A DNA stretch of 64,000 nt, taken from the IMG/VR virus record IMGVR_UViG_3300027963_003275, positions 10,774 to 74,773 of that record. One strand, 5' to 3'. Made by a program: the position numbers and the translations under genes. The notes under the pieces are model-generated. The model worked only from the letters and a program-made list of their open reading frames with translations. It did not search any database and was not told where the DNA came from. Source of the stretch: a virus (Duplodnaviria > Caudoviricetes). Of this stretch, positions 1 through 64,000 are shown in pieces (within the stretch, counting starts at the first letter, position 1; every line of letters starts with the position of its first letter).

Positions 1-123
1 CCAGGTCAAATAAATATAGCGGGTCTTCCACCAGATAATCCCCCAGTAAGAAAGAAGAATAAATACATATATGGAGCGGGATTCCGCAAAAATTGGTTAC
101 AACGAAGAAACCCACAACCATAA
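1..123 (+). CDS. 3' end of conserved cyanophage hypothetical protein (partial)
   Basis: Open frame 1 reads PGQINIAGLPPDNPPVRKKNKYIYGAGFRKNWLQRRNPQP* and resembles the small gene upstream of primase in T4-like cyanophages. Confidence 0.6.
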   Translation, partial: PGQINIAGLPPDNPPVRKKNKYIYGAGFRKNWLQRRNPQP

Positions 124-131
124 TCAATCCA

Positions 132-524
132 ATGTATAGTCCCCCTCAAACAATAGAAACAAAGGTTGCAATCCTTGAGGAGAAAATCCATACAAGTGAG
201 CAATTGATGCAACGTATTGAGAGTGCGATTGAAAAGATAAGTGAAGTAAATGCAAATGTAACTAAAATGCTTATAGTTCATGAAGAAAAGATTAATAATG
301 GGGAAAAGATGGAAGATGTACTCTTTTCTAAGATAGATCAGTTAAAGGATAAAATGGATAAAGACCATACTGCGGTATTGGCAAAGTTGCAAGGATTAGA
401 AAAGAAAGTTTGGATAGGTATTGGAATAGTATTTTGCTTATCATTTGTAGTTAGAAACGCAGATTTCTTTGGAAAAATCTTGACACCAGCACAAGACAAC
501 GGTAGAATAGAGAGACTGAAATAG
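132..524 (+). CDS. hypothetical coiled-coil protein with C-terminal transmembrane segment
   Basis: ATG at 132 within ORF 93..524; heptad-like helix followed by hydrophobic VWIGIGIVFCLSFVV. Confidence 0.7.
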   Translation: MYSPPQTIETKVAILEEKIHTSEQLMQRIESAIEKISEVNANVTKMLIVHEEKINNGEKMEDVLFSKIDQLKDKMDKDHTAVLAKLQGLEKKVWIGIGIVFCLSFVVRNADFFGKILTPAQDNGRIERLK

Positions 525-536
525 TATTCTTTTGCA

Positions 537-1538
537 ATGAGTTTTGTTGATTCCAAATACATCGGGTTGGTTTCTTCCCGACTGGATAAGTTTGCTAAGA
601 AGAAAGAAGGTCTTTATAACTTTCGGTGTCCTTACTGTGGTGATAGTCAAAGGACAAAAAGTAAAACGAGAGGATATATTTACCAATTAAAGAATGATCA
701 CAATTTTAAATGTCATAATTGTGGGACTTCTAGAACATTTACGAACTTTTTGAAAGATATGGATACTGTTCTTTACGACCAGTATGTAATGGAGAGATAT
801 AAAGAGGGAACTACTGGAAAAAGGTCTCAAACAAAGAACCCAGAGTTTAATTTTGAGAAACCAAACTTTTCAAAAAAGGCATTTGACCTGCCTACTATCG
901 CAGAACTAAATAAAGAACACTCCGCAAGAAAATACCTAGAAGATAGAAAGATACCCAACAACTATCTGCGTGAATTGTATTTCTGTGAGAAGTTTAAAGA
1001 ATGGACGAATACTCAAAAACACACCTTTGATAAAGTAGAAAAGGACGAACCACGAATCATTATTCCTTTAATCAATAAAGGAGAAATATTTGGATTTCAA
1101 GGTCGTAGTTTAAATAAAAATTCAAAGGTAAAATACATTACAATTATTCTTGATGATGTACCTCCAAAAATTTACAATTTGGATAAACCAGATTACGATA
1201 AAACTGTTTATGTTGTTGAAGGACCATTTGATAGTATGTTTTTAGATAATTCAATTGCTATGGTTGGTGCAGACATTGACAAAATGTTTTTTGTTTCTAA
1301 CTTTGGAACAGATTTTGTAATGGTATATGATAATGAAAAACGGAATAAACAAATTGTTGATAGAATGGAAAAAGCAATACAAATGCGATTTCCAATTGTC
1401 ATTTGGCCAAATGACTTGAAAGAAAAGGATATTAATGATATGATCCTATCAGGAATTGATGCTCCAAAAATCATCAAGGAAAATACTTATATGGGACTAG
1501 AAGCAAAAGCAAAACTTATTGGATGGAAACGAGTATGA
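537..1538 (+). CDS. gp61: DNA primase (T4 gp61-like)
   Basis: Zn ribbon CPYCGDS...CHNCG, TOPRIM VVEGPFDS, YDNE, KDINDM. Confidence 0.97.
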   Translation: MSFVDSKYIGLVSSRLDKFAKKKEGLYNFRCPYCGDSQRTKSKTRGYIYQLKNDHNFKCHNCGTSRTFTNFLKDMDTVLYDQYVMERYKEGTTGKRSQTKNPEFNFEKPNFSKKAFDLPTIAELNKEHSARKYLEDRKIPNNYLRELYFCEKFKEWTNTQKHTFDKVEKDEPRIIIPLINKGEIFGFQGRSLNKNSKVKYITIILDDVPPKIYNLDKPDYDKTVYVVEGPFDSMFLDNSIAMVGADIDKMFFVSNFGTDFVMVYDNEKRNKQIVDRMEKAIQMRFPIVIWPNDLKEKDINDMILSGIDAPKIIKENTYMGLEAKAKLIGWKRV

Positions 1539-3832
1539 GCAACGGCACAAAAGTAGTTAAGAGAAGTGGTGATAATGAACCTCTTGATCTAAATAAACTT
1601 CACTTGATGGTTGAGGAGGCATGTAGAGACCTCTCTGGTGTTTCTGCATCACAGGTAGAGATGCAATCTGGTATTCAATTTTATGATGGAATCACCACAG
1701 CAGAAATTCAGGAGATTTTAATTCGTTCTGCTTCTGATTTAATTGATTTGGATAATCCAAATTATCAGTTTGTTGCAGCAAGACTACTTCTGTTTTCTGT
1801 AAGAAAATCTTTGTACGGAAGAGTTCAAGATCATCCTGATTTTGTCGAACACATTAATAGTTGTGTAGATGTTGGAGTTTATGATCCAGAAATTTTGACC
1901 AATTATACGAAAGAAGAACTTGATAGACTTGGTAGTTATATCAAGCATAGTAGAGATTATCTTTTCACCTATGCTGGTCTTCGTCAAGTAGTTGATAAGT
2001 ATTTGGTTCAAGATCGCAGTAGTGGTCAAGTATATGAAACTCCACAGTTCATGTATATGATGATTGCTGCTACTATTTTTGCTAGATATCCAAAAGAAAC
2101 ACGTCTCTCATATGTGAAGAGGTATTATGACGCAATCTCAAAACACAAAATCAACATCCCAACTCCCATTATGGCAGGAGTTAGAACACCTCTCAGGCAG
2201 TTTGCTAGTTGTGTTCTTGTTGATGTTGATGACACCTTGGATAGCATCTTCAGTAGTGATATGGCTATTGGGAGGTATGTTGCTCAAAGGGCAGGCATCG
2301 GCATCAACGCAGGTCGCATCCGTGGCATCAACGCTAAAATCAGAGGTGGAGAGGTACAACACACAGGTGTGGTCCCCTTCCTTAAAAAGTTTGAAGCAAC
2401 TGTGCGATGTTGCACACAAAACGGCATCAGAGGTGGTTCTGCTACAGTCCACTTTCCTATCTGGCATCAAGAAATCGAAGACATTCTAGTCTTAAAAAAC
2501 AACAAGGGTACGGAGGATAATCGTGTTCGTAAGTTAGATTACAGTATCCAAATCTCTAAACTGTTCTATGGACGATTTATTAAAAACGAAGAAATCTCAC
2601 TTTTCTCTCCACACGCAGTTCCTGGTCTTTATGCTGCTTTTGGGACTGATCGATTTGACGATCTTTATGTTGCTGCAGAACGAAATGAATCTATTCCTAG
2701 AAAGACTATCGGAGCTCAAGAACTCTTTTTGGACCTTCTAAAAGAAAGAGCAGAAACTGGTCGTATTTACATTATGAATATTGACCACTGCAACTCACAC
2801 TCTTCTTTCTTGGATAAGGTGGAAATGAGTAATTTGTGCCAGGAGATAACACTTCCTACAGTTCCACTTCAACATATTGATGACCCTAATGGTGAGATTG
2901 CACTTTGCATTCTTTCTGCTATTAATGTCGGTAAAGTAAAATCAGATGAAGAGTTTGAGGATCTTTGCAATCTTTCTGTTCGTGGTTTGGAAGAATTGAT
3001 TGACTATCAAAACTATCCTGTAGTTGCTGCAGAGATTGGAACTAAAGCACGTAGGTCTTTAGGTGTTGGTTACATTGGTTTAGCACATTATCTTGCCAAA
3101 CTTGGGTTTAATTATGATACTCAAGAATCTTGGGATGCAGTTCATCAATTGTCTGAATCATTCCAATATTTCCTTCTTAAAGCATCAAATGAAGTTGCTA
3201 AAGAAAAGGGTGCTTGTGAATATTTCAATCGTACTAAATATTCACAAGGTATTCTTCCTATTGATACTTACAAGAAAGATGTAGATGAAGTGTCTTCTGT
3301 TCCTCTTCAGCACGATTGGGAAGCACTAAGACAGTCAATTAAAGAGTTTGGATTGAGACACTCTACTCTTACAGCACAAATGCCATCAGAATCAAGTTCT
3401 GTAGTTTCAAATGCAACTAATGGAATTGAACCTCCTCGTGGATTCTTATCAATTAAGAAATCTAAAAAAGGACCTCTCAAACAGATTGTTCCACAGTATC
3501 AACATCTTAAAAACAACTATACGTTGCTTTGGGATATGCCTAGCAATCGTGGGTATATTAATATTGTTGCAGTTATGCAGAAGTTCTTTGATCAAGCAAT
3601 TTCTGGAAACTGGTCGTATAATCCAGAGAATTATGCCAATAATGAAGTTCCTGTTAGCGTAATGGCACAAGATATGCTTACTTGTTTTAAACTGGGACAT
3701 AAGACGGCATATTATCAAAATACATATGACAATAAGACTGATGAAGTTAAGGAAGATAAAGTAAGTATTGATGATTTAGTTAAAGAACTTTTAGAAGGTG
3801 GAGAAGAAGATTGTGAATCCTGTAAAATTTAG
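1535..3832 (+). CDS. nrdA: ribonucleotide reductase class Ia alpha subunit
   Basis: N-terminal ATP cone, TPIMAG, SCVL, SNLCQEI catalytic motif, C-terminal CESCKI; ATGA overlap with primase stop. Confidence 0.98.
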   Translation: MSNGTKVVKRSGDNEPLDLNKLHLMVEEACRDLSGVSASQVEMQSGIQFYDGITTAEIQEILIRSASDLIDLDNPNYQFVAARLLLFSVRKSLYGRVQDHPDFVEHINSCVDVGVYDPEILTNYTKEELDRLGSYIKHSRDYLFTYAGLRQVVDKYLVQDRSSGQVYETPQFMYMMIAATIFARYPKETRLSYVKRYYDAISKHKINIPTPIMAGVRTPLRQFASCVLVDVDDTLDSIFSSDMAIGRYVAQRAGIGINAGRIRGINAKIRGGEVQHTGVVPFLKKFEATVRCCTQNGIRGGSATVHFPIWHQEIEDILVLKNNKGTEDNRVRKLDYSIQISKLFYGRFIKNEEISLFSPHAVPGLYAAFGTDRFDDLYVAAERNESIPRKTIGAQELFLDLLKERAETGRIYIMNIDHCNSHSSFLDKVEMSNLCQEITLPTVPLQHIDDPNGEIALCILSAINVGKVKSDEEFEDLCNLSVRGLEELIDYQNYPVVAAEIGTKARRSLGVGYIGLAHYLAKLGFNYDTQESWDAVHQLSESFQYFLLKASNEVAKEKGACEYFNRTKYSQGILPIDTYKKDVDEVSSVPLQHDWEALRQSIKEFGLRHSTLTAQMPSESSSVVSNATNGIEPPRGFLSIKKSKKGPLKQIVPQYQHLKNNYTLLWDMPSNRGYINIVAVMQKFFDQAISGNWSYNPENYANNEVPVSVMAQDMLTCFKLGHKTAYYQNTYDNKTDEVKEDKVSIDDLVKELLEGGEEDCESCKI

Positions 3833-4997
3833 AGTTAATACAGAGAAAGAAAAAATGATCGAAGGAATGACCGTATTTAATACTCAAGAGATAGATGCCA
3901 AAAAGCAACCTATGTTTTTTGGTGCTCCTCTTGGAGTTCAAAGATATGATTCATATAAGTATCCTGTCTTTGATAAACTGACTCAACAGCAGTTGGGATA
4001 TTTCTGGAGACCAGAAGAAGTTTCTTTACAGAAAGATCGTGCAGATTATCAAACTCTTCGACCAGAACAAAAGCACATCTTCACTTCTAATTTGAAGTAT
4101 CAAATTCTTTTGGATTCAGTTCAGGGTCGTGGACCTGGAATGGCTTTTACACCTTATTGTTCTCTTCCAGAATTGGAAGCGTGTATGAAGGTTTGGGAAT
4201 TTATGGAAATGATTCATAGTCGTTCCTATACATACATTATTAAGAATGTTTACTCTGATCCCACAGAAGTCTTTGATTCTATTTTGAGTAATGAAAAAAT
4301 TCTTGAACGGGCATCATCAGTAACTGGTGCTTATGATGACTTTATTAATTCCGCACAACATTATGGAAACTCAAATCTTTGGGTTCATGCACAAGAAGGT
4401 GCTGGAACTGCAAAGGATGAAAGATATGAACTCAAAAGAAAACTCTATCGTGCAGTAGCAAATGTCAATATTCTCGAAGGTATCAGATTCTATGTCTCTT
4501 TCGCTTGCTCGTTTGCGTTTGGTGAACTCAAACTTATGGAAGGATCCGCTAAAATTATCTCTCTCATCGCAAGAGACGAAAATCAGCACCTTGTTATTAC
4601 TCAAAACATCCTCAATAAATGGCGTGAAGGAGATGATCCAGAAATGCAACAAATTGCTAAGGAAGAAGAGGAATGGGTAAAAGGTGCCTTTGAGAATTGT
4701 GTGAATGAGGAAAAGAGGTGGGCAGAATATTTGTTTAAGGATGGTTCAATGATTGGATTGAACGATAAACTTCTTTGGAGTTATGTTGAATGGATTGCGA
4801 ATCGTCGTATGAAGTCTATTGGTATTAAACCAATTTATGATATTGCTGCTAAAAACAATCCACTTCCTTGGACGGAGCATTGGATTAGTTCCAAAGGACT
4901 TCAAGTAGCACCACAAGAAACGGAAGTTGAGAGTTATGTGGTTGGTGGGATTAAACAAGATGTAGAAAAAGATACATTTGCTGGATTTCAACTATGA
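3813..4997 (+). CDS. nrdB: ribonucleotide reductase class Ia beta subunit
   Basis: FWRPEEV, EMIHSRSY, LEGIRFYVSF, DENQH di-iron motifs, APQETEVESY tail; GTG start at 3813 inferred. Confidence 0.97.
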   Translation: MNPVKFRVNTEKEKMIEGMTVFNTQEIDAKKQPMFFGAPLGVQRYDSYKYPVFDKLTQQQLGYFWRPEEVSLQKDRADYQTLRPEQKHIFTSNLKYQILLDSVQGRGPGMAFTPYCSLPELEACMKVWEFMEMIHSRSYTYIIKNVYSDPTEVFDSILSNEKILERASSVTGAYDDFINSAQHYGNSNLWVHAQEGAGTAKDERYELKRKLYRAVANVNILEGIRFYVSFACSFAFGELKLMEGSAKIISLIARDENQHLVITQNILNKWREGDDPEMQQIAKEEEEWVKGAFENCVNEEKRWAEYLFKDGSMIGLNDKLLWSYVEWIANRRMKSIGIKPIYDIAAKNNPLPWTEHWISSKGLQVAPQETEVESYVVGGIKQDVEKDTFAGFQL

Positions 4998-5000
4998 TGT

Positions 5001-5026
5001 GAGGGGGTTTCGACCCCTCTTTTTTT
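5001..5026 (+). terminator. intrinsic terminator after nrdB
   Basis: GAGGGGG-TTTCGA-CCCCTC hairpin followed by T tract. Confidence 0.85.
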
Positions 5027-5034
5027 TATAAATA
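5027..5034 (+). promoter_or_regulatory. T4-type late promoter
   Basis: Exact TATAAATA, 23 nt before ATG 5058. Confidence 0.8.
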
Positions 5035-5057
5035 AAAAGAAGGTATTGCTTACTCAT

Positions 5058-6668
5058 ATGTCTGGAACTTTTAAGTTTAAAAGAATTTATAGTGAAGGTG
5101 TTGCAGCAGAGCATCCAGATGTTGCGGGACAACCAGAATTTGCGAATAAGGCAGATGCTGAAATTACTCGTAGAAGAAAAGAAAGAGCAAAGAAAGCAGG
5201 ACCACAACTTCCTGGATTTTTAAAGAAAGAAGAAGTAGAACTTGGTGAAGCACATTGGGACCCCGTAACTAAAACAGTTGGTGATAAGAAGAGAACTGGA
5301 ACTGACTCAGAACTTCAAAAAATGGCTGCGAAAGCAGCAGCATCTGGACCTAAGAAAAGAAAACCACTTGGTTCAGTTCGTAAGAATAGTGCGACCTTCA
5401 CGCCATCTTCACCAGAGCAAGCAAAGGCAGATAAGAAGAGTTGGGATACTTATTGGGAAGGTTCTTGGAAGCACAAGAGACAGAATGAATCAATTGATGT
5501 AGGTGCTGATGCTGGTGCGACAATCAGTGATTTCTTTCATTCAAAGAGCAAAACTTTTAAGGATGATAGTAAGAAGCAAAGAATTAAGAGAGCACTTGGT
5601 GCTTATTATGCGGCACAAAAAGAAGAAACAGAAAACATTTATGATTATGTAATTGAAACTTTGGTTGATAGTGAATTCGCAGAAGATTATGAGACTGCGG
5701 AAAATATATTTGAACATATGAGTAGTGAATTTCTGGCAGTTATCCTTGAAGAGTATATTGAAGAAGCAAGACGTTCAAGAACTGAAAGAAGAGCAGCAAA
5801 TGCTGGAAGAAAGGGATATGATGCTAAAGGAAATCCAATTCCCAGAGTAAGTACAACACACGTTATACACGATGTGGATGATAATGTCGCAGACCAAAGA
5901 CATCCAGATGCTGCTAAAATTGATTTATACAAAAAGAACTCAAGTTCTTATAAACACGTTAAAGCAATGACCCCCAGTGAATTTGCCCATACCCCACTTG
6001 AACTCAAACATGAATATGGATTTAATGAATTTAGAAGTTCTAAAAAGTTTAAAGATACTACTAAAAAAACAAAAGTAGCTGGAATGGGAGATAGTCCAAG
6101 AAGACCCGCAAAAAAATCTGTTGTTACTGCTCGTGGAGGATCTCCATTTGGAAGCAATAAACCTAGCACTCCTATGGATGACCCAGGATCATTTGTGAGA
6201 GATTTGAGAGATAGAATTGGGGTGAGAGGTTTAAAAAGAGCAGATGTTCATTTTACTGGTGGAATGAATAAAGGATCAAACAGAGGTCTTTCTGGTCCTG
6301 AAAAAAAGGGTAAATTAGTTTCAAAAATTGTAGACCCAAGTGATAAAAAACTAATTACAACTGATGATCACCTTGGTAATACAAGAGCTATGGCTGCTGC
6401 CGCAAGTGCTGCTGCTCCACAGGCTAAAGTTATAGCATATCAATCAAGACCTTCTACAAGAAAACCAAAAGGAAAAGGAAAAGTTGGAGATATAGTTCCA
6501 AAAAGAGTTGGTAAGGAAAATAAACCAGGAGATACTAATATAGGAATAAGAGCAAACACAAATCCATCAAAATCAACTAAAGAAACACAAAGAAGAAGAC
6601 AAAGAGCAAGAAGAGGTATGGGAGAAGAGATGAGTTCTTATGAGTACTGGAAACAGTTTATTGATTGA
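5058..6668 (+). CDS. large basic late protein, probable internal virion protein with HAD-like domain
   Basis: Late promoter upstream; acidic EE/LxE linkers between basic modules; DVDDN...VVTARG...TTDDHLGN resembles HAD motifs. Confidence 0.6.
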   Translation: MSGTFKFKRIYSEGVAAEHPDVAGQPEFANKADAEITRRRKERAKKAGPQLPGFLKKEEVELGEAHWDPVTKTVGDKKRTGTDSELQKMAAKAAASGPKKRKPLGSVRKNSATFTPSSPEQAKADKKSWDTYWEGSWKHKRQNESIDVGADAGATISDFFHSKSKTFKDDSKKQRIKRALGAYYAAQKEETENIYDYVIETLVDSEFAEDYETAENIFEHMSSEFLAVILEEYIEEARRSRTERRAANAGRKGYDAKGNPIPRVSTTHVIHDVDDNVADQRHPDAAKIDLYKKNSSSYKHVKAMTPSEFAHTPLELKHEYGFNEFRSSKKFKDTTKKTKVAGMGDSPRRPAKKSVVTARGGSPFGSNKPSTPMDDPGSFVRDLRDRIGVRGLKRADVHFTGGMNKGSNRGLSGPEKKGKLVSKIVDPSDKKLITTDDHLGNTRAMAAAASAAAPQAKVIAYQSRPSTRKPKGKGKVGDIVPKRVGKENKPGDTNIGIRANTNPSKSTKETQRRRQRARRGMGEEMSSYEYWKQFID

Positions 6669-6722
6669 TATTAAAAAACACTAAATAAATATAGAAAAGT
6701 ACTTTTTACTGCTCCTAAGAAG

Positions 6723-8633
6723 ATGAATAAAAAAGATTTAGACGCATTGAACGAGTTATATTTAAGTGTTTATGATGAAGAGCAGTTATTGAATGAAGGA
6801 CCTTATAGTGCTGATAAAGTACAAATGGTTCAACAATTACAACAAGCTAGAGATGACTTTGCCTCAATGGGTGGGTATGCTGGATGGTCACGAGCACTTG
6901 CGGCTTCTGGTGACAGTGCTAGGGCAAAAAAATATATGCAAAAGTCTCAACAAATTGGTGATAAAAAAAGAGCAGAACAAACAGCTGCTTCTGCTAGACA
7001 ACAAAGTCAAAGAACACAAAATAGAGCAGATGATATTGCTGCATACAGAAACGCATTTGGTACACCAACAGCAGCAGTACAAAAACCACCAGTACAAAAA
7101 CCAAAACCTTTTGAATATAACAGCAAAAATCTAGGAGATAAACAAAATGCTGAGTTTAGGGCTGGTGGTGGTAACGCAGCTGTTGGTGACTCATATACCG
7201 CTGCAGATGTAGTTGCTCGTGGAAGGGCAGCACTAAAAGCAAAAGCAGAAACAGCATCTGGTGGTTCTGGTGGTTCTGGTGGTTCTAATAGACCAGCGGC
7301 ACCAAAACCATCTTCACCAACTCCTGCTGCGTCGGCACCAAAACCATCTTCACCAACTCCTGCTGCGTCGGCACCAAAACCAGCAGGTTCTCCAATGGAC
7401 CAATGGAGAGCAGCAAATTCAAAACTTGCTGCTGCGGCAGATGAAAAAGCAAGAATTCGTGGAACTCAACAGACTGATAATCCTTTAATGAAGGATATGA
7501 GGTCAAATCTTCCAATGAACTCTCCTTCAGTTCAGTCTCCAGCAGTTGCTAAACTTGGTGCAGGTAATCAAAGTTTAGTTAACAATCCAAACGCAATCAA
7601 AGCAGCACCTCCCAAACCAACAGAAGCACCAAAACCAAAACCACAAATGAATTCATACGAATGGCCTTCTGCAAAAACAATTAGAGAAATTGCAGGTGCT
7701 TATGCTTCAATTTACGAAGCAAAGAAAAAAGTAGACCAAGACGAAGATGGTGATAATGATTTTGCGGATATAAGAATTGCGAGAATGATTGCTTCTGGTG
7801 TTCCCAAAGCAAAAGCAATTGCTATGGTGAAGAACAAATCTTATAATGAAGAAGTTGAACTTTGGGTAAATGAACTTATTGAAGAAGGTTATGACCTAAG
7901 TGGATATACTTGGGATGATATGTTTGAGATTTATGAAGCAACTGCGATGGCTAAGAGAGGTTATGATGAGACTGCAATTCGTAATACAATTGCTAATAAA
8001 ACTGGTGATAGTGGTGCTGGTGCGTTTGCAGACAAAGCAACTGCATTAGCAGGTCGTGAAACTTATGGTGACAATAAAAAGAAAGAGGGTAGAGAAAATC
8101 TTGCAAGAAAGCAAAGAGGCGATTTCCGTAATACAACTTCTTCATCTCCTGGTCTTCGTGGATATGCTCACAAGTCCAATGACCCTGCAGTAAAAGCAAA
8201 GCAGGCAGCAAGAGGAGCACAAAGAAGTGCTCTAACCCCAAGAGAAAAAAAGCAACTCAATAGAGAGGCATATGAAGCATATGAGTTTGTAGCATCATAT
8301 CTTTTAGAGAATAACTTTGCATCAACCGTTGATGACGCAAATGTGATTATCAACAATATGAGTGAGGGTTGGTTTGAAAGTATTATGGAAGAAAAGAAAC
8401 CTCTTCCTGTTGCTAAAATGAAAAGAAAGGAAAGCAAGCTCCTTGATAATGAAGAGGGACAACTACAAGCACTAAGAACTGATTTTGGTTCTAAGGAAAG
8501 AAAGGCAAGAATAAAAGAACTTGAAAGGTTTGATAACATCAATGGTGTAAGAACAAGTGTTGCTAAGAGAGGTGGTAAGCAACAGCATTCAATGCCTGAA
8601 ATTGGAAGATTTAAACCAAAAGATGAAGATTGA
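6723..8633 (+). CDS. large low-complexity late protein, probable internal virion protein
   Basis: CTAAATA at 6681; modules such as EEVELWVNELIEEGYDLSGYTWDDM and DQDEDGDNDFAD; Pro/Ala repeats. Confidence 0.6.
   Translation: MNKKDLDALNELYLSVYDEEQLLNEGPYSADKVQMVQQLQQARDDFASMGGYAGWSRALAASGDSARAKKYMQKSQQIGDKKRAEQTAASARQQSQRTQNRADDIAAYRNAFGTPTAAVQKPPVQKPKPFEYNSKNLGDKQNAEFRAGGGNAAVGDSYTAADVVARGRAALKAKAETASGGSGGSGGSNRPAAPKPSSPTPAASAPKPSSPTPAASAPKPAGSPMDQWRAANSKLAAAADEKARIRGTQQTDNPLMKDMRSNLPMNSPSVQSPAVAKLGAGNQSLVNNPNAIKAAPPKPTEAPKPKPQMNSYEWPSAKTIREIAGAYASIYEAKKKVDQDEDGDNDFADIRIARMIASGVPKAKAIAMVKNKSYNEEVELWVNELIEEGYDLSGYTWDDMFEIYEATAMAKRGYDETAIRNTIANKTGDSGAGAFADKATALAGRETYGDNKKKEGRENLARKQRGDFRNTTSSSPGLRGYAHKSNDPAVKAKQAARGAQRSALTPREKKQLNREAYEAYEFVASYLLENNFASTVDDANVIINNMSEGWFESIMEEKKPLPVAKMKRKESKLLDNEEGQLQALRTDFGSKERKARIKELERFDNINGVRTSVAKRGGKQQHSMPEIGRFKPKDED
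7297..7382 (+). repeat. 36-bp coding tandem repeat (~2.4 copies; APKPSSPTPAAS)
   Basis: CGGCACCAAAACCATCTTCACCAACTCCTGCTGCGT exact at 7297 and 7333, partial at 7369. Confidence 0.95.
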
Positions 8634-8652
8634 TACAATATTACAATTCATT

Positions 8653-8678
8653 AAAGCACCTTGACAGGTGCTTTTTTT
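8653..8678 (+). terminator. intrinsic terminator
   Basis: AAAGCACCT-TGAC-AGGTGCTTT followed by T tract. Confidence 0.85.
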
Positions 8679-8689
8679 ATGACTATAAT
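8661..8689 (+). promoter_or_regulatory. sigma70-type early promoter overlapping terminator
   Basis: TTGACA-N17-TATAAT, perfect consensus. Confidence 0.85.
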
Positions 8690-8751
8690 CACTCTGTTAG
8701 GGTTGAAAGATAAGTTATATCTAAATAACTTGAAGATTATTAAGGGCCCGA

Positions 8752-9198
8752 ATGAGTTATGAAAACCCTTGGTTATATCAAGGAAAAGTTTTTGAGACAG
8801 AAGATATTCAAGAGAATTTTGGATTTGTTTATTTGATAAGTTGTGAAGAAACTCAAAGAAAATATTTGGGAAGAAAATACTTTTGGTCTTTTAGAACACC
8901 AAAAGGAAAGAAAAGAAAAGTAAAACAAGAAAGTGATTGGAAAAATTATTATGGTTCTTGTCCTGAATTAAAAGAAGATATAAAGAAATATGGAAAGGAT
9001 AAGTTCCAAAGAACTATAGTGTCTCTTCATAAGACATTAGGTAAGACAAACTATGAAGAGACAAGGCAATTATTTTTAAATAACGTCCTGACGGAAGCAC
9101 TTGACAGTGGAGTTCCTGCGTATTATAATTCAAATGTCATGAATCGATATTTCAGGAAGGATTACTTTAATGCGACTTCATATCAAGAAAATCTGTAA
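8752..9198 (+). CDS. GIY-YIG family nuclease
   Basis: GFVYLI...KYLGRK motif, WKNYYGS, conserved late E and YNSN. Confidence 0.75.
   Translation: MSYENPWLYQGKVFETEDIQENFGFVYLISCEETQRKYLGRKYFWSFRTPKGKKRKVKQESDWKNYYGSCPELKEDIKKYGKDKFQRTIVSLHKTLGKTNYEETRQLFLNNVLTEALDSGVPAYYNSNVMNRYFRKDYFNATSYQENL
9101..9129 (+). promoter_or_regulatory. sigma70-type promoter inside the GIY-YIG gene
   Basis: TTGACA-N17-TATAAT, 40 nt before ATG 9170. Confidence 0.75.
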
Positions 9199-9364
9199 TG
9201 ATACGATACAACAACATATTGATCGTATGCACGATTTGTGTGAAGAGGGTAGAGCAAGAGATGCGAAATGTATCTATGATGAGATCCGTGATTGGGTAAT
9301 TCAAAAAGAAAACCTTGAAGTATTATCACTTGATTATATCAGTGGAAAATTTTTAGATTTTTAA
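9170..9364 (+). CDS. hypothetical protein
   Basis: 64-aa ORF downstream of a consensus promoter. Confidence 0.65.
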   Translation: MRLHIKKICNDTIQQHIDRMHDLCEEGRARDAKCIYDEIRDWVIQKENLEVLSLDYISGKFLDF

Positions 9365-9459
9365 TGATTTCTAAATACTCTGATATAATGCAAAAATCCA
9401 TTTTTGGATTCCTATTATGAGTAGGTTTTAATATTATGAGAATTTGATTGTGAAAATTA

Positions 9460-9523
9460 GAGCCCAGGAAAGTGCCTCCCGAGAGGGTTGGTGTACCCCC
9501 TTTCTATTGGGATGTAGAGTTCA
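9460..9523 (+). ncRNA. candidate structured 5' leader RNA
   Basis: GC-rich island in AT-rich spacer; CCCA/TGGG and GAAAG/CTTTC stems enclosing CCC-GAGA-GGG GNRA hairpin. Confidence 0.45.
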
Positions 9524-9533
9524 ATTAATTTAA

Positions 9534-10172
9534 ATGCAAAATTTCTTTACAGTAACCTTGCCCCTTTTGGCAGCGGTTACGACCAATACGGCAACATTGC
9601 CTGGTTTATTTCCTCCTCCCCCATTGAGTGCCCCGCCACCATTTTCTGTGATTAAGGAGTTTGAGACCAAGACAACGACCAAAGAGGTTGTTCCCGAAAA
9701 ACCAAAAGAGAAAAGGTTAATTTGTAAAGGGTGTTCAAATGTAGAGCAAAATGCTCTTGATTACTTCCAAGATATTGGAATCAAAGACAGAAACGCCCTT
9801 GCTACCATCATGGGCAACATTAAACAGGAATCAACATTCCAATCTAGTGTTTGTGAAGGTGGTAGTATAACGTCATACTATAATTGCTCAGGTGGTTATG
9901 GTTTGATTCAATGGACATCTGCGAATCGTTATTATGGATTGGGTGATTTTGCTAAGAAGTATGGTGGTTCTCCATCATCACTTCAAACGCAACTTCGTTA
10001 TCTAACAAATGAAGTTCAGTGGAAGAGGATTGAGGAGAAGATGAAAACTCCCGGCAAATCAATTTACTCTTACATGGACTATGCGTACAGTTGGATTGGT
10101 TGGGGGCATCATGGTGCTCGCACATCTTATGCCTATGATTATGCATCTCGACTAGTTCAAGTAGAAGTCTAA
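9534..10172 (+). CDS. phage tail-type lysozyme (Phage_lysozyme2-like) with N-terminal signal/Pro-rich region
   Basis: ALATIMGNIKQES, GGYGLIQWT, QLRYL motifs. Confidence 0.8.
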   Translation: MQNFFTVTLPLLAAVTTNTATLPGLFPPPPLSAPPPFSVIKEFETKTTTKEVVPEKPKEKRLICKGCSNVEQNALDYFQDIGIKDRNALATIMGNIKQESTFQSSVCEGGSITSYYNCSGGYGLIQWTSANRYYGLGDFAKKYGGSPSSLQTQLRYLTNEVQWKRIEEKMKTPGKSIYSYMDYAYSWIGWGHHGARTSYAYDYASRLVQVEV

Positions 10173-10205
10173 TATATAAGGGGAGTGTTACTGCTCTCCT
10201 TTCTT

Positions 10206-10616
10206 ATGTTTAAATTTGGAAAACAAAAACCAGATATAAAACAATATGCAATCATAGGAATTGTATTGAGTTCTATTATTGCAACACTTTCCCAATGTAG
10301 TGGTATTAAGCAAGATAGTATTTGGGACTTACTTGACGAAGTTCAAAGAAGATATTTCCCACAAACTATTCTCAACGACTTTGTGATTAAAGATCCAGAG
10401 AAACTTGATAGAAGAATCAATCGTGATGTTGATGCAGCAATCGCAGAGTATGAACGATTGACAGGAGATGATGGAAAGGTTAAAATACCTTCACCACGAT
10501 ACTCAGAGAAACCACAAGACGGGTCTTATGCCCAATCAGTTCTTGGAGGTGAAATGAGATTGTGTGCTCCATGGGTTGATGACTGCCCAAAAGATGCGAA
10601 ATTAATTCAGCGGTAG
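10206..10616 (+). CDS. hypothetical membrane-anchored protein
   Basis: TM segment YAIIGIVLSSIIATLSQC; C-terminal CAPWVDDC; stop codon lies inside tRNA-Gly. Confidence 0.7.
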   Translation: MFKFGKQKPDIKQYAIIGIVLSSIIATLSQCSGIKQDSIWDLLDEVQRRYFPQTILNDFVIKDPEKLDRRINRDVDAAIAEYERLTGDDGKVKIPSPRYSEKPQDGSYAQSVLGGEMRLCAPWVDDCPKDAKLIQR

Positions 10617-10667
10617 AATGTCTGCCTTCCAAGCAGAACGTCAGGAGTTCGAATCTCCTATTTCGCT
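10596..10667 (+). tRNA. trnG: tRNA-Gly(TCC)
   Basis: Acceptor GCGAAAT/ATTTCGC, D arm ATTC/GAAT, anticodon arm TCTGC-CTTCCAA-GCAGA, T arm AGGAG-TTCGAAT-CTCCT; CCA not encoded. Confidence 0.93.
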
Positions 10668-10726
10668 TTCCCAATTTTTTGGGAATACTAAATAATCCTC
10701 GTAGTTGTAAATCTTAATACAATCTT

Positions 10727-11617
10727 ATGAATTTTAAATCATTTTTTGCTAGTGCCGTTGTTGTTTCTGCAATGACCGCTCCTGCTATGGCACAAGTCAC
10801 CAGTGTTTCTCAACTGAGTGATGTGCAACCTACTGACTGGTCTTATCAGGCAGTTTCAAATCTGGTATCGCGTTATGGATGTGTTGCTGGTTTCCCTAAT
10901 GGAACTTTTCAACCAGGACAACCTGCCACTCGTGCCCAACTTGCTGCACTGACTAGTGCTTGCCTGGATCGCATTAGTGAGTATCAGACTGCTGCTGATG
11001 CTGCTCTTGCTGCCGCGCTTCGTGCTCAATTCTCCAAAGAAATTGCTGCCACTAATACTCGTGTAACGACTCTGGAAGTTGCTTCTGCTCGTAAGGCACA
11101 AGGAGTTGGTCAGTATGTAGGTGTTGGCGTTCTGCTGAATAAGCAAGGAGTTGCTGGCGGTGGTAATGGTACTAATCAAACCATCTCCGGTGCTACTGTT
11201 CAGGCACGTCTTCCTGTTGCTACTGCTTGGGGAAATGAAGTTTCAATTCGCCCTTATGGCAACTTTGTTGGTAACCCTGCTGGACAGATTGGTGCTGCTG
11301 GTGGTGCTCTTGCTACTTATGATTATTCCGTTTCACGCAAGAATCTTGCAAATGGAACTAAAGTAAGTCGTGCAAACATCTATGGTGGTATTGGTGTTCA
11401 AACTCCTTTTGTGAATAACACCACTTCCAATTATCAATCTGCTGTTGGTTCTCAGACTCAAGTTGTTCTTGCTTTGGGTGTTGAAGGTCGTATTACTGAT
11501 TCCTTGGTTGGTTTTGCAGATCTTAAGTTCCCCACTACCAATGCTGGTAACAGTTATGGTAGTTCAAACGGAACTTATAGTCCCGTGTTCACAACTGGTC
11601 TTGGTATCAAGTTCTGA
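10727..11617 (+). CDS. SLH-domain outer-membrane protein (N-terminus like cyanobacterial Som/OprB-type porins)
   Basis: Signal peptide, AQVTSVSQLSDVQPTDWSYQAV..LVSRYGCVAGFPNGTF SLH signature, amphipathic beta strands, C-terminal Phe (TGLGIKF). Confidence 0.85.
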   Translation: MNFKSFFASAVVVSAMTAPAMAQVTSVSQLSDVQPTDWSYQAVSNLVSRYGCVAGFPNGTFQPGQPATRAQLAALTSACLDRISEYQTAADAALAAALRAQFSKEIAATNTRVTTLEVASARKAQGVGQYVGVGVLLNKQGVAGGGNGTNQTISGATVQARLPVATAWGNEVSIRPYGNFVGNPAGQIGAAGGALATYDYSVSRKNLANGTKVSRANIYGGIGVQTPFVNNTTSNYQSAVGSQTQVVLALGVEGRITDSLVGFADLKFPTTNAGNSYGSSNGTYSPVFTTGLGIKF

Positions 11618-11643
11618 TAACCTTTAAGGTGTAAGTACCATTT

Positions 11644-11664
11644 ATCCCCCACAAGGGGGATTTT
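11644..11664 (+). terminator. intrinsic terminator
   Basis: ATCCCCC-ACAA-GGGGGAT then TTT. Confidence 0.7.
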
Positions 11665-11678
11665 GGTATTTGGTCATT

Positions 11679-11686
11679 TATAAATA
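11679..11686 (+). promoter_or_regulatory. T4-type late promoter for dps
   Basis: TATAAATA 14 nt before ATG 11701. Confidence 0.75.
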
Positions 11687-11700
11687 CTTCAAAAAGTATA

Positions 11701-12144
11701 ATGGAAACTTTATTCAAATCACTTAGTGATGCTCAGGCATCACTTTTTGTTTTATTTCAAAAAACTTGGATTTATCATTGGGATGTTGTTGGACCAGACT
11801 TTCATCAACTACACACTGTCTTTGGTGAACAATATAATGAAATGTTTGAAGAGATTGATACTCTCACAGAACATATGAGATATTTGGGAATGAAACCAGT
11901 CAGCACTCTCACAAGAATTACTGAAGTAACTCAAATTGAACAAGCATCAAATAGTGCCCAAGATATTGGTGCTATGGAAATGGTTAGGCAGTTGAGAGAT
12001 GATAATAAAAAGATTGTAGAAATATTTACAGAAATTTCAGAAGAAGCAGATAAACAAAAACAATATGCAACTTCAAATTTAGTTCAAACTATAATGGAAA
12101 CGCACGGCAAATTCCATTGGATGTTGAGATCTTTTCTAGAATAA
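11701..12144 (+). CDS. dps: Dps-family ferritin-like DNA protection protein
   Basis: HWDVVGPDFHQLHTVFGEQY...IDTLTEHMR and terminal KFHWMLRS motifs. Confidence 0.92.
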   Translation: METLFKSLSDAQASLFVLFQKTWIYHWDVVGPDFHQLHTVFGEQYNEMFEEIDTLTEHMRYLGMKPVSTLTRITEVTQIEQASNSAQDIGAMEMVRQLRDDNKKIVEIFTEISEEADKQKQYATSNLVQTIMETHGKFHWMLRSFLE

Positions 12145-12195
12145 AAATTAATGGTATAATGTAAATACTTGACTAATTTAAAGGAATGATATAAA

Positions 12196-12450
12196 ATGTT
12201 AAAGGTCAGATGTAAAATGTGCAACAAAGAGTTGCACTCTCATCAAACACAGACTAAGTGTTGTGGATGTGATAATTTAACCACAGTAAAAGATGATAAA
12301 ATTACTGCATTAGATTTAAGTTTGGTAGAGTTAATATCAAATCCAAATTTAAAAAATAATTCTTCTTCTCTTTTTACAAGAGAAGATCTTGCATATCAAG
12401 AAGCAAGAAGAAACCGTAAAGTTAGAAAAATGGAGTTTGAAATTAAATGA
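12196..12450 (+). CDS. hypothetical Zn-binding protein
   Basis: CKMC...CCGCDN; C-terminal RRNRKVRKMEFEIK. Confidence 0.75.
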   Translation: MLKVRCKMCNKELHSHQTQTKCCGCDNLTTVKDDKITALDLSLVELISNPNLKNNSSSLFTREDLAYQEARRNRKVRKMEFEIK

Positions 12451-12602
12451 GTTGGGAATCCCCAAACCTGTCTAAGGGTGATATTGAATTACTTACAATC
12501 GCATTGGATGAGTATCTTTATGCGTCAAATTTAGAAGTTCCAGATATGCCTAAAATGGAAAAACTATTACATAGATTGGAAGACCATTTGAATAAGTTTT
12601 AA
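12447..12602 (+). CDS. small hypothetical protein (51 aa, not in ORF track)
   Basis: ATGA overlap with the upstream stop; MSWESPNLSKGDIELL...HLNKF*. Confidence 0.6.
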   Translation: MSWESPNLSKGDIELLTIALDEYLYASNLEVPDMPKMEKLLHRLEDHLNKF

Positions 12603-12617
12603 TTTTTTATAATTATA

Positions 12618-12646
12618 TTGACAGACCTTTCAATAACTGATATGAT
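12618..12646 (+). promoter_or_regulatory. sigma70-type promoter
   Basis: TTGACA-N17-TATGAT. Confidence 0.75.
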
Positions 12647-12658
12647 AATCTTATATTA

Positions 12659-12850
12659 ATGAAGCAAATGAAAAAGTTTACGGTAGAAGAATTCCAAGAA
12701 GACTTTGATAATCTAATAGAAAGAGTAGAAAATGGAGAGTCTTTTGTTATCACTAGCGAATACGGAGATGCTATGATGATTCCTTATGGTGAGTATAAAG
12801 AAGTTGACGACCTTATCCGAATACACACGGATCACGAAGAGGGTTGTTGA
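12659..12850 (+). CDS. Phd/YefM antitoxin-like protein
   Basis: FTVEEFQEDFDNLIERVENGESFVIT..G.AMMIPY matches the Phd/YefM N-terminal pattern. Confidence 0.65.
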   Translation: MKQMKKFTVEEFQEDFDNLIERVENGESFVITSEYGDAMMIPYGEYKEVDDLIRIHTDHEEGC

Positions 12851-12856
12851 ATTTTT

Positions 12857-12928
12857 GGGAGTATAGCTTAATGGTCAGAGCGGCCTGCTTATAACGGGTT
12901 AGTCTGGGTTCAACTCCCAGTATTCCCA
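12857..12928 (+). tRNA. trnI: tRNA-Ile(TAT)
   Basis: Acceptor GGGAGTA/TATTCCC, anticodon arm GCCTG-CTTATAA-CGGGT, T arm CTGGG-TTCAACT-CCCAG, discriminator A. Confidence 0.9.
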
Positions 12929-12930
12929 TA

Positions 12931-12981
12931 GTCACGGAGAGACTTTAAAAGTACTGGTGGAGTCAGTATTTAATACGACCC
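12931..12981 (+). ncRNA. candidate small structured RNA between tRNA-Ile and gmd (position like the cyanophage wcaG-type motif)
   Basis: Hairpins GTC-ACGGAGA-GAC and GTACTGG-TGGAG-TCAGTAT, one UGGUG, followed by a terminator. Confidence 0.45.
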
Positions 12982-12997
12982 TATGCTTACATACATT

Positions 12998-13027
12998 AAA
13001 GGAGAGTTGCATAAACTCTCCTTTTTT
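12998..13027 (+). terminator. intrinsic terminator
   Basis: AAAGGAGAGTT-GCATA-AACTCTCCTTT followed by T tract. Confidence 0.85.
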
Positions 13028-13035
13028 GATATAAT
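13007..13035 (+). promoter_or_regulatory. sigma70-type promoter for the glycan island, overlapping terminator
   Basis: TTGCAT-N17-TATAAT, 20 nt before the gmd ATG. Confidence 0.65.
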
Positions 13036-13055
13036 AGTACAAAATATTTTATTAT

Positions 13056-14057
13056 ATGAAAGTTGCTTTAATTACTGGTATTACAGGTCAAGATGGATCT
13101 TATCTTGCCGAACTGCTCCTAGAAAAAGGATATGAAGTTCATGGCATTATTCGTCGTTGTTCACTCATTAATACCCATCGTATTGATCATATTTACAATA
13201 AACTAAAGTTGCATTATGGTGATTTAACTGATTCAACAAATCTTGTTAGAGTTATTCAGTTAGTTCAACCTGATGAGATTTATAATCTTGGTGCTCAAAG
13301 TCATGTAAAGGTTTCTTTTGATATGCCTGAATATACAGGACAAACAGATGCTCTTGGAACTCTTCGTGTTCTTGAAGCAGTTCGTTTGCTTGGAATGGAA
13401 GATAAGGTTCGTATCTATCAAGCATCTACATCAGAGATGTTTGGTTTAGTGCAGGAAGTTCCACAAAAAGAAACTACACCATTTTACCCACGTAGTCCTT
13501 ATGGATGTGCTAAGGTTTATGGGTATTGGATCACAAAGAACTATCGTGAGGCATATGGAATGTATGCTTGTACGGGTATTCTTTTCAATCACGAATCACC
13601 AAGACGAGGAGAAACTTTTGTGACCCGTAAGATTACTCAAGCATTTTCTCGTATTTCTGTTGGTATGCAAGATTGTTTACATCTTGGTAATCTTAATGCT
13701 AAAAGGGATTGGGGACATGCTAAGGACTTTGTAGAAGCAATGTGGTTAATGCTTCAACAGGATGAACCTGATGATTTTGTAATTGCGACTGGAAAACAGT
13801 ATTCAGTTAAAGAATTTGTAAATGCTGCTGGACCTTATTTTGGTCTTCATATTGAATGGGAAGGTGAAGGACTTGAAGAAGTTGGAGTTGAAAAATTTAG
13901 CAGAAAACCAGTTATTCGTGTGAATCCTAAATATTTTAGACCGACTGAAGTAGAGACTTTATTGGGTGATGCTTCTAAGGCAAAAGAAAAACTAGGTTGG
14001 GAACCTAAGATTTCTTTTGAACAATTAGTTGAGGATATGTGTATTCATGGACAGTGA
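13056..14057 (+). CDS. gmd: GDP-mannose 4,6-dehydratase
   Basis: [51 protein letters not shown]. Confidence 0.97.
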
Positions 14058-14979
14058 TAGTAGGATTTTGGTTGCTGGTGCCAATGGGATGGTTGGTTCT
14101 GCAATTGTTAGAAACCTTGAGAGTAAAGGATATAAAAATATCATCAAAGGTACTCGTCAAGTTGTAGATTTTACAGATCGAGACGCAACTGATACTTTTT
14201 TTAGACTTAAAAAACCAGAATATGTTTTTATTGCTGCTGCCAAAGTTGGTGGCATTATGGCAAACAATAACTATAAGGCAGATTTCCTAACTGAAAATAT
14301 TCGTATTCAAACAAATATTATTGAGTCTGCTAATCGTTGGAATGTAACTAAACTTCTGTTTCTTGGTTCTTCTTGCATTTATCCTAAGTTTGCAACACAA
14401 CCAATTAGAGAAGATCAGTTAATGACTGGTGCTCTGGAACCAACTAATGATGCCTATGCAATTGCAAAGATTGCTGGAATTAAAATGTGTCAGGCATATC
14501 GTCAGCAGTACGGATTTAATGCCATCTCTTTGATGCCTACAAATCTTTATGGTCCTAATGACAATTTTGATTTGAAAACATCACATGTTCTTCCTGCGAT
14601 GATTGCTAAGTTTCATAATGCTCTTAGTCATAGCAAACATTGGGAGGTTGAACTATGGGGAGATGGTTCTGCAATGCGGGAATTTCTTCATGTTGATGAC
14701 CTTGCTGAAGCTTGCTATATTTGTATGCAAAAATATGATGAAGAAGGACATATCAATGTTGGAACTGGTGAAGATGTGACAATTAAGCAACTGGCAGAAA
14801 CAATTGCCGATGTTGTTGGTTATGACCGATATATTAATTGGGATACAACAAAACCAAATGGAACTCCAAGAAAAGTTCTAAACGTGGATAAAATTAAATC
14901 TCTTGGTTGGGAACCTAAAATTGGTCTCCGTGAAGGTATTGAAAAAACTTATGAATGGTATCTCGAAAATGCCAATTAA
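14047..14979 (+). CDS. fcl: GDP-L-fucose synthase
   Basis: [48 protein letters not shown]. Confidence 0.96.
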
Positions 14980-15769
14980 TAAATTTCCAAACATTTATTG
15001 TGCAAGTCTAAAAGAAAGCAAAGAACGACAAGAAAACATAAAAAAACAATTTTTAGATAATGGTATTGAATCATTTCAATTTCTTTTATCTGAAAGATTT
15101 GAAAATACAAATGATGTAATAGAAGGATTAAAAACTCATTATCTTGATGATGGGACAAAGGGAGCAATAACCTCACACCTTAGAATGATAAATTATTGGT
15201 ATAATAATACTGATGAACCTCATGGTTTCTTTTGTGAAGATGATCTAAGTTTGGAAACTGTTCAATATTGGAATTTTACTTGGAATGAATTTATTGAAAA
15301 TCTACCAAAAGATTGGGATTCCATTCAATTGATGTGTGCAAGTGAAAATTCTGATGATGTGCGATTGAGAAGAAGAACTTGGGATGATTTTTCTGTTGGT
15401 GCTTACATTGTTTCAAGAAAGTTTGCAAAAGTTTTAATTGATACTTTTATAAAGGATGGTAAATTTTTATTGGAATTTCCAGGCAACCTTGATTGGGTTC
15501 CATTGGCAGAGCATTTAATTTATTACACACCCAAAAGTGTTATAGATAGTCAAGACTTACAATATAATGTGTTTGTGCTTCCTTTATTCGTAGAAGAAAT
15601 AAAATTCACTACTACATTTTTTGATAGAAAATCAAAATATTGGGGAGAAGATACAGGAGTTTATAAAGAAACACACAAAGGACATCATATTGATTCTTAT
15701 CAAAAAGTTTTAAAATGGTGGAAAACAATTGGTAGAACTTTAACTATTGAAAAAATTATGAACCTATGA
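14969..15769 (+). CDS. glycosyltransferase, GT25-like
   Basis: IYCASL..S.ER, GAITSHL, CEDDL, LPKDWDSIQL, GAYIVSR. Confidence 0.75.
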   Translation: MPINKFPNIYCASLKESKERQENIKKQFLDNGIESFQFLLSERFENTNDVIEGLKTHYLDDGTKGAITSHLRMINYWYNNTDEPHGFFCEDDLSLETVQYWNFTWNEFIENLPKDWDSIQLMCASENSDDVRLRRRTWDDFSVGAYIVSRKFAKVLIDTFIKDGKFLLEFPGNLDWVPLAEHLIYYTPKSVIDSQDLQYNVFVLPLFVEEIKFTTTFFDRKSKYWGEDTGVYKETHKGHHIDSYQKVLKWWKTIGRTLTIEKIMNL

Positions 15770-16431
15770 AATTTTTAACATTTTTAAATAGTGGATGTAT
15801 AGACATCTGTAAAAACATGTTGATTTCTGCTGAGAAAGTGGGAATCAATATGGATGATTTTTATATTGCTTGTTTGGATGATAATTCTTATCAGCAACTT
15901 AAAGAATATAAAAATTGTTTTTTGTATTTAAATCAATCTATTTTGGAGTATCAGGATTGGACATTTGACGAAAGTAGTGGATTTCGTCAAATTGTAAAAA
16001 ATAAATGGCAAATTATTAAAAAAATATATCAAGAAAATAAAGAATTGTGTTGGGTTGATACTGATATTGTTTTTGTTAAAAATCCAATTGAATACTTAAC
16101 AGGACATCAAGAAATTCTTTTTCAGGGAGATAGTCCTGGATCTACTTTGTGCTCAGGGTTTATGGTATTTAATCAGTCCAAAGAGTGTGAACAAATAGTA
16201 AGTGAATGTGCTTCTGCGATTGATGCCGATGATCAGTTAATTATAAATGAAATAATGATTAACAAATATCCAAATAATGCTGCAATTTTAAATCGTGATT
16301 TGTTTCCAAATGGTTATGCGTATTATACTGAAGGTAAAAAGGAGAATGCGTTAATTGTTCATAATAATTGGATGGTAGGTGTAGAAGAAAAGACTAAAAG
16401 ATTTAAGGAGGAAAAATTATGGTTCTTATGA
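15766..16431 (+). CDS. nucleotide-diphospho-sugar transferase (GT77-like)
   Basis: WVDTDIVFVKNP, CSGF, DDQ, LFPNG, HNNW...K motifs. Confidence 0.8.
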   Translation: MKFLTFLNSGCIDICKNMLISAEKVGINMDDFYIACLDDNSYQQLKEYKNCFLYLNQSILEYQDWTFDESSGFRQIVKNKWQIIKKIYQENKELCWVDTDIVFVKNPIEYLTGHQEILFQGDSPGSTLCSGFMVFNQSKECEQIVSECASAIDADDQLIINEIMINKYPNNAAILNRDLFPNGYAYYTEGKKENALIVHNNWMVGVEEKTKRFKEEKLWFL

Positions 16432-17285
16432 ATAATGATGCGTTAAGACCTGCATCTATTTCCCCAACATATCCTCCATACCATACTGGAAAATATCTTG
16501 AGGAATATTTTTTCAAAAGATGGAATGAAGAAAATGTTCAAACAGATAGACAGTATATTGATGTCTTTTGGACGAATAATTTTTGCAATTCTATGTTTGC
16601 AGGACAGCAATACGAAAACGTTCAAGAGCAATTAGATTCTGTCCTTTCATCTAATGGAAAGTATTTTACAGTATCTCAATTTGATGATGGACCTTTTGAG
16701 AAATTTCCAGAAGACACTTTAATTTTTTCTGCTGGTGGAAATCGTGAAGGGGATAATATTATTCCTATTCCTTTGATTTGTGGTTCTATCCCAAAAGAAT
16801 TAATTCCAAATAAAGAAAAAACTATTCTTGCTTCTTTTGTTGGTTCTAGAGATACTCATCCAATTCGTATGGATATGTGTAATCATTTGTCTGGAAAGGA
16901 AGGGTATGAGATTTCTGCTGGAAATTGGTCTACGACAGTCCCTATGGACAACTTTAAGAAGTTTCTGGACATAACCTGCTCTAGTAAATTTGGACTTGCT
17001 CCAAGAGGTTATGGGAAGAGTAGTTTTAGAATGTATGAAATTCTTCAATTAGGAACTGTCCCAGTTTATATTTCAGATGTTCATTATCTTCCTTGGACTG
17101 ATGAATTGGATTGGAATGACTTTTGTGTTCCTGTAAATGAAGATGAGATTGAAGATATTGATACTATACTAAAATCAATAGATGATGTAGAATATAATAA
17201 GTTATTAGAAAATGGAAGAAAGGTATATGAAGAGTATTTTGCTCTTGAAGGCATGTTTAAAAATATTGTGAAAAGAATTAAATGA
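16428..17285 (+). CDS. exostosin-like glycosyltransferase (GT47-like)
   Basis: SKFGLAPRGYG.SSFR.YE.LQLG.VPVYISD..YLPW motif. Confidence 0.8.
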   Translation: MNNDALRPASISPTYPPYHTGKYLEEYFFKRWNEENVQTDRQYIDVFWTNNFCNSMFAGQQYENVQEQLDSVLSSNGKYFTVSQFDDGPFEKFPEDTLIFSAGGNREGDNIIPIPLICGSIPKELIPNKEKTILASFVGSRDTHPIRMDMCNHLSGKEGYEISAGNWSTTVPMDNFKKFLDITCSSKFGLAPRGYGKSSFRMYEILQLGTVPVYISDVHYLPWTDELDWNDFCVPVNEDEIEDIDTILKSIDDVEYNKLLENGRKVYEEYFALEGMFKNIVKRIK

Positions 17286-18037
17286 AAAAAATATTACTAG
17301 TTTTTGCTGATTATAAAGATCAAAGGCAAAATTTCTTTGATACTTACATGTCTCCAAGAAATCAAGAATATGCAGAAAAGCATGGATTTGAATATCTTGA
17401 ATTGAAAGAAAATCTTTATAAGTATCGTGGAAGTTATACTTGGTTAAAATTTACTATTCTTGAGCAAATGCTTGAAGAGGGATACATTGAAGATGGAGAT
17501 ATAGTAACCCATATTGATGCTGATATGTGCGTTGCAAAAACAAATATTCCATACGAGACAACAAAATCTTTTTCATATTCTATTGATTCTGGAAATACTC
17601 ATTGTATGGGATCTTTTTCTATTAAAATTAATGAATGGTCTAGACAATTAATTTTAAATATTCTTTCAGAAGATAGATATAAAGCACTCAATGATGCTGT
17701 ATCTAAACATGAAAGATTTGGATATGTGAATAGTTTTTGGCATGAATTTCGTGAACAAGCATCTTGGTATTCTCTTGCAGGAATTAAAAGACATTCTGAT
17801 GAACCATTTTGGAATTTATCTGATTTTGGGTGGCATTCATCAAAAGATGAATGGACAATTTATTCTTTGGAAGAACTTTATGAACATGTTGAAGTTCTTC
17901 CGACTGCTTGGAATGTTACTGAACTTGAGGGAGAATCCTCTTGTGAGTTTTTAATAAATAAAATACCAAGAGATGATGTAATTATTCGTCATTTTGCTGG
18001 TGGTCAACAATGGAGAAAGGAGTGGTTTGAACAATGA
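17282..18037 (+). CDS. glycosyltransferase, GT34-like
   Basis: YAEKHGFEY, WLK, IDADM DxD, EQ, WN, IRHFAG. Confidence 0.7.
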   Translation: MKKILLVFADYKDQRQNFFDTYMSPRNQEYAEKHGFEYLELKENLYKYRGSYTWLKFTILEQMLEEGYIEDGDIVTHIDADMCVAKTNIPYETTKSFSYSIDSGNTHCMGSFSIKINEWSRQLILNILSEDRYKALNDAVSKHERFGYVNSFWHEFREQASWYSLAGIKRHSDEPFWNLSDFGWHSSKDEWTIYSLEELYEHVEVLPTAWNVTELEGESSCEFLINKIPRDDVIIRHFAGGQQWRKEWFEQ

Positions 18038-18690
18038 AAGTTGCATTGTGTCTTAGTGGTCAAATAAGAAGTCATGAATTAGTTAAAGGTAGTATAAAAA
18101 AACATTTGCTTGATTTGTATAATTGTGATGTTTTTTGCCATTTCTGGCATAAGTATGATAATGAAAAATATAAAAATTTTTATAATCCTCAGTGTGCAAG
18201 TGATTATGGAATTTTTGATGATAAAAAAATAAAAGATGTTATTGATTTTTATAAACCAAAATCATTAAAATATAGTTTTCCTTTTTTTGATCAGAATACC
18301 AAGAGTATGTTATATTCAATCTGTGAATCAAATAAGTTAAAATCTGAATATGAAAAACACAATAATGTAAAATATGATTTGGTTATAAAATGTAGATATG
18401 ATATGATGTTTAAAGGTGATTTAAACATACCAAAAATTCAAGAAAATTTAATATATTTGCTTAATAGACCTGGTGGTTGTGGTGGATATGGGGATTGGGT
18501 TGTATATGGAAATACAAAGATAATGGATATTTATATGAATGCATATGAAATTTATAAAAATACTGAAAGAATTTTGCAACCATGTCCAGAAGGAATTTAT
18601 TATGAATATCTGAATAATATGGGGGTTGCGGTTAATTACATAGATAGAGTTTTTTCTGTAGTTAGGGAAGATGGACTTGAAGTTATATGA
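18034..18690 (+). CDS. hypothetical protein, putative glycan-modifying enzyme
   Basis: MKVALCLSGQIR...DVFCHFW...YDLVIKCRYD family pattern, common in viral glycosylation clusters. Confidence 0.6.
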   Translation: MKVALCLSGQIRSHELVKGSIKKHLLDLYNCDVFCHFWHKYDNEKYKNFYNPQCASDYGIFDDKKIKDVIDFYKPKSLKYSFPFFDQNTKSMLYSICESNKLKSEYEKHNNVKYDLVIKCRYDMMFKGDLNIPKIQENLIYLLNRPGGCGGYGDWVVYGNTKIMDIYMNAYEIYKNTERILQPCPEGIYYEYLNNMGVAVNYIDRVFSVVREDGLEVI

Positions 18691-19448
18691 AATATGCTAT
18701 TTGTTATAGAGGAATAAGTTATAAAGAAAATTATTTTAATGAACCAGGACTTAATTCTTACAATGTAGATTTTTGTGAATGTCTTCCTTCTAATAAAAAA
18801 TATCTTATTGATCCTTTAGTTGAAAAGAAAAATAATGTTGATGTGTTTTTTAATACATATGATTCACTTAGATTGAGTGAATATATAAATGAATTAAAAC
18901 CAGTAGATATAAATTTAAAACAATTTAATTCATCTATACAAAAATATAATTTTTCACATGTAACTCAAATTATAATTGATTCTCTTGAACAGATTAAGAA
19001 GTATCAAAATGATAATAATATTGAGTATGATTATATAATTTTAACAAGATTCGATATTGTTTTATTGAATGATTTTTCTGAAATATATTTGCCAGAAAAT
19101 GCTATTTCAGTTCCTACAAGAAATGATGATTGTTTTATTGTAATATCAGGAAATCTTTTAAATGATGCTATTGAAATTTATAAAAATAATCAACATAAAT
19201 GTATTACACATCATATGGTTTATAAATTTTTGGAAAATGGCATAAGATACCATGCAATGTATCCAAATAAACCTGGTGATGAATGTGGATATAAAGCACC
19301 TTTTTGGAGACTTGCGAGAGTTGTGCTTACTCCAGATGGACATAATGTTAAAGAATACAATTTAGAAGATGTTTATGATAAAAATTCTAAATATTATGGA
19401 TTTTTATATCCTCCACATGAAAAATATATTAAAGTTGCTTTAGAATAA
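18687..19448 (+). CDS. hypothetical protein, distant paralog of the preceding gene
   Basis: MKYAICYRG...VDVFFNTY...YDYIILTRFD. Confidence 0.55.
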   Translation: MKYAICYRGISYKENYFNEPGLNSYNVDFCECLPSNKKYLIDPLVEKKNNVDVFFNTYDSLRLSEYINELKPVDINLKQFNSSIQKYNFSHVTQIIIDSLEQIKKYQNDNNIEYDYIILTRFDIVLLNDFSEIYLPENAISVPTRNDDCFIVISGNLLNDAIEIYKNNQHKCITHHMVYKFLENGIRYHAMYPNKPGDECGYKAPFWRLARVVLTPDGHNVKEYNLEDVYDKNSKYYGFLYPPHEKYIKVALE

Positions 19449-19792
19449 TGAATAATACAATAAAAAAACCTTGGGGTTCTTATATAAATCTCCTTGATGA
19501 GGATTATACAAAAGTTAAAAAAATTATTATCAATCCAGAAGAAGCACCTAGTTATCAATATCATTTTAAAAGAAGTGAAGTTTGGATAATTGTGAAGGGT
19601 CAAGCAGAAGTTAAAATAAATGATGTTGTAATACAACATTTTGTTGGTGATGTTATTCGTATCCCAAAAGAAGCAGCACATCAAGTAAAAAATACTGGTG
19701 AAGATGAATTAATTTTTATTGAAGTTCAACTTGGTGAGTATTTTGGTGAAGATGATATTGTAAGATTGGAGGATAAGTATGGTAGAGTATAA
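19448..19792 (+). CDS. cupin, type II mannose-6-phosphate isomerase C-terminal domain
   Basis: KPWGSY, SYQYHFKRSEVW, IEVQLGEYFGEDDIVRLEDKYGR. Confidence 0.9.
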   Translation: MNNTIKKPWGSYINLLDEDYTKVKKIIINPEEAPSYQYHFKRSEVWIIVKGQAEVKINDVVIQHFVGDVIRIPKEAAHQVKNTGEDELIFIEVQLGEYFGEDDIVRLEDKYGRV

Positions 19793-21326
19793 GGTTCTAT
19801 TAACAACAAGTGGACTTGGATCTAGACTTGGAAACATAACTAAGTTTACTAACAAGAGTTTGGTGCGAGTAGGTGATAAAGCAGTGATTTCTCATATTAT
19901 TGAGACATATCCTAAAGATGTTGAGTTTATTGTAACACTGGGGCATTATGGATCTCATGTGAAACAGTATCTGTCTTTAGCACACCCAGATCGTAATATT
20001 ACTTTTGTTGAAGTTGGTAACTATATGGGAGAGGGTAGTAGTTTGCTCTATTCCATTTCCTTATGTGAAGAATATTTGCAGTGTCCTTTTGTCTTTCATG
20101 CTTGCGATACAATTCTTCCAAAAAATTATATTGCTGATGTTGATTTTTCATCTAACTGGTCTGTTGGTGGAATTGGAAACAATAGTCAGTCATATAGAAC
20201 TCTTAACTGTTTGAATGGAAAAATTTTATCCATCAATGAAAAGGGTGAGCAAAACTTTGACTATGTTTATATTGGAGTTTCTGGTTTTTATGATTATGAA
20301 ATTTTCTGGAACACATGTAAAAATATTCTTAAAACAGTTAATACTAATGATTTAAGTGATTGTCATGTTATTCGCAAGATGAATGATTTTTCAGTTGTAT
20401 CTATTGGTGATTGGCATGATATTGGAAATATTGACGCACTCAAAAGAACTCGTTCAAAAATGAAAGAAACAATACAAGTTCTTGATAAGGAAGATGAAAA
20501 TATTTTTATCTTTGATGATTTTGTGATTAAGTTTTTTCATAATAAAAAGATTTGTTATGATAGGGTGCTAAGAAGTGCCAGTTTAAGTGGTTTAACTCCT
20601 AAACTTTTAGATAGCACTGAAAACTTTTATAAGTATGAATATGTTGTAGCAGACTTGTTATCTGATGTTGTAAACCGTATTAAGTTTTCTGAATTGTTGC
20701 ACTGGGCAAAAGAAAACCTCTGGGTTTCTAAAGAACAAGAAAACTTTTTTGATAATGCACTATCTTTTTACAAAGATAAAACTTTAATGAGAATTGAAAA
20801 GTTTTTAGATAAACATAATTTATTAGATAAAGTGGATTATATCAATGGTATTGAAGTTCCTAAAATTAAAGATCTCATCTCGCAAATAAAATTTGAAGAT
20901 ATTGTAGGTAAAAGACCTACAGGATTTCATGGTGATTTTATTCTTGATAACATCTTAACTTCAGAGTCATTTACATTAATTGATTGGAGACAAGATTTTA
21001 ATGGCATAATTGAGTCTGGTGATATGAATTATGATCTTGCTAAGTTAAATCATAATTTAGTGTTAAATCATGACATGTTATATCATAATTATTTTGAGAT
21101 TTATTTTTCTGAAAGTATTACTTGTGATGTTCATGTAAAAAAATCTTTAATTGACTGTAAGAGTATTCTTAAAGAATTTTGTGAAGAGAATGATATAAAC
21201 TTTAATAGTATTGAAATACTTACTTCTTTAATATGGATTAATATGTCTCCCCTACATGAGCATCCACTTGATATGTTTTTATATTATTTTGGAAAGTATA
21301 ATTTGTTTCTATCGTTATCTAAATGA
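19779..21326 (+). CDS. nucleotidyltransferase fused to APH/choline-kinase-like phosphotransferase
   Basis: N-terminal SGLGSRL....NKSL and WHDIGN; C-terminal HGDFILDNIL, LIDWR, YDLAKL. Confidence 0.8.
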   Translation: MVEYKVLLTTSGLGSRLGNITKFTNKSLVRVGDKAVISHIIETYPKDVEFIVTLGHYGSHVKQYLSLAHPDRNITFVEVGNYMGEGSSLLYSISLCEEYLQCPFVFHACDTILPKNYIADVDFSSNWSVGGIGNNSQSYRTLNCLNGKILSINEKGEQNFDYVYIGVSGFYDYEIFWNTCKNILKTVNTNDLSDCHVIRKMNDFSVVSIGDWHDIGNIDALKRTRSKMKETIQVLDKEDENIFIFDDFVIKFFHNKKICYDRVLRSASLSGLTPKLLDSTENFYKYEYVVADLLSDVVNRIKFSELLHWAKENLWVSKEQENFFDNALSFYKDKTLMRIEKFLDKHNLLDKVDYINGIEVPKIKDLISQIKFEDIVGKRPTGFHGDFILDNILTSESFTLIDWRQDFNGIIESGDMNYDLAKLNHNLVLNHDMLYHNYFEIYFSESITCDVHVKKSLIDCKSILKEFCEENDINFNSIEILTSLIWINMSPLHEHPLDMFLYYFGKYNLFLSLSK

Positions 21327-22312
21327 AATTCCCAAAATATTACATAGGACCGATGAGTAAAAATGTTGTTGACTGTGTTATTGAACACAGTCAAAAATAT
21401 CCTATTGGTCTTATTCCATCAAGAAGGCAGGTGGATTATTGTGGTGGTTATGTGAATAAATGGGATACTGGAAGTTTTTCAAACTACCTCAAAAGCAAAA
21501 AAGTTTTACTATGTAGAGATCATGGTGGACCAAAACAAGGTTTAAATGAAGATGATGGTATTGAATCTTTTTTAAATGACTGTGAAAACTTACAATTAAT
21601 TCACATTGATCCATTTAAAGACTCTACTTCTGTGTATGAAGCAGCAGAAAAAACCGTATCTTACATAAAACTTTGTTTTTCAAAAAATCCAAAAGTTTTT
21701 TATGAAGTGGGAACAGAAGAAGCAATTTTTAAATATGAACCAGAACATTTGAATCGGTTTCTTTCATATTTAAAACTATATCTTACTGAGGAAGAATTTT
21801 TACAAATTAAATATGCTGTTGTTCAATCTGGAACAAGACTTGATTTATCAACTAGAACTAATACTGGAAACTTTAATAATAACAGACTTCTTAACTTTAT
21901 TGAAGTTGTAAAAGAATTTAATTTGATGAGTAAAGAGCATAATGGAGATTACTTAATTGATTCATTTGATGTTGGGACTCGTTATGCCTCTGGACTTGAT
22001 GCAATTAATATTGCACCAGAATTTGGACAAATAGAGTCTGAGTTTTATTTGGAACAGTGTAAAGGAAGTTCTTTATTTGATGATCTATATGAAATATGCT
22101 ATACTTCTGGTAAATGGAAAAAATGGATTTTTAACTTAAATAGAGTCTCAAAAGAACAAATCATCATCACCTGTTGTCATTATGTTTTATCAGATCAACA
22201 GTTTGAAGATAAAATAAAAAAACATTTTGAAAATGCTGATAAATTAATACAGAAAAAAATTAATTCTAAATTAAAATTATTAAATGAACAAACAAAAAAT
22301 TATTGCATTTGA
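21323..22312 (+). CDS. TIM-barrel protein of tagatose-bisphosphate aldolase/epimerase (GatZ/KbaZ-like) type
   Basis: SRRQVD..GGY, RDHGGP, IHIDP, YEVGTEE, KEHNGDY, NIAPEFG. Confidence 0.7.
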   Translation: MKFPKYYIGPMSKNVVDCVIEHSQKYPIGLIPSRRQVDYCGGYVNKWDTGSFSNYLKSKKVLLCRDHGGPKQGLNEDDGIESFLNDCENLQLIHIDPFKDSTSVYEAAEKTVSYIKLCFSKNPKVFYEVGTEEAIFKYEPEHLNRFLSYLKLYLTEEEFLQIKYAVVQSGTRLDLSTRTNTGNFNNNRLLNFIEVVKEFNLMSKEHNGDYLIDSFDVGTRYASGLDAINIAPEFGQIESEFYLEQCKGSSLFDDLYEICYTSGKWKKWIFNLNRVSKEQIIITCCHYVLSDQQFEDKIKKHFENADKLIQKKINSKLKLLNEQTKNYCI

Positions 22313-22658
22313 TTTGGATGACGTTCTTTGTACTCGTCATTTAAAATATGATTATCTTGGTCCAAAAAAATATCTTCATTGCGAACCAATTCAAACAAAT
22401 ATTAAAATTGTTAATGAGTTATACGATAAAGGAAATGTTATTGTGATTTATACTGCCAGAGGAATGACTCAGTTTTCTGGGGATGTTTCTAGAATATATT
22501 CTGAATTATATCAAATAACTTATAATTGTTTAAAAACTTGGGGAGTACAATTTCATCAACTTGTAATGGGAAAAATAAGTTATGATGTATTAATAGATGA
22601 TAAATGTTTAAATTCTAATAATATAACTCTAGATTACATTAAAAAATTTCTTGAATAA
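22284..22658 (+). CDS. HAD-family phosphatase (capsule biosynthesis type)
   Basis: FDLDDVLC, IYTARG, MGK...IDDK. Confidence 0.85.
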   Translation: MNKQKIIAFDLDDVLCTRHLKYDYLGPKKYLHCEPIQTNIKIVNELYDKGNVIVIYTARGMTQFSGDVSRIYSELYQITYNCLKTWGVQFHQLVMGKISYDVLIDDKCLNSNNITLDYIKKFLE

Positions 22659-22661
22659 AAA

Positions 22662-23411
22662 ATGAAAAAAATTAAAAAAATCACAATATGTCTTCACTGT
22701 GGTTGCAGTAGAGAAATTGTAAATTACCAAATGGAACAATTAGATTCCTTGAATCTAAAGTATAAAGTGTCGTGGAATAATAGGATTGATAGAAATCCTG
22801 GAATGTATGAATCTTATTCAGAACTAATAAATCATTCTGTTGCAACTTCCAATGATGAATGGATTATTTTAATTAATGATAGAACACATCCAACTGTTGA
22901 TGAAGTTGAAAAAATGATTAGACTTCTTGAAAGTGGATATGCGTGTGTTCTTCTTTATAATGTTGGATTTATGGGATTTTCCAAAGAACTTATAAGAACC
23001 ATTGGATGGTGGGATCAAAGATTTACTTATGGTGGATGGGAGGATCGTGATTGGGTGTGGAGAATCAAAAAGGCAAATCTAGCATTATATGAAAGTCAAG
23101 AAGGTACTTATGATATGAGTTGGAAGTCTCCATTGAATGTTCCTGGAGCAGTTTTATCTGGACAATTTTGGGATAAAAAATATGATACATCCAATTCACA
23201 TGTTGTTTACCAAAAAATATCTGAAGAAGAATATCCAAAATGGGATATAAATTTGGGAGAATCCAACGAAGATATAAAAAATTCTTGGAAAACTTGGAAT
23301 GAATCTAAACTAAATATAATGTATAATCAGATTTATAGACCTGGATCTGGTCCTTCTGGTTCAGCAATTTTAAATAATAGAAACATTGTAGAGGTATTTA
23401 ATGAACATTGA
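22662..23411 (+). CDS. GT2-like glycosyltransferase
   Basis: IILINDR, IGWWDQRF..GGWEDRDW. Confidence 0.7.
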   Translation: MKKIKKITICLHCGCSREIVNYQMEQLDSLNLKYKVSWNNRIDRNPGMYESYSELINHSVATSNDEWIILINDRTHPTVDEVEKMIRLLESGYACVLLYNVGFMGFSKELIRTIGWWDQRFTYGGWEDRDWVWRIKKANLALYESQEGTYDMSWKSPLNVPGAVLSGQFWDKKYDTSNSHVVYQKISEEEYPKWDINLGESNEDIKNSWKTWNESKLNIMYNQIYRPGSGPSGSAILNNRNIVEVFNEH

Positions 23412-24021
23412 TCAAATAGAAATTGATATTCTTAACTCAAAAGAGTATCCAAAAGATGATTTTCCAATTCCATGTGGAAGAAATACTTTTTATACAGAAT
23501 GTATGGAATATGTTAAGGATAGGGAAGGTTTATTTTTAGAATTTGGTGTTTTTCAGGGTGGAACTATTAATTTTATGTCTTCAATTTTAAAAGATAAAAT
23601 CTTTTATGGATTTGATTCTTTTGAAGGTCTTCCTGAAGATTGGGATGGAGGGGATCATAGCATACATCCTGCTGGATGGTTTAAAACTGAAATTCCTATT
23701 GTAAATGATAATGTGAATCTTATTGCTGGATGGTACGATCAAACATTGGAAAAGTTTTTGGAAAATTATACATCTAGTATTTCCTTTATTCATCTTGATT
23801 GTGATATCTATTCTTCCCACAGTTATGTTCTTGAAAAACTTGAAAATCGCATTGAGGATGATTGTCTAATTATATTTGATGATTTTTTGAATTTCCCTAA
23901 TTATAAAAATCATAGCATTAAGGTATTTTTGGAATTTTTGGAAAGAAATAAGTTCTCATATAAACCATTTGGGCATATTAGGGAAGATTATTCTAGATGT
24001 GCTTTTATTGTAAAAAAATAA
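23401..24021 (+). CDS. TylF/MycF-like SAM-dependent O-methyltransferase
   Basis: LEFGVFQG, GFDSFEGLPE, HLDCDIYSS, IFDD. Confidence 0.85.
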   Translation: MNIDQIEIDILNSKEYPKDDFPIPCGRNTFYTECMEYVKDREGLFLEFGVFQGGTINFMSSILKDKIFYGFDSFEGLPEDWDGGDHSIHPAGWFKTEIPIVNDNVNLIAGWYDQTLEKFLENYTSSISFIHLDCDIYSSHSYVLEKLENRIEDDCLIIFDDFLNFPNYKNHSIKVFLEFLERNKFSYKPFGHIREDYSRCAFIVKK

Positions 24022-24036
24022 AGTATTAATTTAATA

Positions 24037-25002
24037 ATGAGAATTCTTTTTATAACAACTCAAAATCCAACAAAACAAGGAGATCTTTTGGAAGTATCCT
24101 TACTTCGTGGATTGAGAGAATTGTTAGGTGATGATTGTGTCGATTATCCAAGAAAAAAAATTATGTATCATGATTTTTCTGATACACCCAAAGAAACTCT
24201 TCATGGTAGAGGATTTTCTTTGCTGACAACTCCAATATCTGAAATTAAAAATAGAGATATTTTTAATCAAAAATTTGATATAGTTCTTTATGGTGATGGA
24301 CATATGTATGGAGAAGATCCATATATTGAGGGTATAAATGAATTAGCAGATGGAAATACTTGGATAATTGATGGTCATGATTTATATGGAAATGCCCCAA
24401 GAAAAATATTATATGATGGTGAAGAAATTATAGGAACTCAATTTACTAATTGCTTTAAACGAGAATTAATTGAGGAAGATGATGATGATACAGTATTTCC
24501 TACAGGATTTGGTATTCCAGAAGAAAGAATAATGGAAATGGATTTTTCTATTAAGGATCAACTCTATCAAAAAACTGCTCCAGCATTTTCTTTATTTGAA
24601 AATATAAATGACATTGGTGGTGGATTTTCTCATCATAAATTTGAAATTGAGGAAGAGTATTACGATGATCTTTCTAGATCATGGTTTGGTCTTACTTGCA
24701 AAAAAGGTGGATGGGATTGTTTGAGGCATTATGAAATTATTGCTGCAGGATCTTTGCTTCTTTTTAGAGATTATGATAAAAAACCAAAATTATGCTCACC
24801 ACAGGAACTACCTTGCTTTTCTTACAGAACTAAAAATGAACTATATAATTTGATGTCCAAATTAGTAGTGGATAATAAACCAACACAAGAATATTTGGAT
24901 ATGATTGACACACAAAGACAATGGTTGTATAATGTTGGAACAACTTTAGCTCGTGCTAAAAATATGATTCAAAATTTAAAAAAATACTTAGAGATAAAAT
25001 GA
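24037..25002 (+). CDS. putative GT-B glycosyltransferase
   Basis: IDGHD, FKREL, SWFGLTCKKGGWDCLRHYEIIAAG. Confidence 0.6.
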   Translation: MRILFITTQNPTKQGDLLEVSLLRGLRELLGDDCVDYPRKKIMYHDFSDTPKETLHGRGFSLLTTPISEIKNRDIFNQKFDIVLYGDGHMYGEDPYIEGINELADGNTWIIDGHDLYGNAPRKILYDGEEIIGTQFTNCFKRELIEEDDDDTVFPTGFGIPEERIMEMDFSIKDQLYQKTAPAFSLFENINDIGGGFSHHKFEIEEEYYDDLSRSWFGLTCKKGGWDCLRHYEIIAAGSLLLFRDYDKKPKLCSPQELPCFSYRTKNELYNLMSKLVVDNKPTQEYLDMIDTQRQWLYNVGTTLARAKNMIQNLKKYLEIK

Positions 25003-25649
25003 GTTACTCTTTACACAATTTGGATACATTGATGTTGGAATATATCAATTATACTGATGGATTTTTTGTAGAAGCCGGTGCCAATGATGGACTTTCTCAA
25101 TCTAATACTGCTCTGTATGAATTTGATTACGGTTGGAACGGGTTATTAGTAGAACCAAACTTTAAAAAATATCTTGATTGTAAAAAAATTAGAAAAAATT
25201 CTATAGTTGAAAATTATGCTTTAGTTAGTTCAAATTACACACATAAAACAATAAAAGGTGATTTTGACAATCAAGATTGTCAAAATAGTCTTATGTCTAT
25301 GGTAATTGATGATGGTGATTATCAAGATGATAATCTTTTATACTACAGAAATGAAAAAGTAAAAAATAATAAGATAATAGAAGTTCCCGTAATAACGATA
25401 GATGAACTTTTGACTGTACATAAAATATCTAAAATTGATTTTTTTTCTTTGGATGTTGAAGGATATGAAATATCAGTTTTAAATGGAATGGATTTTTCCA
25501 ACATAAGACCTAAATATTTTTTAATAGAAACCGCAAATAAAGAAAACTATCAAAAAACTGTTAGGAACTATATGAAAGATAAAGATTATTGTTTTATTAC
25601 AAGATTAAGTGGAAATGATGATTTATTTGTAGATAATACTATAGGATGA
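24999..25649 (+). CDS. FkbM-family methyltransferase
   Basis: FVEAGANDG..QSNT, WNGLLVEP, SLDVEGYE. Confidence 0.88.
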   Translation: MSYSLHNLDTLMLEYINYTDGFFVEAGANDGLSQSNTALYEFDYGWNGLLVEPNFKKYLDCKKIRKNSIVENYALVSSNYTHKTIKGDFDNQDCQNSLMSMVIDDGDYQDDNLLYYRNEKVKNNKIIEVPVITIDELLTVHKISKIDFFSLDVEGYEISVLNGMDFSNIRPKYFLIETANKENYQKTVRNYMKDKDYCFITRLSGNDDLFVDNTIG

Positions 25650-25656
25650 TATCAAT

Positions 25657-26583
25657 ATGGAAAAAATATTTTTAACTGGTGGAACTGGATTTCTTGGAAA
25701 AGAAATAATAAAAAAATACTATGGTACTCATGAAATATCTGTTTATTCTAGGGATGAAGCTAAACAGTATTATTTGAAAAAGCAATATCCTAATTTGAAC
25801 TGTATTTGTGGTGATGTTAGAAATTTTGATTTATTAAAAAGAGTATCTAAAGGTCACGATATTGGAATTTTTGCTGCATCATTTAAACAAATACAAGCCT
25901 GCCATGATAACTATGAAGAGGCAAATCAAGTCATAGTTCAAGGAGCTTTTAATAGTAGAAAATGTTCGGAGGATAATGGATTTAAATCTGCTTGTTTCAT
26001 TTCAAGTGATAAGAGTAGGTCTGCAACAACAATTTATGGGGCAATGAAGTATGTTGCTGGAGAATCTTTTATTTCAAATTATGAAAAATCAAACGTAAAT
26101 TTAAGCACAGTAGTTTATGGTAATGTCTTGAATAGCACTGGAAGTATTCTACCACTTATTTGGAAAAGTATTTTGGAGGGATTTAGTTTATCTCTTTATG
26201 GTGAAGATATGACTAGATTTTTTATAGAAGTTAAGGATGCTGTTGAATTAATTGAGACAGCTTTGAATTATACAGGATATAATGTTATTCCCATAATTCA
26301 CAGTATTAAAATTAAAGATTTATTTGATATTTTTAAAGAAGAATTTGGATTAAAATATTCTGTTTCAACTTTAAGAAGTTGTGAAAAGAATCATGAAATA
26401 ATGGCATCTTCAGATGAACTACCTAGAATGAAAAAGAAGAATAACGTATACTTAATGCACCAAACTGAAATTTATAATAAACTTCAGTTTCAAAATAATC
26501 AATATTCCTCACAAGATTTTGTCATTAGTCGAGAAGTATTGTATAATATTTTGAAAGCTAATAATTTTTATAAACCGTTATGA
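25657..26583 (+). CDS. UDP-GlcNAc 4,6-dehydratase-like SDR (CapD/PseB/FnlA type)
   Basis: TGGTGFLG, YSRDEAKQ, GDVR, SSDK, YGAMK, YGNVLNSTGS. Confidence 0.85.
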   Translation: MEKIFLTGGTGFLGKEIIKKYYGTHEISVYSRDEAKQYYLKKQYPNLNCICGDVRNFDLLKRVSKGHDIGIFAASFKQIQACHDNYEEANQVIVQGAFNSRKCSEDNGFKSACFISSDKSRSATTIYGAMKYVAGESFISNYEKSNVNLSTVVYGNVLNSTGSILPLIWKSILEGFSLSLYGEDMTRFFIEVKDAVELIETALNYTGYNVIPIIHSIKIKDLFDIFKEEFGLKYSVSTLRSCEKNHEIMASSDELPRMKKKNNVYLMHQTEIYNKLQFQNNQYSSQDFVISREVLYNILKANNFYKPL

Positions 26584-27371
26584 GAATTTTTATTTTTGGC
26601 TCCAGTGGAATGTTGGGAACCTATTTGGTTAAATATTTAAAAAATAATTTCAATGTAGTTCCAATCACAAGAAATGAATTTGATTTATTATCCGATTTTA
26701 AATTATTAAAAGAAAAATATGATTTCAATTCTTCTGATATTATTATCAATGCTGCAGGTATAATAAAACAAAGGAATTTTCATTATGAAGAATTGATTGT
26801 AGTTAATAGTTTATTTCCACATTTTTTATCTCAGTTGAAAAATGAATATAATTGTAAAGTTATTCATATATCAACTGATTGTGTTTTTAGTGGAAAAGAT
26901 GGGGGATATAATGAAGATTCACCTCATGATTGTGTAGATGAATATGGGAAAAGTAAATCTTTAGGTGAAAATGAGAATCTAACTATTATTAGGACCTCAA
27001 TTATAGGAGAAGAAATAAGAAATAAAAAATCTCTTCTTGAGTGGATTTGCTCTAAATCAAATTCAGATGTAAATGGATATATTAATCATTTTTGGAATGG
27101 AGTTACTTGTTTAGAATTGAGCAAACAGATTGAAACTATTATCATTGAACATAAATACTGGGAAGGGATTAAACATTATTATTCATATGATAATGTTAGT
27201 AAATATCAGTTGATTTCATTTATAAATGAAATCTATAAACTGAATAATAATATAATTCCAATAATAGAAAAATATTGTGATAGGACGTTAACATCAAAAT
27301 TTAGTTGCCCTGTTAAAAAAACAATAAAAGAGCAGATTGTAGAAATGAAAAATTTTACTATACATCATTAA
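26580..27371 (+). CDS. RmlD-like NDP-4-keto-sugar reductase
   Basis: GSSGMLG, HISTDCVFSG, YGKSK, RTSIIG. Confidence 0.85.
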   Translation: MRIFIFGSSGMLGTYLVKYLKNNFNVVPITRNEFDLLSDFKLLKEKYDFNSSDIIINAAGIIKQRNFHYEELIVVNSLFPHFLSQLKNEYNCKVIHISTDCVFSGKDGGYNEDSPHDCVDEYGKSKSLGENENLTIIRTSIIGEEIRNKKSLLEWICSKSNSDVNGYINHFWNGVTCLELSKQIETIIIEHKYWEGIKHYYSYDNVSKYQLISFINEIYKLNNNIIPIIEKYCDRTLTSKFSCPVKKTIKEQIVEMKNFTIHH

Positions 27372-27403
27372 TTATTAAAAAATTTACATAAATTGAGATT
27401 TAA

Positions 27404-28393
27404 ATGAAAATAGCATTCCATAGTTATCAACTGGGCGATCGGGGAACTGAAATTTGTTTGTATAAGTATGCAAAATACAATAGAGAAATTCTAGGTAATG
27501 AATCTATTATTATTTCTACTAGTTCTAGACCTACTCCATCTTTGGATAGATTTAAAGATTTTGAAACTATTCTCTACCCAGATGTGTGGATCAATGATGG
27601 TAAAAATGATTCTCTTCGTAATACTTTAGAAAATATTTGCGAAAAAAATAATGTAGATGTTTTTTATGCTATTAAAGGTGGAGAAGATGATGGATTTATG
27701 CCAACTAATACTAAAAGATTAGCACACTGTATTTTTAGAATGGATCAACCTCATGGAGATGTGTATTCTGGGGTGTGTAAGTATATTTCAGAGAAACATG
27801 GTGGAATACATCCATATGTTCATCACATTTTAGAAAAGGAAGCACCAGAAGTTGAAGATGATTTTAGAGAAGAATTTGGCATTCCTAAAGATGCTTTAGT
27901 TCTTGGTAGACATGGTGGATATGATACTTTTAATTTGTCATTTGCACATTCTTCTATTCGATCTGCTTTGGAGAAAAGAAAAGATCTTTGGTTTGTTTTT
28001 TTAAACACAAATCCTTTTATCTATCACGAAAGGGTAATTTATTTGCCTTGGACTATGGATGAAAAATACAAAGCAAAATTCGTAAATACATGCGATGCAA
28101 TGATTCATGCTAGATATGATGGTGAAATTTTTAGTTTGTCTACTGCTGAATTTTCAATTAGAAATAAACCAGTTATAACTTGGAATCCACCAAATCCTCC
28201 AAGTCATTATGATACTGGGCATATTTATCTTATGAAAGATGATGCTATTTACTATAATGATGAAAATGAATTACTTTTTATTTTAATAAATTTGGATAAA
28301 AATGAAATAAAAAATTTAGAATGGGGTAAATATTGTAGTGATTATACTGCAGAAAAAGTAATGAATGAATTTGAAGAGGTTTATTTAAAATGA
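27404..28393 (+). CDS. GT-B (GT4-like) glycosyltransferase
   Basis: RGTEICLYKYA, GRHGGYDTF, CDAMIHARYDGEIF. Confidence 0.75.
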   Translation: MKIAFHSYQLGDRGTEICLYKYAKYNREILGNESIIISTSSRPTPSLDRFKDFETILYPDVWINDGKNDSLRNTLENICEKNNVDVFYAIKGGEDDGFMPTNTKRLAHCIFRMDQPHGDVYSGVCKYISEKHGGIHPYVHHILEKEAPEVEDDFREEFGIPKDALVLGRHGGYDTFNLSFAHSSIRSALEKRKDLWFVFLNTNPFIYHERVIYLPWTMDEKYKAKFVNTCDAMIHARYDGEIFSLSTAEFSIRNKPVITWNPPNPPSHYDTGHIYLMKDDAIYYNDENELLFILINLDKNEIKNLEWGKYCSDYTAEKVMNEFEEVYLK

Positions 28394-28974
28394 AAAAAGT
28401 TTTTATTGATTGTGGTTCTAATGTTGGGCAAGGATTGAGGCAATTTATTAATATGTTTAATATTAATAGTGAGTGGGAAATACATTGCTATGAACCAACA
28501 CCAAATTTATATTTGGAACAAGATTTACTTAATTTGCCAAATGTGACATTACATAAATCTGCAGTGTGGAATAAAAACGGGACAATAAAATTTTCTCTTT
28601 GTATCCCAAGTGAAAAATGGGAAGAGGCATCTCAGGGATCTTCAGTTTTGGGTTTATTGGATTTAGAAGAATGTATAGATCCAAATTCCAATCAATTTAG
28701 GTTAAATGATAATATAGTAGATGTTGAATCAATTGATATTAATGATATATTAAAAAAATATTCTAAAGATGATTATATTATTGTAAAACTTGATATTGAA
28801 GGTTCTGAATTTGAAGTTTGTAGAAGACTTTTGGAAGGCAATGAAATAGTTAAAATAAATGAACTTTTTGTAGAATGGCATACTAGACTGATGGATTCTG
28901 AATCTATAGAATCTGAAAATAGTATTAAAGATTCTATCAGAAGATGTGGTGTAAATTTACATGATTGGCATTGA
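28390..28974 (+). CDS. FkbM-family methyltransferase
   Basis: FIDCGSNVG, YEP, KLDIEGSEF, VEWH. Confidence 0.85.
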   Translation: MKKVFIDCGSNVGQGLRQFINMFNINSEWEIHCYEPTPNLYLEQDLLNLPNVTLHKSAVWNKNGTIKFSLCIPSEKWEEASQGSSVLGLLDLEECIDPNSNQFRLNDNIVDVESIDINDILKKYSKDDYIIVKLDIEGSEFEVCRRLLEGNEIVKINELFVEWHTRLMDSESIESENSIKDSIRRCGVNLHDWH

Positions 28975-29921
28975 TGATTATTGCAAGTTGTCCTTTAAGA
29001 ATATCTCTTTTTGGTGGATCTACTGATAATCCATATTTTGTTGAAAAATATGGTAAAGGTTCTGTGATAAGTTTTACATCCAACTTAAAAACTTACATTA
29101 CTTTACATGAAGATAAACTTGGGTATAATATGCAGGGTCGTAAGTATATTGTAAATTATTCTAAAAGAGAAGAGACTGAATTTGTTGGTGATATTAAGAA
29201 TGAACTTGTTCGTATTGTTTTGAATTATTTTGGATGTAAACCATTAACAGTGAGTATGACAAGTGATGCATATTCGCAGGGTAGTGGTTTGGCATCTTCG
29301 TCATCTTATATTATTTCTCTTATTAAGTGCATTTCAATCTTTAGTGAACTACATTTGACTGATACTGAAATTTGTAAATTATCTCTTAAATTAGAACAGG
29401 AAATGAATCCCTATTGTGGGTATCAAGATCCTTATGGTTGTGGTGTTGGTGGATTTAAAAGAATTGATTTTGAAAGAGGAGGTATTATTAAATATGACTT
29501 CTTATCAACAGATTTTTTTAAACATTATGATGCTCATTTGATTTTTACTGGAGTGACAAGAAACTCTAAAAATGTTCTTCAAGATGTGACTGCCAATATT
29601 GATAAATCTTTACCTTTACTTAAACTTGTGGATGATGCATATGATGCTTTAACGCAAAAAGACTATCCTTCATTTTTGGAACTATTGAATCAAAGTTGGG
29701 GACATAAAAAAGCAACGAGTTCTCTGATAACTGAAAATGAGCAAATACAAAAAATAGACAAAGTTCTTTCCAATAATAAAGACGTGATTGCTCATAAGTT
29801 GTGTGGTGCAGGTAATGGGGGGTTTTTTTTAGTTTTTTCAAAACCAAATACCTTGAAAATTCCTTACAAATCAATTAAAATAGATGTAGAATCGAGTGGT
29901 GTAGTTGGAACAAAATTATGA
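28974..29921 (+). CDS. hddA: GHMP kinase, HddA-like heptose-7-phosphate kinase
   Basis: PLRISLFGGSTD, GSGLASSS, GYQD, KLCGAGNGGF. Confidence 0.85.
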   Translation: MIIASCPLRISLFGGSTDNPYFVEKYGKGSVISFTSNLKTYITLHEDKLGYNMQGRKYIVNYSKREETEFVGDIKNELVRIVLNYFGCKPLTVSMTSDAYSQGSGLASSSSYIISLIKCISIFSELHLTDTEICKLSLKLEQEMNPYCGYQDPYGCGVGGFKRIDFERGGIIKYDFLSTDFFKHYDAHLIFTGVTRNSKNVLQDVTANIDKSLPLLKLVDDAYDALTQKDYPSFLELLNQSWGHKKATSSLITENEQIQKIDKVLSNNKDVIAHKLCGAGNGGFFLVFSKPNTLKIPYKSIKIDVESSGVVGTKL

Positions 29922-30421
29922 ATCCTTTTTTAAATTATATTAAAGCACTCCAAGGTGCTCATATTGAAGAGCAATTTTCTAAGTTTAAATGTGCCTTTAA
30001 CAACTATGACAATATTATAATTCTTGGTAATGGTGGAAGTAATTCAGTTGCATCACATATTTCTCAAGATTATGTGAAGTTTCACAATAAGAATTCTTTG
30101 GTTTTTTCTGATCCATCAATGCTTACGTGTTTTATTAATGATTTTGGAATGGAGAATGCATATTCTAAATTCCTTCAATATTATGCTAAGACAGATACTC
30201 TTTGTATTTTAATTAGTTCAGGTGGGGAATCTAAGAATATTATTAATTGTATCAGGTATTGTGAAAGTAATGCAATTCCTTATGGTATTTTAACTGGATT
30301 TAATTTTACAAATAAAGCAAGAAGTATTGCTAATAATGCTCTTTGGGACTATCATATTAATAGTAAAGATTATGGAATTGTTGAATGTGTACATCAAATA
30401 TTTCTTCATGGAGTTGTATGA
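29918..30421 (+). CDS. gmhA: phosphoheptose isomerase (SIS domain)
   Basis: GNGGSNSVASH, ND.G, ISSGGESKNI, E..HQ..LH. Confidence 0.85.
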   Translation: MNPFLNYIKALQGAHIEEQFSKFKCAFNNYDNIIILGNGGSNSVASHISQDYVKFHNKNSLVFSDPSMLTCFINDFGMENAYSKFLQYYAKTDTLCILISSGGESKNIINCIRYCESNAIPYGILTGFNFTNKARSIANNALWDYHINSKDYGIVECVHQIFLHGVV

Positions 30422-30849
30422 AAGGAATACTTGCTGGTGCATTTGATGTAATTCATCCTGGATATATTCGTATGTTTAAGGATGCTAAATTATATTGTAA
30501 TCATTTGACGGTTGCACTTCATGAAGATCCATCTGTAGAAAGATCACACAAACTTCAACCAATTCAAAGTGTTGAAGAAAGAATTGAAATTCTTAGAAGT
30601 ATCAAATATATTAATGATGTAGTCACTTATAAAATAGAAGAACAATATCTTGACTATTTGAACAGTGGTGAATATGATATGAGGTTTCTAGGTACTGATT
30701 ACAAAACCAGACCCTATACGGGACAAGATATTCCAATTGATATTGTTTGGTTAGATAGAGAATCCCATGAATATTCATCCACAAAATTAAAAACACAAAT
30801 TTACGAATCAGTTTTATTAAAAAAAATAGAAAATAAAAATTATGACTAA
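30418..30849 (+). CDS. cytidylyltransferase-superfamily nucleotidyltransferase (TagD/HldE C-terminal type)
   Basis: GAFDVIHPGY, ERIEIL, GTDY, YSSTKLK. Confidence 0.85.
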   Translation: MKGILAGAFDVIHPGYIRMFKDAKLYCNHLTVALHEDPSVERSHKLQPIQSVEERIEILRSIKYINDVVTYKIEEQYLDYLNSGEYDMRFLGTDYKTRPYTGQDIPIDIVWLDRESHEYSSTKLKTQIYESVLLKKIENKNYD

Positions 30850-31738
30850 ATGTTTAGTTACAGGAGCAGCAGGATTTATTGGTTCAAATCTTGTTGATGA
30901 ATTGATCAAACAGGGGCATCAAGTTATCGGAATTGATAATGAAAGTGCAGAATCCAATGAAGAATTTTATTGGAATAATAAATCTCAAAATTATAAGTAT
31001 GATATTTGTGATTATGAAAAAACTAGACCTCTTTATGATGGGGTTGATTATGTTTTTCATCTTGCCGCAGAATCACGTATTCAACCAGCAATTTTAAATC
31101 CAATTGAGGCAGTCACTAAAAATTGTGTTGGTACTTGTACTGTTCTTCAGTGTGCTAGAGAAGCAAGAGTGAAGAAAGTAATTTATTCATCTACATCTTC
31201 TGGTTATGGATTTAATGAACCACCAAATAACGAAAATCAACCTGATGATTGTTTAAATCCATATTCAGTATCCAAAGTTGCAGGGGAAAAACTTTGTAAA
31301 ATGTATAATGACTTGTTTGGACTTAAAACAGTTATTTTTAGGTACTTTAATGTTTATGGTGAAAGACAACCAATTAAAGGTCAATATGCTCCAGTAATTG
31401 GTATTTTCTTACGTCAACGAAAGGATGGTGAACCTCTTACAATCGTTGGTGATGGAGAACAACGTAGAGACTTCACACACGTATCTGATGTAGTTCAAGC
31501 AAATATTCTTGCGGCAACAAAAGATGTGAATGATGAATTTTATGGAGAACTTTATAATGTAGGTAATGGAGTTAATTATTCAATTAATGAAATTGCAAAT
31601 AATATTTCTGATAATCAAATAAATATTCCAGCAAGAATTGGTGAGTCAAGAACTACTCTTGCAAATAATGGAAAATTGAGAACCATTTTTGGATGGAGAC
31701 CTCAAGTAAATTTAATGGATTGGATTAAAACTCAATGA
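30842..31738 (+). CDS. NAD-dependent sugar epimerase/dehydratase
   Basis: TGAAGFIGS, HLAA, PYSVSK, RYFNVYG, GDGEQRRDF. Confidence 0.92.
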   Translation: MTKCLVTGAAGFIGSNLVDELIKQGHQVIGIDNESAESNEEFYWNNKSQNYKYDICDYEKTRPLYDGVDYVFHLAAESRIQPAILNPIEAVTKNCVGTCTVLQCAREARVKKVIYSSTSSGYGFNEPPNNENQPDDCLNPYSVSKVAGEKLCKMYNDLFGLKTVIFRYFNVYGERQPIKGQYAPVIGIFLRQRKDGEPLTIVGDGEQRRDFTHVSDVVQANILAATKDVNDEFYGELYNVGNGVNYSINEIANNISDNQINIPARIGESRTTLANNGKLRTIFGWRPQVNLMDWIKTQ

Positions 31739-32433
31739 ATTTATTAATAGAATATTTTAGATCTGATGATTATCAGAGACATAGTGAATATCTTACTTGC
31801 ATTCACGAGAATTTAGAAAATGAACATATTGAAAAAATATATGTTTTTGTTTCCGATGATTCTAAATTAAATTTTAAATCAGATAAATTGGAAATTGTCC
31901 AAATAGATGAACGTCCTACATACAAAGATTTATTTGAGTTTTGTAATACAAATTTAAATAATCAAATTTGTATTATTTCAAATGCAGATATTATTTTTGA
32001 TGATACTATATCAAATCTAAAAGAAGTTAATCTTCTGGAGGTCTTTATTGCTCTGACTAGATGGGAAGTATTTTGTGAAAATGGTGAATGGTGTATCGCA
32101 CCATTTAATAATTCATCATCTCAGGATGTATGGGCATTCCAAACCCCAATCAAAGTTACAGACGAAATGAATTTCCATCTTGGAAAACCTAGATGTGATA
32201 ATAAGATTGCAAAATTAATATCAGAAAATTATGAAATTCGTAACCCAGGACTTCAAATTATAACTTCCCATTTTCACATGTCTGGATATAGAACTTATTC
32301 TGGTAACGAAGGAATGCCTGGACCTTATCTTTGTCTAGCTCCAAACGATGACATTAATAAAAAAACAGAATATATTGAAATTGATGGATTTCATGAAAAT
32401 GGAATGGCTTATAGGATAGAAAAAAATCAATAA
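31735..32433 (+). CDS. hypothetical GT-A-like protein
   Basis: ISNADIIFD DxD-like motif, ALTRW, SQDVW, CDN. Confidence 0.55.
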   Translation: MNLLIEYFRSDDYQRHSEYLTCIHENLENEHIEKIYVFVSDDSKLNFKSDKLEIVQIDERPTYKDLFEFCNTNLNNQICIISNADIIFDDTISNLKEVNLLEVFIALTRWEVFCENGEWCIAPFNNSSSQDVWAFQTPIKVTDEMNFHLGKPRCDNKIAKLISENYEIRNPGLQIITSHFHMSGYRTYSGNEGMPGPYLCLAPNDDINKKTEYIEIDGFHENGMAYRIEKNQ

Positions 32434-32446
32434 TATAATGTGGTGC

Positions 32447-32475
32447 TTGACACCTCTTTATATTTGCTATATACT
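32447..32475 (+). promoter_or_regulatory. sigma70-type promoter for hli
   Basis: TTGACA-N17-TATACT. Confidence 0.8.
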
Positions 32476-32502
32476 ATTGTTGTAGAACTTTACAAAACTT
32501 AA

Positions 32503-32712
32503 ATGACTGTAACGACTAATGATCGTGGGCAACAAAACATGTTTGCCAAAGAACCAACAATGTACATTACGGAGAAAGACATGCAACAAAATGAAGTTGA
32601 AACTTATGCAGAACGGGCAGAAAAACTAAACGGAAGATTTGCGATGATGGGATTTGTCGCAGCAGTGATTTCATATGTAACCACTGGGCAACTAGTTCCT
32701 GGAGTATGGTGA
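32503..32712 (+). CDS. hli: high-light inducible protein
   Basis: AEKLNGRFAMMGF chlorophyll-binding motif; TGQLVPG tail. Confidence 0.95.
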   Translation: MTVTTNDRGQQNMFAKEPTMYITEKDMQQNEVETYAERAEKLNGRFAMMGFVAAVISYVTTGQLVPGVW

Positions 32713-32740
32713 AATACTAATAAAATAAGTAATCATACTT

Positions 32741-32774
32741 ATCCCCGCTCTAAATACGAGTGGGGATTTTTTTT
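32741..32774 (+). terminator. intrinsic terminator with late-promoter-like loop
   Basis: ATCCCCGCTC-TAAATAC-GAGTGGGGAT then T tract. Confidence 0.8.
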
Positions 32775-32881
32775 ATTTGGATGATTTATCATATTTTCCA
32801 AATTTATTTTTCAATTTTTGTTGTTGTTTTGTTAATAAAAGCAGCAATCTCTAAATAGGATAGTGTTATAAATGAGGTAAA

Positions 32882-33562
32882 ATGACCTTAGATCTTCATA
32901 ACTTTTTTAAGTATTATGATGATAAGAATGCAAATCACGTAGCAGCAGTGCAATGGTTAGAGGATAATCTTCCTGCTGAATATATGGATGATTCGGAAAC
33001 AGATTGGGTAAAAATTTTTAGAACCAAACCACCAACTCCTGCAGTTCTTGCAGTTCCTTATTTCAATCAAGTAGATAACTATAGAGATGCTCACCGTACT
33101 TGTAATAGTTCTTCTTGTGCCATGTGCCTTGAGTTTTTAAAACCAGGTACGCTCAAAGGAGCAAAGGGTGATGATGCTTATGTTCAAAAAGTATTTGCAA
33201 TTGGAGACTCAACAGATCATGCGGTTCAAACCCGTGTTCTTGAAGGTTATGGTGTTAAGTCACATTTCAGTTACAATCTTTCTTTTGCTGATATTGATAA
33301 GAGTTTATCTGCTGGTAAACCTGTCGTTATTGGTATTCTTCATAGGGGTTCTCTTTCTGCACCTACTGGTGGGCACATGGTTGTAGTGATTGGTACTACT
33401 CCAGATGGTAAAGGTTATTATATCAATGACCCTTATGGTTCATTGAATGATAATTATACTGGTCCTGTAACCAATGGACAAAAGACCATTTATACCAAAG
33501 CAGTACTCAAACATCGTTGGTGCCCAGGGGGCAATGACGGTTGGGGTCGTATTTTTCATTAA
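32882..33562 (+). CDS. C39-like cysteine peptidase (putative endolysin) with N-terminal accessory domain
   Basis: VPYFNQ, CNSSSCAM, GGHMVVVIG, INDPYG. Confidence 0.82.
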   Translation: MTLDLHNFFKYYDDKNANHVAAVQWLEDNLPAEYMDDSETDWVKIFRTKPPTPAVLAVPYFNQVDNYRDAHRTCNSSSCAMCLEFLKPGTLKGAKGDDAYVQKVFAIGDSTDHAVQTRVLEGYGVKSHFSYNLSFADIDKSLSAGKPVVIGILHRGSLSAPTGGHMVVVIGTTPDGKGYYINDPYGSLNDNYTGPVTNGQKTIYTKAVLKHRWCPGGNDGWGRIFH

Positions 33563-33581
33563 TCATTAAGGAGAAAAGACA

Positions 33582-34247
33582 ATGGCAAAAGTAGATTTAC
33601 ATAACTTTTTTAAGTTTTATGATGAGAAGAACCCCAACCATGTGAAGGGTATTCAGTGGTTGGAAGATCATTTACCCGTCAAGTATCTTGAAGATGATGT
33701 TGAATGGGCAGAAATCTATAGAGGAAAAAAGCATAGTGCTGTAGCAGCATCTGCTCCTGCCGTTACAGCATCTGGTGGTGATGATATGCCTATGATGGGA
33801 CTAAAACTCATCAAAGAGTTTGAAGGATGTAGATTAAATGCTTATCCTGATCCTCTTTCTGGAGGACTTCCAATCACAATTGGTTGGGGTGGAACTCGTA
33901 AGAAAGATGGGTCACCATTTCACATAGGTGATAAGATTACTCAAGCAGAAGCAGATGAACTTTTAATTGAAGAATGTAAGCACAACTTTCTTCCATCACT
34001 TCGTAAAATCCCACATTGGGGTGAAATGTCTGATGGTAAAAGAGGAGCTCTACTCAGCTTTGCCTATAATTTGGGTGCTGGTTTTTATGGTAGTGGTGAT
34101 TTTAATACTATCACTAAAAGACTGAAGAATAAAGAATGGGACTTAGTTCCCGATGCGCTTTACTTATACAGAAATCCTGGATCTAATGTAGAAGCAGGAT
34201 TAGCACGTAGAAGAAAAGCAGAAGGTGAATCTTGGAAAAAAGGTTAA
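33582..34247 (+). CDS. GH24 lysozyme/endolysin with N-terminal accessory domain
   Basis: LIKEFEGCRLNAYPD, TIGWG, ALLSFAYNLG, GLARRRKAE. Confidence 0.92.
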   Translation: MAKVDLHNFFKFYDEKNPNHVKGIQWLEDHLPVKYLEDDVEWAEIYRGKKHSAVAASAPAVTASGGDDMPMMGLKLIKEFEGCRLNAYPDPLSGGLPITIGWGGTRKKDGSPFHIGDKITQAEADELLIEECKHNFLPSLRKIPHWGEMSDGKRGALLSFAYNLGAGFYGSGDFNTITKRLKNKEWDLVPDALYLYRNPGSNVEAGLARRRKAEGESWKKG

Positions 34248-34265
34248 CCTATTCACAAAGGAAAA

Positions 34266-34628
34266 ATGACTAACAAGAAAAACGAAAATGCTATGGGACA
34301 ATTAATTCGTATATGTATCTTGGGTTGGTCTGCTGCTCTTCTTACAGCAAGTTATGCTGGTACTTTATCTAAGATGGATCCCACATTCATTGCTACAGTC
34401 TTCACTGCATCTGCTGCCACTTTTGGTATTAATACAATGAAGAAAGGTGGTGATGAGGAGGATGAAAAGAAAGGAGAACCAAAGAGAGAAGAGTTTGTAG
34501 AAATTCCTCCAGAACCACCTGTTTCACCAGAACCAGATGTTTCAGCAAATGCTGAAACAACAACATCCCTTGAAGAAAGAGTTGAAGCATTGGAAGAAGG
34601 TTTTGTTCAACCTCGCACAGGGGCATAA
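34266..34628 (+). CDS. two-TM membrane protein with charged tail (holin candidate)
   Basis: Two hydrophobic segments then an acidic Pro-rich tail; directly after endolysin. Confidence 0.5.
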   Translation: MTNKKNENAMGQLIRICILGWSAALLTASYAGTLSKMDPTFIATVFTASAATFGINTMKKGGDEEDEKKGEPKREEFVEIPPEPPVSPEPDVSANAETTTSLEERVEALEEGFVQPRTGA

Positions 34629-34732
34629 TGGCAAAATCAGTAAACAAAGGCAAGAAAGATTCCAATGGTTCCAAACAGAATCAAGGGAATGCTACAGCAA
34701 AGAAAGCAAAGAATGGTGGCAAGAAAAAATGA
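34628..34732 (+). CDS. small very basic peptide (34 aa, not in ORF track)
   Basis: TAATG coupling; MAKSVNKGKKDSNGSKQNQGNATAKKAKNGGKKK*. Confidence 0.55.
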   Translation: MAKSVNKGKKDSNGSKQNQGNATAKKAKNGGKKK

Positions 34733-34738
34733 GGACTT

Positions 34739-34933
34739 ATGGCAAGAGAGTGGAACACTCCCAAACGTGAGTGTTGGAATAAACCAATACATCAAATACT
34801 TAAAGCCATAGATAACCACACCCGTCTTCATTTGGAGACGGGTAATTTTTGGCATGAGGAACAGGCACAGATACTAAGAAAGTATGTTAAAGATTTAAAA
34901 GTTTTTATACACAAAGAGGAAGGAAGAGAATGA
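34739..34933 (+). CDS. hypothetical protein
   Basis: 64-aa ORF with GAGG RBS. Confidence 0.7.
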   Translation: MAREWNTPKRECWNKPIHQILKAIDNHTRLHLETGNFWHEEQAQILRKYVKDLKVFIHKEEGRE

Positions 34934-35040
34934 CTGATTTTCCTTGGGGAGTTTGCATAATTATCGGTTCTGGTTTAATTTTTACTTGTTATTGTATTTA
35001 CTATATACTAAGAATGGCATATTTAGAGGAAAGGGAATGA
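34930..35040 (+). CDS. small single-TM protein (36 aa, not in ORF track)
   Basis: ATGA overlaps at both ends; MTDFPWGVCIIIGSGLIFTCYCIYYILRMAYLEERE*. Confidence 0.6.
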   Translation: MTDFPWGVCIIIGSGLIFTCYCIYYILRMAYLEERE

Positions 35041-35261
35041 AAGAACTATCACTAATTCTATCAGCACTCAGTTTAACTGTATCTTTAGGTTTAGCAGTTG
35101 GTGCTTATATAACCTACAAAAAAGCAGAAACGATTATCAATCACCCAGAAGACTTTGTAAGTTCCATCGTAGATAAAGTTGTGGAAGAACAAGTCGGCAA
35201 AGCATTTCAAAAATTACCCATTCCCAACCTAAATACTTCGAAGTTTAAGTTACCATTCTGA
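35037..35261 (+). CDS. hypothetical membrane-anchored protein
   Basis: Start at internal ATG 35037; N-terminal hydrophobic helix. Confidence 0.65.
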   Translation: MKELSLILSALSLTVSLGLAVGAYITYKKAETIINHPEDFVSSIVDKVVEEQVGKAFQKLPIPNLNTSKFKLPF

Positions 35262-35680
35262 TGGATAATAAGGATCCTTATATTTACAGAATCAAACAGA
35301 TTTTAAAAGTAGTTGATGGTGATACGATTGACGCATCAATAGATTTGGGGTTTGATATTGCATTAGAAAAAAGAATTCGTCTTGCTGGTGTAGATACTCC
35401 CGAATCAAGAACGGCAGATGTTAATGAGAAAAAGTATGGGATTGAGTCAAAAGAATGGTTGAAGCATAAAATAGAAAATGCTAAGAACATTTTAATTAAA
35501 ACTGAGCTTCCAGATAGTACTGAGAAGTATGGAAGAATTATTGGTCACCTATTCATTAATGACCAAACAAACTCACTTAATGAACAAATGATTGATGCTG
35601 GCATGGCCTGGTCTTACGATGGAGGTACAAAGAAGAAAAACTTTGCTGAATTAGATGCCAAACGTACCAGAAATTCCTGA
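35261..35680 (+). CDS. thermonuclease (SNase-like)
   Basis: VVDGDTID, RIRLAGVDTPES, KYGRIIG, LNEQMI..G.A. Confidence 0.9.
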   Translation: MDNKDPYIYRIKQILKVVDGDTIDASIDLGFDIALEKRIRLAGVDTPESRTADVNEKKYGIESKEWLKHKIENAKNILIKTELPDSTEKYGRIIGHLFINDQTNSLNEQMIDAGMAWSYDGGTKKKNFAELDAKRTRNS

Positions 35681-36383
35681 TATAAAAACAAATAGTATAG
35701 AAACACCAAGGGTGGAGGTTCCAGTTATTCGTAATTTGGAACCTCCACCTATTCTTATACCAATTAATAGAACACTTCCAAAACCTATTGTGGATGTTCC
35801 TATGGATGGTATTCCAAACTATGAACCTATTGATGCTCCTACAACTGAAGAGTTTAGGAAAATGGTAAATGCCCAACAAGAACCAAAGAAAGAAGAAGAA
35901 ATACAAGATAAATCCAGAGGACTTCCAGACACTAAATCAATTACTGATACTTTAAAACAAGCACCAATTTCATTACCACCACAACAACAGAAGATTGATT
36001 CTTCAACACCAGAAATAGATGCTCCGACTATTAATGTTCCTTATATTGGACCAATTCCAGTCCCCTCTACACAAACGGTTGTATTATCTGGCACCACTGC
36101 TACTGCTAGTGTTGCTGCGGCTCTTATTGGCAAATCTTTGGTTGAACAGTTGGTAAAAGTTTTAAAACCACCTATTCAGCAGATCTTTGTGCGGGCAAAG
36201 CAATTGATGAACCGAGATCTGACGCCTTACGAGACTCAGTTGCTTTTTGCTTTTGAACTGGATAAGAAGACTTCAAAACTTTTGAAGAAGGAACAGAAGG
36301 CTGAGAGATTACGCCAGAGAAAGGCATTTGCTGAATCACAACGACATCCGCACATATCTTTGCATAAGGAGAAGAAGGAATAA
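35655..36383 (+). CDS. Pro-rich hypothetical protein with hydrophobic segment
   Basis: 242-aa ORF; TTATASVAAALIG segment followed by a basic tail. Confidence 0.65.
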   Translation: MPNVPEIPDIKTNSIETPRVEVPVIRNLEPPPILIPINRTLPKPIVDVPMDGIPNYEPIDAPTTEEFRKMVNAQQEPKKEEEIQDKSRGLPDTKSITDTLKQAPISLPPQQQKIDSSTPEIDAPTINVPYIGPIPVPSTQTVVLSGTTATASVAAALIGKSLVEQLVKVLKPPIQQIFVRAKQLMNRDLTPYETQLLFAFELDKKTSKLLKKEQKAERLRQRKAFAESQRHPHISLHKEKKE

Positions 36384-36894
36384 AGAAGATACCTGCTTTC
36401 TTTGCTTCTCCACATTTTAATAATCTTACAAGTTCAAAATCCAATCGTGCTTTATCAGTTTCTGCTTGTTGTCTAGCAGTCCAAGTATCTGCTGCTGTCT
36501 TGCATCTTGCTTGTAATCCACCATCTAATGGAAATGATAAGGTAGCAGATAATCCATAATTATTTGCAAAACTATCTTTTTGACCAGTTCTTTCCAATCC
36601 ATTTATTCCGGTAGTTGGATCATTATCAATATCGGCATATGCTTCAAAAGGTCTTGAACCACTTTTAGATGTGGTCATAAAGGGAGTAAGATTAAACGTT
36701 GGTCCCTGACAACTTACTCCACCACCGTATGAATTGGTCACGTATGGACCCTGTAAGACTTGTACTGCTTGGTTTGTTACACTTCCTGTTGATGTTGCCT
36801 GAGGATTTGCAATTGCAGTTACAGGAGTATCCCCCTCTGCATACGCAGGGAGAACAAAGACACTTAGGGCAAGGATTACTTTGAGACATTTCAT
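36172..36894 (-). CDS. hypothetical secreted protein
   Basis: Signal peptide (..PAYA/E), beta-rich region then coiled coil with Cys. Confidence 0.7.
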   Translation of the reverse strand: MKCLKVILALSVFVLPAYAEGDTPVTAIANPQATSTGSVTNQAVQVLQGPYVTNSYGGGVSCQGPTFNLTPFMTTSKSGSRPFEAYADIDNDPTTGINGLERTGQKDSFANNYGLSATLSFPLDGGLQARCKTAADTWTARQQAETDKARLDFELVRLLKCGEAKKAGIFFIPSSPYAKICADVVVIQQMPFSGVISQPSVPSSKVLKSSYPVQKQKATESRKASDLGSSIALPAQRSAE

Positions 36895-36895
36895 C

Positions 36896-37255
36896 TTACT
36901 GGGTAAATACTGACATTGAATCTGTAACAGATTGAATTGTCGTGGTTCTATTGACTGTTGTATCTTTAATCAATCCAGGACCCATATAAGTTTCTGAAAA
37001 CTGAAATGGTTGTCCTTGGTTCACAATAGAATATCCTGCTCCAAGAGTTGGAGTTCCTGGAATATTGATATTTGTTCCAGTAACTGTATAACTAAATCCA
37101 GTTTGGAAATCTTGTTGTCTAATTATCTCATTTACTGTTGTGGTGGATTCAGTATGAGAAGTTACAGTACCACTAGTAAAGTTTGGTGTGACTGGAGCTG
37201 CTAGGGATGGTAAAGAAAACCCTAGCAGACAAATGCCTGCTAGGATATGTTTCAC
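36896..37255 (-). CDS. hypothetical secreted beta-rich protein
   Basis: Signal peptide, Thr-rich strands; tightly coupled to neighbours. Confidence 0.75.
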   Translation of the reverse strand: MKHILAGICLLGFSLPSLAAPVTPNFTSGTVTSHTESTTTVNEIIRQQDFQTGFSYTVTGTNINIPGTPTLGAGYSIVNQGQPFQFSETYMGPGLIKDTTVNRTTTIQSVTDSMSVFTQ

Positions 37256-37746
37256 TTGAATACGCTCAGTTCTACACTACGTTGACCAATAGCAGTGGTT
37301 CCAGCACCACCACCAGTAACTGTAAGAGCACCAGTAGTTGTATCAATTGTACCTGCAAGAGTACCTTTCTCACCTGCTACTTGTGTTGTATTCTTACCAT
37401 ATAGAGTTGGTGATGCAATTGCACCATTAGTAACTGTCTGTGATGAAACAGTACTGTCTCCAACGTTTAGTGATTCTGTAAATGAGAATGCCTGACCATC
37501 ATTATTGATAGCATAAGTACCAGCACTCATCGTTGCTGCTGCACTTGATGTGCCACCAGTCAATCCACCAAGTGCCGAGACACCGATGTTAGTTCCACCA
37601 ACTGCGTAGGAACTACCAATTCTTTCTGTTTGTACCGCTGCACCCTGTACTGTTAATTGAACGGAATCAGTGATTCTTGATGTAATTTCACCTGCAAAAA
37701 CAGGAGTAGTTAAGAATAACGAAAAGGCTAATAGAAGTCTTTTCAT
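37252..37746 (-). CDS. hypothetical secreted beta-rich protein
   Basis: Start MKRLLLAFSLFLTTPVFA at 37746; GATAAATA upstream on minus strand. Confidence 0.75.
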   Translation of the reverse strand: MKRLLLAFSLFLTTPVFAGEITSRITDSVQLTVQGAAVQTERIGSSYAVGGTNIGVSALGGLTGGTSSAAATMSAGTYAINNDGQAFSFTESLNVGDSTVSSQTVTNGAIASPTLYGKNTTQVAGEKGTLAGTIDTTTGALTVTGGGAGTTAIGQRSVELSVFK

Positions 37747-37844
37747 TTTTCTATGTTTAATAGGACTATTAGTATTTATCGTCACCATTTTCATATTTGA
37801 CTACTTATGGTATAGTATAAATAAGTCGAACTTATTAAATTTTT

Positions 37845-38051
37845 ATGACTGAACAACAAGAACATCTTGCAAATCTTATAAAGCAAGCACAAGACCTATC
37901 CCTTGAATTGGAAGGACTACAAACCAAGGCTACAGTAAAAAGAGAACTATTTTTGAAAGTACAAGGTGCGATTGAGTATCTTACACAAACAGGTGTATCC
38001 CTCCCAGAACCAGAACCCGAAGAAATCCCACTACCAGAAGTAGCAGAATGA
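37845..38051 (+). CDS. hypothetical coiled-coil protein
   Basis: TATAAATA late promoter at 37816-37823; 68-aa ORF. Confidence 0.7.
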   Translation: MTEQQEHLANLIKQAQDLSLELEGLQTKATVKRELFLKVQGAIEYLTQTGVSLPEPEPEEIPLPEVAE

Positions 38052-38056
38052 TGCAC

Positions 38057-38079
38057 GGTCCCCGAAAGGGGACTTTTTT
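38057..38079 (+). terminator. intrinsic terminator
   Basis: GGTCCCC-GAAA-GGGGACT then T tract. Confidence 0.88.
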
Positions 38080-38084
38080 ATGCC

Positions 38085-38229
38085 TTGACAACATTGGCAT
38101 CCAGTGGTATGATAAATAGATGTTAAGGAATCAACACATTTCTTAATCTTCTGCAACCGAGACCATCAGAAGTAAAGCATCTCTCATACCTGCACTGGAG
38201 GGTGTCGTGGAGTATACTGTACTTGTTCA
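38085..38229 (+). promoter_or_regulatory. psbA-type promoter plus truncated PhotoRC-II-like leader (first copy)
   Basis: TTGACA-N17-TATGAT; shares TATGATAAATAGATGTTAAGG and TTTCTTAATCTT with the psbA leader; GGAGG-loop hairpin present; ends at GTTCA. Confidence 0.7.
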
Positions 38230-38230
38230 A

Positions 38231-38238
38231 TATAAATA
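38231..38238 (+). promoter_or_regulatory. T4-type late promoter
   Basis: TATAAATA 22 nt before ATG 38261. Confidence 0.75.
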
Positions 38239-38260
38239 AGATACATATGAAATTTATAAA

Positions 38261-39421
38261 ATGTCCCTATCCACCAATACCGTTTATAGAGTTTTTGTAG
38301 AAAAACTTGGTGGTGCTAATCCAACTACCTTTGTGGGGGATGAAGGTGAAGTATTTTATAATCCAAATGATGGTGTTCTAAAAATATCAGATGGTTCTAC
38401 TCCAACTGGAATAGTTATGAACCCAATAATGCCAGTTGGTTTTTTTACACCACCAGATAATCACTGGTATGTAAATCCAAATAGAACTGATACATACACT
38501 TCAACTGGTTCTGTTGCTGCTCCTTATAAAACTGTTGGTGCAGCATTAAGTGCAATTCAAAATGCTCTACAAACTGGAATTGTATCTTTTACTGATAATG
38601 GAGATAGTATTGCAAATCCACAATTTGTTATTCTTCAAAGTTCTACAACAGAGAATATAGGACTTACAACAGGACACATTTATATTCAAGGAGATACTAC
38701 AAGTGGTTCTCAAATGCCCATATGGATTTATGGAACAGTCACCATCAATCCAACAGGAGGAACTTTATATCAAAACCGATTTGGACTTTCTAATCTTGGT
38801 ATTGTAAATACTGGAAGTATTCCAGGTATTGCAGCAACGCACTCATTAATAGTTACTGGTTCAGCACCTCTTCGTTGTTATCTAAATGATTGTAATATCA
38901 TTGCAGGTTCTACAGGAAATCAGGCAATTTTTATGGATAATAGTGGAACTGGAACTCAATTATATGCAGAAGTTCAACAATTATCCAGAGCAGGTACAGC
39001 AGGAACTGATTATATTGCAAAAGTCAGTAAAGGATATGCATTTTTTAGTAACTGCTCAACTGGTGGTTCAACTGCTACATTTAATGTAAGTGGAACAGGA
39101 ACTCTACAAATCCAGTATAGTAAAATTGAAAGTGCTGGAGAAGCCTGTGTAAAAGTTGATGGTGGAACTGCTATAGTTACTAGCACATCTCTAACAAATA
39201 CTGTAGGACATGGAGTATCAATGACTGCTGGTACTCTTGTAACAATCAATAATTACTTTGATATACCTACATCTCCTGCTACTAACAGAGCAATTGCTGG
39301 TGTCTCTGGAGTTTTCGTTTTTCATTCCAATACAGTAGTTGCTTATTTAAAAAATTCAAAGTATAGCACTGCAATTGGTGCTGGATATATTGGATTAGTA
39401 ACTGCATTAACTGCATTATAA
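38261..39421 (+). CDS. putative virion protein with beta-helix (pectin-lyase-like) character
   Basis: N-terminal FVGDEGEVFY.P..G.LKISDG attachment-like motif, GS.AAPYKT...A, G/T/S-rich beta repeats. Confidence 0.6.
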   Translation: MSLSTNTVYRVFVEKLGGANPTTFVGDEGEVFYNPNDGVLKISDGSTPTGIVMNPIMPVGFFTPPDNHWYVNPNRTDTYTSTGSVAAPYKTVGAALSAIQNALQTGIVSFTDNGDSIANPQFVILQSSTTENIGLTTGHIYIQGDTTSGSQMPIWIYGTVTINPTGGTLYQNRFGLSNLGIVNTGSIPGIAATHSLIVTGSAPLRCYLNDCNIIAGSTGNQAIFMDNSGTGTQLYAEVQQLSRAGTAGTDYIAKVSKGYAFFSNCSTGGSTATFNVSGTGTLQIQYSKIESAGEACVKVDGGTAIVTSTSLTNTVGHGVSMTAGTLVTINNYFDIPTSPATNRAIAGVSGVFVFHSNTVVAYLKNSKYSTAIGAGYIGLVTALTAL

Positions 39422-39439
39422 TTTATTTGAGGAAGGGGG

Positions 39440-39468
39440 TTGACAGGATTTGCTGACAATGCTATGAT
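39440..39468 (+). promoter_or_regulatory. psbA sigma70-type promoter
   Basis: TTGACA-N17-TATGAT. Confidence 0.85.
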
Positions 39469-39499
39469 AAATAGATGTTAAGGGATGTAACGTTTCTTA

Positions 39500-39620
39500 A
39501 TCTTGCCGCACCAGGAATAGGCAAGTAAAATCCGTCCTTATACCTACGCAGGAGGGTTGCGTAGGAATACTTTTACCGTTCAGCACCTCCTGAACTATTA
39601 CCTACCCCTTTAACGAAAAA
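39500..39620 (+). ncRNA. structured psbA 5' leader (PhotoRC-II-like motif)
   Basis: CCTACGCA-GGAGGGT-TGCGTAGG and GTTCAG-CACCTC-CTGAAC hairpins with complementary loops (GAGG/CCTC); position typical of the cyanophage PhotoRC-II motif. Confidence 0.7.
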
Positions 39621-40700
39621 ATGACTGCTACAATTGCTACACGCAAAACTTTTAATGTCTGGGACGAATTCTGCTCCTGGGTGACTTCTACCGATAACCG
39701 TCTTTATGTTGGTTGGTTCGGTGTTCTGATGATTCCAACGTTGCTTGCTGCAACCACTTGTTTTATCATCGCATTCATCGGTGCTCCCCCTGTGGACATT
39801 GATGGCATTCGTGAACCTGTTTCTGGTTCATTAATGTATGGAAACAACATTATCTCTGGTGCTGTTGTTCCTTCCTCTAATGCTATTGGACTTCACTTGT
39901 ATCCTATCTGGGAAGCTGCTTCTCTGGATGAATGGTTATACAATGGTGGACCTTTTCAACTTGTTATATTTCACTTTCTCATTGGTATCTTTTGCTATAT
40001 GGGTCGTGAATGGGAACTCTCTTACCGTCTAGGTATGCGTCCTTGGATTATGGTTGCTTACTCTGCACCTGTTGCTGCTGCGACTGCCGTATTCCTGGTG
40101 TATCCTTTCGGTCAAGGTTCTTTCTCTGATGCTATGCCTTTGGGCATTTCCGGTACTTTTAACTATATGCTTGTCTTCCAGGCAGAACATAACATCCTTA
40201 TGCACCCATTCCACATGCTTGGAGTTGCTGGTGTCTTCGGTGGTTCACTTTTTAGCGCAATGCACGGTTCGCTAGTGACTTCTTCACTGGTTCGTGAAAC
40301 TACTGAAACTGAATCGCAGAATTATGGTTATAAGTTCGGACAAGAAGAAGAGACATACAACATCGTTGCTGCTCATGGTTATTTTGGTCGTCTTATCTTC
40401 CAATATGCGTCCTTTAATAACTCGCGTTCATTGCACTTCTTCCTGGCTGCTTGGCCTGTTGTAGGCATCTGGTTCACTGCTCTTGGTGTATCCACGATGG
40501 CTTTCAATTTGAATGGACTGAATTTTAACCAATCGATCCTTGATAGTCAGGGTCGTGTTGTAAACACCTGGGCTGATATCCTAAATCGTGCCAATCTTGG
40601 GTTTGAGGTGGTTCACGAGAGAAATGCACATAACTATCCTTTGGATCTTGCTGCAGTATCTACTACTGAAGTTGCTTTGACTGCTCCAAGTATTGGATAA
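39621..40700 (+). CDS. psbA: photosystem II D1 protein (E130 form), intronless
   Basis: Full D1 sequence: [38 protein letters not shown]. Confidence 0.99.
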
Positions 40701-41049
40701 GTTTAGATAAAATCTGAATATTATCCCCAACTAATCCGAGTGCAGTGTTGCAGTTATTGCATAACACTCCTCGGATTTTTTCTTTATTGTGGCAGTGGTC
40801 AATACATTTTTTATTTGTTATATCTCTACTACATACTTGGCAGTTATCGTGCTTCATAAGTTCATTATATTCTGCTTCCGATAATTTGAATTTTCTCCTC
40901 ATATATTCGTGAGGTTTATAATATTGCTTTCTATTTTTAGTAGAACATTCTTTACATTTTGGTTGAAGTCCTATTTTGCCAGAACTATAAGTTCTTTTAT
41001 GGAACAAATCTTCTGATAGTTCCATCTCACAAGAAGTGCAAGTTTTCAT
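40663..41049 (-). CDS. endonuclease VII-family homing endonuclease (F-CphI-like)
   Basis: Zn motifs CTSC/CKEC, CQVC...IDHCH....[12 protein letters not shown]; convergent with and overlapping psbA. Confidence 0.85.
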
Positions 41050-41074
41050 TATTGTAATGCGTATTTTCTATACT

Positions 41075-41082
41075 TATTTATA
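41075..41082 (-). promoter_or_regulatory. late promoter for the endonuclease
   Basis: TATTTATA on + = TATAAATA on -, 25 nt upstream of the start. Confidence 0.75.
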
Positions 41083-41100
41083 ATAAATAATCAATAAAAA

Positions 41101-41166
41101 ATGCTCCTCATCCTCATACTCTTCCAACTCTTCGGAGTGTTCCTCTTTCTAATGTCCCTACTATGA
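41101..41166 (+). CDS. tiny hydrophobic peptide (21 aa)
   Basis: MLLILILFQLFGVFLFLMSLL*; ATGA-coupled to the next ORF. Confidence 0.4.
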   Translation: MLLILILFQLFGVFLFLMSLL

Positions 41167-41291
41167 TTTCCTCACACACCCCATATAAACTCGCAGAGAT
41201 TATCAGAGATACGTGGTATAATCTATATACACCAACCAAGTACAATCAAATTCACAAACAACTTAAATTGAGAGAGAAACCAAAAAAATGA
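41163..41291 (+). CDS. small hypothetical protein (42 aa)
   Basis: MISSHTPYKLAEIIRDTW...; ATGA overlaps at both ends. Confidence 0.6.
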   Translation: MISSHTPYKLAEIIRDTWYNLYTPTKYNQIHKQLKLREKPKK

Positions 41292-41605
41292 ACAAGTATA
41301 ATACCGAAGATTACTTTTCCGTCATTGAGACTAAGACTGGTAGAAAAATTGTAGATTGTGGTGACGAACAAGATGCTCATGCAATGGTTGCATTTGATCC
41401 TGCCAATCGCACTTATACCAGGAATAAGTTTCTGATGGGTCAAGTGATTGATATAGTGATGCCCAAAGCACTTCCTACCAATGAGATAGTCCAAGGTGCT
41501 ACTGGTAGTTCTTCGGAAATTCCAACTGCAACTGGTGTCAATGGACCTGGACCACTACCTCAAATCAAACTACCAGAAGGACAACAAGAACCCTTTGTGG
41601 TATGA
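41288..41605 (+). CDS. hypothetical protein
   Basis: 105-aa ORF with coupled starts and stops. Confidence 0.7.
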   Translation: MNKYNTEDYFSVIETKTGRKIVDCGDEQDAHAMVAFDPANRTYTRNKFLMGQVIDIVMPKALPTNEIVQGATGSSSEIPTATGVNGPGPLPQIKLPEGQQEPFVV

Positions 41606-41799
41606 ATCACCGAAAGCATAAACAATCTGATAATCTTAAAAAGAAGAGGATGTACACACCTGAGGGTTACCTAAAAGATCCCCCAGATACTAAATGTCCA
41701 TACTGTGGGGAAACTAAAAAAGCATGTTCTTATGTAAATAGTTTATCAAGAGCATGGGCACGAGATGCCTGTGCTCATAAATACAAAAAAAAACTATAG
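41602..41799 (+). CDS. hypothetical Cys-containing basic protein
   Basis: CPYC...C...C; 65 aa. Confidence 0.65.
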   Translation: MNHRKHKQSDNLKKKRMYTPEGYLKDPPDTKCPYCGETKKACSYVNSLSRAWARDACAHKYKKKL

Positions 41800-41806
41800 C
41801 AATTAA

Positions 41807-43390
41807 ATGGGAAGATACATTAAGACAAGAATTGTTACTAGTGGATTGATTTATGTGAATGATGCAGGAAATACTAAGTCATATTCTGGTGTTGGAACAG
41901 CAGTTAAAAACTTAGTCGGTTATGGTGCGACTAATACAACATTTAATCAAACATTTGTATCTTCAGGGACAACAAGTTATTTTGTATCAACAGGTTCAAC
42001 TTCTTATATAAGCAATACAAATGTTTCTGTATCTGCTTCAACAGGTCGTGGATTTACTATTTGTATGATGATTAAACCACAAACTTTAACGAATAGTGAA
42101 TGGAATTATTGGTTTCAACAGGATAGCTCTAGGTCTTCCGTACAATTTGGAAGATATGGAACTTCTGGTGGATGGGAGATGAAAGATAATGCAAAACAAG
42201 AAGGAGAAAAAACATTCACTTCAGTTGGCACTACAACTTGGACGGTTCCAGTTGGTGTAACTACTATCACTGCTATTTGTATTGGTGCTGGAGGAGGTGG
42301 TGGAGGTCATAATTTTGATGAAGGAGGAGGTGGAGGTGGAGGTGGAGGACTGTCATTTGGTTCTACTATATCTGTAACTCCTGGTGATATTTTGTATATA
42401 AGAGTTGGTTCTGGTGGAACTGGAGGAATTTCAACAACTTCAAGTAGTTCCAATGTTGCTGGAGCAGGTTCAACTGGAGGATCAAGTTATATAAAAACAG
42501 GATCACATTCTGGAACTTCACTTCTTGAGGCTTTTGGTGGAACTGGAGGACAAGGAGGTGATGGTCCAGGATCTCCAAATCCTGGAGTTGGTGGAACATC
42601 TGGTGGAACTGCTAGAACTAATGGTGGTTCTGGTGGAATTGGAGGAAGAGGGGGAAGTTTTTATTCTGGTGGAGGTGGTGGTGCTGGTGGATATACTGGA
42701 GTTGGGGGAACTGGTGCTATGTCTTCTGGGACTACTGCTTCAGATAGAGCTACCTCTGGTCTTGGAGGTGGTGGTGGAGGGGGAGGAAATAGCCAACCCA
42801 GCACACTTATCAATTCATATACAGAAATTTTAAATTCTGGTGGTGGAGTTGGGATATATGGATCTGGATCTAACGGATCTGGAGGAAACTACACATCAGG
42901 ATATTCTAATAGGGGTGGAGGTGGAGGAAGTTCAGGAACAACTGGAGATTCTGCTGGGGGACTTTATGGTGGAGGTGGAGGAACAAGACCAGAGAGTACT
43001 CTGGGAATTAATTTTGTAAGAAATGGTGGAACTGGTGGACAAGGTGCTGTAAGAATTGTCTGGGGAAGTGGCAGATCGTATCCAACCACTAGTATTTCTA
43101 ATACTCCCATACCACCAAAACAATCTACATCTTTTTCTGATTGGACTTTTGTTGTTTGTGGAGTAACAACAAACTATTATACTTTTATATCAACTAATGG
43201 AAGCACTAAGACCTTGGGATCTTCTAATGATTGGAACAACTCTGATGAAATTAATTTGGATAAAATATTTGGAACAGGAACAAACAATTATAGTTGCTTA
43301 TGGAATAATGTGATGATTTATAATCGTGAATTAACAAATGATGAAATTCAAATAAACTTTGAAGCATATAGACGTAAGTTTAATCTTTAA
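41807..43390 (+). CDS. Gly-rich fibre/adhesin-like protein, paralog 1 (LamG-like ends)
   Basis: GLIY..DAGN.KSY.G.GT start, TWTVP.GVT...GGGGGG core, GAVRIVWG, IYNRELT..EI..NF end. Confidence 0.75.
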   Translation: MGRYIKTRIVTSGLIYVNDAGNTKSYSGVGTAVKNLVGYGATNTTFNQTFVSSGTTSYFVSTGSTSYISNTNVSVSASTGRGFTICMMIKPQTLTNSEWNYWFQQDSSRSSVQFGRYGTSGGWEMKDNAKQEGEKTFTSVGTTTWTVPVGVTTITAICIGAGGGGGGHNFDEGGGGGGGGGLSFGSTISVTPGDILYIRVGSGGTGGISTTSSSSNVAGAGSTGGSSYIKTGSHSGTSLLEAFGGTGGQGGDGPGSPNPGVGGTSGGTARTNGGSGGIGGRGGSFYSGGGGGAGGYTGVGGTGAMSSGTTASDRATSGLGGGGGGGGNSQPSTLINSYTEILNSGGGVGIYGSGSNGSGGNYTSGYSNRGGGGGSSGTTGDSAGGLYGGGGGTRPESTLGINFVRNGGTGGQGAVRIVWGSGRSYPTTSISNTPIPPKQSTSFSDWTFVVCGVTTNYYTFISTNGSTKTLGSSNDWNNSDEINLDKIFGTGTNNYSCLWNNVMIYNRELTNDEIQINFEAYRRKFNL

Positions 43391-43434
43391 AAATTAAATT
43401 TTTAAAATAAATAAAAATAAAAATAAAAAGTATA

Positions 43435-45048
43435 ATGACAATAGCACATAGTCCTCGTATTGTTATTAATGGATTGATTTATGCGAATGATGCGGGAAAT
43501 ACTAAGTCATATTCTGGTGTTGGAACAGCAATCAAGAATCTAGTTGGTTATGGTGCGACTAATACAGCATTTAATCAAACATTTGTATCTTCAGGGACAA
43601 CAAGTTATTTTGAATCAACAGGATCTTCATCTTATATAAGCAATACAAATGTAAGTGTAAGTGCCTCTACGGGAAGAGGATTTACGATTTGTATGATGGT
43701 AAAACCACAAACTTTAACGAGTAGTGGATGGAATTATTGGTTTCAACAGGAAAGTTCTATAACTTCAGTACAATTTGGAAGATATGGAACTTCTAATGGA
43801 TGGCAGATGAAAGATAGTGCTGCTCTTGATGGAGAGCAGGTATTAACTACAGTTGGTACTACAACTTGGACTGTTCCTGTTGGTGTAACTTCTGTCACTG
43901 CTGTTTGTGTTGGTGGTGGTGGAGGTGGAGGTGGATTTAGTCCATCATCATCAGGTGGTGGTGGTGCTGGAGGAGGTGGTGGAGGTGGAGTTGCTTATGG
44001 TTCTTTTTCTGTAACTCCTGGAGATACTCTTTATATTAGAGTTGGTTCTGGAGGTACTGGAGGTATTTCTCAGTTTTCTCCTACTAATGGAACTTCAGGT
44101 CAATCAAGTTATATAAAAACAGGATCACATTCTGGAACTTCACTTCTTGAAGGTGGAGGTGGAGGTGGTGGAGTAGCAGGTTCAATTGGTGATTTTGGTA
44201 CTAGTGGAAGTGGAGGTTCTTCTACAGGAACTGCAAGAAGTGGTGGAACATCGGGTGGAACTGGTGGAGCTGGATCTTCTGCTTTTCGTGGTGGTAGAGG
44301 TGGTGGAGGAGGTGGAGCAGGTGGATATGGAACATCAGGATTTGGTGGTGGAAATGGAGGAAGCAATGTGACCGATCTCACAGATAATACAGGTGGATAT
44401 GGAACCAATGGTGCAGGAGGTGGCGGTGGTGTTTCTAGTAGCTTAAGTAGTGATGTGAATAATTATGGTGGTGGAGTCGGTATATATGATGGGACTAGAT
44501 TTACTGGTGCAGTTGGTGCCCCAGGGGGTGAGACTGCTCTTCCTGGGTCTAATAATTCTGGTGGTTTTGGTGGAAATTCTAGTGGGGGTACTAGTTTGAG
44601 TGAAACTACAAAATCAGTTGCTGGAAGTTATGGAGGAGGAGGAGGTACGATGAGGGCCAACACTACTACTTTTGTAAGAAGTGGTGGAACTGGTGGTCAA
44701 GGTGCTGTGAGAATTGTTTGGGGTTATGGTAGAAATTTTGCTAATAATACTTCAATTGGATCAAGCATACCATCAACACAAACAGTATCATTTAGTGATT
44801 GGACTTTTGTTGTTTGCGGAGTAACAACAAACTACTATACTTTTATATCCACAAATGCATCTACTAAAACTTTAGGTTCTTTGAATGATTGGAACAACTC
44901 TGATGAAATTAATTTGGATAAAATATTTGGAACAGGGACAAGTAATTATGATTGCTTATGGAACAATGTGATGATTTATAATCGTGAATTAACAAATGAA
45001 GAAATTCAAATAAACTTTGAAGCATACAGACGTAAGTTTAATCTCTAA
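43435..45048 (+). CDS. Gly-rich fibre/adhesin-like protein, paralog 2
   Basis: Same architecture as paralog 1; near-identical N- and C-terminal blocks. Confidence 0.75.
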   Translation: MTIAHSPRIVINGLIYANDAGNTKSYSGVGTAIKNLVGYGATNTAFNQTFVSSGTTSYFESTGSSSYISNTNVSVSASTGRGFTICMMVKPQTLTSSGWNYWFQQESSITSVQFGRYGTSNGWQMKDSAALDGEQVLTTVGTTTWTVPVGVTSVTAVCVGGGGGGGGFSPSSSGGGGAGGGGGGGVAYGSFSVTPGDTLYIRVGSGGTGGISQFSPTNGTSGQSSYIKTGSHSGTSLLEGGGGGGGVAGSIGDFGTSGSGGSSTGTARSGGTSGGTGGAGSSAFRGGRGGGGGGAGGYGTSGFGGGNGGSNVTDLTDNTGGYGTNGAGGGGGVSSSLSSDVNNYGGGVGIYDGTRFTGAVGAPGGETALPGSNNSGGFGGNSSGGTSLSETTKSVAGSYGGGGGTMRANTTTFVRSGGTGGQGAVRIVWGYGRNFANNTSIGSSIPSTQTVSFSDWTFVVCGVTTNYYTFISTNASTKTLGSLNDWNNSDEINLDKIFGTGTSNYDCLWNNVMIYNRELTNEEIQINFEAYRRKFNL

Positions 45049-45071
45049 ATAATCATAAGTTGCAAATACTT

Positions 45072-45443
45072 ATGGTTCCTCTACATTCGTTCAAGGACTA
45101 TCTGTTTAATCTAGAGACAACAAGTAAAGCAGAAGCAAAACGAATGTGGAGGAGGATTATAAAAGAACAATGGGAACATAAGTGTGCCTATTGTAATTCA
45201 GAAGACAATATCACACTAGACCACATCACTCCACAGTGTAAGGGTGGTCTGGACATTAAGACTAATGTAGTTGCTTGCTGTCATTCGTGCAATCAATCTA
45301 AGGGACATACTCCTTGGGAGCAGTGGTATTATAATCAAGACTTCTTTACAGAAGCAAAAAGAGATGCTATAGTAAAATGGATGAAACCAGAAGAAAATTC
45401 AAATCTATATAAGTATAGACCAAGAAGAAATAATGCGTCTTAA
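45072..45443 (+). CDS. HNH endonuclease
   Basis: CAYC...TLDHITPQCKGG...NVVACCHSCNQSKG. Confidence 0.9.
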   Translation: MVPLHSFKDYLFNLETTSKAEAKRMWRRIIKEQWEHKCAYCNSEDNITLDHITPQCKGGLDIKTNVVACCHSCNQSKGHTPWEQWYYNQDFFTEAKRDAIVKWMKPEENSNLYKYRPRRNNAS

Positions 45444-45448
45444 CATTC

Positions 45449-45544
45449 ATGGATGATGGTAGTATCTACCCCATTGCAGCAAATGTAATGGGGACCTTAA
45501 TTTCAATTTTAATAATTCTTATACCCTTATTAATAATTTTATGA
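45449..45544 (+). CDS. small single-TM peptide (31 aa)
   Basis: MDDGSIYPIAANVMGTLISILIILIPLLIIL*; ATGA overlap with glutaredoxin. Confidence 0.45.
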   Translation: MDDGSIYPIAANVMGTLISILIILIPLLIIL

Positions 45545-45789
45545 ATTTTACAGTTTATTCAAAAAAAGGTTGTCCTTATTGTGACAAAATTAAAATGGTT
45601 TTGGGTGATTTGAGTGTCAAAAAAGGATACCCAGTTATTTGTTATGAACTTGGAACTGAATTTACAAGAGAGCAATTCTATGCTGAATTTGGAGAAGGTT
45701 CTACATTTCCACAAGTTGTTTTTGAACAAAAACATATTGGTGGATGTAGTGATACCGTGAAGTACTTACAAGAGAATAATATGTTTTAA
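45541..45789 (+). CDS. nrdC: glutaredoxin
   Basis: CPYC active site, TFPQV, IGGC. Confidence 0.93.
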   Translation: MNFTVYSKKGCPYCDKIKMVLGDLSVKKGYPVICYELGTEFTREQFYAEFGEGSTFPQVVFEQKHIGGCSDTVKYLQENNMF

Positions 45790-45974
45790 TGAGTACTATA
45801 AATAATTCTGGAAGAACAGACATCAATCGTGGTGTTGAGTTATTACTTCGCAAAAAAGGAGGGACAAATCAACCAGAATTGGATTCCAGACAGTTCAGTT
45901 TTGGGAAAATGTTTTCTCTTTTTAAACGAGAGATACATTTTAAAATTGAACTAAGAGTGGCAAAGAAAACGTAA
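45789..45974 (+). CDS. hypothetical protein
   Basis: INRGVELLLR motif; TAATG coupling. Confidence 0.7.
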   Translation: MSTINNSGRTDINRGVELLLRKKGGTNQPELDSRQFSFGKMFSLFKREIHFKIELRVAKKT

Positions 45975-45991
45975 TCTCTTGGAGAAAAAAA

Positions 45992-46222
45992 ATGTTAGCA
46001 TCAGAACTCACCATTTTCACTATATTAACTTTTTTATTTTTACTTGTGGGTGGAGTAATAGGTTGGCTAACGAAGTCTCACTTGTATGAAAATCAAGTTA
46101 GACAATTTTACACTCATCCAGAAATGTTTGATGAGAACGGTAATCTTATACCAGACGAAATTTTAGCAGTACGATTTGAAAATTATGACGACGACAACGA
46201 CGACGAAGAAGACAGAGACTGA
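45992..46222 (+). CDS. hypothetical membrane protein
   Basis: TM helix, HPEMFDENGN, acidic tail. Confidence 0.75.
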   Translation: MLASELTIFTILTFLFLLVGGVIGWLTKSHLYENQVRQFYTHPEMFDENGNLIPDEILAVRFENYDDDNDDEEDRD

Positions 46223-46742
46223 ACTCGAAATTCTTCCTCCAAATCCATTTATATTTGAAATCCTTGCTCTTGCTTCAAAACAAAGATCAAAGGCAAAGAA
46301 AGTAGAAGTTCTTAAAACCTACGAACACGATTCATTAAAAGCAATTTTTATTTGGAATTTTGATGAATCAATAATATCTGTTTTACCAGAAGGTGATGTT
46401 CCATTTTTTGGTGAGAATGATATGAAGATATCAACAATGTCTGAAAGAATTGAAGATGCAATCAAGCAAATGAATGGTTCATCAATAGGAGCACTTGATC
46501 AAAGATATTCTACAATTCGTAAAGAATATACTAAGTTTTATAATTTTATTAAAGGTGGAAACGATACATTGAATGGAATTCGTAGAGAAAATATTTTTGT
46601 AAATCTTTTGGAAGGTTTGCATCCTTTGGAAGCAGAAATTCTTTGTTTGTGTAAAGATAAGAAACTTGAAAGTAGATATAAAGTCAATAAAGAGATTATT
46701 TCGGAAGCATACCCTGATATTGTTTGGGGAAATAGAGGTTGA
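46185..46742 (+). CDS. conserved T4-like cyanophage hypothetical protein
   Basis: WNFD...S.LPEG.VP, RRE..F..LLEGLHP.EAEIL. Confidence 0.75.
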   Translation: MTTTTTTKKTETELEILPPNPFIFEILALASKQRSKAKKVEVLKTYEHDSLKAIFIWNFDESIISVLPEGDVPFFGENDMKISTMSERIEDAIKQMNGSSIGALDQRYSTIRKEYTKFYNFIKGGNDTLNGIRRENIFVNLLEGLHPLEAEILCLCKDKKLESRYKVNKEIISEAYPDIVWGNRG

Positions 46743-47017
46743 AAACTGGAGGAAAAATATTGAATATTATACATAAAGACTGCGATAAATCATTATCAAA
46801 AGATACAAGTCTTCCTATTAATTCTTATCTTGTGACGTATCTTGTAAAAGATACAGAAAAATATGATATAGTACAAGCAGGTGGTAAGGTTGAAGTGTTT
46901 GATACTTATTATGATGAGTATGGAAAGGGAGCACTGAAAGAAATTAAATGGACTGATGGAAAAATAAATCCAAAGATGTATGGGTATGTTCCCAAAGAAA
47001 CGAAAAAACGCAGATAA
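46739..47017 (+). CDS. hypothetical protein
   Basis: 92-aa ORF; LP.NSYLV.Y, FD.YYD.YG. Confidence 0.7.
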   Translation: MKTGGKILNIIHKDCDKSLSKDTSLPINSYLVTYLVKDTEKYDIVQAGGKVEVFDTYYDEYGKGALKEIKWTDGKINPKMYGYVPKETKKRR

Positions 47018-47085
47018 AAGTAGCAGCACGATACAAAAAAAATATCTGTTGCTACTTTTTCATGTTTATGCTAATATATACAGTA

Positions 47086-47127
47086 CGTTCAACCCATTTT
47101 GGGTCGGAAGTAAGCCGACGCGGAACG
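47086..47127 (+). ncRNA. glutamine riboswitch-like aptamer 1 (glnA/Downstream-peptide type)
   Basis: P1 CGTTC/GAACG, P2 ACCC-ATTTT-GGGT, CGGAAGTAA segment as in the glnA motif. Confidence 0.7.
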
Positions 47128-47130
47128 GAT

Positions 47131-47299
47131 CGTTCATCTATGGAAACACTCTTACTCAGTTGTCTTCAGGCACAATTGATTATTGGAAGAGTTATGAAGG
47201 CAAATATGCCTCCACAAACTCGTAATGATTTAATTTGGGAAATCAAAAAGGTTACTCCCAAAAGGTGTAAAATAGACGCAAACGCCGACTGAAGGAACG
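47131..47299 (+). ncRNA. glutamine riboswitch-like aptamer 2 with ~130-nt P2 loop
   Basis: CGTTCA-TCTAT (47131-47141) ... ATAGA-CGCAAACGCCGACTGAAG-GAACG (47272-47299). Confidence 0.6.
47140..47292 (+). CDS. 50-aa ORF embedded in aptamer 2
   Basis: METLLLSCLQAQLIIGRVMKANMPPQTRNDLIWEIKKVTPKRCKIDANAD*. Confidence 0.6.
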   Translation: METLLLSCLQAQLIIGRVMKANMPPQTRNDLIWEIKKVTPKRCKIDANAD

Positions 47300-47332
47300 C
47301 TCTTTAATCTAAACAACTAAGGAGAAAACCTA

Positions 47333-47440
47333 ATGTCACAAGTAAAAACTAAAAACAACTGGCAGCTTGTTTTAATCAAGCAACAAAAAGAAAAAGAACA
47401 ACGCAAACACCAAGCAAAACTTGCAATGGCAATGCGTTAA
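47333..47440 (+). CDS. small Gln/Lys-rich peptide downstream of the riboswitch-like element (35 aa)
   Basis: Strong RBS AAGGAG; MSQVKTKNNWQLVLIKQQKEKEQRKHQAKLAMAMR*; terminator follows. Confidence 0.7.
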   Translation: MSQVKTKNNWQLVLIKQQKEKEQRKHQAKLAMAMR

Positions 47441-47446
47441 TAATCT

Positions 47447-47473
47447 AGGAGGGATTGATTCCCTCCTTTTTTT
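47447..47473 (+). terminator. intrinsic terminator overlapping a TTGATT-N17-TAGAAT promoter
   Basis: AGGAGGGA-TTGAT-TCCCTCCT then T tract. Confidence 0.85.
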
Positions 47474-47504
47474 ATGCTAGAATGAGATGAGATAACTTTA
47501 TTAT

Positions 47505-47660
47505 ATGGATAGAGAAAAAGTTAAATTGATTATAAGAAATATGGAACTGCTTTTAGATTCTTTGAAAGCAGAAATCTATACAGACGTTCAAGCACATAAA
47601 GTAAAAAGTAATCAACGAATTATTGATTACGATGAAGTATTTGAGGATAATGATGACTAG
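47505..47660 (+). CDS. conserved small hypothetical protein (51 aa, not in ORF track)
   Basis: MDREKVKLIIRNMELLLDSLKAEIY...DYDEVFEDNDD*. Confidence 0.75.
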   Translation: MDREKVKLIIRNMELLLDSLKAEIYTDVQAHKVKSNQRIIDYDEVFEDNDD

Positions 47661-47817
47661 CAGATCAAAACAGTTGGTTAAACTACTTAAAAAATTAATC
47701 AAACAGGAACATTTGTATTCAGATAAACAACTGAAAGAAATGAAATCACAATTGAGAGTTGTGGAAACCGAACTTGTTCAATTGGAAAAACTTACATCAA
47801 AAGGATTTGGAAAATGA
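47653..47817 (+). CDS. hypothetical coiled-coil protein
   Basis: Ends SKGFGK; overlaps both neighbours. Confidence 0.7.
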   Translation: MTSRSKQLVKLLKKLIKQEHLYSDKQLKEMKSQLRVVETELVQLEKLTSKGFGK

Positions 47818-48503
47818 AACCAGAAGTTAAACTCATTTCTGCCACACCAAACGCAGAACAACATATTGCTTATTGTGCCCGTGTAAGTAATCCAAAAAAT
47901 CAAGAGAACTCAAACTTTGAAGGATTGCTTAAATATTGTATTAAGAATCAACACTGGAGCATCTTTGAACATGCATTCCTCACAGTTGAAATTAATACCT
48001 CGTTGGCGATTGCTACGCAAATCTTGCGTCATAGGTCTTTCACATTCCAACAATTCAGTCAAAGATATGCCGATAGTACGGAACTTCAAGTTGAACTTCC
48101 TGTACCTGATCTGCGGAGACAAGATACAAAAAATAGACAAAATAGTACGGACGATCTTGGAAGTGATCTAACAGAAACTATGAGTTTGTTGATTAAAAAT
48201 CATTTTGAAGAGAGTTTGAATATCTACAATCTTCTTCTTGCTCAAGGAGTAGCAAAAGAATGTGCCCGTTTCGTGCTCCCACAGGCAACACAGACCCGTT
48301 TGTATATGTCGGGTTCTCTAAGGTCATGGATGCACTATATCGACCTTCGTAGTGCTCACGGCACCCAGAAGGAGCATATGGAGGTTGCTGAAGCAATCCG
48401 TTGTATCTTTACCTGTCAGTTTCCTACAATCTCTTCTTCTCTTGGTTGGGGTAGAGAAAACTGCCCTGAATGTATGGATGCACCTTCTATTACATTGGAA
48501 TAA
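47814..48503 (+). CDS. thyX: FAD-dependent thymidylate synthase
   Basis: HWSIFEH, QILRHRSFTFQQFSQRY, ARFVLP, TQKEH. Confidence 0.96.
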   Translation: MKPEVKLISATPNAEQHIAYCARVSNPKNQENSNFEGLLKYCIKNQHWSIFEHAFLTVEINTSLAIATQILRHRSFTFQQFSQRYADSTELQVELPVPDLRRQDTKNRQNSTDDLGSDLTETMSLLIKNHFEESLNIYNLLLAQGVAKECARFVLPQATQTRLYMSGSLRSWMHYIDLRSAHGTQKEHMEVAEAIRCIFTCQFPTISSSLGWGRENCPECMDAPSITLE

Positions 48504-48527
48504 ATATCTTTACATATTATTAAAATA

Positions 48528-48767
48528 ATGCCAACTTATCGATTCGAAAATACAGAAACTGGTGAAATCTTTGAAAAATGGATGTATATGGCGGAAAAGG
48601 AACCTTTTCTCCAAGAAAATCCAAATATCAAACCACTCATTCCCACACAAATGAATGTTGGGGAGGTGGGTGATTTATTGAGTAGACATGTTAGAAGAAA
48701 CCCTGGATGGAATGATGTTCTACACAAGGTTTCAAAAGTTCCAGGCGCAAACGTAAAACCTATTTAA
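48528..48767 (+). CDS. hypothetical protein (FmdB-like MPTY start)
   Basis: MPTYRF...TGE..E, GWNDVL.KV. Confidence 0.7.
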   Translation: MPTYRFENTETGEIFEKWMYMAEKEPFLQENPNIKPLIPTQMNVGEVGDLLSRHVRRNPGWNDVLHKVSKVPGANVKPI

Positions 48768-48769
48768 CT

Positions 48770-49528
48770 ATGGCAAGAAAAAGAAGGAGCAATGATAACC
48801 ACCCAATTGGAGTTGGTTTGACGACTAGGCAAACAAAGAGAAAGAAACCAATTAGTGCTGAATATTTGGTTGATGTTGAACCTCTTACAGAAAATCAAAG
48901 AAAACTTTTTGAAGCATATAAAGAAGGTAAGCATTTAGTTGCTTATGGTGCTGCTGGTACAGGTAAGACCTTTATTACTCTTTACAACGCACTCAAAGAT
49001 GTATTTGATGAAACAACACCATACGAACAAATCTATGTGGTTCGTTCTCTTGTAGCAACTCGTGAGATTGGTTTTCTTCCAGGCGACCACGATGATAAGT
49101 CTGCTCTTTATCAAATTCCTTATAAGAATATGGTAAAGTATATGTTCCAGATGCCAAGTGATGCTGACTTTGAGATGCTTTATGGTAATCTCAAATCACA
49201 AGAAACCATTAAGTTTTGGAGCACATCTTTCATTCGTGGTACAACACTTGATAATTCAATCATCATTATTGATGAAATGCAAAATCTTAATTTTCACGAA
49301 TTGGATTCTATCATCACTCGTGTGGGTGAGAATAGTAGAATTTGTTTCTGTGGTGATGCAACTCAATCTGATTTGGTAAAAGGAAATGAAAGGAATGGTA
49401 TTGTTGACTTTATGAATATTTTGAGAAAAATGGATTCATTTGAGTTGGTAGAATTTGGTGTTGATGATATTGTTCGTTCTGGACTTGTGAAAGAATATAT
49501 TACTGCAAAACTTGAACTCGGGTTGTGA
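48770..49528 (+). CDS. phoH: PhoH-family ATPase
   Basis: GAAGTGKT, IGFLPG, RGTTL, IDEMQN, GD..QSD. Confidence 0.96.
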   Translation: MARKRRSNDNHPIGVGLTTRQTKRKKPISAEYLVDVEPLTENQRKLFEAYKEGKHLVAYGAAGTGKTFITLYNALKDVFDETTPYEQIYVVRSLVATREIGFLPGDHDDKSALYQIPYKNMVKYMFQMPSDADFEMLYGNLKSQETIKFWSTSFIRGTTLDNSIIIIDEMQNLNFHELDSIITRVGENSRICFCGDATQSDLVKGNERNGIVDFMNILRKMDSFELVEFGVDDIVRSGLVKEYITAKLELGL

Positions 49529-50205
49529 TGTTTAACTATGTGGATTTGGATCTCCCTCAATTAGAGAGGGAGACTATTGATGGGGTTCGTTATTATAAGG
49601 TTCCCAATGAGGATGAGTTATTAAGACTTGTCTCTATTACTTCTGTAACCAGTCATAAGAACCGTCAGTTCTTTGCTGATTGGAGAAAGAAAGTAGGAGA
49701 AGAACAAGCAAATAAAATCACAAAGCAAGCAACCAGTCGTGGGACTGATATGCATACACTTGCTGAAATGTATTTGAAGAATGAAGAATTTAATTCTGAA
49801 GTTCTTCCAATTTCGCAAATGTTATTTGGGATTGCGAAACCTTATTTGAATAAGATAAATAATATTCATGCACTTGAAAACTCTTTGTATAGCAAAGTTT
49901 TAGGTATTGCGGGAACTGTTGATTGTATTGCAGAATATAATGGTGAATTGGCAGTTATTGACTTTAAGACTTCTAAGAAACCAAAACCAAGAGATTGGAT
50001 TGAGCATTATTTCGTACAGTGTGCTGCCTATGCTTGCATGTTATACGAGATGACTGGTATAATGGTAAAGAAGTTTGTAATTATAATGGCTTGTGAAAAC
50101 GGAGAATGTGAAATTTATGAAGAATACGACAAAGGAAAGTACATCAAGTTACTCACCGAATATATTAGAGAATTTGTTAGAGATAAACTTCAGCAATATG
50201 AATGA
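49528..50205 (+). CDS. PD-(D/E)XK exonuclease
   Basis: SITSV, RGT.MH, AGTVDCI, IDFKTS, Q..AY. Confidence 0.85.
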   Translation: MFNYVDLDLPQLERETIDGVRYYKVPNEDELLRLVSITSVTSHKNRQFFADWRKKVGEEQANKITKQATSRGTDMHTLAEMYLKNEEFNSEVLPISQMLFGIAKPYLNKINNIHALENSLYSKVLGIAGTVDCIAEYNGELAVIDFKTSKKPKPRDWIEHYFVQCAAYACMLYEMTGIMVKKFVIIMACENGECEIYEEYDKGKYIKLLTEYIREFVRDKLQQYE

Positions 50206-50455
50206 TAAAATCAAGGAAGAAATAGACAGCAAATTTTTGTGTCCTCAAAAGTTTGCTCAGGATATAGAGAATATTGTCAAAGAATCTAAAATCAATTATA
50301 TTGATGCAATCGTCACGTATTGTGAAGAAAATAGTATTGAAATTGATACTATATCTAAATTAGTTTCTAAACCTTTGAAGGAGAAACTTAAAAATGATGC
50401 AACGGAATTAAATTTTTTGAAAAAAACTACTCGTGCTGCTAAATTGCCGTTGTGA
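50198..50455 (+). CDS. gp33: late promoter transcription co-activator
   Basis: YIDAIV.YCEEN.IE......SKPLKEKL...A..LNFLK. Confidence 0.88.
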   Translation: MNDKIKEEIDSKFLCPQKFAQDIENIVKESKINYIDAIVTYCEENSIEIDTISKLVSKPLKEKLKNDATELNFLKKTTRAAKLPL

Positions 50456-51042
50456 CACCCTTTGATGTATATAAAACTTACTTAGCATTCAAAAATCATT
50501 TTACAAAAGAAAATTACGACTACTTTAAGTATTGTGGAAAGTCCAGAGCATCTCTGGACTCTTTTCATAAGAGAAAGGATAGATATTTCTTTGAACGAAC
50601 TTCTAGGCAGAAGAATGATGATGAAATCAAAGCATATTTTGTAGCAAACTTTGCTGAATGTAATGATACTCAATCTTTATGGATTGGTGAAATCATTGAA
50701 AATGGAGAGCAAGTTTATACAAATTGGTTAAAGAAATCTCAAAGTCTTTTTTACTTATTTAAAACAGAAGCAGAAGTTTTTATAAACAAAGATAGTTTTG
50801 TAGAATTATTTGAAATCAAAAATAATCAGCACCCAGAGATTCTCAAAAAATATTTTCAAAAAGCAATCAGTTTAGAGACAATGGTGATATTGGATATGAT
50901 ATTGGGTTATGTTAATAAGTTTGATAAAAAATTAACAGACCCAGTGTGGGAAACCGTCAGTTTAAGAATTCGAAAGTATCAACCATTCCTAAATATTGAC
51001 GTAGCAAAGTATAAAGAAATTCTCAAGGAGATTGTTTTATGA
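50452..51042 (+). CDS. gp59: helicase loader
   Basis: YKTYLAFKNHFT...YDYFKY.GK, RKDRYFF; synteny gp33-gp59-gp32. Confidence 0.9.
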   Translation: MTPFDVYKTYLAFKNHFTKENYDYFKYCGKSRASLDSFHKRKDRYFFERTSRQKNDDEIKAYFVANFAECNDTQSLWIGEIIENGEQVYTNWLKKSQSLFYLFKTEAEVFINKDSFVELFEIKNNQHPEILKKYFQKAISLETMVILDMILGYVNKFDKKLTDPVWETVSLRIRKYQPFLNIDVAKYKEILKEIVL

Positions 51043-51371
51043 GTAGATTTTTTGATTCAGAACAAGTCAGAGAATCTTTGTTTGAACTTGATAAACTACA
51101 ACATAAACTTTTTAGTGAATTGATGGAAATTCCTTTTTCTGATACAGATAAAAAAAGGGAACATCTAGAAACGATGAAACAATTTTTGGAAAAACAAAAA
51201 GTTTTTATTTTTAGAATGTCTCTATCTGATGACCCAGACGCAGTAGAAATGAGAAATCGAATTCTTGATTCTGCTTTACTGTTTGGGTTAGAACCAGGAG
51301 ATGATATCAATACGTTTTTTGCGAAGATGGAAGAGTCAATTGAAAAACTTGAAAAGACCCTTGACGACTGA
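51039..51371 (+). CDS. conserved cyanophage protein (DUF1825-like)
   Basis: FFDSEQV...LEKQ.....RMSLSDDP.A. Confidence 0.75.
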   Translation: MSRFFDSEQVRESLFELDKLQHKLFSELMEIPFSDTDKKREHLETMKQFLEKQKVFIFRMSLSDDPDAVEMRNRILDSALLFGLEPGDDINTFFAKMEESIEKLEKTLDD

Positions 51372-51389
51372 CCTTATATCTGCTATACT
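51361..51389 (+). promoter_or_regulatory. sigma70-type promoter for gp32
   Basis: TTGACG-N17-TATACT. Confidence 0.7.
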
Positions 51390-51433
51390 TAATATGTACA
51401 ATACTCTCAATACTACTAATACGGAGAATACAA

Positions 51434-52333
51434 ATGTCTTTTGCTGATCTTAAAAAACAATCCAAGATGGGTTCTTTGACTGAAAAACTCATTAAACAAG
51501 TTGAGAAACTCAACGATGGTGGTTCCAAAGATGATGATCGTTTTTGGAAACCTGTAATGGATAAAGGTGGAACTGGTTCTGCTGTAATCCGTTTTCTTCC
51601 TGCTCCCGAAGGTTGTGAACTTCCTTGGGCACAGGTTTGGTCTCACGCATTTCAAGGAACTGGTGGTTGGTTGATTGATAATTGCCTCACTACTTTGGGA
51701 CAAAACTGTCCTGTATGTGAAGCAAACCGTGAACTTTGGAATACTGGTAGTAAGGATAACCAAAACATTGTTCGTGATCGTAAGCGTAAGCTTTCTTATT
51801 TCGCAAACATTTATGTTGTAAAAGACCCTGTGAACCCTGCGAATGAAGGACGAGTGTTCCTTTATAAGTTTGGTAAGAAAATCTTTGATAAGATTATGGC
51901 TTCTATGCAACCAGAGTTTGATGATGAAGAACCAATCAATCCTTTTGATTTCTGGAAGGGTGCTAACTTCAAACTGAAGTTGGTGAAAAAAGATGGTTAT
52001 TGGAACTACGATAAGTCAGAGTTCGCACCATCTTCTGCTCTTCTTGAAGATGATGATGAACTGGAAACAATCTATAAATCACTCAACAACTTGAATGATT
52101 TTGTTTCTCCAAGTGAGTTCAAGTCTTATGAAGATTTGAAGAAACGTCTTGATTATACACTTGGTCTCAAAGGAACTCCTAAGTATCAAGACCCCGAGAC
52201 GATTGGTGAAGAGGAAGAAGATGAAGTTTCACGTCCTGCGAAGGAAACTACTTCAGTTCGTCCTTCTGCTTCTAGTGATGACGAGGACGAGGATGATGCG
52301 ATGTCTTACTTCCAGAAGTTGGCAGAGTCCTGA
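51434..52333 (+). CDS. gp32: single-stranded DNA-binding protein
   Basis: DDRFWK, AVIRFLP, CLTT...CPVCE, RKRK, FGKKIFDKI, acidic tail. Confidence 0.97.
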   Translation: MSFADLKKQSKMGSLTEKLIKQVEKLNDGGSKDDDRFWKPVMDKGGTGSAVIRFLPAPEGCELPWAQVWSHAFQGTGGWLIDNCLTTLGQNCPVCEANRELWNTGSKDNQNIVRDRKRKLSYFANIYVVKDPVNPANEGRVFLYKFGKKIFDKIMASMQPEFDDEEPINPFDFWKGANFKLKLVKKDGYWNYDKSEFAPSSALLEDDDELETIYKSLNNLNDFVSPSEFKSYEDLKKRLDYTLGLKGTPKYQDPETIGEEEEDEVSRPAKETTSVRPSASSDDEDEDDAMSYFQKLAES

Positions 52334-52360
52334 TTTCAAAATCGACTTTTAAATCCATTT

Positions 52361-52391
52361 TACCCCCGAAAAAAATCGGGGGTATTTTTTT
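52361..52391. terminator. terminator between convergent gp32 and gp53 units
   Basis: TACCCCCGA-AAAAAA-TCGGGGGTA followed by T tract. Confidence 0.85.
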
Positions 52392-52402
52392 GTCTGTAGG
52401 GT

Positions 52403-52699
52403 TCACACACCCATTACTTTTGGATTATAACCACGTTTAGTATTTTGATCTACGTATTGTGAAGATTCCGCATATTTCATAATATTCTTCATATCACTTA
52501 TAAAGACTGCTAAGTATTCTGGTTTTAGTATTAATAGTTTTCTTTTCTTTTCATTTTCCAAAACTTCATATTCATAATTACTGACTTCTTTGATGGATGT
52601 AGTTGTAATTTTAGACGCACTTGTATTTGTAATGGAAATTGGTTGAACGTCCGTTGATATTTTTACTTTTACACCACTTATAGGAGTTGGGGTAGACAT
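52403..52699 (-). CDS. baseplate wedge gp53 C-terminal part as a separate ORF
   Basis: VSNYEYE..ENEKKR...LKPEYL..F..D...IMKY is the usual gp53 C-terminus. Confidence 0.75.
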   Translation of the reverse strand: MSTPTPISGVKVKISTDVQPISITNTSASKITTTSIKEVSNYEYEVLENEKKRKLLILKPEYLAVFISDMKNIMKYAESSQYVDQNTKRGYNPKVMGV

Positions 52700-52715
52700 A
52701 TGGTTTTTATTTTAT

Positions 52716-53549
52716 TTAGATTTGTGGTTTGAGTTTAAATACAGGAACAATTACACCATTAACTTCTTCACCGACAATTTCGTATAATAATGGGGAAAGG
52801 ACTACATCATTTTCAAATACAATATCAAGAACTTGAACTGTAGTATTTCCAGTTCTTCTTTTTACTATTGTGTTTCCACCCCAACTTGTGGGCCAATTAG
52901 TTAAAATATTTGTGATCTTGATATCAATTTTATTTTCTCTTCCAGCAACTTTTAATTTAGAAAAGTTAGTAGTAATATCAGTTACAATTGCTTGTGTAGT
53001 TTCTGTATTGTTTTTATAAACAGGAAGATATTGATTTAAATTAATTGTAATACTATAATTTGTATTTTCATTTGGAAATTCACTTAAAATATAGTCATTT
53101 TGACCTTCAGTAGTGGTGACTGATAGTGCTTTTGCTGGATCAACTTGATAACCACCAGGAATTACAACACGTCCATATTCGTCTCTAAACTCTACGGTTT
53201 CGTAATGATGAACTTTTCCAAGTTCTTCGTCACTTCCATACTTATCAATAAGATACTTATAAAAACTATTATTATCTAACGGCCATTGTTGATTGATATT
53301 TGTAATATTATTGGTTGTTAAAATTACCCAATCAAGTTCTGCATTATCATAAACTTTTGCAGCAACTTGGTCTGGTCTTTCATTATCAATAATTTGATAA
53401 TAATTAAAAGCAGTTATAGCACTAGAAATATCACTACGTAATTTTGCTCTTTTGAATATATTTTTTGCTACGACATAATCAGTATTGAATGACTGATTAG
53501 GAAAATTCGCAATATATTGGAAATTTGGAAGTTCTCTAAAGTATCCCAT
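52716..53549 (-). CDS. gp53: baseplate wedge subunit gp53 (N-terminal part)
   Basis: YFRELPN, KNIFKR, ERPDQVA..VY....LDWVIL..NNI, WPL, HHYET. Confidence 0.88.
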   Translation of the reverse strand: MGYFRELPNFQYIANFPNQSFNTDYVVAKNIFKRAKLRSDISSAITAFNYYQIIDNERPDQVAAKVYDNAELDWVILTTNNITNINQQWPLDNNSFYKYLIDKYGSDEELGKVHHYETVEFRDEYGRVVIPGGYQVDPAKALSVTTTEGQNDYILSEFPNENTNYSITINLNQYLPVYKNNTETTQAIVTDITTNFSKLKVAGRENKIDIKITNILTNWPTSWGGNTIVKRRTGNTTVQVLDIVFENDVVLSPLLYEIVGEEVNGVIVPVFKLKPQI

Positions 53550-53550
53550 T

Positions 53551-55152
53551 TTAGTATCCTACGTCGTCGTCTTTGACTATTGAATAATCGCCTGTGCCGT
53601 CTTTCTTAAAGTTATCAAAAATATCTGTTTGATAATCACTTTCATATACAGGTTCAATTTCTTGGAAGTTTAGGGACATCTGTACGGACACTGGTTGTCC
53701 TTCAGCATAAGCAGTCCACTGACCGTCAGGGGCATAAACAACACTCATATTGACAAGAGCACATATCTTAAATTTATTTAACCCAGATATTTCTTTATTT
53801 CCTGTTTTGTATGAAAGTTTGAAAACATTTGGAGTTCCAAGAAAAACAGATGCTGCCCCAGCACCAGATTGTGAGTTTAATTTTCTTGGGGCACTACCCT
53901 GTTTAAACATACGAATAATTCTTTTTACATTTCTTGCTTCTTCCTTACTTCTTGGACTCATACGCCAAGTGAAACCAAATGAACGAAGTGTTGGTCCTTG
54001 GAATAGCAGTTCCATATTTGAGTTTGGAACAATTCCAAATCCTCTTGCTAAAATAGTTTCTGCTGGAATTTCAAATCCAGCACTTTTTGATATTAATGAA
54101 GTTATTGCTGCTTTGGTTTGCGGATTTTTCAGTAAATCAGGTAGATTTGTAATTCCTACGGCGTCTGCCATTGCTCCTATCTGTTTTATAGCTCCTTTGT
54201 CCAACTCGACTCCGAATGCTCCTGCTACAGCAGCTCCAAAGTCTACTGCAAGGTTCCCACCCAATGCTCTCCCTGGATTGTCATAAATTTTACTAGCAAC
54301 TGCTGCCGTCAAATTATTCATACTATCATCACCCCAACTTATAGCATTATTATCTTGGATACCAGAAGGAATTGGTAAAATGGTAGTTGCTATAACTTTT
54401 TTTAAAGCACTATTTCTTTGTAATCCTTTAGTGGCAATTTCTCCACCCTTTGAACCAATACCAAGACTAGGAGCAAGGGGAGCAACTATGTTGCCGATTG
54501 TATCAATAACTCCTCCAACTGATAGTGGAGAAGACAGAAATAGGTTTCCAGTTGGTGGACGATAACGATACATTGTAATTTGTAATGTATCTTGTTGATT
54601 TTCTAAGATATCAATTGGGTATTTTAAAAGGCCACCATCTTTAAAAATTCTTTCTTCTGTTTTGCTATTAAAATCAAGGTTCATAGGATCAAAAATATTA
54701 CCTTGTCCTGGTGGTGCTGCTAATCCAGCTGTTCCTGGTATTGCTGTTGCTATTCCTGGATTTGTTCCTGCAGCACTATTATTAACTCCTGCAGGATCAT
54801 TTTGATGTTTTGGTGTTGCGGTATTATTAACTACATTTCCCCCAGCAGTACCTCCTTTTGCTTGATATGCTGCATATACCTTCTTTCTTATATCCACTGA
54901 AAGTTGTTGCGCCAGTGGTGTTGGTTTGTTTGGATCACCATTTACAAACAATTTTGGATCTTTTATTGCATCACTTGTATAACTACCATTTTTATAAAAT
55001 ATTGCATTTCCCGTTAACGCATCATAACCAAGTGCATTTTTTTCTTTCAATTCATAATCACCAGTTTTTGCATCATATCTAATACCAAGATCAAGGCCCA
55101 ATGGTCCCACAGATGAACGATAGTAATTATCTTTTAATACTTCATAAGCCAT
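53551..55152 (-). CDS. gp48: baseplate tail tube cap
   Basis: LKYP, LPIP..IQD.N...W, NMELLFQGP.LRSF.F...PRS..EA, P.VF, Y.PDG. Confidence 0.85.
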   Translation of the reverse strand: MAYEVLKDNYYRSSVGPLGLDLGIRYDAKTGDYELKEKNALGYDALTGNAIFYKNGSYTSDAIKDPKLFVNGDPNKPTPLAQQLSVDIRKKVYAAYQAKGGTAGGNVVNNTATPKHQNDPAGVNNSAAGTNPGIATAIPGTAGLAAPPGQGNIFDPMNLDFNSKTEERIFKDGGLLKYPIDILENQQDTLQITMYRYRPPTGNLFLSSPLSVGGVIDTIGNIVAPLAPSLGIGSKGGEIATKGLQRNSALKKVIATTILPIPSGIQDNNAISWGDDSMNNLTAAVASKIYDNPGRALGGNLAVDFGAAVAGAFGVELDKGAIKQIGAMADAVGITNLPDLLKNPQTKAAITSLISKSAGFEIPAETILARGFGIVPNSNMELLFQGPTLRSFGFTWRMSPRSKEEARNVKRIIRMFKQGSAPRKLNSQSGAGAASVFLGTPNVFKLSYKTGNKEISGLNKFKICALVNMSVVYAPDGQWTAYAEGQPVSVQMSLNFQEIEPVYESDYQTDIFDNFKKDGTGDYSIVKDDDVGY

Positions 55153-55650
55153 TTATGGTGCGTCCCAAACTTTGGTTTTAAATACTGGTTGACCTCTTTT
55201 ATCAACAAACTTCTCTGTTGGAAGCAACGATACTTCTCTCCATTCTTTTTCAGGCACTTTGAAGAATTCAGTCATTACCCCAGAGAAGAGGTATTTGTGT
55301 AAAGTTTTCTTGGGTGCGTTTACAATTCCTTCTTTATTTAGAAAGGATTCGGCAACACCTCCACGATATTGTGGATTGAGATAATGAAGATTTGCCCCAA
55401 GAAACGAACCTTCACTAAGATTAATATCCAAAATATAAGATAGTGGGTGTTTATCCCAATACTCATATCTTTGTGGATATTTTGCGGAATATAAAAAGAA
55501 AACCAAATCTCCTGGTTTTATAAATCCAGTATCTTCTTCATTAATATCTTTTTTTTGTTTGTTTCTCAATTCATTCATTAGTGAATTGGTCCACCAATCA
55601 CTACTACGATATTTGTTGCCTGCTTGTTTTCTAATGTCGTCTGCAATCAT
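55153..55650 (-). CDS. gp2: DNA end protector-like protein
   Basis: PG.L.FF.Y.AK, YWD..PL, F.G.NLHYL, LP.E.F; synteny. Confidence 0.75.
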   Translation of the reverse strand: MIADDIRKQAGNKYRSSDWWTNSLMNELRNKQKKDINEEDTGFIKPGDLVFFLYSAKYPQRYEYWDKHPLSYILDINLSEGSFLGANLHYLNPQYRGGVAESFLNKEGIVNAPKKTLHKYLFSGVMTEFFKVPEKEWREVSLLPTEKFVDKRGQPVFKTKVWDAP

Positions 55651-56114
55651 TTTACGTTAATCCCCAATTCCTTTTCTGTGAATATCTTAAACTCATATTT
55701 TCTATCAGCACACCAATTTTTTGCTGCTTCCCATTTTGCTTGATTGATGGCCCACATTTTTACCGAATGTGCCCAAGACTTTGTTCTTCTTTTTGGGTTT
55801 GTTTCAGGCATTTTTAAGTCTTTTGCTGGTTTGATTTCAACAACAATTGTTCTATTTTTTCCGTCTTTGTCTTTATATTTCACAAAGAAGTCGGGGAAGT
55901 ATCTGTGATACTTATTGTCTATTGGTGAACGATAAGGAATAAAAAACTCTTCACTTTTCCAAGAATTAACACTTTCAGTCAAATCACAATATTGCATAAA
56001 CTTCAATTCATAAGAAGACCTATAGACAATATTTGATGGGTCTCCACCATACTTTTGAGGATTATGTGGTCTATATTTACCCTGTCTATATTTACTATCT
56101 TCATTGCGAGGCAT
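55647..56114 (-). CDS. gp4: head completion nuclease
   Basis: G.Y.P.NP.KY.GD...I.YRSS.E, RYFPDF, EIKP, NQAKWEAA; late promoter TATAAATA on - at 56136-56143. Confidence 0.92.
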   Translation of the reverse strand: MPRNEDSKYRQGKYRPHNPQKYGGDPSNIVYRSSYELKFMQYCDLTESVNSWKSEEFFIPYRSPIDNKYHRYFPDFFVKYKDKDGKNRTIVVEIKPAKDLKMPETNPKRRTKSWAHSVKMWAINQAKWEAAKNWCADRKYEFKIFTEKELGINVK

Positions 56115-56144
56115 ACATAGTATAGGCATTTTAGATATTTATAG

Positions 56145-56909
56145 ATGGCTGTTCCAACTCAAGGAAGAGGGTCTCCAAAAATAGGACCAATATATCTTAA
56201 GATGACTGAAGGCACTCCACAGAGTGGAATGCCCTCGGCAAGAGATATTTTTGGTAATTTATCTCTTACTAGTCAATTCAAAGTATCATTACATTTGACG
56301 AATGATACAGATGGATTAATGGGTTGGTTGCGTAATTCTGGTGTAATTAATAATCCCAAATATAATAGAACAAATCCTTTTATCTATGATTTTTATTGTG
56401 CGGAAGCAGTTATTCCTGGAATATCTTTTGATGTGACCGAAGAAATGGGAAGTCGTCAGGGAACAATTGAAAGATTTCCAACAAGAAGACTTTTCCCAGA
56501 ATTTACAATGACCTTTTATGTTGATAATGAATATAATTTAATTCGTCTTTTTGAAGAATGGATGAATTATATCAATCCATTATATGTTGGTACTGGTATA
56601 TTACCAGCAAATCCATTAGGACAAGGTGATATTTTAGGAAAAGATAGAAGAGATTTCTTTCGTTTTAGATACCCAGATGAATATAAGAGAATTATATCAA
56701 TTACAAAGTTTGAGAGAAATTTTAATAGTGATGACCAAAACAATATAAAATACCCACCACAGTTAACTTATAGAATGCTTGAAGCATTCCCAACAAATAT
56801 TACTGCGATGCCTTTGACTTATGAGGGAAGTCAAATTGTAAAAACAACAGTCACATTCCAGTATATAAGATATGTAATGGAAAAGAATTACGGCAATTTG
56901 CCCAAATAA
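56145..56909 (+). CDS. gp54: baseplate tail tube initiator / tail-tube-like protein
   Basis: C.EA.IPG, TFYVD, FEEW...I, AFP..I....L.Y; synteny with gp26. Confidence 0.7.
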   Translation: MAVPTQGRGSPKIGPIYLKMTEGTPQSGMPSARDIFGNLSLTSQFKVSLHLTNDTDGLMGWLRNSGVINNPKYNRTNPFIYDFYCAEAVIPGISFDVTEEMGSRQGTIERFPTRRLFPEFTMTFYVDNEYNLIRLFEEWMNYINPLYVGTGILPANPLGQGDILGKDRRDFFRFRYPDEYKRIISITKFERNFNSDDQNNIKYPPQLTYRMLEAFPTNITAMPLTYEGSQIVKTTVTFQYIRYVMEKNYGNLPK

Positions 56910-56933
56910 ATAAATTTAATGACTGAATAAATT

Positions 56934-57662
56934 ATGCCTTTACCAAAGATTTCTACACCCACGTATGAATTGGTTTTACCATCAACTGGAAAAACAATTA
57001 AATACAGACCATTTCTAGTCAAAGAAGAGAAGATATTAATTCTTGCTCTTGAAAGTCAAAGCACAAAAGAAATTACAAATGCAATCAAACAAGTATTAAA
57101 AGATTGTATTGTAACTAGAGGTATTAAAGTAGAAGAACTACCTACTTTTGATATTGAATACATTTTCTTAAATGTTCGTGGTAAGTCAGTTGGAGAAAGC
57201 CTTGATTTGATTATAACTTGTGGTGATGATGGAGAAACACAAGTTCCAGTAACTGTGTTTATTGACCAAATTAAAGTTGAAGAAGACCCAGAACATAAGA
57301 AAGACATTCAACTTGATACTGATTTGGTTTTAAGAATGAAGTATCCTTCATTAGACCAATTCATTAAAACTAATTTTGATTTTAGTTCAAATCAAAGTTC
57401 ATCAAATATCGAAAGGTCTTTTGATATAATCTCTTCTTGTATTGATGTTATTTTTAACGCAGAAGAAAGTTGGTCTGCTGCGGATTCCACTAAAAAAGAA
57501 TTGACTGATTGGATTGAAACTTTAACCCCAAATCAGTTTAAGGAAATTGAAAAGTTTTTTGATACGATGCCTAGACTTTCTCATACCGTGAAAGTTATAA
57601 ATCCAAAAACTAAAGTTGAAAGTGATGTGACGTTGGAGGGTTTAACGTCTTTTTTCGGTTGA
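56934..57662 (+). CDS. gp26: baseplate hub subunit
   Basis: MPLPKI..PTYEL.LPSTG..IKYRPFLVKEEK, FDIEYIFL..R.KSVGE. Confidence 0.93.
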   Translation: MPLPKISTPTYELVLPSTGKTIKYRPFLVKEEKILILALESQSTKEITNAIKQVLKDCIVTRGIKVEELPTFDIEYIFLNVRGKSVGESLDLIITCGDDGETQVPVTVFIDQIKVEEDPEHKKDIQLDTDLVLRMKYPSLDQFIKTNFDFSSNQSSSNIERSFDIISSCIDVIFNAEESWSAADSTKKELTDWIETLTPNQFKEIEKFFDTMPRLSHTVKVINPKTKVESDVTLEGLTSFFG

Positions 57663-57664
57663 GT

Positions 57665-57844
57665 ATGGCTCATATGGAACTAGAGTCATATTTTAGAATC
57701 AATTTTGCCTTAATGCAGTTCCATAAATATTCATTAACTGAGATAGAAGCAATGATTCCTTGGGAGAGGGACATCTACTTAGCACTTTTACAGCAACATA
57801 TTGAAGAAGAAAAATTAAAACAACAGCAGCAACAAAATGGTTAG
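57665..57844 (+). CDS. gp51: baseplate hub assembly protein
   Basis: NFALMQ.HKYSLTEIE.MIPWERDIY. Confidence 0.88.
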   Translation: MAHMELESYFRINFALMQFHKYSLTEIEAMIPWERDIYLALLQQHIEEEKLKQQQQQNG

Positions 57845-59678
57845 TTCTGTTCTTAGTCCAGAAAAAGTAGTAGGAAGACAGAATACAAATAAAACAGCAG
57901 CACAGAACTTTATTTCAGGTGGTTCTGTAGTTGGTGCTTCTGTTGTGAATGGTGCTGCGAATAAAATTGTAGGGTTTCAAAGAGCAGGAGTTCAACCAGC
58001 ACCTTCAGCAACAGGTAGTATTGTAAGCACAATATCTACAAATATTAATAATAATGTAACGAGCACAATTAATAAAACACTCCAAGGGTTTTCTTCTGAT
58101 TATCAAAGAAGATTGAAACAAGTAGATGACGCAAAACCAATTGGAATTCTTGGTAAGTTTTTAAATGTTTATAAGACTGCGTTAGGTTTTATAAACTTCT
58201 TTGGAAATAAAAGAAATATTGATAAGGTAAGAGATAGTTTAGAAGCACTTAAAAAATCATTTACTGAAAGTTTTGAGGTTGCAAAATTAATTCGTCAAGT
58301 TATAATTAAAATTGTAAAACAATTATCTAATCTTCCTGTTGCTTCACCTTCTGGTGGTGGAGGATTGAATCTTGATGTTGATATTCCTGGTGGTGGATTG
58401 AAGAAATCTGCTCCAAGAGGACTTGGAAGAATGATGGGTGGTGGTAAAGGCAAAATGCTTGCTCTTGGTGCTGGGGCATTAGGACTTGGTGCTGCTGGTG
58501 CTGGTGCAGTGAATGCTCTTTCTGATAGTCCACAAGTACAAGCAGCAGGAACATCACCAGAAATTCCTGGAGATATTGCTGATAGGTTTTCTTCAATTGT
58601 TGATAGATTTGCAAATGCAATTAGCAAATTATTTGAAACTAATAAACAAAAATCAAAGCAGCAGCAGCAACAATCTTCTGGTGGTAAAGGAGAGAAAAAA
58701 CAAAAAGAAAAGGAAGATAAAACCAAACCTTCTGGAGAGACTGGTTCTCCTGGTGAAGCAAAAGGAGTTACCACAACTGGAGAAAAGGGAGTATTAGACC
58801 TTATTGCGTCAGTAGAACAAGGACCAGAAGGTTATGATAGTTTTAATACAAGTGCAGGAAAAACAGCAGGCAAAGCATCAGAAAAGACAATTGGATGGCT
58901 AGCAAAAAATGCGAATGGTGCAATTGGAAAATATCAACAAATGCCTCAATTTTTACTTGAAAGGGCTAAAAAAGCTGGATTTGATGAGAATACTAAATTC
59001 ACTCCACAAGTTCAAGATGCTATCACATTAAATGAACTTAAAACCAGTCATGGAATGAATGATTTTTTATCTGGAAAAATAACAGAAGAACAATTTTTAC
59101 AAAAAATTTCTGGAACGTGGAGGGGACTTCCTCAGGGACAAATTAATGCTAATAAACTTGGTGGTACTGTAGATATGACCTACCAAGATGCATCCGCTGG
59201 TAGAAATGCAGCAGGCAAAAAATACACGCAAACTATATCTGAACTAAAAAATATTAGAAGTGGTGGTAATAAACCTATTGTTTCAGCAACACCACAAGTA
59301 GCAGCAGCACCAACACAATCAGTAGCACAACAACAAATCGCACAGCAAGTATCACAACCACCAGCAGCACAAGTAGAAGCAGCAAAAACACCACAAGCAC
59401 AAGCAGCACAAGTAGAAGCAGCAAAAACAGCACAAACTCAAGTAGCACAAAGAGCAGCAGCAGTTTCTCAAATAGCACAATCTCAACCACAAGTAAATTA
59501 TCTTCCTATTGATATGAGTGGTGGAGGACAACAACAATCAGGAGGAGGAGGCAGTAGTGGAGGTGGTGGTGGTGGTTCACAAGGTAGTGGACCATCAGTT
59601 CCATTTTTACCAGCAGGAAATCCTAATAATTTCTTAGTTCTTTATTCTAGAATGGTCTATAATATCGTTGACGGATAA
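57837..59678 (+). CDS. baseplate hub/tape-measure-region protein with lysozyme-like domain
   Basis: LDLIASVE, A.GKYQ.MP..L, FTP..QD, TWRGLP motifs within low-complexity flanks. Confidence 0.7.
   Translation: MVSSVLSPEKVVGRQNTNKTAAQNFISGGSVVGASVVNGAANKIVGFQRAGVQPAPSATGSIVSTISTNINNNVTSTINKTLQGFSSDYQRRLKQVDDAKPIGILGKFLNVYKTALGFINFFGNKRNIDKVRDSLEALKKSFTESFEVAKLIRQVIIKIVKQLSNLPVASPSGGGGLNLDVDIPGGGLKKSAPRGLGRMMGGGKGKMLALGAGALGLGAAGAGAVNALSDSPQVQAAGTSPEIPGDIADRFSSIVDRFANAISKLFETNKQKSKQQQQQSSGGKGEKKQKEKEDKTKPSGETGSPGEAKGVTTTGEKGVLDLIASVEQGPEGYDSFNTSAGKTAGKASEKTIGWLAKNANGAIGKYQQMPQFLLERAKKAGFDENTKFTPQVQDAITLNELKTSHGMNDFLSGKITEEQFLQKISGTWRGLPQGQINANKLGGTVDMTYQDASAGRNAAGKKYTQTISELKNIRSGGNKPIVSATPQVAAAPTQSVAQQQIAQQVSQPPAAQVEAAKTPQAQAAQVEAAKTAQTQVAQRAAAVSQIAQSQPQVNYLPIDMSGGGQQQSGGGGSSGGGGGGSQGSGPSVPFLPAGNPNNFLVLYSRMVYNIVDG
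59363..59435 (+). repeat. 39-bp-period coding repeat (AAQVEAAKT x2)
   Basis: GCAGCACAAGTAGAAGCAGCAAAAACA occurs twice. Confidence 0.85.
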
Positions 59679-61768
59679 TGAAAAAAACACTCTCTTCCCC
59701 ATTAGTTGCTGCGGCAAATAATATTGTTTCACTTGGTTCGAGGTCAAATTCTTTACCGAGATTTCAACGTGAGTATAAAGATTTTGGTAGATTTTTAGAA
59801 GTACAAAATAGATCGTTAGAAAAATTAAAACTACCAGACAAGAAAAAAATAAGAGCACTTGCGAGTTTAAATATCGCAAGTAATTTTGGAAGACCAGGAA
59901 ATCTATTAGGTTCTTTGTTTAGTGGAGCATTAGACCTTGGTGGATTTGTTGGTAATATGTTTCCAGGTAGAGGAAAATTTGGAAAACCACAAAGACCACC
60001 AAAATTAAAACCACCAAAACCAACACTTAGTGGACCACGATTGAAACTGGGTGGTATGAGAGCAGTTGGTGTTGGTAATGCACTCTTTGCTGGACTTGAT
60101 TTTGCGACTGGTCTTGCGGAAGGTGAAAGTGTAGGAAAATCAGCAGCAGGAGCAGGTGGAGCACTTGCTGGTAGTCTTCTTGGAGGAGCAATTGGTCAAG
60201 CACTTATTCCTATTCCTGGACTTGGTTTTGTTGTTGGAAGTATGGCTGGAAGTTTTCTTGGTGGATATACTGCGGATAGGGTATATGAAGGTGGAAGTAC
60301 TCTTAAACAAAAACTTTCTGAAAAATTAAAAGGACAAGAAGGAAAACAAAAGGGCATTGCTTCTGGTCTTATATTTAAGGATACAATAGATAAGTTTGAT
60401 GCTGCTGTGAGTAGATTTGAGAGAGGAGTTGCGATGGGATTGTTTGGAAGTGTTTCTCAGCAGATGGAAGAAAGTCAAGTTGGAGATTGGGAACAAGGGG
60501 AAACAAAAAATGATAAATTTGATTATAATAAAAAGGGAGAAGATGTAGAATTAACTGGAACTGGAGATGAAATATTCCCTTTACCTAGTGGAAATCCTCA
60601 ATTCAATACTTCAACTGGGAATTTTTATTCAATGAGAGGGAAAAGACAACATAAAGGACAAGATATTGGAGTTGACCCAAATAGTCCTGTTGTTTCCTCT
60701 CGTGATGGAACTGTTATAGATGCATATCCTAATGGATATGGGGATGTTGGTGGAGCAGTTATTATCAAATATAGTAATGGGCAACAAGGACTTTACGGTC
60801 ATACAATACCTAATGTAAAAGTCGGGGAAAAAGTTAAGGCCGGACAAAAGATTGCTAAAGTTGCAGATGATGGTGAAAATACACATCTTCATTATATGCG
60901 TAAAGATACAAAAGGCAATTATATAGACCCTTACCCTTTGTTAAAATCCAGCAAATCTGGAGTTTCTCAAGTACAACCAAAAAAAGAAGAGAATAAAAAA
61001 GATTTACAAAAACAATCTCAATTCACAAAAGATGGTGGAGACCAAAAAATAAAACAAGGAAAAGAAAATGTAGTAATTGGTGATAGTATTGCAAAGGGAC
61101 AAATGGATGCGACTGGAAAAAAAGGAAAGGCAGTTGTTGGTGCTTCTCCAGATAAAGTGATGGGATATATTAATGAAATGAACCAAAATGGAAGAATAAA
61201 AGGAAATACAGTTGAGTTATCTTCTGGACTTGCAAATAATGTAAAAGATATTGGAAATGTTCAAAAGCAACTTGAATCATTGAAGTCTATGGGTGCTGCT
61301 TCTGTTTTATTATCAGGAACTGCTAAATCTGGAAATAGAAAAGACCAAATACAAGCAAATAAAGAACTTGCTGCATTAGCAGCAAAATATCCTGGATTTG
61401 TAAGATTTGGTGGTGGATTTACTCCAGGAGCAGATAATGTACATCCTGCCGATGCTGCGGCATATAATAAGCAGTTAACTGCTATGCAAGCAATAGTACA
61501 ACCAGCACCACAAGCACAAGTTGTTCCTGCTGCTGCCCCACCAGTACCTCAAATACAAACTTATCCATCTTATAATCAACCACAATCAAGTATGACTGTA
61601 ATGCCTATAATGATGGGTGGAGGTGGTGGAGGACAACAAAGACCAGTCTATATTCCCGTTGGAGGGGGTGGAGGTGGTGGAACTGTGATTATGCCTGGAC
61701 CAACAGAAGGTCAGGTGGTAAATAGTCTTATGAAAACTATGTTACTCACTAATCTTTCCGCAACGTAA
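59678..61768 (+). CDS. baseplate hub/tape-measure-region protein with M23 peptidase and SGNH-like domains
   Basis: Gly-zipper TM region; HKGQD...YGH...HLHY (M23); IGDSIA...DNVHP (SGNH-like). Confidence 0.75.
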   Translation: MKKTLSSPLVAAANNIVSLGSRSNSLPRFQREYKDFGRFLEVQNRSLEKLKLPDKKKIRALASLNIASNFGRPGNLLGSLFSGALDLGGFVGNMFPGRGKFGKPQRPPKLKPPKPTLSGPRLKLGGMRAVGVGNALFAGLDFATGLAEGESVGKSAAGAGGALAGSLLGGAIGQALIPIPGLGFVVGSMAGSFLGGYTADRVYEGGSTLKQKLSEKLKGQEGKQKGIASGLIFKDTIDKFDAAVSRFERGVAMGLFGSVSQQMEESQVGDWEQGETKNDKFDYNKKGEDVELTGTGDEIFPLPSGNPQFNTSTGNFYSMRGKRQHKGQDIGVDPNSPVVSSRDGTVIDAYPNGYGDVGGAVIIKYSNGQQGLYGHTIPNVKVGEKVKAGQKIAKVADDGENTHLHYMRKDTKGNYIDPYPLLKSSKSGVSQVQPKKEENKKDLQKQSQFTKDGGDQKIKQGKENVVIGDSIAKGQMDATGKKGKAVVGASPDKVMGYINEMNQNGRIKGNTVELSSGLANNVKDIGNVQKQLESLKSMGAASVLLSGTAKSGNRKDQIQANKELAALAAKYPGFVRFGGGFTPGADNVHPADAAAYNKQLTAMQAIVQPAPQAQVVPAAAPPVPQIQTYPSYNQPQSSMTVMPIMMGGGGGGQQRPVYIPVGGGGGGGTVIMPGPTEGQVVNSLMKTMLLTNLSAT

Positions 61769-63057
61769 TGGCAGCAGCAGTAGGTTCATTTAAACCCAAT
61801 TATTTTACCATTCAAACTTTGGATGGTAAGACAACTGTTGATGTTACAAACTCTTGTTTGTTCTTTGATTATTTTGAGGATATTTTATCTCCTTGTGTGA
61901 CTGCTATTGCACAACTAATCAATAGTTCGTCCTTGTTTAATATCTTACCAATTCGTGGTGGAGAGAAAGTTACAATTAGTGTTGATACTGCTTTTGGTGA
62001 GTTTGTGCTTGATGACTTATATGTTTATAAAGTAAGCAACCTTGACGCACAACATTCAAATGAAATGTTTACTTTAAATCTTGTTTCTCGTGAGGGATTA
62101 ACAAATGAGACTTCAAGGTGCCAAACAATTTATAGAGGAAATTTACAAACGACTGTAACTAAAATTCTTAAAGATGATTTGAAGACTAAGAAGTATAAGA
62201 GTGAAAATATAGAAGGAACATCAAATGATTATTCTTTTATTGGAAATAATCGCAAACCATTTCACGTTTTAACTTGGTTGGGACCAAAAGCAGTTCCAGC
62301 AAACGGACAAAATTCAGGAACTTCTGGTGAAGAAGCAAGAGGAACTGCTGGTTTCTTATTTTATGAAAACAAAGATGGATTTAATTTTAGAAGTATTGAT
62401 AGTTTAGTTTCAAGCACAAAGATACAAACAAATAGTGCCGATAAAGAAAATATACCATATTATCTTTTCACTCAGGTGATTGAGGAAAATCAGACAAAAA
62501 CTAATTTTAATATATTAAATTATAATTATGAAAAGAATATTGACTTAATGAAATCATTAAGAGTTGGTATGTATGTAAATAAAACTTATTTTTATGATTT
62601 GTATTCCAATACTTTGGATTTGTATACTTATAAAGTAAAAGACCAAGTTAAGAATAAATTGGGTGGTGCTGAAAGTATTGCCGTATCTGATGAATTTGGT
62701 GATAGTATTTCTCGTATTATGGTGAGAACATCAGATAGGGGAGCATTAAAACCAGATGGTTCAGTGAGTGATAAGTTGAGAAGTGGTGCTGATATGGCTA
62801 TGTCTTATTCTCGGTACAATTTATTGTTCACACAGGCACTAAATATGGTTGTTCCTTGTAATGTTAATTTGAAGGTTGGTGGAATTATTCACGCAGAGTT
62901 TCCACGAATAGATAGAAATACAAATATGACATCAGATGAAGAGCAAAGTGGATATTATTTAATTAAAGAATTAAGACATCATTTTGAGGGTGGACAAATG
63001 GTTACAAGTTTAAGATTGCTTCGTGATAGTTACGGTCTTTATAGTTCAAATAAATAA
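61768..63057 (+). CDS. baseplate hub protein (gp27-like)
   Basis: YFEDILSP, LPIRGGE, FYE..DGFNF.SID.L, SGYYLIKEL.H.F. Confidence 0.7.
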   Translation: MAAAVGSFKPNYFTIQTLDGKTTVDVTNSCLFFDYFEDILSPCVTAIAQLINSSSLFNILPIRGGEKVTISVDTAFGEFVLDDLYVYKVSNLDAQHSNEMFTLNLVSREGLTNETSRCQTIYRGNLQTTVTKILKDDLKTKKYKSENIEGTSNDYSFIGNNRKPFHVLTWLGPKAVPANGQNSGTSGEEARGTAGFLFYENKDGFNFRSIDSLVSSTKIQTNSADKENIPYYLFTQVIEENQTKTNFNILNYNYEKNIDLMKSLRVGMYVNKTYFYDLYSNTLDLYTYKVKDQVKNKLGGAESIAVSDEFGDSISRIMVRTSDRGALKPDGSVSDKLRSGADMAMSYSRYNLLFTQALNMVVPCNVNLKVGGIIHAEFPRIDRNTNMTSDEEQSGYYLIKELRHHFEGGQMVTSLRLLRDSYGLYSSNK

Positions 63058-63062
63058 GAGAA

Positions 63063-63272
63063 ATGGAACTACAAGAACTTATTAACGATATATGTGAGGA
63101 ATTAGAAAATTTCTCGTCAAATAAACAAAGAAAGAGATATTTGAACGCATATCTAGAAGAACTTTTAGAATATCAAAAGCACCATCCAGATGCTATTGGA
63201 ATACCAAGTTCATTAGAAATATTTTGTGATTTAAACCCAAACGCATTGGAGTGTAGAATTTACGATGATTGA
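63063..63272 (+). CDS. cp12: CP12 Calvin cycle inhibitor, phage type
   Basis: C-terminal LEIFCDLNPNALECRIYDD; position just before gp5. Confidence 0.9.
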   Translation: MELQELINDICEELENFSSNKQRKRYLNAYLEELLEYQKHHPDAIGIPSSLEIFCDLNPNALECRIYDD

Positions 63273-64000
63273 AGAGGCTTTATTAAAATCCAATTATATT
63301 GGAAAGGATGGTTTCAGTTGGTGGATAGGGCAAATTGCTCACCCAGATTATTGGAAAAAAGCAGCAGATTATTTTAATGGTGATTGGAACTATCGTTGTA
63401 AAGTAAGAATTATTGGTTATCATCCCTTTTCTGGTTCTGTTTTAAGTGATGAGGATTTACCTTGGGCACAGGTAATGATAGATCCTGCCTTTGGTAGTGC
63501 TCAAGGTGGAACAGGAAAAACATTAGACTTAAAAGGTGGAGAAACTTGTTTTGGTTTTTTCTTGGATGGTGATGACGCACAACAACCAGTAGTTCTTGGT
63601 CTTCTTCATAGAAGTGATGGAGTTAAGAATTTAATTAGTGAGCAGAATGTAAAAGCAGATATGAGTTCAGGATTTAAACCATTTACTGGTCATCCTGGAG
63701 GTAAAGTACGAGCAACACAAAGAGAAGTAAGACAAAATAAAGAAGTAGACCAAGCAAATCCAACAGCATCTACAACACAGGAAACTTCACCAATACCAAT
63801 TTCGTTTGCTGATGCAGCAAATCTTGACTTGGGACTTGATACTAGTGGTGTCCCAAAAAATAGTGTTTCTTGGGATAGTGCAAAAGGATTTACAACAAAT
63901 ATTAACGCATTTGATCCCAAATTAAATTTATTTGGGGATAAATTGGTCTGTCAGGCTCAATCAACTTATGGTATAGAAAAAAAATGTGATAAAACTTATA
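63265..64000 (+). CDS. gp5: baseplate hub / tail spike gp5, N-terminal part (runs off window)
   Basis: MIEEALLKSNYIGKDGFSWWIGQI...KVRIIGYHP...DLPWAQV...GFFLDGDDAQQPVVLG OB-fold motifs. Confidence 0.9.
   Translation, partial: MIEEALLKSNYIGKDGFSWWIGQIAHPDYWKKAADYFNGDWNYRCKVRIIGYHPFSGSVLSDEDLPWAQVMIDPAFGSAQGGTGKTLDLKGGETCFGFFLDGDDAQQPVVLGLLHRSDGVKNLISEQNVKADMSSGFKPFTGHPGGKVRATQREVRQNKEVDQANPTASTTQETSPIPISFADAANLDLGLDTSGVPKNSVSWDSAKGFTTNINAFDPKLNLFGDKLVCQAQSTYGIEKKCDKTY

Follow-up and report, generated by a model that had tools for sequence, protein, structure and literature searches.

An F-CphI-like endonuclease gene overlapping an intronless cyanophage psbA, with a candidate immunity patch at codons 339-342

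The psbA gene and its minus-strand neighbour

We analysed a stretch of viral DNA of 64,000 nucleotides (hereafter the window), which is part of a 74.8-kb viral contig rated 39% complete. Its genes td and phoH and those for an exonuclease, a helicase loader and a gp32-like SSB are a T4-like cyanomyovirus set, and the stretch was found in metagenome runs of freshwater, lakes and rivers that belong to 14 studies. Deposited phage records contained nothing above 83.1% for the 60-nt region 40596-40655. The features around psbA are the following:

39440-39468, plus strand: sigma-70-like promoter 5' of psbA (TTGACA-17-TATGAT, 11/12, with TG; a consensus match only)
39488-39578, plus strand: PhotoRC-II RNA motif of the psbA leader (Rfam RF01717; 49.5 bits, gathering threshold 39)
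39621-40700, plus strand: psbA (D1), single frame, 359 aa, intronless
39897-39899, plus strand: codon of L93
40518-40520, plus strand: codon CTG of L300
40611-40613, plus strand: codon 331, GTT (Val, not Met), a lineage polymorphism unlinked to nucleases
40635-40637, plus strand: codon TAT of Y339
40663-41049, minus strand: putative free-standing homing endonuclease with EndoVII motif (DHHRN, F-CphI-like), 128 aa
41075-41082, minus strand: TATAAATA, resembling a T4-type late promoter, 26 nt before the nuclease ATG and within the cassette described below

The psbA product matches Pfam Photo_RC at 4e-90 and contains Y161, D170, E189, H190, H198, H215, H272, H332, E333, H337, D342 and A344, which we take from the PSII literature to be redox-active or Mn-ligating. 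These 12 residues are invariant with respect to the D1 of phage S-SKS1, and the features expected of a PsbA protein are thus present, including the extension past A344. An earlier note on this DNA had described the gene as intronless and as carrying V331, Y339, L300 and L93, and both the single open frame and the reading of the codons bear this out; no group I intron (Rfam, Intron_gpI) was found anywhere in the 64,000-nt window. To place these residues we used a control sample of 80 viral psbA loci with their flanks, in which downstream genes were tallied by Pfam. M331 and F339 are indeed the usual state of D1, since V331 and Y339 are each found in 0 of the 80 loci. L300, which had also been called unusual, is rare in the sample (4/80), whereas L93, to which the same had been applied, is a common polymorphism (14/80).

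The minus-strand ORF runs tail to tail into psbA and overlaps it by 38 nt (40663-40700), so that its final 12 codons are antisense to psbA codons 348-359. Its residues 50-122 match Pfam Endonuclease_7 (PF02945) at 5.3e-16, with 58.7 bits against a cut-off of 23.6, which together with the coordinates confirms the previously proposed EndoVII ORF over the last 38 nt of psbA. The protein also matches the PHROG endonuclease VII family (1.5e-32). A CxxC...CxxC region lies in its N-terminal part and the catalytic motif (D84, H85, H87, R93, N99/N101) in its C-terminal part. BLASTP aligns it with F-CphI of cyanophage S-PM2 over its whole length (query residues 2-123) at 30% identity. In both the BLASTP and the MAFFT alignments, the motif residues stand opposite D101, H102, H104, R110 and the two Asn of CRNCN in F-CphI, and D101, H102 and R110 of that enzyme are reported to be essential.

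The likeness to F-CphI goes beyond the motif itself. Both proteins have a C-terminal EndoVII motif behind a Cys-rich N-terminal region, both are encoded by a free-standing gene directly after psbA, and both would target the conserved stretch of psbA that surrounds the site of intron insertion; a 60-bp psbA substrate of F-CphI is given in Table S3 of PMC6083498. The two differ in that they are only 30% identical and in that the window gene lies on the opposite strand, with its 38-nt overlap of psbA. The closest deposited relative is gp28 of S-SKS1, annotated as endonuclease VII, with 58.5% identity over 96% of the query and a place in the same cluster at 60% linkage. Fang et al. 2018 lists gp28 with a C-terminal motif, the arrangement of its 'endonuclease clade'. 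Like the window nuclease, gp28 is encoded directly downstream of psbA, but its gene lies on the psbA strand without overlap, and the D1 of S-SKS1 has I331 and F339. Among solved structures, a PDB sequence search at E up to 0.01 returned a sole chain, Hpy99I (3fc3; E 1.2e-6, residues 2-123), and did not return the T4 EndoVII chain. The alignment with Hpy99I takes in both the Cys-rich region and the catalytic motif and, as the sole solved match, fits a homing endonuclease and not a gp49-type resolvase. Hpy99I itself is, unlike the window protein, a restriction enzyme, which in Helicobacter is paired with a methylase; no methylase adjoins the window gene.

The Pfam match, which is the sole one to Endonuclease_7 in the 74.8-kb contig, might be thought to mark this ORF as the Holliday-junction resolvase of the phage, equivalent to gp49 of T4, rather than as a homing endonuclease. 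Because so much of the genome lies outside the contig, the absence of another resolvase means little. The features of gp49, an N-terminal motif and whole-length similarity, were not found, and the motif lies instead at the C-terminus behind CxxC...CxxC, as in F-CphI and in the 'endonuclease clade' of Fang et al. 2018. Moreover, the gene is missing from close relatives, unrelated nucleases are swapped in at the same spot, and it moves as a cassette, all of which make a resolvase extremely improbable. Judged from its sequence, the minus-strand ORF is a free-standing F-CphI-like homing endonuclease in a new arrangement; the alignment of the DHHRN residues, the C-terminal position of the motif and the adjacency to psbA support the F-CphI type that the earlier note had assigned to it. 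F-CphI, collaborative homing and the CfrI antisense RNA had already been described. What is new is the psbA-overlapping arrangement of an F-CphI-like nuclease: we found no report of a psbA-overlapping antisense nuclease in the open-access full texts searched.

The expression of the nuclease can be considered from its surroundings. Convergent transcription would probably make the nuclease mRNA antisense to the psbA 3' end, a relation between psbA and the nuclease locus that S-PM2 has with CfrI. A late promoter of its own had been proposed for the nuclease, and TATAAATA is correctly placed for this role; yet this motif is not enriched in the window, with 8 occurrences against 7.4 expected by chance, and its position alone therefore argues for function. 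Contigs from RNA libraries span 40563-40718 and 40791-41038; they are strandless and may include DNA carry-over, so they are not proof of nuclease expression.

Transfer of the nuclease gene with the psbA 3' end

Two further features delimit the nuclease gene as a mobile unit:

40575-41115, no strand assigned: cassette of 541 bp comprising psbA codons 319-359, the entire nuclease gene and 66 bp upstream of it, identical in contig L004
41098-41160, no strand assigned: conserved post-psbA element, the right edge of the nuclease insertion (L038/L039 90%, L048 86%, L058/L059 68% over a longer stretch)

In the nuclease-free relatives (L038/L039, L048 and L058/L059), the homolog of the sequence from 41101 onward begins about 54 bp past the psbA stop, which shows that the nuclease is an insertion between psbA and this element. 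The gene is also optional on a broader scale. Within the 80-locus sample, the genes 3' of psbA include 14 with an EndoVII motif, five of the HNH type and one NUMOD3 protein, so an EndoVII gene follows psbA in 14/80 loci, between conserved neighbours.

The comparison with L004 is the clearest sign of movement. Its psbA differs from that of the window by 160 mismatches in the 973 bp of 39602-40574 (16%), there are 0 mismatches in 40575-41115, and mismatches resume from 41116; the encoded nucleases are accordingly identical. Such a stretch of 541 bp with no difference inside a 16%-divergent psbA indicates a recently transferred cassette, and the claim that the nuclease moves with this psbA allele is thereby upheld. 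A DNA contig from an unrelated run joins an L004-type background to the cassette at 40563. A second and unrelated type of nuclease, in L012, L099 and L105, lies in a tract that is nearly identical between about -340 and +420 relative to the psbA end, whereas the psbA genes of these contigs are 13-25% divergent further 5'. Taken together, the two tracts indicate that units of psbA 3' end and nuclease are exchanged between diverged phages. The co-transfer of nuclease and psbA 3' end is recent recombination. A cut by the nuclease would be the natural reading of what drives the transfer of the tract, the identical tract alone showing recombination and not its cause.

Y339, its DNA patch and the adjoining nucleases

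The earlier note had linked V331 and Y339, as a pair, to the nuclease, and had counted V331, L300 and L93 among possible immunity changes. The combined V331+Y339 pattern was found in at least 4 viral contigs and at least 10 metagenome contigs; counts from pattern scans are lower bounds, and the scan of viral contigs missed one matching contig, L011. An EndoVII gene adjoins psbA in all of these viral contigs and in 9/10 metagenome contigs, the tenth (L102) having just an HTH-domain ORF in the 717 bp available downstream. The pattern had 0 matches in one genome each of 185,579 prokaryote species. Scans of single residues separated the two changes, and we rejected them as a linked pair. V331 with F339 was found at 12 loci among the matches listed, of which 2 have an EndoVII gene and 10 have none, and most of these loci also have L300. 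The V331/F339 combination occurs in 0/401 sampled cyanobacterial genomes, a sample about one-third informative given that the standard D1 pattern was recovered in 14/41 such genomes. V331 and L300 thus characterize a lineage of phage D1 and are not tied to the nuclease; we dropped V331, and L300 with it, as an immunity change. All three residues, L93 included, would be polymorphisms of the phage D1 lineage that lie outside immunity, and this part of the earlier proposal falls.

Y339 behaves differently. A scan for it with any residue at position 331 gave 11 loci among the matches listed, 7 of them new and with M331 or L331, and an EndoVII gene adjoins psbA in 11/11. With L011 and the window, Y339 stands beside an EndoVII gene in 13/13 viral contigs, against 16/92 for F339 (Fisher p 4.9e-9), where the F339 controls pool the 80-locus sample (14/80 positive) and the V331/F339 scan (2/12). 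Restricting the comparison to the two scans gives 11/11 against 2/12 (Fisher p 6.7e-5). The proposed co-occurrence with the nuclease thus stands for Y339, but not for V331. Clustering at 60% identity divides the nucleases beside Y339 into six clusters, and both orientations occur among them. In one genome each of 185,579 prokaryote species, Y339 had 1 match, a divergent D1 paralog in a cyanobacterial MAG, which reads TAT CCC TTA GAT and has no nuclease neighbour. We found no report of a Y339 allele of psbA in the open-access full texts searched. S339, as read in contig L081, is an artefact of an intron. AGR at codon 334, considered as a synonymous immunity change, was found in 9/17 against 23/73 (p 0.16) and was discarded.

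The association extends to the DNA around the codon, where two features matter:

40635-40646, plus strand: Y339 patch TAT CCT TTG GAT, codons 339-342, the proposed determinant of nuclease immunity
40622-40623, plus strand: site homologous to the S-PM2/L005 intron site, between R334 and N335, unoccupied in the window

The patch reads TAT CCT TTG GAT in 11/11 distinct phage Y339 alleles. None of the 14 codons flanking it (329-337 and 343-347) is constant among these same alleles (Fisher p 3.3e-4, post hoc). Of the 89 distinct alleles with F339, 48 have CCT, 13 have TTG and 48 have GAT. Since CCT and GAT are common anyway, much of the signal rests on TTG (13/89) and TAT. Codons 343-359, which lie between the patch and the nuclease, vary more than the patch although they are nearer to the nuclease, so physical linkage alone does not explain the patch. 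One might also see in it a binding site instead of a resistant site, as could be suggested by the pseudo-palindrome ATCC-TTT-GGAT inside it, but we find this doubtful.

These data bear on whether V331 and Y339 are simply ordinary traits of a clade of freshwater-cyanophage D1 in which nucleases are frequent, with Y339 hitch-hiking and having no effect on cleavage. V331 and L300 do behave in this way, as shown by the 10 of 12 V331/F339 loci that lack an EndoVII gene, and a single clade of the V331/Y339 subset was not rejected on codons 20-300 (p 0.555). The controlled comparison is without power, as only 3 phylogenetically independent contrasts were available and none reached significance (p 0.25 or more). 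Contig L120, moreover, retains beside F339 a nuclease 91% identical to one found beside Y339. Against such hitch-hiking, Y339 is found with a nuclease in 13/13 contigs when its sister V331/F339 group has one in 2/12, and the monophyly of the Y339 genes was rejected on codons 141-297 (AU p 0.00066); the gene of one Y339 contig, L111, groups as sister to that of S-SKS1, an F339 gene. An invariant patch with variable codons between it and the nuclease is also the opposite of what simple linkage produces. We thus consider hitch-hiking fairly unlikely.

Could F339Y instead be selected at the level of the protein, for reasons unrelated to nucleases, at the Cl-2 site or at the contact with CP43 near the Mn cluster? 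The backbone N of D1-Phe339 contributes to the Cl-2 site according to PMC9896922, and the Phe339 side chain is in contact with CP43-F317 according to bioRxiv 10.1101/2025.07.17.665390; Y339 is, moreover, nearly confined to phages. Such selection leaves unexplained both the strict co-occurrence with nucleases and the invariant synonymous sites of P340, L341 and D342, and we hold it to be very unlikely. The change from Phe to Tyr retains the backbone and the ring, and F339Y is thus plausibly tolerated; a small cost of F339Y would account for Y339 being seen in phages only with an adjoining nuclease.

Group I introns point to the same few codons. The background given for F-CphI in the earlier note is correct: its gene adjoins the psbA of S-PM2, in which an intron lies between R334 and N335. 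Contig L005 has F339 and a group I intron at this position (72.7 bits), homologous to that of S-PM2, and it encodes a nuclease 88% identical to that of the window. The psbA genes of L005 and the window are 92-97% identical over codons 71-200, but only 60-68% over codons 311-340. Comparison of the two thus reveals one nuclease lineage that is accompanied by an intron in L005 and by the Y339 patch in the window; an intron in the carrier's own target gene, the feature of collaborative homing, is present in L005 and absent from the window. In L081, which belongs to the 80-locus sample, a group I intron lies between H337 and N338, and psbA is followed by an ORF of the PHROG class 'homing endonuclease'. 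The group I intron of L130 falls between L341 and D342 and splits the sequence homologous to the patch, which the L081 site flanks. The three intron sites lie within 21 nt, an indication that several nucleases cut here. We found no report of introns between H337 and N338 or between L341 and D342 in the open-access full texts searched.

The L005 intron also helps to weigh a different target. The nuclease might recognize an unoccupied site at the very 3' terminus of psbA or in the spacer, in which case its insertion would itself immunize the carrier, and the patch would be a relic of, or a protection against, other nucleases that circulate in this phage population. This is suggested by the position of the nuclease, which fits precisely into the gap from the psbA stop to the conserved element, and by two co-directional relatives, in L085 and L124, which end in a duplicated D1-like tail, an insertion footprint in the psbA 3' end. 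It is further suggested by the relatives of the window nuclease that lie beside intronless F339 alleles, and by the patch being common to different nucleases. However, the 88%-identical nuclease of L005 accompanies an intron between R334 and N335, which points to a target of the lineage inside psbA, and the identical tract shared with L004 extends 125 bp into psbA, beyond the patch. Such an empty-site target seems to us quite improbable.

A possible intron-free immunity of the carrier

Our results incline us, with somewhat better than even confidence, to the view that a nuclease cassette rewrites the psbA 3' end, the F339Y patch being the likely immunity change. The nuclease gene, inserted after psbA in convergent orientation and ahead of the conserved element, makes up a single unit with the promoter-like sequence upstream of it and psbA codons 319-359, and this unit recombines into the psbA of other phages. 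A cut within or near codons 334-342 of a nuclease-free psbA would most likely drive the transfer, and repair from the nuclease-bearing genome would lead to co-conversion of the psbA 3' end. TAT CCT TTG GAT, including F339Y, would likely keep the psbA of the carrier uncut, and would thus do the job of the group I intron in S-PM2 and L005. Unlike in S-PM2, psbA is intronless in the window, where protection would come from a patch that alters an amino acid.

There is a precedent for such intronless homing. SegF and SegG of T-even phages are nucleases of the GIY-YIG family, which differs from that of the window nuclease. They too are encoded by optional genes between conserved genes, with co-conversion of flanking markers, and their carriers are protected by sequence differences at the target site, as described in PMC6083498; we propose likewise for the window. 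Unlike in the SegF and SegG systems, the protecting change here would alter a residue of a reaction centre next to ligands of the Mn cluster.

Some observations fit this proposal poorly. Among the F339 controls, 16 loci combine an EndoVII gene with the absence of an intron. A search with the nuclease as query gave five more contigs (L006-L010), whose nucleases, 71-81% identical to that of the window, lie beside M331/F339, again without an intron. L120, one of the 16 controls, has F339 and the 91%-identical relative of the nuclease in Y339 contig L015, and the two contigs are evenly 10-15% divergent, without an exchanged tract. Hence Y339 is not required for living beside such nucleases. Furthermore, the occurrence of one patch beside six nuclease clusters is not predicted by a lineage-specific target; it needs either a target shared by the clusters or a role of the patch as a guard against nucleases brought by co-infecting phages. 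We nonetheless infer, with good support from the comparison of sequences, that the F339Y patch may confer immunity. Of the suggestion that psbA was altered for immunity, what remains is thus the Y339 patch, to which the 13/13 against 16/92 contigs point, without V331, L300 and L93.

A wider reading, which we put forward tentatively and with slightly less than even confidence, is that a conflict between nuclease and target has changed a protein of the PSII reaction centre. The 12-nt patch would then be a portable immunity module, handed from one phage psbA to another, kept only beside nucleases that cut psbA, and an alternative to introns. Under this reading, F339Y lies three residues from the Mn ligand D342, at the Cl-2 site, and the same 27 nt are the meeting point of at least three intron sites and six nuclease clusters.

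No host-derived gene of cyanophages is better known than psbA, which also serves as a standard marker of cyanophage diversity. If the cassette takes the final 41 codons of psbA along, the trees and recombination maps drawn from psbA for freshwater cyanophages partly record nuclease traffic. The proposal, if true, would also provide a simple pair of substrates for defining recognition by a little-studied family of nucleases. Finally, if the F339Y patch confers immunity, it would be a clear natural case of selfish DNA imposing a substitution on a nearly invariant segment next to the site of water splitting.

Selfish elements and intron sites in psbA

Three selfish elements are lodged in one phage gene in the psbA of locus L110 (and also of L116), which in addition carries the Y339 patch (TAT CCT TTG GAT, codons 339-342). 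In L110 these are:

131-831, insertion of about 700 bp that contains a LAGLIDADG ORF (Pfam 1.3e-7), located at codon 183/184
1162-1389, group I intron between N298 and G299 (79.7 bits)
1675-2196, EndoVII nuclease of 173 aa, after psbA

Two further intron sites, neither of which we found in the literature searched, lie closer to the end of the gene. In L081, a group I intron between H337 and N338 is followed by an ORF annotated in PHROG as 'homing endonuclease', whose match to GIY-YIG is weak (2512-2750 and 2916-3644). The other site, between L341 and D342, holds a group I intron in L130 (about 1497-1270, minus strand), where no nuclease was seen in the approximately 1.2 kb downstream.

psbA of L111 and S-SKS1, codon 337 and a cellular Y339 gene

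Over psbA codons 141-297, the metagenomic contig L111 is almost the same as the isolate S-SKS1 (L002), and the two are sister rows with support 100. Yet their 3' ends are unlike: L111 has L331/Y339, an intron between N298 and G299 and a nuclease other than that of S-SKS1, whereas S-SKS1 has I331/F339 and the nuclease gp28.

Alleles adjoining an EndoVII nuclease are enriched in CAT over CAC at H337 (window 40629-40631). The CAT codon was found in 11 of 17 F339 and 13 of 15 Y339 nuclease-adjacent alleles, against 19 of 73 nuclease-free ones (unadjusted p 0.0039), in a post hoc test on one of nine codons looked at and with phylogeny uncontrolled.

Among 185,579 species genomes, the sole cellular match with Y339 came from a cyanobacterial MAG (L131; genome G001, contig C100), where it is the third D1-like gene. 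This gene is divergent, encodes I331/Y339 and is partly masked by N. It adjoins a 448-aa ORF that, by eye, we take to resemble isopropylmalate or citramalate synthase.

Genes and motifs around psbA in the window

The PhotoRC-II RNA motif is elsewhere known from psbA leaders. The window has a second copy, upstream of a non-photosynthetic gene, and several other features near psbA:

38134-38223, second PhotoRC-II motif (43.3 bits, gathering score 39)
38261-39421, ORF of 386 aa downstream of this motif, with no Pfam family
41807-43390, Gly/Ser-rich ORF of 527 aa
43435-45048, Gly/Ser-rich ORF of 537 aa, neighbour and paralogue of the preceding one
45060-45443, HNH endonuclease ORF of 127 aa (Pfam HNH_5, 2.7e-10), 4 kb downstream of psbA

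Both Gly/Ser-rich ORFs match phrog_4474, and the first has an additional weak match to a tail-fibre-assembly family. DNA homologous to the region of the HNH_5 ORF also occurs near psbA in L004, L005 and L015, so that with this ORF the psbA neighbourhood contains two nuclease genes.

Nuclease tails at the psbA 3' end

Two psbA-adjacent, co-directional nucleases, in L085 (2665-3060) and L124 (1663-2070), end in D1-like tails, ..AESTPVALTAPTIG and ..ATDATPVALPAPTK, respectively. These tails are a duplicated psbA 3' end joined to the nuclease frame, and the duplication looks like the footprint of an insertion. A different kind of tail is common to three nuclease clusters that are only 35-48% identical (window 40663-40700; L011, L012, L013): they have exactly the same 11-residue C-terminus, because it is the antisense reading of 11 psbA residues. 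Nuclease genes therefore appear to have been swapped by crossover inside their overlap with psbA.

Follow-up and report, generated by a model that had tools for sequence, protein, structure and literature searches.

The window, the whole 64,000-nt stretch of DNA that was analysed, comes from a freshwater-type cyanophage and carries a putative glutamine-sensing RNA leader with two apparently interlocked sensor cores. A complete small gene sits inside one hairpin loop of this leader and a second small gene lies behind it. Coordinates given here are window positions on the + strand. When the sequence was checked, all of the elements that the first-pass annotation had described were found at its coordinates. 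The first of the two units is framed by CGTTC (47086-90) and GAACG (47123-27), and the second by CGTTC (47131-35) and GAACG (47295-99); the spacer between them is 3 nt long (GAT, 47128-30). The hexamer GCCGAC occurs twice, at 47114-19 and at 47284-89, and the arms TCTAT and ATAGA are at 47137-41 and 47272-76. The parts of the locus are as follows.

47020..47061, + strand: putative terminator-like hairpin with T run, read from the sequence (stem 47020-28 / 47048-56)
47072..47077, + strand: putative -10-like TAATAT, about 8 nt 5' of the first aptamer base
47086..47090, + strand: P1 5' strand CGUUC of the outer core (of unit 1 in the side-by-side model), invariant in 61/61 compact tandems
47092..47104, + strand: P2a hairpin ACCCA UUU UGGGU, from the Rfam alignment and covariation
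47105..47112, + strand: J2/3 CGGAAGUA, the AGUA half of the loop-E motif, matching the RF01739 consensus and present in unit 1 only
47113..47120, + strand: strand a of the shared helix P3, AGCCGACG, which pairs with 47283-90
47123..47135, + strand: GAACG-GAU-CGUUC, the inner P1 hairpin of the nested model, predicted by RNAalifold; invariant
47137..47141, + strand: P2b 5' arm UCUAU, overlapping the start codon, from covariation
47140..47292, + strand: embedded gene, 50 aa plus stop, phrog_504, with a predicted two-helix hairpin protein
47272..47276, + strand: P2b 3' arm AUAGA, which is also the ORF codons Ile-Asp, from covariation
47277..47282, + strand: inner-core J2/3 CGCAAA, its CGCA invariant in 61/61
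47283..47290, + strand: strand b of the shared helix P3, CGCCGACU, which ends with the stop-codon U
47291..47299, + strand: GAAG (GAA half of the loop-E motif) and GAACG (outer P1 3' strand), from sequence and alignments
47300..47324, + strand: candidate expression platform
47333..47440, + strand: gene 2, a 35-aa Gln/Lys-rich peptide, preceded by AAGGAG at 47319-24
47447..47474, + strand: intrinsic-terminator-like hairpin (47447-67; 8 pairs, 5 of them G-C) with T run

The stop codon of the upstream gene is at 47015-17, and the hairpin at 47020..47061 probably closes that gene. A hairpin resembling it is found at the same place in S-SRM01; the list from the consensus terminator scan does not include it. 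A self-contained transcript may start at the -10-like TAATAT. A TATAAT-like box is located at an equal distance in S-SRM01, S-CREM1, DSL-LC03, S-PM2 and S-SSM7, and the consensus scan gave no -35 match for the box of the window. At the far end, a small gene and a terminator do follow the aptamers as originally described (47333-47440, then the hairpin 47447-67 with its T run). Contigs from RNA libraries cover the cassette, a coverage to which DNA carry-over may contribute.

Unit 1 (47084-47131) scored 34.2 bits (E 1.2e-5) on the Rfam Glutamine family RF01739, which is 0.8 bit below the cut-off of 35; the first units of relatives scored 35.6, 34.2 and 28.9 bits. RF01739 gave no match to unit 2, because of the 130-nt insert in the hairpin of this unit. 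Natural compact relatives served as a proxy for a unit 2 without the insert, and the compact unit 2 of S-CREM1, whose 3' half is the same as that of the window, scored 33.5 bits on RF01739. The S-CREM1 paper gives 44.0 bits for the 99-nt pair (PMC9964418). The scores of 34.2 and 33.5 bits support the assignment of both units to glutamine-I-type aptamer sequence. The alternative assignment to the Downstream-peptide family (glutamine-II, RF01704) fails, with 18.8 bits (E 0.03) for unit 1 only and a gathering score of 33. Nothing in the window reaches the Rfam gathering score, and standard Rfam annotation misses the element. The pattern CGTTCA-N(4-30)-CGSAAR is found once in the window, compared with 0.10 occurrences expected.

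The expected parts of a glutamine-I aptamer are distributed over the two units. Both P1 strands, CGUUC and GAACG, are present in two copies. The loop-E motif is provided solely by CGGAAGUA of unit 1 (47105-12) together with GAAG of unit 2 (47291-94): the AGUA half occurs in unit 1 only, the GAAG half in unit 2 only, and neither unit alone has both. The P3 of RF01739 is found between the units (47113-20 with 47283-90) and not as a local hairpin. This 8-bp helix joins the units and contains two covarying pairs. Of 163 distinct tandems, 162 form the N-N' pair, compared with 90.6 expected if the two positions were independent; its types are U-A (112), G-C (32), A-U (17) and U-G (1), and it is paired in 100/101 long forms and in 62/62 compact forms. 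Where A replaces G in strand a, strand b supplies U as the partner in 20/20 cases; where G is kept, the partner is C (134), U (28) or G (1). Most sequences have two C.A mismatches in the shared helix, and the strand b variant GUUGAC converts an A.C mismatch to A-U. Variants of strand a number zero at G46 or C51, and two loci vary at C48.

Unguided RNAalifold returned a nested topology, in which CGUUC 47086..47090 pairs with the last GAACG. The AGU-with-ACU register that it gave to the shared helix was rejected for leaving the N-N' covariation unexplained, and 47113-20 / 47283-90 is preferred. Two cores nested around one shared helix would fit these sequence data. In the most likely fold, one core would be located at each end of the shared 8-bp helix. 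The outer core, built from P1 (47086-90 / 47295-99), P2a, CGGAAGUA and GAAG, would form a canonical three-way junction with loop-E. The inner core would be a circular permutation, in which P1 is closed by the GAU loop (47123-35) and is followed by P2b and CGCAAA. Our main reading, to which we assign a probability of about 0.7, is that 47084-47474 is one transcript with a double glutamine-I leader, the cores of which are joined by a helix and the P2b of which closes around a 50-codon gene.

It is unlikely that the locus is an ordinary side-by-side tandem of independent glutamine-I aptamers, with the gene in the loop of the second and the inter-unit helix acting as a docking contact at most. In such a tandem, 47123..47135 would comprise the unit 1 3' strand, the linker and the unit 2 5' strand. 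CGUUC...GAACG indeed frames each unit, RF01739 recognises each separately, and the CGUUC-GAACG partners are indistinguishable by covariation because all four P1 strands are invariant (61/61). Nearest-neighbour folding energies give the nested fold no advantage. For the window they are -49.5 kcal/mol nested, -52.9 kcal/mol side by side and -56.3 kcal/mol unconstrained; among the 61 compact tandems the nested fold averages 2.5 kcal/mol less favourable and has the lower energy in only 8/61, the independent arrangement being slightly favoured in the other 53/61. In addition, 157 doublets are classed as tandem riboswitches of the pseudo-cooperative kind in Sherlock 2022 (PMC9481103). Independent aptamers are nevertheless difficult to reconcile with a unit 1 that lacks the GAAG strand, a unit 2 that lacks the AGUA strand and is incapable of a local P3, two pairs that covary across the units, and the nested fold given by RNAalifold. 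Geometry also argues against them, as the 2 nt from strand a to the next GAACG could not bridge back along an 8-bp helix to the unit 1 junction. Pseudo-cooperative riboswitches, as defined in PMC9481103, are complete aptamers with their own expression platforms; here the linker is 3 nt, the motif is split and a helix joins the units. With only 3 nt between the units, unit 1 is left without a separate expression platform. The first-pass description of a tandem stands as far as the presence of two units is concerned; the covarying 8-bp helix and the split loop-E speak against independent aptamers placed side by side.

In P2a, 4/4 pairs covary in relatives, with 99.6% paired. P2b consists of 5 bp closing a 130-nt loop. 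In 132 distinct insert-bearing units its pairs 1-5 are canonical in 100/100/99/95/92%, positions 3-5 show four pair types, and slid registers are mostly 0-60% canonical; a few relatives break one or two of the pairs. A P2b longer than 5-6 bp was rejected, as positions 6-9 are only 45-69% paired. The compact P2b shows covariation at 5/5 pairs in 61 compact tandems. For P2a and P2b together in the same 61 compact tandems, 92.6% of cells are paired compared with 82.1% after shuffling (0/500 shuffles reach 92.6%), and slid registers give at most 49.8%. The covariation of the closing arms in the 132 units supports the earlier description of P2 arms 130 nt apart: the sequence between them is a genuine insertion into a hairpin loop.

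The embedded ORF runs from ATG 47140 to TGA 47290-92 (50 aa), inside a listed frame of 76 aa. Its start codon is inside P2b, as first noted, and the A of the ATG is at arm position 4-7 in 132/132 units. An open frame of 49-69 codons starts in the 5' arm in 131/132 distinct insert-bearing relatives, the stop at U(G/A)A falls directly before AGGAACG in 123/132, and 115/132 have no in-frame start upstream. Unit lengths differ by multiples of 3 in the clade of the window. The last six codons (Ile-Asp-Ala-Asn-Ala-Asp) and the UGA have a second role as the P2b 3' arm, the junction and shared-helix strand b, and 21 nt double as aptamer core and codons. The codon-position entropy of the frame is 0.86/0.48/1.17 and 1.26/0.86/1.39; the last six codons are near-invariant at all positions (0.41/0.39/0.44). 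In the non-overlapping part of the ORF, dN/dS is moderately low (median 0.55, 5-95% range 0.15-1.13). Residues C8, C43, A47 and D50 do not vary among 118 proteins whose identity to that of the window is 20-90%, and AlphaFold2 predicts a two-helix hairpin (pLDDT 85.1).

The window protein matches phrog_504 (E 6.2e-4, 20.4 bits, profile positions 10-53 of 53), and this profile matches 105/118 family members (best E 3.3e-25); 844 protein clusters match at E <= 0.001. Other searches with the embedded protein returned no Pfam family, E >= 0.57 at best against PDB profiles, generic helical hairpins only and none at E <= 0.001 with Foldseek against the PDB, and no usable match in the ESM Atlas. Inspection of the sequence revealed no clear Shine-Dalgarno 5' of the embedded AUG. 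The open frames (131/132) and the coding-type codon entropy support the reading of the internal ORF, noted earlier, as a conserved protein gene.

A regulatory upstream ORF, the translation of which itself matters by remodelling the leader and coupling to gene 2 and the peptide of which is functionless, appears quite improbable. Its start in P2b and its stop, which adjoins both the anti-SD and the 3' strand of the outer P1, would suit such a role, as would a dN/dS of only 0.55 and a peptide without a family or fold match of known function. However, the 118 proteins all keep two cysteines and two other residues, the length is kept at 49-69 aa in 131/132 units, and the conserved fold is predicted with confidence (pLDDT 85.1); a leader peptide needs no conserved two-helix fold. 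That the insert is a selfish or accidental gene that destroyed aptamer 2, with flanks now decaying and unit 1 alone sensing, if anything does, can be virtually dismissed: Rfam is blank across the interrupted unit and compact and insert-bearing forms coexist in related phages, but the 3' half is the best-conserved part of the locus, with last six codons that are nearly constant, third positions included, covariation links the two arms across the insert in 132 distinct units, and the covariation of strand b with strand a is equal in long (100/101) and compact (62/62) forms.

Behind the aptamers, CUCUUUA (47300-06) is able to pair with the Shine-Dalgarno region UAAGGAG (47318-24) of gene 2. The MFE of this anti-SD hairpin is -7.7 kcal/mol with a z of -1.35, which is not significant alone; CTCTTTAA of the candidate platform is kept in the freshwater clade. 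In relatives, the gene 2 protein begins M(A/S)(K/Q)V(T/V)YRG in nearly all loci listed, and that of DSL-LC02 scored 20.3 bits on DUF4278, below the cut-off of 25.3. Gene 2 of the window corresponds to the NW..QLAMAM tail, which in relatives is fused to or located behind the YRG/DUF4278-like peptide. The window peptide shares 15 of 28 residues with the S-CREM1 protein, in the C-terminal half of the latter (E 9e-8); its alignment to the proteins of relatives is confined to their non-YRG tail, the YRG part is missing, and no Pfam family matches it at E <= 1, DUF4278 (PF14105) included. The 35-aa peptide, which the first-pass annotation had placed in the context of DUF4278 genes, is judged by the tail-only alignment and the lack of a Pfam match to be a rare derived remnant and not the usual DUF4278/YRG peptide.

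The layout is present in at least 239 viral contig loci and in the classic isolates P-SSM2, S-SSM7, P-RSM6 and S-PM2. Among the matches listed, 248 junctions were parsed: 143 long, 90 compact and 15 without the 3' core in the available sequence. The exact pattern gave 42 matches in cellular genomes, 36 of them GC-rich chance matches without unit 1 and the other 6 on AT-rich phage-like contigs in MAG or SAG bins. There was no chromosomal cyanobacterial copy among these 42 matches, from which diverged cellular copies would escape because the search pattern is exact.

The layout suggests how the leader might operate. Folded RNA with bound glutamine would bury the AUG and lower translation of the embedded gene. 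A ribosome on this gene would melt P2b together with both the shared helix and the outer P1, and one mRNA could therefore not sense and be translated simultaneously; sensing and translation should compete on one mRNA because the hairpin closes around the gene. The ribosome would stop 3 nt before the 3' strand of the outer P1, beside CUCUUUA, which is able to mask the gene 2 Shine-Dalgarno, and from this position translation of the embedded gene should also affect gene 2. Glutamine binding may switch gene 2 on by analogy with the gifB leader, the precedent for an on-switch (Klahn 2018, PMC6212724). The two small proteins could then be subject to a reciprocal switch. Our leading guess, by analogy, is that the peptides interfere with host nitrogen assimilation, because the gene-2 relatives are IF17-like. 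We consider tentatively, as a minority expectation, a single cooperative two-site glutamine sensor with nested cores and a captured gene, which would give the phrog_504 protein at low glutamine and the IF17-like or tail peptide at high glutamine. If this toggle were real, ribosome traffic and ligand binding would be antagonistic, the element would switch between two effectors of host nitrogen metabolism in a translation-coupled and nitrogen-keyed manner, and the near-isoenergetic P1 pairings (nested and side-by-side) would be alternative switch states.

Aptamers are usually regarded as non-coding; here a whole gene is in a hairpin loop, in what would be a natural system where ligand sensing and translation compete on one RNA. 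The element points to two unstudied small phage proteins that may be linked to host nitrogen status. Riboswitches have been described as rare in phages, and two glutamine aptamers as present in cyanophages (PMC5473149); the at least 239 viral contig loci and the classic isolates bear on this claim. No description of the gene-in-aptamer layout was found in the literature, on which Ames & Breaker 2011, Ren 2015 and the Weinberg 2010 additional files may bear.

One of the closest known systems is glutamine-I (RF01739), represented by the gifB/IF17 leader of Synechocystis (PMC6212724). The element has the same CGUUC/GAACG P1, P2 after CGUUCA, and P3, the same loop E from CGGAAGUA...GAAG and, in relatives, apparently the same place as leader of small IF17/DUF4278-like genes. 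The likely platform, P1-adjacent sequence masking the ribosome binding site, is also that of the gifB leader (PMC6212724). Unlike glutamine-I, the element has two cores and one P3, its second core is probably circularly permuted and without loop E, and a protein gene fills the hairpin loop with 21 nt in common with the aptamer core. Unlike the gifB leader, it is phage-borne and missed by the standard model at gathering score. The compact double riboswitch of S-CREM1 and S-PM2, annotated in S-CREM1 as one 99-nt 'glnA' riboswitch (PMC9964418), has both cores, the shared-helix strands and the 3' half in common with the window. Its P2b is a plain 4-8-bp hairpin without a gene, whereas the loop in the window is a 130-nt coding insert. 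Downstream, S-PM2 encodes a YRG-type peptide, and in S-CREM1 the YRG peptide carries the NW..QLAMAM tail as a fusion.

In control by leader peptides or uORFs (attenuation, translational coupling), an upstream ribosome decides which downstream RNA structure forms. Unlike in those systems, the upstream frame here is inside a ligand-binding aptamer and appears to code for a conserved foldable protein, not for a short sensor peptide. The tandem glycine riboswitch combines two aptamers with one expression platform and inter-aptamer contacts. The element resembles it in the two homologous ligand domains in contact and the one platform; unlike the glycine domains, which are docked side by side, its domains appear nested on a Watson-Crick helix, one of them with a gene. 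PMC9481103 classes the tandem glycine riboswitch as a 'dual aptamer' and describes glutamine doublets as independent pseudo-cooperative riboswitches; against this view, the covarying inter-unit helix argues for one joint structure.

Re-reading the window sequence bore out every coordinate that the first-pass annotation had assigned to a tandem element of two glutamine-riboswitch-like units, as well as the small ORF and the terminator-like hairpin placed behind it. GCCGAC is present in both units, and the hairpin of the second (P2b) encloses a 50-codon ORF.

Features of the cassette in window coordinates
47020-47061, upstream terminator-like hairpin
47072-47077, -10-like TAATAT
47086-47090 and 47123-47127, +, CGTTC and GAACG framing unit 1
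3 nt between the units, +, GAT
47131-47135 and 47295-47299, +, CGTTC and GAACG framing unit 2
47137-47141 and 47272-47276, +, P2b arms TCTAT and ATAGA
47140 (ATG) to 47290-47292 (TGA), +, embedded ORF
47333-47440, 35-aa ORF (gene 2) behind AAGGAG
47447-47467, terminator-like hairpin

This anatomy is solid. As the terminator-like hairpin and the -10-like box lie just upstream, with the same features in relatives, the element looks like a self-contained promoter-to-terminator cassette. It is flanked by ThyX-like and PhoH-like ORFs in a T4-like cyanophage, the nearest isolates of which are the Kyanoviridae S-SRM01, DSL-LC02, DSL-LC03 and S-CREM1, from fresh and estuarine water. Two small overlapping ORFs (47505-47660, 51 aa, and 47623-47817, 64 aa, both +) lie between the cassette and thyX, in DNA whose conservation extends to S-SRM01 and several marine cyanophages. 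The window also carries tRNA genes and PhotoRC-II, a cis-regulatory motif known from cyanophage photosynthesis genes.

38134-38223 and 39488-39578, +, PhotoRC-II RNAs (Rfam 43.3 and 49.5 bits, gathering 39)
10596-10667 and 12857-12928, +, tRNA genes (68.9 and 66.8 bits)

At gathering thresholds, the Rfam search reported nothing in the cassette. A permissive search of 601 nt gave unit 1 34.2 bits (E 1.2e-5) on the Glutamine model RF01739, for which the cut-off is 35, and 18.8 bits for Glutamine-II; unit 2 had no match in it. The compact unit 2 of S-CREM1 provides a natural control for an insert-free unit 2: its 3' half is identical to that of the window, a short hairpin replaces the insert, and it scores 33.5 bits on RF01739. 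The 99-nt pair of S-CREM1 appears as one glnA riboswitch (44.0 bits) in the annotation in PMC9964418.

The junction of the two units was sought by two exact-pattern scans of viral contigs, which returned at least 119 and at least 120 loci; the loci listed by both scans, eight isolate loci and the window gave 248 parsed junctions. Among the matches listed, unit 2 is long in 143/248 (160-227 nt) and compact in 90/248 (40-72 nt), while the 3' core is absent from the available DNA in 15/248. The long form occurs in P-SSM2, S-SSM7 and P-RSM6, and the compact form in S-PM2. Against one genome per prokaryote species an exact pattern had 42 matches, 36 of them GC-rich chance matches and six on AT-rich, phage-like contigs; there was no evidence of a chromosomal cyanobacterial copy in this set, for which such a pattern would miss diverged copies. 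RNA libraries of four studies yielded contigs over the cassette, one of them corresponding to 47097-47390 with a single difference from the window; the contigs show no ends, and DNA carry-over is possible.

Pairing of the P2b arms across the insert is supported by covariation. Among the 132 distinct long units listed, the five closing pairs are canonical in 100, 100, 99, 95 and 92%, with four pair types at each of positions 3-5 (arms UCUAU/AUAGA, UCUCAU/AUGGGA, UCCCA/UGGGA, UCCUCA/UGAGGA, UCUUAU/AUAAGA and UCAUCA/UGAUGA). Registers shifted by 1-3 nt are mostly 0-60% canonical, pairs past the sixth are not conserved in these units (45-69%), and one or two pairs are broken in a few (CAAGA, n = 3; CTAGA-type arms, n = 3). 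At one viral locus (L048, 679-805) the "compact" unit 2 reaches 72 nt, and about 17 nt are directly repeated within its hairpin (TATTAGGATTCTTAATA twice); this could be an intermediate stage or another insertion into that loop. The 8-bp hairpin UUCGCUAU...AUAGCGAA, typical of the compact P2b, is the unit 1 hairpin (P2a) in some phages (L003 771-827, L062, L095), which suggests that the two cores swap hairpins.

The embedded ORF is conserved, its frame being open for 49-69 aa from the first ATG in 131 of the 132 distinct long units listed. The only broken frame, on an IMGVR_UViG contig (L118; 171 nt, frameshift, 17 codons), is found with intact aptamer halves. In all 132 the ATG begins at P2b arm position 4-7, and in 123 the stop is U(G/A)A directly 5' of AGGAACG (TGA 89, TAA 34); three others stop inside the P2b 3' arm and five slightly further on. 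In three marine units (L148, L167, L173), whose ORFs of 59-62 aa belong to a distinct subfamily, the stop is a TAA or TAG in that arm and not the U(G/A)A of the core. In the window, unit 1 contains no in-frame stop and the reading frame extends back to ATGs at 47062 and 47068; gene callers accordingly give 76 aa (P0026; 47062-47292, +). This extension is probably an artefact, since an in-frame upstream start is present in only 17 of the 132, window included, and absent in 115. Unit lengths within the clade of the window are 169, 172, 175 or 178 nt. Entropy by codon position is 0.86/0.48/1.17 for 48 ORFs and 1.26/0.86/1.39 for the central part of 123 ORFs; the last six codons are nearly invariant at every position (0.41/0.39/0.44), as expected under RNA function plus coding constraint. 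The dN/dS of the central part is low only to a moderate degree (median 0.55, 2181 pairs), a weaker signal than expected.

Four residues (C8, C43, A47 and D50) never vary across 118 aligned embedded proteins (20-90% identity to that of the window). AlphaFold2 predicts two helices, residues 8-20 and 25-37, with a loose tail (pLDDT 85.1). The family is phrog_504, function unknown (105/118 members match), and counts 844 clusters at E <= 0.001 in a large protein collection. It has no Pfam domain, and searches of Pfam, PDB profiles, Foldseek and the ESM Atlas indicated no function. One protein of 108 aa (P0113) matches the profile of the embedded ORF and has PF14105 (DUF4278) as well, perhaps because the embedded gene and gene 2 are fused in it, naturally or by mis-calling.

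Among the relatives listed, gene 2 almost always starts with the IF17/DUF4278-like M(A/S)(K/Q)V(T/V)YRG, the Pfam match in a relative being weak (20.3 bits vs cut-off 25.3). The 35-aa peptide of the window lacks the YRG part; its alignment to the S-CREM1 protein falls in the tail of that protein (15/28 identical, E 9e-8), and similar short forms occur at three loci (L055, L063, L098). Relatives (L001 1251-1352, L002 about 1165-1260, L126 793-906) have a third small ORF, for a tail peptide of the form NW..Q(L/A)..M, either overlapping the YRG gene or behind it. In S-CREM1 the YRG gene and this tail form one fused ORF, and in the window only the tail is left. Judging from such comparisons of sequence, the small genes of the cassette are being shuffled.

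The description of the aptamers as tandem stands for the two framed units and is not supported for their independence, as a covarying helix joins them and unit 2 has no local P3. Unit 1 has CGGAAGUA and lacks GAAG; unit 2 has GAAG, with CGCAAA instead of CGGAAGUA. The base 3' of the unit 1 GCCGAC pairs with the base 5' of the unit 2 GCCGAC in 162/163 distinct tandems (U-A 112, G-C 32, A-U 17, U-G 1; one U.C) vs 90.6 expected under independent variation, and does so in both forms (long 100/101, compact 62/62). The shared helix (P3) is 8 bp, AGCCGACN with N'GCCGACU, including two C.A mismatches, one of which the strand b variant GUUGAC converts to A-U. On strand a, the unit 1 side, targeted scans found no variants at G46 or C51, two loci at C48 and 45 with G49 changed to A. 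The partner of this A is U in 20/20 distinct sequences with a 3' core, and that of G49 is C in 134, U in 28 and G in 1 (Fisher's test, p about 7e-14, indicative only because it was computed with 135/28 and related sequences).

The partners of the P1 strands are not assignable by covariation because the four strands never vary. Side-by-side pairing is slightly favoured by nearest-neighbour energies in the window (-52.9 vs -49.5 kcal/mol for nested), and nesting has the lower energy in just 8/61 compact tandems. Nested pairing is the topology predicted unguided by RNAalifold from 61 compact tandems. The nested model of this analysis has 92.6% of cells paired vs 82.1% on shuffling (0/500 reach 92.6%), and sliding the register leaves no more than 49.8%. 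With the shared helix as P3, the outer core (first CGUUC, P2a, CGGAAGUA, P3, GAAG, last GAACG) is the RF01739 consensus, position for position; the remainder would probably make up a second core in circular permutation (GAACG-GAU-CGUUC hairpin, P2b, CGCAAA, P3). On geometry rather than data, 2 nt would be too short a linker to span an 8-bp helix from its far end and rejoin the unit 1 junction. We consider the nested topology of the two cores probable.

Huang 2019 (PMC6698751) locates the binding pocket for glutamine in helix P1 together with strand J2/3, and since both cores retain these elements, two glutamine sites per RNA are plausible. Glutamine-I and glutamine-II riboswitches were shown to be on-switches for IF17-type genes, with a proposed masking of the ribosome binding site by P1-adjacent nucleotides (Klahn 2018, PMC6212724). 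In the window CUCUUUA (47300-47306) can pair with UAAGGAG (47318-47324), a hairpin that is not significant alone. From the anatomy, folding would bury the embedded AUG, and a ribosome translating the embedded gene would have to unwind P2b along with the shared helix and the outer P1, stopping beside the anti-SD. The outcome might be a reciprocal switch, coupling, or both; this regulatory logic is a proposal only. In a marine clade (e.g. L124 680-730, L127 750-795) the last GGAACG is followed by G-rich ... CCC(C)UACUACUUUGGAG, where the other clade has CUCUUUAA ... UAAGGAG; by sequence, the expression platform differs between clades.

The earlier observation thus holds, and its interpretation in part: the riboswitch class, P2b and the gene are supported, and the independent tandem is not. 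A full-text literature search of incomplete coverage found no description of a gene inside an aptamer or of a shared helix. Two glutamine aptamers have been noted in cyanophages, in an account that judges phage riboswitches rare (McCown 2017, PMC5473149), and a survey lists 157 glutamine doublets and 4 triplets, classed as pseudo-cooperative with multiple expression platforms (Sherlock 2022, PMC9481103). We read the cassette as a variant of a known riboswitch class, with a gene inside the aptamer and a helix shared by the two units.
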